Part shown: positions 1 to 64,000 of the stretch, piece after piece
How the letters are laid out: each line of letters starts with the position of its first letter
Numbering within the stretch: position 1 is the first letter of the stretch
Origin: Pocillopora damicornis
Lineage: Eukaryota
NCBI RefSeq assembly: GCF_003704095.1
Contig: NW_020846873.1
Location: 62,001 to 126,000, forward strand
DNA length: 64,000 nt
Reading direction: 5' to 3'
The notes under the pieces: model-generated
Told to the model about the DNA's origin: nothing
The model's input: the letters and a program-made list of their open reading frames with translations, nothing else
Databases searched by the model: none
Program-made: the position numbers and the translations under genes

Positions 1-157
1 GTCGGGGGTGCCTCCCTTCTTTCCAGCCGCGCTAAGCTTTCGTGTGGGAACGAGTTGTATGTCATCGCTCACGAGGAGTAAGCCTTGTACCAAACAGCAG
101 ATTCCAACGACTGAGCATTAAATGATGTTTTTAACCTAATGGTTAACGGCGTATTAA

Positions 158-392
158 GTAGTTTTCAATTGCGTCGAAAGTCGTCCGCTGTTGGATTTGT
201 TTTGCTTTACATCACTCTGTGATTGGTTAAGAAAACTCGCACCTTTCTCTCGACCAATCAGATGTAAAAGAAAAGCTGGCTTTTTCTTCGCTTTTAGAAT
301 AGTTTGCTTTGTGTTTGCTTTCTTTTTCTCTGATTGGCTGTTGTGATTAATTTGGTTTTGATTTTACGACACTCAATGAAATCTAATCTATC
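158..392. repeat. Dispersed ~250 bp inverted-terminus repeat rich in CCAAT/ATTGG boxes
   Basis: GTTTTCAATTGCGTCGAAAG ... CGACACTCAATGAAA. Related copies lie at approx. 6510-6620, 7562-7800, 49960-50030 and 58760-59045. Confidence 0.55.
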
Positions 393-1016
393 GTTTGAGC
401 ACTGATTGTAAGGAGTTTCACCGGCGTAAATTAAAGTATTCAGTAAAGTCATAATAGTACTTCCAGAGTGAGTAAAAGATCTCAATAAAACCAAGTATCG
501 AGGGAAAAGGGTGTTCAGTGAATTGAGTGTTTGTTGGAGATCCTTCACTAATCATTGAAGCTGTACTCTTTCCTCCCACGAAGCTTGCTGTAAATAACTC
601 TATTCTCTAGGTGGAAGAAAGATTCCTAAAATAGCAGCTAGGTTAAGAATATGATCGCTAGGTTTCTCCAGCAAAGACCATTCAGGGTTCCCGTATCCCG
701 ATCAGGCGTTAGGTCCAGGCTGCTGCCTCCAATAAAACAGGCAACTGAATCTCGTGCGGCTTTAATTCTTTCCAGCGGCGTAGTTATTGGGCCTCCATTT
801 TTCACCCTAAACGCTCTTCGTACTGTGGGGCCCACCGTGCTTTTTATCAGAATATTTAAGCGCACAAGAGAGGCTCTTATAATTTTTAACGATGCGTGTT
901 CCATTGGACTGATGAATCATGTATGGATTGCGACATTGCTTGCACAATCATTTCATGTTATGTTACATGACGTCCTGATGCACGACCGATTGGCACGTGC
1001 CGAACAAAATTCCAAA

Positions 1017-4000
1017 ATGGAGGTTCTCCCTGCAGAGCTTCATCCACATGTTGATGCTATTGATATTGAAGAAGGTTCCTGATCAGCAATTTTCTTATAT
1101 CAAATTTATTAAACTGTAGTTTTTTCAGTTCTAATTCATCCCATTTTTCTCACAGACGGTACATTAGCCGTAGCATCCTCAGCATTAACCGGCCGAACGT
1201 GGAACGGATCTTTGTGGTTGTTTAAAGATCGTGCTAAAGCACCGGATGTCCATTACTGCAGTGCTGGATGTGCTACAGAATCAGGGACGACAGACATTAA
1301 GTGGATCGACTCTAGAAGACTTGTCCTTGGATCTGATACAGGCACTGTGGACATCTGGTGTCTGAGTGGAAGCTTTCAAAGTTTAGAAAATATGGCGTCG
1401 TTGTCAGATCATGACAATACAGTTTCTTCCGTCAGTGTAGATTGTGTAAAGAGTAAAATTGTCAGCGGTAGCTGGGATCGAAGGTAAGCATTGAAGTTTT
1501 TATGTTAAGTCTTTGTCCTCGACCTCGTGGACTTCCTCTGAGACGACATAGAGGAATCTTTTAAACTGAACTGGTCGCTGCTAGGATTATTTCTTATGCT
1601 GTAAGCCCACATGTAATTTGCGATAATCAGAGAAAAAAACCCGCTCTTATTTTATTGTTGAATATGTTGAGACCCTAATATTCATTTTTGCAACACTTTA
1701 ATGAGATATTTTCTGTGTACTGATTTTGGCAAGATTTCCACACAGCTCCATATTATGCATTTGGTTCTTGGATGAAGAAAACAGTGGCGAAAACAGTAGA
1801 TTGCCCTTGGCACTACGGCTTTGTTTTAGAATAGTATGGGGTTACACGAAAATATTTCCATTCGATTTAACCCTTAAAACTCTCATGACCTAATTGACAA
1901 ATCTCCTCTGACTTACCATTTGAAATTTGTGAAAAGGCAAGAAGTTACTTGTCATCAACTCTGGGAGTTTAAGACACACTCCATAAATTCTATGGGAGCA
2001 AACATTTTTTGTGTTCACAGACATGAATTCATAGCTGTTTGTTTACTCTTCTCTTCCCTTTTCAGCATCAAAGTGTGGGATTTAGAGCAGGAAAAATGTA
2101 TAAAGTCTTACAAAGGTATGTATTAAATTGTTCTGTTCTTTTTTTTCTCATTTAGGAAATAACTTCTAAGGAATTAGTTGCTTGACAAAAATAAATGTTT
2201 GTTAATTTTAGGTCACAGGGACATGGTGTGGAGTGTTGTGTACAGTAGAACTGAGCAGGATGTTTTTGTTTCAGCCTCACAGGTTTGTGTTAAGTATGAA
2301 TGCTATATTTAACCCTTTGACTTCCATAAATGATTAACAGATAAGTTCTCCCTATAATATCCATACTCTATCTAGCAAACAGATTGTGAGAATCTTTATC
2401 TTAATCTCACACCAAATTCTCATGACTAATTTACATTGACATGTGTAGCAGTTGGAAGGGAGAATTAACAATCAGATCTTGGGAGTTAAAGGGGTGAAGT
2501 AGGTGAGCACTTAGTCTCCTCCCAAGCTACTCTACAGACACTCTACTGGATTAACTTCACACAAAAACACCATCATGATATTGATGTTGGTCAGCCGTTG
2601 TAGTATTGGTTTCAGGTACTTGGATAGTTGGTATTTAGGAGACTCATAGAAAGAAACAATAGGTTGCATTAGGAAACCAGGTTTGTGTAGTTTTGACAGA
2701 TTGTAAAGTTTCAGTGGCTGTGGTACTGAGCACCCTCGTCAGTAGTAGGGTTGAGTGTCAATAACCTTCATCTTCTTGAGTTTAAGTAGTTTGCTGCTGA
2801 GTTCACGTCAAAATGAGGGAGTCAGGTCATGTTTGAGTTCTTCATAGGTTTGTTTGTCATGAATCAGTGCATCCATTTTGTGGTGATAGTCAGTTTTGTC
2901 CATGACAACAGTAACTCATCCTTTGTGGGCTGGTAGAATAACTATGTACTCATGTGAAACACAAATTGGTAGAATGCAAACCAGTTGGCTATTTAGAAGC
3001 CAACTGCAAACCTAAATTCTGTACTAGATGTACCTTCTATCAGTCCTGCCCAGGTTAGTGCATAAGTCAAGCCTTGGACATTGCAACAACAGCAGAAAAT
3101 ATACACTAACACCAGTCCTCATTCTATCTTTACTTTGGTAACTCACATTGTGGAGGGTAGATGATAGTAATATTGCATTTTTCTGGTTTGATTTTAGGAT
3201 GGGAGAGTTATCCTATGGGACACCAGAACACCAAACTGTGTGTCCAGGTTGTCAGGTATATATTTGTTACAGCATTGTACAACATAATTTTTGTCATATA
3301 ATCTGTCTGAAGAGGACCTTTTTTAACCCTTTAACTCCCAGATCAAATTTGTAATTCTCCTTACTGTCAACCATACAATTCTTATACTGTTAGTTCAGAG
3401 AATTAAGTATTGGGTCAAGTAATTATCCTCAAATTGATATTTTTTGTTATTCTCATCACTTATCTGGTGGATATTGTATTGATATTGTAAGGAGAAATTC
3501 TATATTGGTCACGCATGGGACCTAAAGGGTTAATAAAGTTATCTGATTAGATTATTGGTAAAAAAGAATAGAAACACTTACTTTTTTTTCAATTCTGTGT
3601 CCATTTTAGTATTTTCAAAATAAAATGATAATAGCAGCTTTGTATCTAATAACATGAGTATCTACAGAGACGTAAAAATAAGGAGCCAGAAATTATAAAC
3701 AATATGATAAAACCATTAAAAACCCTAAAAGATTTCCTTTACTTACCAATATTCGTAATGAAAGTAGAGATCTAGATGTGCAGCTGGACTTGATTTTGTT
3801 TAAAAAGTGAAAATTAGATTAGGAAAACTACCAGGCCTAATTTACTCCTTTTTTATTTCCTGTACACTCCTTTTTATCAGGAGCTTTGCACATGCATTCT
3901 GTACCTCTATATGTCACATGGCTCTTTTAAATGAACCCTTTGACCCCTTTAGAGTGACTAGCATCTTATTTCTCCTTACAATGTCACCCCTAAACCACAA

Positions 4001-5916
4001 GTTAAGGTCATGAGAATGAAGAAAATGATCACCAACTATTCTCCTTGTAAGCACCTTAGGAAATTTAGAGGGAATAAGCATACTATTGTTGGGGTGTAAA
4101 GGGTTATGGTCCAACCATCTAGAGGTAATCATTTGCCATGTATTACCAGCTGTTTTACAGTAATTATACATCATTTAGCTACAATAGTTCAGAGAGAGTG
4201 TGACGTCTCTCAAAATACATATTCTACTGTTCTTAGATTCCTCTCAGTATAACAGCATTCCACGTTGTGCAGACTGGAGTCCATTAGACCATCACTTACT
4301 TGCTCTTGGTTAGTGGAGTTATGCTTATTTCTAGAATAGGAAAAACAATATGTGGCAGTAGCCATTTCACTGTAAATTTATATCTTTTGACACTGCTTTT
4401 GATTACTTCAATTTTCTGAGATAATCAACAACCTTGTGAAGAGCAATCTTTCAGACCATATTTGTACAACATCCAAGCATGGAAGGATCCTTAGAGGCCA
4501 TCAGTTTGAACAGGATATTTAAGCAACAAGTTGAAATAGTTTCTATCATAGTGTAACAGATTTGTGTTTGTTTCTTTTTCATGTATTGATTGATATGTTT
4601 TGAACTCCTTTAGGTTATGAAGACGGTAGTGTGTGCCTCTGTAACATCCAAAATCCTAAACAACCAGTCCTAACTTTTTGCCCTCATGAAAGGGCTGTCA
4701 ACAGATTGGCTTTCTCACCAAGAAGGTTAGTTTGTTTGATGAGTTCTTCCTTTAAGCTGTTGTCCATTTCTGTAGTTGATTTCTGTTATGCGAAGTTCAA
4801 GTCTTAGTAACAAGGAACTGCCTTTTGTTTGTTTAGTCCTGAATGGCTTGCTTCAGTATCAGATGACATGTGGGTACATGTGCAAGATTGTCTCAATGAC
4901 ACAGAAGTGTAAGTAAAGAGGACTTTTTATTGACGTAGTATTATTTTTGGAAACAAAGAAGATGCGAGTTTTCCATTTGCTAGCACAATGAAAAGCTCAA
5001 GAAACATCTTTTTAACATTCTTAAATAATGCTCTGTGATTGGTGGATACATTTGAGTATACTCAGAGTGATTGGCTGATGTAACTGTCCAATTGCAGATA
5101 TCCTATTAAAATGAACTCTCAGACTCTCACTATTATAAAGTTAAAAAAAAACTCTACAGAATCATGGGTGAAAACCATGTTACTTCATCCACAAACCTCA
5201 TTTAAGGGAATTGAAATGGTCATAATTGAAATTATTTCAAGATGAATGGGAATCTGTTTGATATCTTCATCAAAGCAACATGTGAAACAGAGTTTGTTAT
5301 ATGGATCTATTCAAAGTATAAGTGAAATATGGAGACCGTTTACAGTGAGCCTCTCAAGGCGTATCTGTGAGGTGTGACTCATGAAACTGCCTATTGTGGG
5401 AGCAAAGATGGGTCGGCATCCAAATTTTCTTGCCTCAATGAGAGGTATTGTTTTTGTGATAGAAATTGTAAAACTAGAGCCTGTAAAAATTGAGGTCATC
5501 AAAGGGTTACTTTATCTAAATGTGCCAGACTTAGTAAGCAAGGCAAGGTATTTCTAACTCCCTCCCCGTTCCTCAGTCTCAGAAGTGATGAACATACGGA
5601 GGTTGTGCGGGGCCTGGCTTGGAGTCCCGTGGACGACACCTTATATACCAGCGGTTGGGGCCAGCAGATATTCAGTCATGCGTTTGACTGTGGGGAGCCT
5701 TCAGACCTTAATGTGGAAGCCAGCATATCTCAAGCTACTTCTGTGTGTATGGATATGGATTCTGTCAATCAAACGCACTTTAATGGAGATCTCAATGGAA
5801 TGTCTCTGGATGACGAGAATGGTGAAGAAACGATGGAAGTTGAAGGGCACGGAGCCACACAAAAGACTGTGTCTTCTAACGTAGGAACGGATAGCTCGGT
5901 TGGGACTGTTAGCTAG
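1017..5916 (+). CDS. WDR77: Methylosome protein 50 / WD repeat protein 77 (PRMT5 cofactor), 9 coding exons
   Basis: Exons approx. 1017-1074, 1156-1483, 2066-2115, 2212-2282, 3198-3255, 4237-4308, 4614-4725, 4837-4908, 5577-5916, all GT-AG and in phase. Translation [44 protein letters not shown] resembles vertebrate WDR77 ([20 protein letters not shown]). WD repeats include HDNTVSSVS..VSGSWD..IKVWD, GHRDMV..SASQDGRVILWD and PHERAVNRLAFSP. Confidence 0.9.
2585..2955 (-). mobile_element. Decayed Penelope-like element reverse transcriptase fragment in WDR77 intron
   Basis: Minus-strand translation HEYIVILPAHKG*VTVVMDKTDYHHKMDALIHDKQTYEELKHD..KLYNLSKLHKPGFLMQPIVSFYESPKYQLSKYL matches the PLE RT N-terminal motifs (ILPADKG..VVMD..Y; LYGLPKLHK..PMRPIVS..SPTY.LSK). 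It contains in-frame stops. Confidence 0.85.
3322..3533. mobile_element. TTAA-flanked ~200 bp MITE (piggyBac-like termini); representative copy of a family with about a dozen copies in the window
   Basis: TTAACCCTTTAACTCCCA ... GGGACCTAAAGGGTTAA termini. Related copies lie at approx. 1868-1972, 2309-2495, 3930-4106, 11322-11540, 13910-14120, 33711-33890, 39230-39442, 50793-50940, 59692-59917, 60999-61211 and 63730-63930. Confidence 0.75.
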
Positions 5917-7845
5917 CACCCTGTTAACTGTAAATAGAGATATAACTTAACAATTTTGTTTATGAAACAAAGGTGTATACCTCTCAAACCGTAAGATAGG
6001 AGCCTTGTTTTGGAGTTATTTCACCTTTGACAGCAACAGGTCATTAGTGGAATTTGCAATCTTAATTTTGAGGGTGAAGTAATTTTACTGAAAAATTCAA
6101 GATTAATGAGTGTTGGCTTAGTAGGTACTATAACAGTATTGTTTCCAGTGTGGTGTTTATATCGTTAATGACCTGTGTGGCATGTGTTTGGATAACCTTG
6201 CACGGGAAGAAAAGAGTGTTGTCGAAGTAACCTCGTAGTATTCACAGGGGTCATTAAGAATAAGTTCAATGACAAAGGAAGTTGGTGGGGACGTAAATTA
6301 GATACGTTCAAACAAGGTGTTTTTTAAAAAAGCCGGTTAGACCGCCGCCTATGAGACCTCTTACAGCCGTCTGTTCAGCACGGCCTCAGACTTCCTGAGG
6401 AGAAGGGGTCTTACAGGCACAGCCACCTACCATTGACAGGCGCGCACGGAACAAGTTATTGAAACCCCTGCGTGTAAACTTCCTCAAGTGCGAAAAAAGT
6501 GAATTACCGAGCCATGGTTGGTTTTAGTTTTGTAATCTGATTGGTTTAAAGGATGATGCAAGCTCTCTGGACCAATCACAGATCGAATTTCAGGAAAAAT
6601 CAATGCGCTTCTGATTATTTTTCGGGAATTGCCCAAGTTGTTGTTAAGCAAGGTAGACAAAGAGATACGATCAGCACCCTCTGGTAACCTGGTCATCTGT
6701 TAATAGGAACGCGAGCAGATGGAAGGGGGAGGCAGCAGTGAATAGCGAGCATTAATCTCCATCTGATAAATAAAGATTGCTATTCGTCACATGACTATAT
6801 TTTGAGTTCATTTACTATTTCCTGGAATTTTAGCCGACTCGAATTAGGCCTTGAGTTTACATCTACTTCCTTGCTTTTAATTAATTTTGATATCCTTAAA
6901 TAATTTGAACACTTGACTGATGCAATACAAGGGGCAAGACTTGAACATTGTACGCGTTACCTTGTCCTAACTCTTCCCTAAACCGAGGTTCATTATTGTA
7001 TTACTTTTGATCATGTCACTGGCTCTAGAATCCTCCTCAGCCATCGTTTCGACTTGTCACGCAACGCGTTCTCTCTTTCGCCTTTTCCAGTAATGTGTTA
7101 CGAGACGCGAGTAAACAACGGTTGCAAAGGTAGATATCTTGGTTTAGATCACCTAACTGTTTGCTATTGGAAGTGACTGAGTTTGCCCTTCGTTTCAAAG
7201 GGAACGAGTAATGATCATCCCTCATGCCGAATGATCATGCCGAATAACGTTTCTTCAAGCTGTGCAAATAACATAGAAATAACAACCGTTTGAAGTGATC
7301 TCTTAGTGACAATATTTTCGATAACTGGGAGCGTGGTATAACGTCTGTTATTTAAGAAAAGTTGAACCATTTGGTTTTTTGTTTCATTATGAATTATTTT
7401 GCCTTAAAATCTTTTCATGGAAATGCTGTACCAAGGCATTCTTACTCTGCCTTCTTGCCTTGCCCTGTCTGAATGCTCTACACCAAATGATCATTTCACT
7501 CCCAGAAATAGGGTACAGTTAAATTCTCCCTACAAGCAAGCTGGTGGGTTATACCTCAGGATAAAGCGCATTTCGATTGAGTGTTGTAAAGCACAAAACT
7601 ATAGTAACTACACCACCAACCAGAGGAAAGGAAAATACCACCAGGAGCCAATGAGAATGCATGGTAAAAACAAGCAAACTTTTAAAGCGCGGGAAAACGT
7701 GAGAGACCAAGTCGCGATTGGTTTTAGTTTTGATGCTGATTGGCTGAAAGGATGACGAAGCGAAGTAAAGCAAAACAACCCTGGGTTACTTAAGAAAATT
7801 CAGAATACCATACATGGGAGAATTGCGTCTCAAATCGTGGAAGTG

Positions 7846-8760
7846 TCAAGCCGAATTAGTGCAAACGTGGCGCACTGTTTCCTTCACAGCTTTCCTAACT
7901 TCCGTAATCCTCCAGCAGTAAAGAACGGGATTGAGTGAGGAGTTGAGGTAAACCAAAACCGAGGTTATAGCTTCAACAACAATGAGAGACGTGCTTAGGC
8001 CACGCACAGCAATAACTGCGGTTGTCAGAGCAAATGGAAGATAGCAAGTGGCTAAACTTGTATGAACCCACAGTGCATTGAAAACGGTTCGTTTGTACCG
8101 TGCTATGTTTAGTCCGGTATTAGGGCATTCCAAAGCATCTTGCACGTGTGTTTGTTGACGTCGAATGTTGTGGAAGATTCTTATGTAACAATATGTTGAA
8201 ATCGCAACAAATAACAGTACTGACGCAGTGCTTACCATGAAATATAAATACGCATTCCAGATGTAGACAATTCCGACAGAGGTGCTTAAAAACCAGAACA
8301 TGATAACAAGGGCACGAATTCGCATGACAGTTACAACTAATCTGTATTGTAAGCCCAATAATAGCGCGAGAAGTCGATCCACGCTAATAGTGGTCAATGT
8401 AGCCAAAGAAATTCCAGAGAAAATGGTGGTCGTAGTGTAAACAATTACTTTGCTGATTCGACAAAGCTCTGAGTTTCCTCTAAGAAACGAGTAGTACATA
8501 GTGACGATAGCTGGCTGTGAAATGACGCCGACGCAGAGATCAGTGATTGCCAGAGAACGAAGAAGTAATTTTGTAGGCGGATGAAGAGAAGAGTTCTTGC
8601 ATAGAGCGGCCAATATCAGCCCATTTCCAAGGGTAGCCGTTATTGTTAACAAAATGAACAAAGAGACGACAGCTTGGTAAAAGATGAAAAGATTAGAGTT
8701 TTCTTGGTCGTTGACTCTACTGACCCAATATCGGCTACAAAACAAATCTTCACCTGCCAT
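7846..8760 (-). CDS. Single-exon class A (rhodopsin-like) GPCR, orphan adenosine/melanocortin-receptor-like type
   Basis: Uninterrupted 304-aa ORF from the ATG at 8760 with seven hydrophobic segments. Motifs are GN in TM1, LAITD in TM2, SVDRL (DRY variant) after TM3, CYLP in TM6 and NSSLNPVLY (NPxxY) in TM7. Confidence 0.93.
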   Translation of the reverse strand: MAGEDLFCSRYWVSRVNDQENSNLFIFYQAVVSLFILLTITATLGNGLILAALCKNSSLHPPTKLLLRSLAITDLCVGVISQPAIVTMYYSFLRGNSELCRISKVIVYTTTTIFSGISLATLTTISVDRLLALLLGLQYRLVVTVMRIRALVIMFWFLSTSVGIVYIWNAYLYFMVSTASVLLFVAISTYCYIRIFHNIRRQQTHVQDALECPNTGLNIARYKRTVFNALWVHTSLATCYLPFALTTAVIAVRGLSTSLIVVEAITSVLVYLNSSLNPVLYCWRITEVRKAVKETVRHVCTNSA

Positions 8761-9545
8761 CACAACTGCGAGGAAGTCGCGTTCAAGATATAAACGAGCC
8801 TGAGGTGAATTGAATGAACTGAAAAAACTGCAGTTTTCTTGCGTTAGTCTCTTGCCGAATTAATGAAAGTCTAAATCTGTAATTGCTTTTTCCGGTCCCG
8901 AAACAGCTGAGTTAATGTGTTTTTGTTTCACATTAATGATGACGTTTTTTAAGTAAAAAGTATTTGCCATTCTTTTCTCTTTTCATCAAGAGAAGACGTA
9001 GAACACTTAACAGCTTGACTGTCAGTTTACAAACTAAAACTAATTTTAAAATATTCTCCTAAAAGATTGTGTCAAATTTGTTTTTTTTAATACGGTATTT
9101 CCTTATTAAGTGTCAGATTTGCGCAGAACTGAATAAATAAATTGAAATTGATAAATGCTGTCATTCGGTGATGTCTTTCTTACATTCGATATGAAATAAT
9201 TTAAACTGTGTTAAAGAAAAAATCCGTAAACTCGCGGCAAATTAGTGATGTAAATTCAACGATTTCTCTCTCTCTTTCTTTCTGGATTATTCACAATTCA
9301 GATGATTTAAAAGGAGGTGGAAACACGACCATGAAAACCTTCTTTTTACAACTAATATATACTTGGAAATGATATGAAATTGTCGGTGACGCATACTATT
9401 AAATTCAGTTCAATGCTTAGCCTACCAGGCATGCGACATTTTTTTTTTTTGCATTGTTCAAGCAAGATGATTCTAAATAAATGATCATCTACTCATCTTT
9501 TGAAATAACCATTATACAGTATTTCAACTAGGGGAGAGAGGTACT

Positions 9546-9886
9546 TACCGTAGTTCCTCGATTAGACGCCCCTCTTTCCCCCAAATATGCGCCGAATATG
9601 CGCCTACGTCCCTCGGCCATAATATCAAACAAGCGCCCCTATCGAATAAGCACCCTTCCCTCTTTTCCTCACTTTCTTAGGGATACAAAGAAAAACTATG
9701 TCTATCGCCACTTTATTTTATAACTTTTTAAGTTTAGACAGCTGTGGAATTAGTACAGGAGAATAGTTCTGTTTCTTCATTAGGAATAAGCGCCCCCTTC
9801 GATTAAGCGCTCTCTTCCAATTTGCCTCCTCCTTTGAGCCATGATTTTAAATTAAGGCCCGGGCACTTATTCTAGGAAATGCGGCA
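9546..9886. mobile_element. Non-autonomous DNA transposon (Tc1/mariner-pogo-like MITE)
   Basis: Degenerate terminal inverted repeats TACCGTAGTTCCTCGATTAGACGCCC ... GGGCACTTATTCTAGGAAATGCGGCA, with internal AATAAGCGCCC-like subrepeats. Confidence 0.55.
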
Positions 9887-11870
9887 TCTCTGTAATGGAG
9901 ACGATAAGTTATAATTGGAATCTTTTCGTGGTTTAAATCGTAAAGTAACAGTAAAAGTGTACGACTAACTTCGTCACAGATTGTTTCACTTCCTTAACCT
10001 TCCAACAGAAAAAGACAGGGTTAAGTGTACTTGAAGTTGTGGAGACAACACTCGTAGAAATTTCAAATATCGTTCACTGCTCAGTGTTTCTGTTTAACAT
10101 GAAATAAAACAAACTTGTGATCAGTGGCCGAGCAAGGATACCAACACCGTCACTCATTTATGTGACATCAATGAGTGACTTCCAGGGAACGAAGGAGTAG
10201 TTTGGAGAGCAGATAAATCGATATGTCCTTGAGAACAGCTGCTAAGATCAAACTGTTTCTTACGGCAGCTGATGTTGTTAGCAAGATAGAAAAAATAATA
10301 AGTGTAAAATTTTTTGCTCTTCTTGGTAAATTATGCTAAAAAAATTTTCTCACAGAGGTATTTAACGCTGATGGATGGCATTTCAGATTTCAAATAAATT
10401 TTGGAATTCAAAATTTGGCCATCTCAGTGTTCAGCAAATTACTCGCACAGACTACGTATCGTAAACCAAAAGCATATGATTTATGAACTAAAAGTTTTTA
10501 ACGTCGAGTCATTATGTATCCTTTCAATGCCTCAAATCAGATCGATGTTAGTGAATGGAGAATCACGTCTTGAAACCAATAAATTCTTTAAAATATTTCA
10601 GTTCACATCGACGCAGTACACCTCCCTTAAATTATTAGATTTCTTTCAGGCGTTAAGGATTGTTGATTGAAAGCACCCATTACATGTTTTATTGCGCAGT
10701 CCAAGTCAGATGAAGTGAACAGTTTAAAGCCAATCAGGTAAAACCACACGCATCAAAATTTCCGGTTTGCTGAAAAATATAATTGCTTTTAAGTTTTGTG
10801 GAAAAAAAAATCGTTTTTTAATGTTGATAACAAAGAAGAGAAACTTAAACAAAAATTTTATTGAAGTCTTTTAGCTCGGAACATGAGACATACTCCTGCG
10901 TATAAAGTAATAGTTGATAAAACAAAGGAACTCGTAGGAAAGCTTTTCTTTTAAACCGTATGCGTTCAGTTCTAAAAAAAATCTTTATCGACATTCAACA
11001 CCCCGTTGGTATATATTGCATTGGCCTGGAGAAATTCTAATGCTTTCTTTCGTCTAGAGCTGTCACTATTGACTTAGAAATACCTGCCCACCATCTACCG
11101 AATTACATGTGAGATTTTAAAGAAGAGTTAGATATGATGTCTCTCTATTGCCACAGCCTCACGCCCTCTCCCACCGGAATATTTCACCACGCCAACCCTG
11201 ATCCAAGTAAAATCATCTTGATACTAATTCGTATAATCAACAACAAAGGAAGTCATGTGGCCCAACAAACTAAATTATTCAATCCAGAAAAAGCGGCGCC
11301 GACCTTGTTTCCCCAAACTAATTAACCCTTTACACCCTAACATCAATATGCATATTCTCCATACCGTTTAGCCTAGTTCTCTATATGTTCCTGAGGTGCT
11401 GACAAGGAGAATTTGTTTAACAGTCAAGAACTTCTTCAGTCGTTGATCATTTCCTTTATTTTTCATGACCTTAATGTTTGATTCAAGGGTGATATTGCAC
11501 GAAGAAATTAGATGCTAGTCACTCACAGGGGTCCAAAGGTCACAAGATGAACAAAGTAAAGAAAAAGCAAACTGAAGCAGGTGATCTCTTCAATACTGTT
11601 CTCCAAACTCCTTAGCAGTTTTTGATTACACAGCCTGTGAAACTATATTCTGGCCAATAACAAAGTTGTTGAGAACTGAAGTGTTGACTAAAGACTACAT
11701 TGTTGACAATGGATCATTCGTCGTGTTTTACTTTATTTTCTACAAAAAGAACCAAATCACAAGCTCTAGTTCCGTTACATGCATGGACTTAACAATGGAG
11801 ATGATTCCATGTTTTGCTTGTGGATCTTTGTTAAAATCCTCCCTCAATGAGATAACTAATGGTAGAGCGT

Positions 11871-14800
11871 TTATTGAGCAGAAGATAAAAGTGAAGGCTG
11901 CACTTGAATGCTATTTATTCTCAGAACTGTTAGATCTTGAAAGTGTTCTAGGAAATAAGAGAACAAAATGATATCACTGATGGCTTGAATACCCAGAGAT
12001 TACATTAAACCGTGGTATAACCCCCCAACCCTCCCCTCCAGAAAAAAAAATGCTCGTGAGCCACAAGCGAACATGTTACTAATGTTCTCATTACATTTAA
12101 GACATCTTTTGTGTTTTCTAATTGAACTGAACACCGGCATAAAGGAACAGAATATAAAACAGACACAAAACAAGGATGAACAATGGTGTCATCCATACGT
12201 CTGTCTTCTCAACTAATACATTGTAAACATACTTGCAGAAAAAAAAAACTGATACGCAGGTAAATTCAGCACATATAAAATTGTCACAGAGTATGTGAAA
12301 TTTACCTTTCCATCTCCTATAACCCTTTCTCCGTTTCATTTTAAACACTATCTTCTTAGGGCCCTTTGTTTTTTCCAAGACTGTCGCTTCAATCTTCACA
12401 AGGTCTCGTCTATGGAAGAAACGTAAGAGCTACTGTTACCAGGCTGGGTGAGAAAAGCCATCTATTAGCTTCGCAGCTCGATAAATACTAGTCACTTCAG
12501 AAGTAATATTCATACACATTCAACAGTATGGGTGGGCGGGGAGACTTTCGAGAAACTACCCGGCTTATAACGCTATTCACCTCCACTTCAGTGAGTAGTT
12601 GTTAAATAACCAAATAACAGAGACTGAAAGTGCATAAGCAGTTGACCGCTTAAGTTCGTTTTGTTCTTGATTTAAAAGGTGTGTGGAAAAAAAACTTTTG
12701 TGAAACTTTTGTGAAATTTTTGTGAAACTTTTGTGAAACTTTTGTGAGATTCTATCAGTCTTGAACAACCCATAAACAGTGAATAGTAAAAATTATAACT
12801 AGCTAAAAGTGATTATCTTCTGAAAGAAAGTAACAAGAGTCGTTATTTTCAGAACTTTATGTCGTTGCAGTACCTGTTTGCGTTAAAGGTAAGAACGAAG
12901 TACTTACGCAAGCAATGGGGTTCCTATTACAGTAAAATTTTCTCCGCCCACTAACAAAACCTGAAATATTAGAAAACTTAAATACTGTATATGAGGATCA
13001 AGTTCAGACCATTGGCTCAAATTTAATTAATTCTCAACCTAATCCACTTCCTCATGTTTATAATTAGATTGTTACTAGATGACTCTGAAAATCTTCATTC
13101 TATCTTCAAAAATCTTTAATCTGACAAGTTACCCCCGCAATTGACTGGCATTCTGTCTAATCACTGTATGTGACTAAACCTGGGATTCCAGCTGGCACAT
13201 CAGTCCGGCTGACTGGCTGGTAACTTAACTTCACCTTTGAACACTTTTATCACAAGGAAGTCAGAGGAGAGAAGAAACATGAAAGTCCATTGTGAAGACC
13301 TGCCACTGTTCCCTGTCCATTTAATCTCCACTGCTTCTAGTGGTTTACACCTCTTTGTGACTTAAATGTTGAACTTTTCTAAGGGCATGCTCCTACAGCA
13401 GAATCCATAAACAATTCAATATCCCCCAAAAAGGTGCAGTCAGTCAAGTAAAGAAGTGGTTTCTGGCAAAGTCAAGCCCCTGGAGGGTAGGATGGTGACA
13501 AGATGGCAAGGCAATGTTGTTTAGATTGAAGATCATCCCCTCCATCCCCAGTTTTTGTCTAATCCTCTACCTCCCTGTCTGTGAACAGAACTCTTAGGCC
13601 TTCGTGAAGCAAGTGTCTATGAGGAATAGACACTTGTTGCAAAATGTGAAAAAAATGTCCTTTACTTTTTTTAGTTCCCCTCTTTTGTTCTGATGTCCCA
13701 GACTTGCCAGCCACTATGCTCAGGTCATCCATTTCATCTACCCCCCTCCCCCCAACATAACATCAAATCAAACTTGCCTTTTCAATACGTATTCTATCTC
13801 CAGTTTCTGCATCAATTCTGTTGATAATTATAGTGTCATTCACAGTGATCTTAAATTGGCTCCCCCCTGATAAGAGAGAAGGCACATCACAGTAAATACA
13901 AAGAAACTGTTAACCCTTTAATTCCCAAGATCTCATTAGTAATTCTCCTTGCTGTCTGCCAAATGTTTCTCATTATGTTAGTTTGGAGAATTTAGTTTCA
14001 GATATATTAGTAATCCCATAATTGAGAATTTCTTCATTCTCATCACTTGTCTGCATGATATTGTATAGATAAAGTAAGGAAAAATTCTGTCTTGGTCTCT
14101 CATGGGAGTTGCAGGGTTAAGATGATCAATCTCCAGAAGTAAACACAAAAGATGATTACTCATCTTGACAAAGCAAACAAAATCTTAAGTTGTTCCCATA
14201 GTGAGCTCAAAATGTACCATATTCCTCAATCTGTTTGTTCTCTAGAAGAGTTACACAAATGTTCATGCATTACATGTAGCACTAAATACTACATGGCCAA
14301 TTCTACATACTGACCTAAATGAACCACAGCAAATATCTGACCACTTGATTCACCCTTTAACATTTCATCTTGCACATTTTTCATGACATCTACAATTAAA
14401 ATTATAATATTTATATGAGCAAGAAGCCTCAATTTAAGTCTTCTTTTGGGCAAATGATATGAATAGGTGCATTACAACAATACAGACTGCTTCAAAAAAT
14501 GAACCATACTGCTCCACAGCACCTCCAGCTTTCTAATAAAGAATACAAGCTTGGGAAAAGAATGAAAATTGACATTAAAATAGGCTATTACATCACTGCA
14601 AGCTGTGACCATTTCAGTTGCCATATTGGGTTGGGAAGAATTTTAGCAACTAGATTGGCAATTTAAGTTCCAATTGAACAACCTCTGTTCACTATTCATG
14701 AAACAGTTAGTTGTTAAGTTTTAATCACACAGTATTCATGGTCTTGTGCATACAGTAAGTGAGGATATCCATTTCACATGATATGACCCAGTTTTGTACG

Positions 14801-17800
14801 TTTATTTATTTGTCTTTTCATTCACCTGTATATTTATTTTTAATTTTTTCTGGAATGCATTTCACAATTTTAGTTTGCTAAATGGCATCACTCAAGGAGG
14901 TTGAGTTGGAGCCCAGAATTAATGAAAAGTTCTGTCACTACTCAATATAGGTTCAATAAGACTTGTACCTGATGAATACGGTGGACAATTTTGTTCATCC
15001 TCATCTTCTCCACTAGCTTCTGTCAGAGAACTTGATCCTGTACTAAGACTACGGATATCAACATTTCCAAGCAGACTAACAGGGTTTGTTGCTGAAAACT
15101 GAGATACTGCTGCAGCAGATTTTGTAAACATTGTGAGGCTGTTGGGATGAATACGATAACAGACTGAGAATGAACATGGGACAAAGAATAACACAAGTGT
15201 GGGACATGATCTGATTTGTTAGTGAAAATTTGGTCTCTACAACAGTTCGCAGATGATGACACTGTCCGAAAAAATCCTATCCCTCCAGGTAAGATTGCAA
15301 AGGCCATTGTTATGAAAATTGTTTCCTTTCTTTCCACTCTACCAAGAGAGAAATAATTGCACAAAACTCTGATCAGATCATTCCCATTGACTAAAACTTG
15401 CACTTTGCTGGGAGCACTGTCCCCATAGAAACTGTGCTTCATATGGTTGGGGGTTTCTTCGGAAGTCAGACTCATTTTAAGATTTTACAAGGTACACATG
15501 ACCTACAATTTAACATCCTAAGGAAAGTACACAGGTGATGAAATACAGACTATGAGCCTGTTAATGCATTGAAAACAAATAGTTATTGCATTGGGATTTT
15601 ATAAGACCATAGGGATTTCAGAAACAGTTTTAACAAGCTATATTTTTCACTCCCGAGTCACAAAATTCAAAATGAACTCAGAAATAAATCAGTCACCAAG
15701 AAAAGAAAAAAATTTAGTACCTATTTTTGACAAGGTTATTACTTGCAAGCACATTGCTATTGGCACCTTGATACTTGTGGTTTTTCACAGCAACACATAA
15801 CCCTGGAAATACAAATATATATCAGAACATTAGAATTTACATTGTTGATTTACCAGAGGAAGCACTCTTGATAATTCATATGCTGAAGAAATGAAATGGG
15901 CATATCAAAATTCAACATCTAGCACCTGACAAGTGGCAGTTATTGAGGAATATTTTACCCACAATTTGTGGACAGTCCCATACTTTGTTGTGCTCCCAGT
16001 TCTTGGACAAAGAAAACAAAGGACAAAAAACATTATATTGCCTTTGGCACTACAGCTTTGTTTTAGATTGGATGGGGCTAAGGAAAGATCTTTCCGTATT
16101 TTGCCGCATAAAAGTTAGAGACTGTGAGAGTGAGTCTTACAACTCGAAAATCAAGTGAAACTTAAGGTGGTACTGCATGCTAATTTGATGAATTTTTGAC
16201 AATCTTGGGAATAAAATATCTCATAACAGATTTGTTGCAATGACTTGAATGATTATATGCATAATATGTAACTAAAATTATATTGCCAGGTGTCAAGGAA
16301 CTTGTGGAATTTCAAGGAATTAAGAAGTGTGTTGAAAAGGCCATTTTGGATAATTACTTCTCTAATCTGAGACAATTAAATGTTACCCAAGATGGTTTGG
16401 CACATGCTTGAAGATAATGGGAATAGAGATTTTGAGCACATTCCATCAAATTATATTACATTTTGACAATTTTGTCCTCAATGAAATGAACAAAAATTAA
16501 GGTTGTGATCCAATATCTTCTCATTTGGCCAATTTGTGGCAGACTGTAGCAGCCTGCACTGTGAATTTTTGTCATTGCAGGTAGCTTTGGTTTGCCAAGT
16601 TTTCTATCAAAATAAAAAATTTTCCCTGAGATAATGTCATTGCAGCAGCATGACACGTTGTAGCTGCACTAATTACTTTGGGAAAAGCAGCAATATCTTT
16701 GACAGAATTTGTCAGAGAACCCATGTTTACTTTCCTTCCTTTTGAAAGCCATCTTGAATAATCCAGTGATATTTTGCTGCAGCAGTAAAATACAAAATAG
16801 TGCAATATAGATGGTCATAATTGCTATATTCGTCTGTTGTTTTTCCCAAAAAACCAATCAGAATATGAGACTAAACACATTCACACCATCTGTAGCAATG
16901 ACACCTTTCCTGAGGTGTTAAGACAATCTTGGACATTAGTGGGAGATGAAAAAGCAACATGAAAGTAGAGTTTTCAGTAAATGTTCTACACCTTCTCTTA
17001 CTTACTCACTTGGTTAGGAAGTGAAAAGAAGGAAAGTGCATCATCAGGAACCACAAAATTAAGACGTGAAAGTCAAAGATTTCAATTGATCAAACATGGT
17101 GTGACAAAATATAGCATCTTATTATTTGCTTGCTTATGGTTGCCATCAGGATCATATCTCTATTTTCCAGGAGATTCGTCCTCTGAAACAAAACTTCTAT
17201 CACACATATTTCAAAATGTTTTCCAATTGTTAAACTACAATCTTTCATATGTGAGAAAATAAAGAATTCCAAAAAGGTCAAGATAGCCTCAGGTACCACC
17301 TCAAGTTGATAAAGATTTCTACGATTACATAACTAGGCTATATATTAACTCTGCACACAGAAACAATATCCAACTTTTTTACCTTTTTCATATATAAATG
17401 CCATTACTCACGTTGCTGAACCATCAAATTCAAAACCCACGTCGAAGATCTTTACTGTTAGAGCCCACAGTAAATACACTCTAGTTTTTTTTATCCAATA
17501 GACTTGCAAAAAATTAGTGTAATTGTAGAAACACGCCGCTTCCTTCGCGTGTTCGCGTTGTTTGAAGAACAAAGCATAAAACCGCCTTGGCAACTTTAGA
17601 AAAGCTGACTTTTCGAGCGTTAACCCTTTGATATATACGAATCATCAGCCTTGAAAAATTTTCCAAGGAGTTCATGTTACCCTTAAAAACTTAATGACGC
17701 ATCGCAAGCTAAAATTGATAACTATATTCCAGGAGCAATTCTATAACAACCCATTCAGGTTCGTATGTTGCGAAAGTTGGAGATATTCACTCGTCGGTAA

Positions 17801-17949
17801 GCCTTATATACACCGTAATAATAATTTTTGAAAAAACACAGAAATGAAACCAGTTGTGTAATCTCACCAGCTACTGAAGTTTTCCTCAGGTTTCGAGTCA
17901 AAGATGATCGTAATAAATTTGCACATCTGACAACGTTTTTGGCCGCCAT
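11871..17949 (-). CDS. MRPL21: Mitochondrial large ribosomal subunit protein bL21m, 7 coding exons
   Basis: Exons approx. 17949-17868, 15163-14969, 14389-14315, 13866-13778, 12960-12908, 12409-12306, 11947-11871. A basic presequence [23 protein letters not shown] precedes the L21 core [83 protein letters not shown]. Confidence 0.92.
12692..12747. repeat. 11-bp minisatellite (AACTTTTGTGA) x5
   Basis: Directly visible tandem array in a MRPL21 intron. Confidence 0.9.
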
Positions 17950-18717
17950 CTTGAGTCTCACAACATCCGCTGGTCAAGAAAGTGCAGTCTCCCTTCAAAA
18001 CTGTGCCCCAGTTTACCCCAATCAAACCCAGTCACATCAACGTTAGGGTAGCTTCATGTTTACCTATTTTCAGGTTTAATTGAAGGAAGCATGAAAAAAG
18101 TGCTGAGAGTTGCGACAATCATGATCACACGAACAGACTTTGAAGGACTCTTATGATCAAAATAAGAATGAACAAATAATTTAATCTATAGCAAAGAGGA
18201 ATTAGAAGAAAAAGGTAGTTTGTTTCAGAAAAATAGGAAAAAAAAAGGATTGAGAACACGATCTTAGGAAAATCGAACCCGGCTTGTAAAAGTGCTCTAT
18301 GCGGACAGTTAATTAATCATTTACGAAACTCATACAAAATAAATCACGAGTGATAGTCTGCGAATACAGCCATCTTTTATCGTGCGTCAAGATCGAGTCA
18401 TGGGGTGCATTTATAGACAGGCTACCACAGAAAGAGTCATTTTCCCGCTAGTGATTACGCTTCATAATTTACTTTTCTCAAAGCCGCTTTGGTAGAAGGA
18501 GTCGTCGTTGCGTGACATTTCTCATCACTGGATTCTGTGAGCACGTGTGCTCTGGGAATAGCGCATTGCGTAAACAGTAATACGATACACATTTATTTGA
18601 CACGTTTAAGACCTTCGCGACGCAAGCGAAGTTCCTCTTAAATCATCGTATTTGGTCTAACGGGATCAGAAGCGCTCTCTTTAAGTTCGATTGTCTCACT
18701 ACGAAGGCGCTGATTTT

Positions 18718-21700
18718 ATGGAGAACATGCAGTGGATCTTTCAGATCATCATCGTGTCCGGTTTTGTGATATTTTGTGGGGGAGAATTTATTCCTTTTAA
18801 ACATTTGGGACTTCATCATACTGATCCGGATGTCTTGAGAAATGTGGTGAGTTAACTCAATCTTTTCCTGCGTGTGAAGGAGCAAACAAAAAATTGCCTG
18901 AGGTGCCACGCGACATCGATTGCGCGTTGCCTCCGATAAGGAAATAGAGGCAAAAAATCTAGCCGCAATCGTACTTGTAATGGTTAGTGATCTAGATGGA
19001 CATCAACGACGTCAACATGCTTCAACATATCAAGAGCAATTACAAATGTTATTGCACCCGACCTTTAAATTTTTAAACGGTCTTTATTGATTTGTACGTT
19101 CTTTACTTAACATGGCTCGACAAATGTAATTAGATCGTTTGTTTTTACGCGTTACTTGGGATAGTACAAGTATGGTACCTATAGACGATCGATAATATTA
19201 GCAAAACACGTTCATTATAGTACGTGTATTGAGTAATCCGTCACATGCTAGCGATATGAAATACGCACGTGACAACCTACTGAAGGACCACCTACGGGGA
19301 AGTGAACACGAGTTATGAGTGCAGACTGCCACTAAGGGCCTGGTTACATAGAGGTGGGGGACGTCAGGTAAGTGAGGTAACCCGACTAGGTGAGGTAACC
19401 CGCCTGTCCATATGATCTCTTATTTTATTTTGATCACGTTTACATGATAGGTGGGGTTACCCGCTAAAGTTGGGTTGCCCGGTCTGCTGGGTGGGGTTAC
19501 CCAGTCAGCTGGGGTGACAATTTGCCATGTAAACGTCTCAAGGTGGGGTAGCCTACTTAGCCGGAGTTGCGTTCATGTTACCAAAGAATCAAATGAGCCA
19601 AACACGAGTGTTTCAAAACTTACTTTAAAGTTTATTTTTGTTTGTTTTTAAAACAAACAGAACTAAAACTGTAAAACACCAATTTTAACCTCGACATCAA
19701 TTCATGATTACTCACGTTTTTACCTTGAACCCAACACTACATTAACATGTTATGCCGAAGTGAGGACGTCGTACCGTTAGAAACAGTGAACGCTTCGAGC
19801 TATTGCCGAAAATCTTAGAGGAAAATAAGTTGCGTTTATTCGGCAACGTTTTACCACACGTCGCCGTAGTGACATTTAACTCCTGCGAGCGCGACAACAA
19901 CCCCGAGAATCTTCACCTCGGCATTCCGGGGTTGTAAGATTGTAAGTAAATGCAGGCTATTCTTTCACCATGGGTAGGCGTGTTACCTTACCTACCTGGG
20001 GTCCCCCACCTCCATGTAAATAAGCCCTTAGTATAGAATGATGTTTTGAACTATGATCGAATGAATCCACTTAAGAAATGCTATTTTCATCAGTATTTTA
20101 ATTAAGAAAAAAAAAAAAAAGGAAGACTCAAATACGCACAGCAATGGTTAAATTATAAGATTAGAGGTGAATAAAACCTACTTTTCCAGAAATTGTGCGG
20201 TTCATAAGACTTACAATGATGCTCAGTGTTCATCTTGTGATGTGTATGATTTGAAACCGATACCTGACTTTCCGTGACTGCGAGAAAAAACAACTGATTT
20301 ACGTTGTTTAGATAAAGAAGTGGCAAGCAAAGTTGCTCTGTACGAAGTACAAAGAGCTCTTAGAGCACACAAGCCTGACGTGCGTGTCCATGCCACACGC
20401 AGGTTGTATATCAAAGTTAAACGATTTTACTTCAGAAAGTAAATGAAATTCAGACAAACCATAGTTTTCACTGAATTTTGTCTCTTTCTGAGATAGCATT
20501 CTTCCTTTGTGTGTCAAAACACTGTATTTTGTATGTATGCTCCTGCTGTCAGTTTGTTTTTTCGGATTTTTAACACCACTTAAAACAACAATCGACCTTC
20601 GACCGGCTAAGATCACGCTTGCTGGCATAAAAACTACCAAGGCAGAACAAAAATTCAAGTGTATATATCTACGTAAGATAAAACTAAGTCGAACGTCGTC
20701 CACGAGGAAGGATTGATATTATATACTAAGTTGAATTTTTTCCCTCTAGACTCAAATAATTGCCAGCAGAGGATACCCCGTCGAAGAGCATCACGTGACG
20801 ACAGAAGATGGCTTTATTCTTGCCTTGCAAAGGATTCCTCGCGGAAGGAACGAAAAGGAAAGCTCTTCTCGCAAAGAGGTAGTATTCTTACAGCATGGCC
20901 TTCTTGCAGACGCGACGAACTGGATCATAGATACTCCAACCAGAAGCTTAGGCTACATGCTCGCGGACAGCGGCTACGACGTGTGGCTTGGAAACATCCG
21001 AGGAAATGATTATTCAAGGCGTCACGTGAAGTACTCTCCACATCAATCAAAATTCTGGAATTGGAGGTGAGTTTGTGATCCTGTTTTGAAGATAGGTTTC
21101 AAAAATACCCACTTGAATTCCTGTTGGTGTCTTAGCGCGAGCGCATTAGTTAGTTGAATAACCATTTTCGCGGGCGGGGTGATAGCTTTTTCGGCTAAAG
21201 GTTAAAATTTTGGCCGATTTACAGCTTACAGTTGATATCTTTTCATTGCTGTCACTAGAAATTTTTATTACGGTTAACCTTTTTTACGACTAACAGTTAA
21301 AATTTGTCAATTTTTACGCCCAGCAGCCAAATTTTTTTGACCGTTTGACGGCTAACGGTTAGCCCCATTGGAACCCTCAATATGTACTCTCTTAGTAAGG
21401 TGGGTATTTCTTCAAAGAACTTAAAACCGTGACTTGTAAAGCATTTTCAGTGTTTCAAATTACTTTTGATATATTCGCCGACATTAAGTGAATTCACTGA
21501 GATCTGACAGTTATGATACCCTTTGTTTAAAAACCTACTGAAAATGAAAGTTTATTTGATTTCCTCGTGAGCGAAAACCTTGTTAGTCATTTTATGGTGA
21601 TCTGATACTCTGTGCGCTGTTTTAACTTATTGGCAAGAGAATATCAGCAGTTGATATTCTCTAACTCATTGGTCATTTTGCGTTGTTACTTGTGTTGACT

Positions 21701-24617
21701 ACATACATTGCGCCCGACCTTGTTCCTAGTTCCTTGTTCCTTCTCACCCACCAGCGCGAAAGGATCTCAGTAAGGATGGCAAAAAGAGTGACCTTGGGTA
21801 CGAGTTCGGTTTGCACGCTGCATGTGCATGCATGAAAGCTTCGTGCAGTAGGTGTGTCATAGGTTGTCAATCGTTTTTGGGATAAACCCTCTTTAGATCG
21901 GCGCGCGTTAGTAAGGAAAATCGTTGCGAGACAACTAGAAGTAGGAAGGAGTTGGAAAAGGGAACCCTCTTCGACTAAATATTGTACGAGTTTTTACCAG
22001 TGCCTTTCTTGACCCTCTAAGTCACTGTTAATGTCTTGAAAATTCTTTACTTTTCATGCCTATTACCTCCTTTGGGTGTGTTTCACTCCGGATTTTTAAT
22101 TTCGCAGTTGGCAAGAAATGGCTAAGTACGATCTTCCCGCCATGATCAATTATGTACTGAAAGTCACGGGTGAAGAGCAGCTGTATTATGTCGGCCATTC
22201 GCAAGGGACACTGATTGGTTTTACAGGATTCTCTGAAAATCCAGCTCTGGGAGAAAAAATCAAGATATTCTTCGCTTTAGCACCTGTCTATACTTTGAAT
22301 CATTGTACAGACATTGCAAAAGGCGCAGCAAAGCTCATATATCCACTTGTCAAGGTAAGGAGAAAACCCTAAGATTTATCATATTTGACGAAGAGGACAG
22401 GAGATATCTATTACACATATTAAGTATGCACCTCGCACTGCGCGAAACAAATTTGGGTAAGGGTTCCGAAAACCGGACCCCAAGCTCCCATCAGAATGAT
22501 CTTCACGGTGGAAGCTCGGAGGTAAAAGTTTCTTTTTCATAATGGCAAGGATTCTGGGATCAATGTCAGCATCTGAGAAACTGCGAATCTACCCTCCCCC
22601 CCCCCCCCCCCCCCCCCTCCCTCCCCTAGACCAACATTAACGCTGACTTGTTACCAGTTGACTGTTTCAGGTTGGGGGGAAGGGTAGGTGCGCAGTTTCT
22701 CAGATGCTGGAGATGATGGCGTATCGTCTCTCTGTTATTCGGCACGACGAAATTTACTGCTCTAGGATCCCAAATCTCATTTTGGAAAAAAGAAGTGAGT
22801 TAGACAGATTTGTTTTTCCTCTTCTCTTTAGAAATTGTTTCCTGGTATGACCTTTGATCTTCTTCCCGGAAACTTCTTGAGAGCTCTGGTCAATCTGGGT
22901 TTCTGCGCAAATCCTATCTCTGAGCGAGTTTGCTATGATTTCATGGAGTTGACGATTGGTATGGATAGCGAAAATATCAATAAGGTAAGATGTTGACAGC
23001 AAAAGACAATTTAAGAAACCGTTTGTTATTTATCGCCTGAGGGGGGGTTAAGGATTTTTGGTGTGTCACGATATTAAATTTACATGACACCCCCCCCCCC
23101 CCCCCAAAGGCTCTAGAATATTATTATGATATTCCCCTCGTTGGCAGTCGATTTCTTTTGTTCTCCTTCCTTTATACTCTGTTGCAACGACTGATCCCTT
23201 ACGTTCCTCCTGAAAACCATGTGATTCCCCCCAAAAAAAGTCCACCCCCTCCCACCCCCTCAGGCGATAAATATGACTGGTTCCTGAAGGACAATTTTTT
23301 AATGAGAATCTTTTACTCCATAGTCACAAACTTTGATTTTCACTGACCTGTTTTTCCACGTCTTGACAGTCGAGAGTACCTGTGTACCTGGGTCACTTTG
23401 CAGAGGGGACATCTTTCAAGGACGTTGTACATTTCGCACAGGTGTGTATTCTACAGGCTCTTGGGAAACTGGGGAGATATCAGCAAACCAGTGATCAATA
23501 GGATAGGAAATCACGTGCACGTGTTATACAGATACATTGCTATTGCCGGCAATCGAAGTCGCTGTAGTGGTAGCCAATCAGTAGCAGAAGTGCTGGCAGT
23601 ATCTGTGGTAAAAGTTGTTGAAAAAGAAAAAAATAAGTTATAAAGAAAAGCTCTGCTTTAGCGACTCCGGCCTCTTTTCTAGCTTGTGATGGTGGCTCAG
23701 TTCTCCCTTTCCCCCCCCTCCCCTCGCAGCCTTACACTCTCAGCTTTCGGGTAAACAAAATGACGAGTGTATAATGCGTAATCGGTGGGTTTGCTAAGAG
23801 TGTTTAACATTTTTAATTTTTGACATCAGATGGTGTACGAATTGTCCAAAATTAAATAATTGAATAAAAAAACGGTAATGTAATCTAACAAAGGTCGTAT
23901 GTAACACCTTTTCACTTAGTCTAATGCATTAAATTTGAAACAATATCTCTTTCCTCGATGCTCTCCTCTGCTGCAAACTGGAGCTTTTACTTCTTTACGT
24001 TTGTAGTTGATTGTGAACAAAAAGTGTCAGAAGTTTGATTACGGCGAAGCTGGGAACATGAAACACTACAATCAGGTAACGCATTATACCAGTTTGAGTT
24101 TGTGTTCATGTTATATAAGGTTTCCATCAGTTTTACTGAAACAGAATAACAAAACGAATACAAATAGTTGCATAAGTGACCGTCACTTGAAATTAGTATG
24201 CCTAATCACATGATGCCATGCTGGTGTCGGGAAGTTGTTTTCAGAGCGTTCTGAGAACCTACCTACGTTGATATTTCTGTGGATAAGCAGAATCGTGACA
24301 TTTTCGGCTGGTTCAGAAGAGGGTTGCCAAGGCGTCGGCCCTGGTTTTGTCGTCAGTTTTAATTTTTTCTCTTTTCTCTCCAGGCCACCGCTCCTCTCTA
24401 TAACGTGAAAGACATGACTACCCCAACTGTGCTGTTTGTAGGGGCCCACGATGTTCTCGGTGACCCAGCGGATGCGGCAGCACTTAAGCCGCAAATCTCT
24501 AACTTAATACACTATGAAGTTATTCCCGGCTGGAATCACTTGGACTTTCTATACGGGATAGACGCAGCAAAAATTTTGTATCCCAAGATTTTGTACACTA
24601 TGGAGAAGTTTGAATAG
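18718..24617 (+). CDS. Acid lipase of the LIPA/LIPF (lysosomal acid lipase / gastric lipase) family, 7 coding exons
   Basis: Exons approx. 18718-18846 (ATG could be 18727), 20750-21066, 22108-22354, 22832-22984, 23370-23441, 24007-24075, 24384-24617. It has a signal peptide [19 protein letters not shown] and the motifs [23 protein letters not shown] and [12 protein letters not shown]. The catalytic triad is GHSQG, Asp in HDVLGD and His in WNHLDF. Confidence 0.93.
19333..20030. mobile_element. ~700 bp non-autonomous PIF/Harbinger-like element in lipase intron 1
   Basis: TAA-GGGCCTGGTTACATAGAGGTGGGGG ... CCCCCACCTCCATGTAAATAAGCCC-TTA terminal inverted repeats with TAA/TTA flanks. A second copy lies at 32732-33587. 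Confidence 0.75.
22557..22712. mobile_element. Short MITE with poly-C core
   Basis: Inverted repeats CAGCATCTGAGAAACTGCG..CTACCCT / AGGGTAGGTGCGCAGTTTCTCAGATGCTG. Confidence 0.6.
23011..23288. mobile_element. MITE with ~35 bp inverted termini (possibly Kolobok-like)
   Basis: TTAAGAAACCGTTTGTTATTTATCGCCTGAGGGGG ... CCCCCTCAGGCGATAAATATGACTGGTTCCT. Confidence 0.6.
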
Positions 24618-25778
24618 GGCTCTAAATCTGTGCACCTCGTAACATTAATATCTGGCCCTCGGTTGATCGGAATTTACACTCCAGATTCATTCCAAGTTAT
24701 TCAACGGATATTCAAGCGAAAGATGGTTTAAACATTTTTGTAAAAAGCAATTTACCACTGCATGTCGAACACGGCAATGTGTGCAATCGCTCTCTAGCTA
24801 ATGTTTAATAGTTAATTTAAAAAATGGTTATAAAGTTAAAGGATTGCATTTGGTGTAGGGCATCCATTAGTGCATTGATTAAAGGTCATGGTCTTGACGT
24901 TAAAATGAACTGCACCATTGTTTTGATGACTTCGACGTGATGAGACAATTATGTCCCAAAGAGACAGATTTGTGTGAATACAGGAGCTCCTCGGTTCAGG
25001 TTTCTCTTTCCGCTAAGTTTGCGGAGCATTGCAGGTTACCCCAGGATTTCGTCAGGTTTTCCGGTAGTTCCCTTTTAATCATGTGCTTATTTCGGGAAAG
25101 GAACGATGAGGGTAAGAGTTTTTCCCGTGAACACAACACAAACCCTCATCTCTTATCTTATTGATTGTAAGGAAGACAAGGAACGTGGTTCTGACTCAAA
25201 CTAACCTGACGCGTGTTTATCTGTTTTTTCTTTTCTTTTTATTTGTTATTTATTTGCTCTTTCATTCTATTGAAGAAGTTATATTCATGATTTAATGGCA
25301 TACATAAAACAGCTGTGCTAGTCGTTATAATTCTTGTCGAGTTAATCCAGGTGGATGATCTTATTAAGTTGACAATGTAAAACCCCAGCTTGGGTTAATT
25401 AAATGGTGGAAAACGTTTTAAAATTTGACCTAAAATTTCCACACGATTTTTCTTTTCCATTTATTTGTTCAGCTTGGAATTCTGTCAGAGCATTTTATCT
25501 GGGTTGCACGCTTGACATGAATCTCTTTTGTGCTATTTCCCCTTTGTTCAATTACCGCCCTCATCCCCGCCAACCCTTCTACTGTGGCTAATAGTCCCTC
25601 AATGGGTGCAAGAGTAGAATTACTTGGAGTTGTTGATTTGATACGGGATTTGATTGAAACATTACGTGTCTTGTCCAACAAACCGAAGACGGCTGTTGAC
25701 TTGAACATTCTAAAAATATACCCATCGAACTAGATAGAAAGTTCCTTCAGCTCGATGGAAAAGATAGAAGTTGAGCAA

Positions 25779-25955
25779 TACTAAAGATTGTTATCGTCAA
25801 AGCTCAAATTGGTCATAGCGTCTCATAGATGGTGTAATTTAATTTAATTACCTAGAGGCTTACTTTTACTAAAGATTGTTATCGTCAAAGCTCAAATTGG
25901 TCGTAGCGTCTCATCGATGGTGTAATTCAATTTAATTACCTAGAGGTTTACTTTT
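25779..25955. repeat. 88-bp tandem duplication (2 copies, 4 substitutions)
   Basis: TACTAAAGATTGTTATCGTCAAAGCTCAAATTGGTC... occurs at 25779 and 25867. Confidence 0.9.
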
Positions 25956-26140
25956 TCATGCCTTAACTTGATACTGAATACATCCCATCCCATTATAGAC
26001 TAGTAATTACAGTCAGTTGTATTATAAACGAATCATTAAGTATTATTTACAGACCTTACTGAAACCTAAGCTTGTTACGGACCAGCTTTTATTATTTAAG
26101 TTAGCCTTTCGTTCTGCTGTTCAAATTCAAGCTCTACATT

Positions 26141-37600: not shown

Positions 37601-40600
37601 ATTTGCCTTATTTTTTCCAGAAGTAAATGATCAACATCACTTGATATATTTCAGAAGACTGCAGTAAAAAGTGAATCCTTCCAACTAAAAACCAAACAGT
37701 GAAATCTTACCTGGTCTTCACCAATCATAACCTCTTCAATCACTTTACATTCCCCAAGTTTCACAAGCTCTGGACGGCCAAATGTTGATACAATTTCTCC
37801 ACCTAAAAATATAAATAGCTGATTGAATTTTATCAAAAATTTATGAATTGACCTCTAGTTTTCAGGTACAGCACAAGTGAAGCAGTATAAGTTTAATGAA
37901 GAAAATTATTAAGGTTTACCTACCTAATACCAAAGCTAATCTCTCAACACCTTCAAAATCAGCATGTTCAATTGCCATGACACCAGCATCAGCAAATAAC
38001 TGCTCTGGATAGTTATAGATAAGTTGTCTAAGAAAAAGAAAACTCAGTAAGTTCATCTCCCATACCACTTATCAACTGTTAGTAACAGTTTTGCATTTTA
38101 CTTGAACTAACGATCCAAAAAAAAAAAAAACCACCCATACATGTAATTTTGTACATGTGTATACCCATGTATGCAAAAACTTCAACACTCACCTATTAAT
38201 AAAACAAGAAATATCGTGCTTAAGAATCATGTCCACTTTTTCTTTCATCTTATGCTGAGGAGAAAATTGCAACATGACAACTAATCAATTCCCATTTAAT
38301 TTATTTTTATAAATATTTTGACAAAATGTAATAAACTTTGAAAAAAGAGAGTACATAGCACACAGAAAGACTACTTCAGTCTTCCATGCTAAAACTGAAC
38401 CACCAAACGAAAAAACTAACCTTTTCTGCAAGCTCTAGTTCTTCTAGCTTTGCAGTTGATTCTACCCTCACTCGGGAACCAAATACCTTTTGAAAGACAA
38501 CTAAAAGTTAGTCTATGCATCTAGAAACTATAATGTTCACATGAGAGATTGGTCCAACCAAAGAAAAACCTCTCTATAAAAGGTCATTGAGCATACATTG
38601 TTCCATAACTCACCTTGATTTTATCTGCATCCATTGAAGTGTTTGCAATGAGGATCTTTGCATTTTCTATTCTTTTTGGTTGATTTACACCAATCTTCTT
38701 GTCAAGCAAAAATCCTGTTATGATAGTGAAAAGCGTGAATTTTTACTTTCAAAAACCTTTGATTCATTCAAAAAATTATCATCACTTATCAAGATTGGCA
38801 TGTTATTGACTACTACATACCTTCATCCAAGTATGAGTCAACCAGGTTTCCACCAAGTTTTTTGATGATCTGAATGGCATCCAAGTTTCCACTGCCCTGA
38901 AATTTCGAGAAAAACCAGACTTCTGTCTACATCAAACCACATGTTTCAAATGTAATCACTAATCAATGAACACTGACAAGAAATCCTAGACAAATCATTA
39001 ACAATTATCTTATCATGACCAACCAATTTACTACAGTCCCAGTACAAGTTAACTATGCCTGTCACTCAATATACTTTACTAGTATAAATTATGAAATATG
39101 ACAAGTAACAACTGTTACAATCGATATCTGGCATCCCTACAATCTGGTATCCCCTGGCAAAAACCATTAAGACATCTGATTGGTTGACTGGCCATTGCCA
39201 GCTTTTTAACTTCCTACCATTTGGAACTCTTAACCCATTTACACCCAAGATCTCATTAGTAATACTCCTTACTGTGTGCCATACAATTCTTATGATGCTA
39301 GTACTGAGAATTTGGTACTGGATCAACTAGAAATCCTCAAAATTTTAAATTTTTCTTTATTCTTGTCACCTGTTTGATTGAGATTGTATTGTTATTGTAA
39401 GGAGAAAATCTGTCTTGGTCACCCATGGGAGTTAAGGGTTAATCCTAACCATTCATTTGAACGTGTCCTTTAGTGGAATGTCGTAATGATGTGGGATATC
39501 GATCAAATGAAGCCTTTAAGTGCTACTGTGGTTCTTTCTTTATTCACTCCGAGCTTTCGCCGTTCTACGGCATCATCAGTCCCTGATGATGCCGTAGAAC
39601 GGCGAAAGCTCGGAGTGAATAAAGAAAGAACCACAGTAGCACCTAACCATTCAATTTGATTGAAGTTTACACAGAGTTTTCATTTCACACAGATATACTT
39701 ACAACTTCATGTTAAAGTGATGACCCAATCAATGAAAAAAATGCCTTAATCAAAATTGGAAGTACCAGCTACATCTATGAATTCATTGCGACATATCTGT
39801 AGAATTGATTTTACCTTAAGTCGTAACACTGCCTCAACAGCAAGAGTTGCAAAATGATCTCGATGTTGCACCAAAATTTTTGAGCTAAGTGTTGTTCTTG
39901 CAATATTCAACAAGTCCTCTTTAAATTTTTGCTCATCACTGCTGTGATCAACAGCTGCAGCCTCCAAGGCCTTCTGAGCAACTTGTACAGCTTTCCGCCA
40001 ACCAGACACAATAATCTGGGGATGTACTTTACATGACACAAGTTTTTCAGCCTCCTGATATAGAACACAGGCCAAATATTAGTACAATGTTGCAAAATTT
40101 ACATTTCAGTGATACCAATGTGAGAAGAAAGCTGAATAGTCTTTGTCATCATTACTATTGTTGTTTTTGTATTTTTCTAATCAAATATATCAAAACATAT
40201 ATTTGTTGGAAACAAAGAATAGTAATTCTAAAACTTCAATCTATAAGGGCAGTGCTCATAAACTTGTCTGTAAGATAGTTGGTCATTCATACCATCTTTG
40301 TTACAATGTAATGACAAGAGTCAATCTAACAGGGCATAATGTTGTCTCTGTTCACAATTATTTAAATTTAGATCACCTTATCTGATTCAAGACCTTGGTT
40401 ACTTATAACATTTAATACTTGCACACCATACCCGCAGCAATTCACAAGCTAGTACTGTCACACTTGTTGTGCCATCCCCAACTTCATTGTCTTGAACTTT
40501 TGATAACTCTAATTAAATGGAGAACAAAGGAAACAAGAAAGACTACTTGCAAAAAGCACACTGTCTGGATTGCAATGCTGTGGAAAGGTATTCTATCATC

Positions 40601-42254
40601 TGGCAATAGTAGAACCCCTCATTCCTCCTTAGTTGTGGTTTTGGGTCAGGTCACTTGTCTTCTCTGAACAGTTGAGCCACTCTTCATATTCAAATTCAGT
40701 AATATATAGATTTAGCCAAGCCTAAAAGCAGAGCTCGCATTTTTTCCCACACATCTCAAGGACACAACACCTTGCCCTGGCTAGAACCTGGGTCGTCCAA
40801 CTTGGAGCCCAGTGCACTGACCACTGAACTACTGAACAAAGCTGTGGCATTAGCGTGCCCGTGGTACAGTTGACCACACATGTTAAAAGTAGCATCTTGT
40901 GCAGTCATGAGGTCATACAGTCGTATGGTTGTACATCCAAATCTTTTTGGCTTGATGGGTTACTACTATTTTGTATAATTATGGGGCTACGCTCTGCGAG
41001 TTCTGCTATTATGCCCAATTGAGTGTTTGCCATGCAAGGGGTCTGACAGTTGTTTCTGTCTTATGATATCATATAAATTTTTAAAGCTACAACCTTCTTG
41101 AATAAGTTTATTATAGAACTACCTCACTTACCCACAAGAATTTTTGCAGCTGGATTATCAACTCCAATGGATTTTAGGATTGTTGCTCCGTCATTTGTAA
41201 CCTGAATTTCTTCAGCCTTGCTAAACGACTGTAGAATTTTGTCCTGAGAAGTAAATCAAACACAATTAAAGCCAAGAATAACTAGCAAAATCTACAAAAC
41301 ATAGCATGTATGGTACAAAGGATGTAACATAGTGTTTCTTTCCAACCATTTAAGCTGAAATGTCACATTAATTGTCTTGCAAATAATTTGTGAGCTCCAA
41401 ACTGATAAACACCACCCAACAGAGAAATAACAACATCCTTTATTGTGATACATTTTTAACCTGAAAATTGAGAGGGTTTTTTTAGAGGTTAATGCCGAAA
41501 TACGAAGAGTGGAACTGGAAAAGTAACCAATACAAAAGTGAAAGATTTCCAGGCTTTAGGGCGCTCACTTATGGATAATATTTTCACAAGATCGCATGTC
41601 ACAACTGTTCGTCTCTGTTTAAAAGTTTGTTCATTACAATGAGATGGAGCAAATTTACAACTTGTGGTAACAAGAAGAGAATAACTCTATGATCAAGCAT
41701 GAGAGAACACAGATTGCAAAAGCATGTAGTATACTCTACCATTCCTTTCGGACCAAGAGTGCTCTTGACGAGATCTCCAATAGCTATAGCACCAACAAAT
41801 GACGACTGAAATAATCAAAGAAAATGTATACAATGTGCTACTGCATCCACTAGTCAACACGATTGTAAGCCATCAAACGCTGGGTGTGCCAACACATTTG
41901 ATTTGACAGATTTCTGGCTTCATGCGAGAGGAAACAATTATCAAACGCAATCTTGTAAGATTTGTGATTTAAAACAAATATATATACACTGGACAGCAAA
42001 TTAGCAGCCACATAGAAAAACTTGAGTACGTTTGGCGAATAATTTAAAACAAGAAAGACAAGTCATAAAATTAAAATGTTTTCTGTGCTTACAAGACGAG
42101 CTGTTTCGGCTCTTTCCTCTTCGGCACCTTGGTTAAGAATCTGAACTGGGTTGAGGGAGACCTGAAATATAAAAAGTCGTGCACAAGAATAATCAATTAA
42201 ATTTCCTCACTTTGAGTGCAGATGAGAGTCAATGAAATAAAAGAGAATTACCAT
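34605..42254 (-). CDS. CCT2: T-complex protein 1 subunit beta (chaperonin CCT/TRiC), 17 coding exons
   Basis: The first coding exon contributes only the ATG (42254-42252). It continues [155 protein letters not shown]. Confidence 0.97.
39461..39642. mobile_element. Penelope-like element terminus in inverted duplication (perfect 60-bp palindrome) with probable target-site duplication
   Basis: Arms 39520-39579 and 39583-39642 are exact reverse complements around TCC. The direct repeat CCTAACCATTCA occurs at 39444-39455 and 39642-39653. Confidence 0.75.
39577..39617 (+). ncRNA. Minimal type I hammerhead ribozyme motif (PLE-associated); mirrored core on the minus strand
   Basis: CAGTCC-CTGATGA-T-GCCGT AGA ACGGC-GAAA-GC-TC-GGAGTG shows intact CUGANGA and GAAA core boxes, a 5-bp stem II, a palindromic AGCT stem III and UC cleavage context. 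Stem I is partial (TCC/GGA, mismatch, CA/TG). Confidence 0.7.
40768..40832 (-). mobile_element. tRNA-derived SINE head remnant
   Basis: Minus strand AGTAGTTCAGTGGTCAGTGCACTGGGCTCCAAGTTGGACGACCCAGGTTCTAGCC contains degenerate A and B boxes but no full cloverleaf. Confidence 0.45.
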
Positions 42255-42617
42255 TTTTGTACAATTTTACACAAGCACGTGTGGCTTCTGTAAAAATTTG
42301 AAGTTTCCAACGCTGTTGAGCCTGCGTTAAACAAGCGAACAGTTGCATTTACATTTTTCTCCACTTAGGCTGAATTGGAGTGTACCAACGAGGCCCCGAA
42401 GAGTTACGGAGTGTCCCCGAGTTTTTCCGACGATACTTCCGCAAACTACGATTAGTTGACGTCAGTGTCACGAGGATAATTTCGGTACTTGTCGGTGTTG
42501 TAAGATTGAAAATGGAGTCCGGAACTTAATTGTAAATCCCAGTAGAGGAGCATAAAATACCGTTTTTTCTTACTTCTGATCAAGATTTAGGTTTCAACGA
42601 GATCACAGATCGTGGGA
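42255..42617. promoter_or_regulatory. Bidirectional promoter region CCT2/RAB21
   Basis: There are 363 bp between the divergent ATGs, and the spacer is CpG-rich. It carries CACGTG at 42276, ACTTCCG at 42435 and TGACGTCA at 42457. Confidence 0.65.
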
Positions 42618-45600
42618 ATGGCTTCAGCGTCGCGTAAAAACCAATTCAAAGTGGTTTTGCTAGGGGAGGGCTGCGTTGGTAAGACGTCCCTTATGCTCCG
42701 ATACGTACAAGACAAGTTCAACGATAAGCATTTAACTACCTTACAAGTAGGTAACTTTTTGTGTTACGTGAGTCGTAAACCTGGCCCAGGGCCATCACAT
42801 GATACAGTATATAAGATTTGGAAAAAGGGCATAAATTAAAGAGTTACTTAACTTATCATATCATAGCTCTTTCCAGTCAGACTGGAGACCGGCCCATTTC
42901 TTCACACGATTCCTGATATCAGTACTGAATGGACAATGTCTTCTGTGTTTATGATGACTTAAGGTGTTGATGTATCGGTTTAAGAAATATTTAGGTAATT
43001 GAGAGTATTGGATTATTTGGACATATCATAAAATTGAAATTTGTGTGAAATAAAGGATGATCGACAACTTTGTGCTGAAGTTACTCCTTTATTACTTCGT
43101 ACAAAACGTATAATTCTAAAACAGATGCTTACGTAAATACGATTAGTTCCTTACATTTCATAAAACATTCCAACCAGAAGTTAATTTAGTTACAACTAAG
43201 GGATTTATATGTTGGAGCTTGCTTTGATCTATTCAAAAGAAATTGCAACATCAAAACCGAAAAACAACCGGATGTGAATGTGCATGTTATGTATGGACTT
43301 ACATCGAGTTAGGACAGAACAAGAGACTACTAATTTACCTGGCTACCTTAGTATTCTTCATTTAGGAATGTAAGGGATATTTTGCACCAATAAGTGATTT
43401 CCTTTACTTTCTCTTTGATAATAAAATCATTGGGAAATAACTGTGAACAACTTCATTTTGAAAGTATTTGAATATGTATGTTGTAAACATTTTTGAAAAT
43501 TTCTGGAATTTTCTCTGCAGACAGAGGCTAACCTCTTATAACACTTCAGACATGTAAACATTTGTGAAAAAATTTTGAGTAATTAAAGCAAGTCTTTGAG
43601 CAGATGTCACACTTTCAACTTACAGTCCTTTTAATTTGGACAGTAGAAGTACATGTAGCTTATTTAAAGGGGTGAGCAATGAAAAACCAGGACACAGGAG
43701 GTACCATGCTGTTTGGACACATTGTGGGTCTAGGGTGCAGTGATTATTCACTGCTTGTTGACATCACTATTTATTGTTCCCTTAAAATTGCAACATGAGC
43801 AACCAAATTGCTGAACACCATAGAGTCACAAACCACACCACAGACTGGGTTGTTGGACAATGTTTCACCTACACAATGGGGAACTTTAAAACGTCTTACT
43901 TTTGAAAGCACGTTCATTAACTTAAAACCAACTCCCCTCAACTTACGTCCAACCAGTTCACAACATTTACTCAAACTTACCAAACTGAAGGACTTAACAT
44001 TACTCACGGATCAAAACCAAAAAATTAGAGCTGATTTACAATAAAGCCTTCTCTCACCCAGATAATGAGACTATCAAGACCGTGTTATAATAGTTATTAA
44101 ATGCTTTCATCTTCAGAACAAAACTTGGCACATGTGATAAACCTTTTTGTTGGTATGCATATTAATAACTGAAGTGAAATATTGTCTCATTGTTTCTTTC
44201 AAGGCATCATTCTTGAATAAAAGATTAAATATAGATGGGCAAAGAGTGAACATTGCAATATGGGTGAGTATATTGATTCAAATTTAACACACTACCTGTT
44301 GATAAAAGGAGTTAGCATAGCTATGAATTGATTCGATTGATTTAATTGTTGTAAGTTTATAAGGAAATTTCCAGTTATTCCAAAACTCCAGAGAAAACTT
44401 AAAATTAAAGACTGAGTCCTAGACAAGAATAGGCTTCAGACTACAGTATTTTATAATTTTTGAGTGTTGGAATGTCATAACATAATGCCCTGTTATCTTA
44501 AATCAATTTCTCATTCATATATCTATCTATAGGACACAGCAGGCCAGGAAAGATTTCATGCTTTAGGACCAATTTATTACAGAGATAGGTAAGGAGTCAA
44601 CATACTTTTGGAGTTTTCTGTTGTGTGCTTTATATAAAAGTGGCTACCAAGTATTGTTGTGAGGTGTCTGGTGTCAAGTAGACCACAGAGTATGTCAAAA
44701 TCATTTATGTGTATTTCCTTTAATAGATCATAAGAACTAATTGGAATGCGTATATAACTCAGACCATTATATTATCGCTAAGTTATAATTGGGCTGATCT
44801 GAACTGATTATTTCTAAGTTGGTTTTTTTTTTCATTTTTGCAGCAATGGTGCAATTCTAGTTTATGATATAACAGATGAAGATTCCTTTTTCAAGGTAAT
44901 AAAAAGTCATGATGTTACCTGACTGTTACAAATGCACAGTGTAATGAATGTTCTAGCATTTATAAATTAATAATTCAGCTGTATATCTTTTGTATGACAA
45001 ACAGGTGAAAAACTGGGTCAAGGAACTTAAGAAAATGTTGGGAGAAGATATTGCACTCTGCATAGCAGGTAATAATGTCTACTTGTAGTTCTTGTGTGTT
45101 GAGATAGATATCACCCTCTTGATGTACCCTATATTGATATTTGATCATTATCTTTATAATAGGAAACAAAATTGACCTCGAAAAAGACAGACATGTGGAG
45201 GCATCAGAGGCAGAAGCGTAAGTTTGTTATCTTAAGGCTCTTTATTGTTTTTGTTACCTTCTAAGAGTCAAAATTTAGGATACTGTAGACACCAGCATAT
45301 AAGCTGCACCAGCAGGTAAGCCACACCCCATGTTTGGAAGGTGGAGTTTTAAGAAGGTTGCTTTTTATTTGGGTTACATCACCAACATTGAACACAGATA
45401 ACACTTTGTATCATAGCTTATAACTTTAGCTGTATTAGTAGGGACATCATGTCCACTGACTTAGACTTATAGCTTAGTTGCCAAGCATTTGATGAGGGGA
45501 AGGGATACTAGACACAACTAGCTTCTGAAACGTAAAATGTTCATGGCAACACACAGCAAGGTTCCTTGTTGGTAACTTTTAGCCACTCAAGGATGCTACA

Positions 45601-46447
45601 CAATATTATCAATATATCAGCACCTTCAAAATGCACATGAAGGGGGTGGAAACCCTTTGTAACTTTGAAAAAATAGCCAAGAACAGGAGAGTAATCAAAG
45701 AAACTGAAAGTGAGCTTGTAATAATTTTGTCTTAGATCATGATAAACAGGTATGTTGTAAATCACAGATCTTCAATCATTATAATTCCAGGTATGCCAAG
45801 ACAGTAGGGGCAAAGCACTTCCATACATCAGCAAAACTTAACAAAGGTGTAGAAGAAATGTTCTTTGAGCTTGCAAAGCGTAAGTGTTATTTTGTACTTT
45901 AATTTCTAGCCATATGATGAATTCCTCCCTAAAAATATTCACAAATAGTTTGCTACTTTTTCAGGTGGTTTGTGTATCTGGAAAATTGTAACCAAAAAAA
46001 TGTAGTGTTGTTCTTCTCCATCCGTCACCTTTTTTTGTTCCATTTTGGTTAATTCTTGCCTCCCTGGTATTTATCCTTGCTAAAAACATGAAAACCTCTC
46101 CTTTAATGTTACCTACTTTAAAAAAGAAATACTTAAAGTTTAGTGGAATTGGAATTTGTCATGAGTTTGTCAAATGCCTGGGGAAAAAAGTTCTTGCACC
46201 ATACCTGTGGTTGTAGACTGTTAATGAACAGTTAACTTAACTTGAGTGATTGCATCATGAGCACATTGCAAGGGTTATTTGTTACGGTTTTTTCCTCAAA
46301 GAAATGCTGGAGAGACAAGAAAAAAATGAGGGCAATCGTGATGGAATACCTGACAGAGGAAATAGCAGGCGGAAGAATGTGGTAATAGTTGATGAACAAC
46401 CCCAGCGACAGAGCAGTAGTGGTTGTTGTGGTGGAGGGGGATCATAG
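42618..46447 (+). CDS. RAB21: Ras-related protein Rab-21, 8 coding exons
   Basis: Exons approx. 42618-42746, 44204-44263, 44533-44588, 44844-44895, 45005-45068, 45163-45217, 45791-45879, 46302-46447. Motifs are FKVVLLGEGCVGKTS, FNDKHLTTLQASF, WDTAGQERFHALGPIYYRDSNGA, GNKIDL, TSAK and C-terminal GCCGGGGS. Confidence 0.97.
43801..44072 (+). mobile_element. Decayed Penelope-like element 3-prime fragment (end of GIY-YIG endonuclease region)
   Basis: NQIAEHHRVTNHTTDW..QCFTYT followed, after a frameshift, by KRLTFESTFINLKPTPLN. This resembles the IAEH..H.IDW..R..LES.F....LN tail of PLE ORFs. Confidence 0.7.
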
Positions 46448-49290
46448 AGTTTATCATGTGCAAACTGTGGTTTGCATTATCAATCAGTTCTCTCTCTTGT
46501 CTCTGTAATATAGAGCTTTAGATAAGGTAAACGATAGTTTATCAACAGGTAATAGTGTGGAGATAATGTTTTGCAAGAAGGAAGTGGCCTGACCCCAAGT
46601 TTGATAGTCCTGAGAACCATAGATCTTTATAATGTTTAGTGCAGAAAAGGACAATTTAATATAAGTATTCCTTGTATCAATTATTTTGTCTTTCTCAGTA
46701 ACTAATTGCCTGTCACTTCTTTTAAAGCTGGTAGTTATAATTTGGCAATAGTTCTATTATATTTACCCCAAACTTCTTTGGGGTATTTGGTATTTGAATA
46801 CTGTACTACAGGTGCAGGTGTAAATTGACAAGCAATAAATATTAATCAAGTTGACTAATGAAGTGCCTAAGGGGTTGAAGAATTAGACTGACAAACTGTT
46901 AAATGGCCTGTTTTCTCAAATGATTTAAGCTGTCAAATACATTTGTATTCTGAGAGGATAGTGAATCTGGCTTTTTCAAATGTGAAAAGACGAGATGACC
47001 TCCTGAACCATGTCATATCTCGCCATGAAATTGTAAGAGGGTGTATGACCCAAAGAGGTGCATTTACCTTGTTTTTAGCTTAATGGGCTCACTTATTAAT
47101 TAAAAATAAAAGTGATTTTGTTCTGACAATATACTCCTAAGCTGCGTCTAAATGTAGTAATAGGACAATCTTTTCTATTTTATAGCTATGTAACTTGTGG
47201 TAACTTAGTTGACATATAGTGGTTTTGATAACAAGTGGTAAGCCTGCAGCTATAGCCTCCTTATCACTTTCGGTTTATTGTACATTCATAACAAAAAACC
47301 ACATTAACTAGATTGTGTCAATCATGAGTGATGTTCAGTTGCATATTTTGCACATCTAAAAGATAAATTATGCCAAATGCAGCTGACTCGTTAGTGGTGA
47401 GATCAGATCTGGATTGGAAAAGTCCTTTTTTGGATATAATTGGAATCAAAGAACAGGCATCTCTCTTCATGAATGTATGCCAGTGATTTGAGATTTTGAA
47501 AGTTGTTATACTTGGCAGGACTGTCAATAAGGGCTGTACCCTTAATGTTACTGGTGAGGAAGTCAAAAATATTGCTGTCATGTTACACTTCACCGCATTT
47601 TACACTGCTGTGGGTGAAAATCCTCAGGTAATGGCTGCTTCAAAACTTACAGCCAGCTCTGCTCTGTTTGCTGTCTAGTGGGTCTCTCTAGTTTTTTTTA
47701 AAATTTTTTTTATGAGGTAAATGTTTTCCAAGCTTATGTGAGGAATGTATATGAATACAATATTTCAGCAAAGATTGCACAAGTGGTAATATTTTGGTAG
47801 TCTGATGGTGTGAAGTTTTGTAAAAATGAAAATTACATCATGGAGAATGCAAGTTAAGTTACTTTGTAATTCTGAGCTTGGAGTTTTTACTGAGAAATTA
47901 TTATTAAGTTGTGCATGCTTTCTTTGTCTGATGATTTTGTCATTGCTTGCTGTAAAATCACCCCAGTAATTTTGTCCTCTTTTTTGTATTGAAGAGTCAT
48001 AATCTATATTAAATTACAATTTGTTGTTTCTATTCATCTCAAGAACAGGATAACCTTTTTCATTGAATTTTAAACTCCAAATATCAAATTTCTATGTTTT
48101 GATTGGTTCTCTCAACTCCAGTTACCAGCTCATATTCCTAGTCACCTTATATGGAAATACATTGTGCCAACTGTTGTGCAGCTGTAAAAGGGCTCCAAAT
48201 ATCCAAACATTCAGGATTTACAAGTAATGAAATTCAGTTAAAAAACAATTATTCCATTCTCACTCGTTGGATATGAAACTGTTTACAGCCACCTCGGCAC
48301 TATTTACCATCTCATATCCAATGCCTTCTCAAGGAATAATTGAGTTCACACTCTAGAAACCAGCCTGGTAGCCAGGTAATGTATGATATACATTTCAAGG
48401 TATTTAGTCACTGGAATTTTACCCCAGTGTTTTCTCTTTGCCCTTGGTAAAAAAATCACAAATTTCTCTTAATCAATTTCAATACTTTTAATTTGTGTCA
48501 TTCTATACAGCAGTTTTGTATTCATAATGAGACAAGCAAATTATAAGAAAAAACTTCATACACATCTTAAAACTGTTGATGAGAGCTGGCAATTGCGAAG
48601 TCCTTTCTTCAAAATAGCACTCAAGTTGCTAAAAACTAGAATGCAATTCACAGCAGGTTTGTACTTTGCGACTGGCTTATCTATGCTTGACGTCGTAAAA
48701 CCTTAATTACGAGAAACCTACAAGAAGTTTCAACTGAGCTCAAAAAATTATAAAAAAATTTGGATGCCCTCTCACAGACACGTCAATCTCCTGTGGAAGT
48801 TTTCATTGATTACGTATCCAAACAAGGAAACCTTTGTAGGTCCCTTAAAAATTGCCTTACGATTTTGACAGCCTGTCCAAATAGAGATCGAAGCTTACAG
48901 ACTCTGAGAAAGTGGACATAAACAGAGGTTTCATCAAAAGCGGGTTACCGCTGGTCTACGGCCGCCCATCAGACCTTACCGCCGTCTGTTGAACCTGTGA
49001 GCTGGCTCGTACTTGGGTTTTGCTTTACGACCCCTATTCGGGCACAGCAGCCCATTAAACCATCATCAGCAGCTTATGGAAAAAGTTATTGACAACCCTG
49101 CAAATGCTAGTTCCATTGACAAAGGTGGTTCTATCACTGATCTTGAAGGAAGTTCCAGTTTTCAGTCAGAACAAAGCCCAGCCCGAATACCTCGTCTGAA
49201 CAGGAAGTAAGTTTCCAGCGATCCTCAAAAACTAAGACAGGTTCCCTTCGTTCGCAACAGTACAGCAAAGGACACGAGATCGTGCTAGCT

Positions 49291-62983: not shown

Positions 62984-64000
62984 TATTTGATATGCAGCTC
63001 TGGGTAGTGTTGGTTATACTATCACATATGTAGTGTTGGTTAAAATGAAATTCATCCTGGTTGATTCGCTTTTAATCTCCGCTTTGGTATAAGTGCACCA
63101 GGTACCATAACGTCAGACTGCAAAACCCACTAAACCCTGTCATACTTGCTGTTCATTTCATGTCGCCGTCACCAGTGGCTCAAAGATTTCCAGGACTTCC
63201 ATGGTTTGTGACAGGCTGATGACTTTTTCCATTCAGTTCAGTAGCCATAGCTAACACTAATGAATCAATCAACTGGTGATAATTGATCAGGCACCAGCTT
63301 TACACAGACAATTACAGTGCCCTAAGGAACTGGAAACAGAACATTCTTTGTGAAGCCGAAAAAATTTAATGTGGATAAAAACCTTTCATGATTATACTTG
63401 CAAATTATTTGGGCCAGCCTCTAGATCCACAAATTTTTGTTCTAGGATCTTAGTGTTAGGTTTTTAAATCTTATGATGATATAAATATTTTTACACTGCT
63501 TATTGTGTACAAAAAATGTTAAACAATTTATGTCATAAATGATCACAGATTCGCTCACAAAACATTCTCAAGGTTTGATAACAATTCAGTTACTCTCTAT
63601 GAAGTTATTTTGTTTAAGTAGGCCCAAACTGGGAATCTTTAGTTTATTTTCCATTGTACCAGTTTTCCATTTTACAGTCTTTTTGATGAAAAACTGTGCA
63701 AACCCCCCTGTGGGAGGTTTTGGGCTAAACTTAATCTTATGACTCGCAAGACCAGATTGTTAATTCTCACCTCTAGCTGCTACATATTTCTTTCTGAATT
63801 AGTTCATAGAACTTGGTGTTGGATCAAGACAATAACTTCAACCTGATAAGTTTGAGAATTCTCATTACTTTTTTCTGGATAATGTATGGATATGATAAGG
63901 AGAAGTTACTTCTGGGAATTAAAGGGTTAAAGTTGTAGCAAAGTTGGCTGTGGGCGCTATATATATGGTCCAGGGTATCCAAGGTAACCCTCCAACTGAG

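Follow-up and report, generated by a model that had tools for sequence, protein, structure and literature searches.

Insertion units of endonuclease-bearing (EN+) Penelope-like elements (PLEs) are the closest described counterparts of the insertion analyzed here. The published signature of PLE insertion combines an inverted, 5'-truncated copy with a one-sided tail of 30-40 bp (PMC8557442, PMC3846280), and these reports attribute this shape to self-priming or to uneven resolution, not to double priming. In vitro, a purified PLE protein introduces nicks in both strands of the target and extends each of them; its reverse transcriptase (RT) begins at two internal sites that bound the tail and takes uncleaved RNA as the template (PMC11167929). 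PLE hammerhead ribozymes with a short palindromic helix III cleave poorly and likely act as dimers (PMC4209133).

The window, a 64,000-nucleotide stretch of Pocillopora damicornis contig NW_020846873.1, contains an insertion of this kind in the gene for CCT2 (TCP-1 beta). An initial annotation made from the sequence had described a perfect 60-bp palindrome built of two hammerhead cores, flanked by a 12-bp direct repeat and located in a CCT2 intron, and this description holds. The inverted arms are exactly 60 bp long (39520-39579 and 39583-39642), are separated by the spacer TCC and place one CTGATGA...GAAAGCTC core on each strand; elsewhere in the 64-kb window, perfect inverted repeats whose spacer is shorter than 60 reach at most 14 bp. 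Copies of the 12-mer occur in the window only at 39444 and 39642. The features of the locus are listed below, with element positions numbered from the C of CUGAUGA (= 0).

38897..39814, minus strand: host intron of CCT2 (TCP-1 beta), phase 0, GT-AG
39444..39455, no strand: target-site duplication, left copy, 12 bp; single copy in the empty site of run X14
39456..39579, minus strand: long arm, inverted 3' part of the PLE pseudo-LTR (pLTR) plus tail, element 0 to +123
39456..39489, minus strand: PLE tail, past the common short end (+86 to +92)
39520..39579, minus strand: left arm of the palindrome; hammerhead core on the CCT2 sense strand, without the 5' strand of stem I
39580..39582, plus strand: spacer TCC, short-arm element positions -3 to -1; parent sequence 5' of the core
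39580..39642, plus strand: short arm, element -3 to +59; hammerhead core antisense to CCT2 that keeps 3 bp of stem I
39642..39653, no strand: target-site duplication, right copy
39815..40054, minus strand: CCT2 exon upstream of the insertion; T-complex protein 1 beta match (39815-40051), E 4e-28

The insert itself spans 39456-39641 (186 bp) and is asymmetric, with a left arm of 124 bp and a right arm of 63 bp whose last base is common to the short arm and the target-site duplication. The block of about 180 bp first outlined is indeed an element block between the repeats, although the 64 bp at 39456-39519 had been overlooked as element sequence. Its CpG richness within a CpG-poor gene body is confirmed (observed/expected 1.2 in the insert versus 0.19 in the remainder of 36000-41300), and the proposed youth of the insertion is supported. 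The short arm is identical over 63 bp to 14 other matches in the genome (15 of 54 matches, including the site at 39580-39642, reach 100% over the full query). The long arm differs from another copy, L006, by three substitutions, every one in the single-copy part. These three substitutions of the insert all fall within 39456-39519 and none in the 60-bp arms; one abolishes the ATG of the tail, and contigs of runs X1 and X2 carry the substitutions without mismatch.

Copies elsewhere in the genome identify the parent. A search of the coral's own genome with the right arm returns 54 matches from 40 candidates, and a search with the adjoining 3' sequence (the tail query) returns 25 matches from 25 candidates. 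Upstream of the pLTR, several copies run into an open frame that ends in a GIY-YIG endonuclease, and in one frameshifted copy, L031, the pLTR is immediately preceded by RVT_1 (Pfam, E 6e-9) and GIY-YIG (E 2e-5). A database protein, P0001, 94% identical, contains an RT followed by a C-terminal GIY-YIG in one frame, together with a DKG motif, and read by eye it agrees with the description of EN+ PLEs in PMC8557442. Because the copies continue into GIY-YIG and RT sequence and P0001 carries both, the repeat is the pLTR of an endonuclease-bearing PLE. The 186-bp insert belongs to such an element, as had been suspected from the outset, and the arm search leads to the parent through L031. The family displays a pLTR with hammerhead, an inverted 5'-truncated copy, a tail at one end and a target-site duplication, all features of EN+ PLEs. 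The assembly yields one RT match of this family, itself 5'-truncated (150 of 175 candidates scored), and no intact full-length copy was found in the assembly.

P0001 contains a C-x4-C-x7-C motif, unlike the textbook CX2-5CxxC. This arrangement is reminiscent of Nematis, and the linker cysteines are compatible with Nematis as well as with Neptune. P0001 lacks the combination of no CCHH and DKT that marks the Hydra clade, and likewise the N-terminal endonuclease of the Naiad and Chlamys clades; these assignments were rejected. The tails of this family and of a sister family encode similar peptides (MLLKDTFKRL versus MLLKDNMNRL in the sister), which suggests that the tail is the start of the open reading frame (ORF), and the initial codons of the element ORF are likely contained in the CCT2-site tail. 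In three sister copies that run past the tail (L095, L107 and L113), a possible intron donor, a word resembling GTAAG, lies some 15 codons downstream of the ATG. More distant RT relatives (L077, L078, L082, L084, L088 and L089) have hammerhead-like motifs nearby, with a longer helix II and an AACGTT-type helix III, and represent further PLE families.

As in the Pen2a_Av and EN+ PLE units described in PMC3846280 and PMC8557442, the CCT2 stub comprises a head-to-head inverted pLTR pair with a tail at one end that overlaps the ORF start and a short target-site duplication, and its parent likewise encodes RT followed by a C-terminal GIY-YIG. It differs from those units in consisting of two pLTR stubs with no ORF; moreover, its short arm ends 30 nt before the usual position in its family. 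The stub architecture is already in print. With PAc (Poseidon of Anolis carolinensis, PMC11167929) the family shares a tail delimited by two ends that lie about 40 nt from each other, and inserted copies that keep an uncleaved ribozyme, whereas its clade features are different, with a Cys pair in the RT-EN linker; the strict pairing of long and short ends and the clustering of 5' ends set out below are not reported in the accessible part of that paper.

We compared the locus with contigs from seven DNA-type runs (four studies) and one RNA run, among 24 runs listed; the runs were picked as those containing most of the stretch, and the source sample may be among them. Contigs span the left junction in four of the seven DNA-type runs (X1, X2, X4 and X6, with 8 gap letters in X4). 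The right junction appears without mismatch in five (X1, X2, X4, X12 and X13), in contigs that extend 30 letters into the arm, a single letter fewer than the bridging rule demands. The exact palindrome centre is spanned by none of the contigs listed. Run X14 carries an empty site, joining 39443 to 39642 with 198 bases skipped and 12 letters that fit both sides; as the compared stretch started at 39420, the shorter side of the joint amounts to 24 letters, and the run is a metagenome that could represent a related species. Because this empty site has the 12-mer once, the 12-mer is a true target-site duplication. The insertion is missing from at least one other sample: X14 lacks the insert and other DNA-type runs show its junctions. 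A 2099-nt contig of run X4 (record 30) matches 39414-39552 with 8 gap letters, its remainder not being listed on the stretch, and is possibly a rearranged allele or a contig chimera.

The same contigs address the concern that an assembly or library fold-back had created the palindrome. Perfect arms and a centre that lacks a bridging contig among those listed are what such an artefact would leave. Independent runs, however, show both outer junctions, which lead into the element in opposite orientations; the empty site matches, the arms are unequal, and 18 further sites share the layout, most of them with duplications. We regard a fold-back artefact as extremely improbable.

Across the family, 40 sites were examined. 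Three of them (C1939, C1114 and C130) match in no more than 35 bp of ribozyme and were dropped, so that the counts rest on 37 sites with 56 arms. Internal breaks in C55 and C1684 were bridged by manual reading, and internal inverted pieces at C1776, C533, C2282b and the sister site L096 were excluded as arms. Outer ends fall into two groups. Short ends lie at +86 to +92 in 29 arms, with two more at +59 (the CCT2 site) and +64, and long ends at +121 to +133 in 25 arms; the short end at the CCT2 site is atypical, as only 2 of 31 short ends lie below +86. Two arms stand head to head at 19 of the 37 sites, and in all 19 a long end (+121 to +132) is paired with a short one (+59 to +92). Duplications of 8-16 nt flank 18 of these sites and the remaining one abuts a gap. 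The sister family (24 matches at 21 sites) shows the same long-plus-short pairing in 5 of 5 two-arm sites, and single-arm copies end at the same two positions (12 short, 6 long). The view of the CCT2 palindrome as a special object is not supported: it is one of 19 two-arm sites in its family, and sister palindromes gather mismatches. At three loci (L044, L045 and L046) only the 35-bp ribozyme core is common to the family and the flanks are different, with an inverted pair at one of them; these loci possibly belong to another repeat bearing the same ribozyme.

The centre junction and the arm lengths of the two-arm sites are individual, and many junctions hold 2-29 inserted bases. Since each site has its own centre junction, the palindrome appears to be remade at each landing, not copied whole. 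This bears directly on the alternative in which the palindrome is itself a mobile unit, MITE-like or retrozyme-like. The stub is small, non-coding and flanked by a duplication, its arms are multi-copy, and, like non-LTR retrozymes, it is PLE-related and bears type I hammerhead sequence (PMC7229834; bioRxiv 10.64898/2026.07.22.740005). Retrozymes are nevertheless head-to-tail tandems of at least two units, each with a complete hammerhead (bioRxiv 10.64898/2026.07.22.740005), whereas the stub is a head-to-head pair of broken ribozymes, and no tandem array is present in 38000-41000. With centre junctions and arm lengths that differ at every two-arm site, and a CCT2-site centre or +59 end that is unique among the 37 sites, copying of the palindrome as a unit is scarcely credible.

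How the two arms relate to each other is informative. The short arm reaches at least 3 nt further 5' than the long arm at 9 of the 19 sites, including the CCT2 site, and the tail is always on the long arm; neither arm can be a plain copy of the other, because these short arms hold extra 5' sequence and the long arm holds the tail. The long arm reaches further 5' and covers the whole short arm at 7 of 19 sites, and at 3 of 19 it consists of the tail alone, breaking off at +83 to +87, the point from which the short arm extends. At one site (L035, G000:C548) both arms derive from one minority subfamily, recognizable by two substitutions in common and an insertion of 4 nt, which is what a single source element for both arms would produce; it is the single informative case.

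Inner ends are also clustered. Thirty of the 56 fall within -10 to +3, against 1 and 5 in the adjacent 14-nt windows, and the arms recovered with the tail query, whose matches do not depend on the inner end, place 11 of 25 inner ends in the same interval. None of the 56 lies in +18 to +45, around the cleavage site at +28/+29, and ribozyme cleavage was rejected as the origin of the inner ends. We consider stalling at stem I unlikely, because the first part of the stem that RT encounters would be its 3' strand, near +45. A TATA-like motif lies at -35 in the CCT2-site family; of 7 sister copies, 4 have it at -31 to -35 and 3 lack it, and TATA-like words are common in AT-rich DNA. This motif about 30 nt upstream, together with the reported start of Penelope transcription within the pLTR (PMC8557442), suggests run-off at the RNA 5' end, with a putative transcription start at about -5.

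The CCT2 insertion is a young, 5'-truncated EN+ PLE insertion, and we consider it probable that it was built at the site from two short nick-primed cDNAs joined head to head, and that it is inert for the host. Double priming is what we infer from junction geometry, and the junctions fit it in that the 3' ends of both arms face the target. In this model, the GIY-YIG endonuclease would cut the two target strands 12 nt apart. One 3' end would prime RT at the far start site, about +130 (+123 at the CCT2 site), and the other at the near start site, about +89 (+59 at the CCT2 site). Synthesis of both cDNAs would proceed through the uncleaved ribozyme and end near -10 to +3, where a transcript initiated in the pLTR most likely has its 5' end, and the two cDNA ends would then be end-joined, often with a few inserted bases, with the hammerhead as a passenger. 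The finding of PMC11167929 that RT start sites did not differ between strands counts against double priming, and our literature search, which covered open papers, did not find a twin- or double-priming model for PLEs.

A second reading keeps the same element and invokes self-priming, in which a folded-back strand copies itself and the endonuclease trims the resulting hairpin unevenly, leaving the tail one-sided. Self-priming is the published account of head-to-head PLE palindromes (PMC3846280), and uneven resolution of the intermediate has been offered for the tail (PMC8557442). The 3-nt spacer has the minimal size of a loop, and the 7 of 19 sites at which the short arm is wholly contained in the long arm fit this reading too. 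The CCT2-site spacer, however, is part of the short arm, in which the 64 bp found solely in the long arm are missing, and 9 of 19 sites are alike in this respect. The three tail-only sites abut the short end, single-arm copies with duplications end at the same two positions, and the 2-29 inserted bases at many junctions are expected from end-joining of two ends. We consider self-priming rather unlikely.

Double priming has a precedent in L1. In L1 twin priming both target strands prime, the 5' segment is inverted and the two segments do not overlap. The three tail-only sites of the PLE family match this abutting geometry, whereas most PLE pairs copy the same 60-90 nt twice and begin the second copy at a fixed site. 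Tentatively, and with more doubt than confidence, we suggest that EN+ PLEs may in general use obligately asymmetric double priming by a dimeric RT-endonuclease, which would extend one target nick from the far RT start and the other from the near one. The short palindromes would then be run-off copies of a pLTR-initiated RNA, with the RNA 5' end a few bases upstream of the core, and the role of the palindromic helix III could lie in bringing two template RNAs together and not in cleavage. If so, the genome sequence of any PLE family would suffice to locate its two RT start sites and its transcription start from the stubs. The CCT2 locus itself matters little, as one young, variable intronic transposon stub, and its presence/absence site could serve as a population marker; the junction counts bear on how PLEs form inverted ends and one-sided tails, and yield predictions for the published in vitro PLE assay.

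The parent motif contains the CUGANGA and GAAA boxes, an NUH site and stems I and II, with stem I formed by CTCC paired with GGAG (4 bp). Across 11 distinct parent-motif copies, 94% of 88 cells are paired, and one compensatory pair change (C-G to A-U) separates the two families; covariation lends weak support, since the sequences are related and the change is a single event. With the PLE hammerheads of PMC4209133 the parent shares a type I core in the pLTR, an extra base 5' of helix II, a G-C first pair of helix II and a palindromic AGCU at helix III, and it is plausibly a PLE type I hammerhead motif. A hammerhead profile search, proposed as a check, gave no Rfam hammerhead match with an E-value of 5 or less. 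PMC4209133 also notes motif pairs on opposite strands at distances of about 100-700 bp, whereas only 3 nt separate the CCT2-site cores, from which the 5' strand of stem I is mostly or wholly gone.

Stem I at the CCT2 site comprises 0 bp on the CCT2 sense strand and 3 bp on the plus strand, in agreement with the earlier statement that only the plus-strand core keeps a partial stem I. The spacer TCC was correctly seen as part of a stem I strand, but the partner assigned to it was not: the parent pairs CTCC with GGAG, not a 6-bp match to GGAGTG. Forcing the hammerhead fold is predicted to cost 46 and 56 kcal/mol relative to the hairpin at the CCT2 site, and 4 kcal/mol in the parent, which supports the proposal that the hairpin would sequester both cores; neither CCT2-site copy is predicted to fold as a hammerhead. 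Cleavage of the CCT2 pre-mRNA is not expected, because the sense core is without stem I, the plus-strand core is antisense and the fold penalty amounts to 46-56 kcal/mol. Loose CTGANGA...GAAA matches occur at 28415 (+), 61223 (+), 27419 (-) and 59537 (-), and none folds cleanly.

The 60-bp hairpin predicted for the CCT2 pre-mRNA, a conceivable Dicer or ADAR substrate as first suggested, would leave with the spliced intron. A functional or selected intronic hairpin affecting CCT2, as a source of siRNA or miRNA, an ADAR substrate or a ribozyme switch, is very unlikely in our estimation. Its predicted fold on the sense strand is strong (-137 kcal/mol), the 60-bp arms have 0 substitutions versus 3 in the 64-bp single-copy part (chance about 0.04, calculated post hoc), and junctions are present in 6 of 7 DNA-type runs. 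Those runs, however, were selected for containing the stretch, and run X14 has the empty site. In sister palindromes the arms acquire mismatches independently, including a G to A change in the GAAA core, which points to neutral decay; gene conversion or selection holding the arms identical is not supported, as other palindromes change their arms independently. The best Rfam miRNA score (47 versus a gathering threshold of 99 bits) falls far under the threshold, and a miRNA precursor was rejected as hairpin-shape noise. Contigs of the RNA run X15, which as contigs carry no information on strand, ends, editing or small RNAs, are short and family-level, with none on the intron flank. The insertion is likely inert for the host. 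One X15 contig ends 4 letters upstream of -3, where DNA contigs continue for 16-24 letters, an observation from one study to which we attach no weight. The insert brings an AATAAA hexamer to the CCT2 sense strand (39539-39544, minus), within the predicted hairpin.

The intron also contains a very high-copy repeat of 213 bp at 39230-39442, bounded by TTAA-CCC and GGG-TTAA, which is presumably a piggyBac-type MITE. Summed contig depth over this repeat reaches up to 1e5-1e6, and the PLE insertion point lies 1 base from its end.
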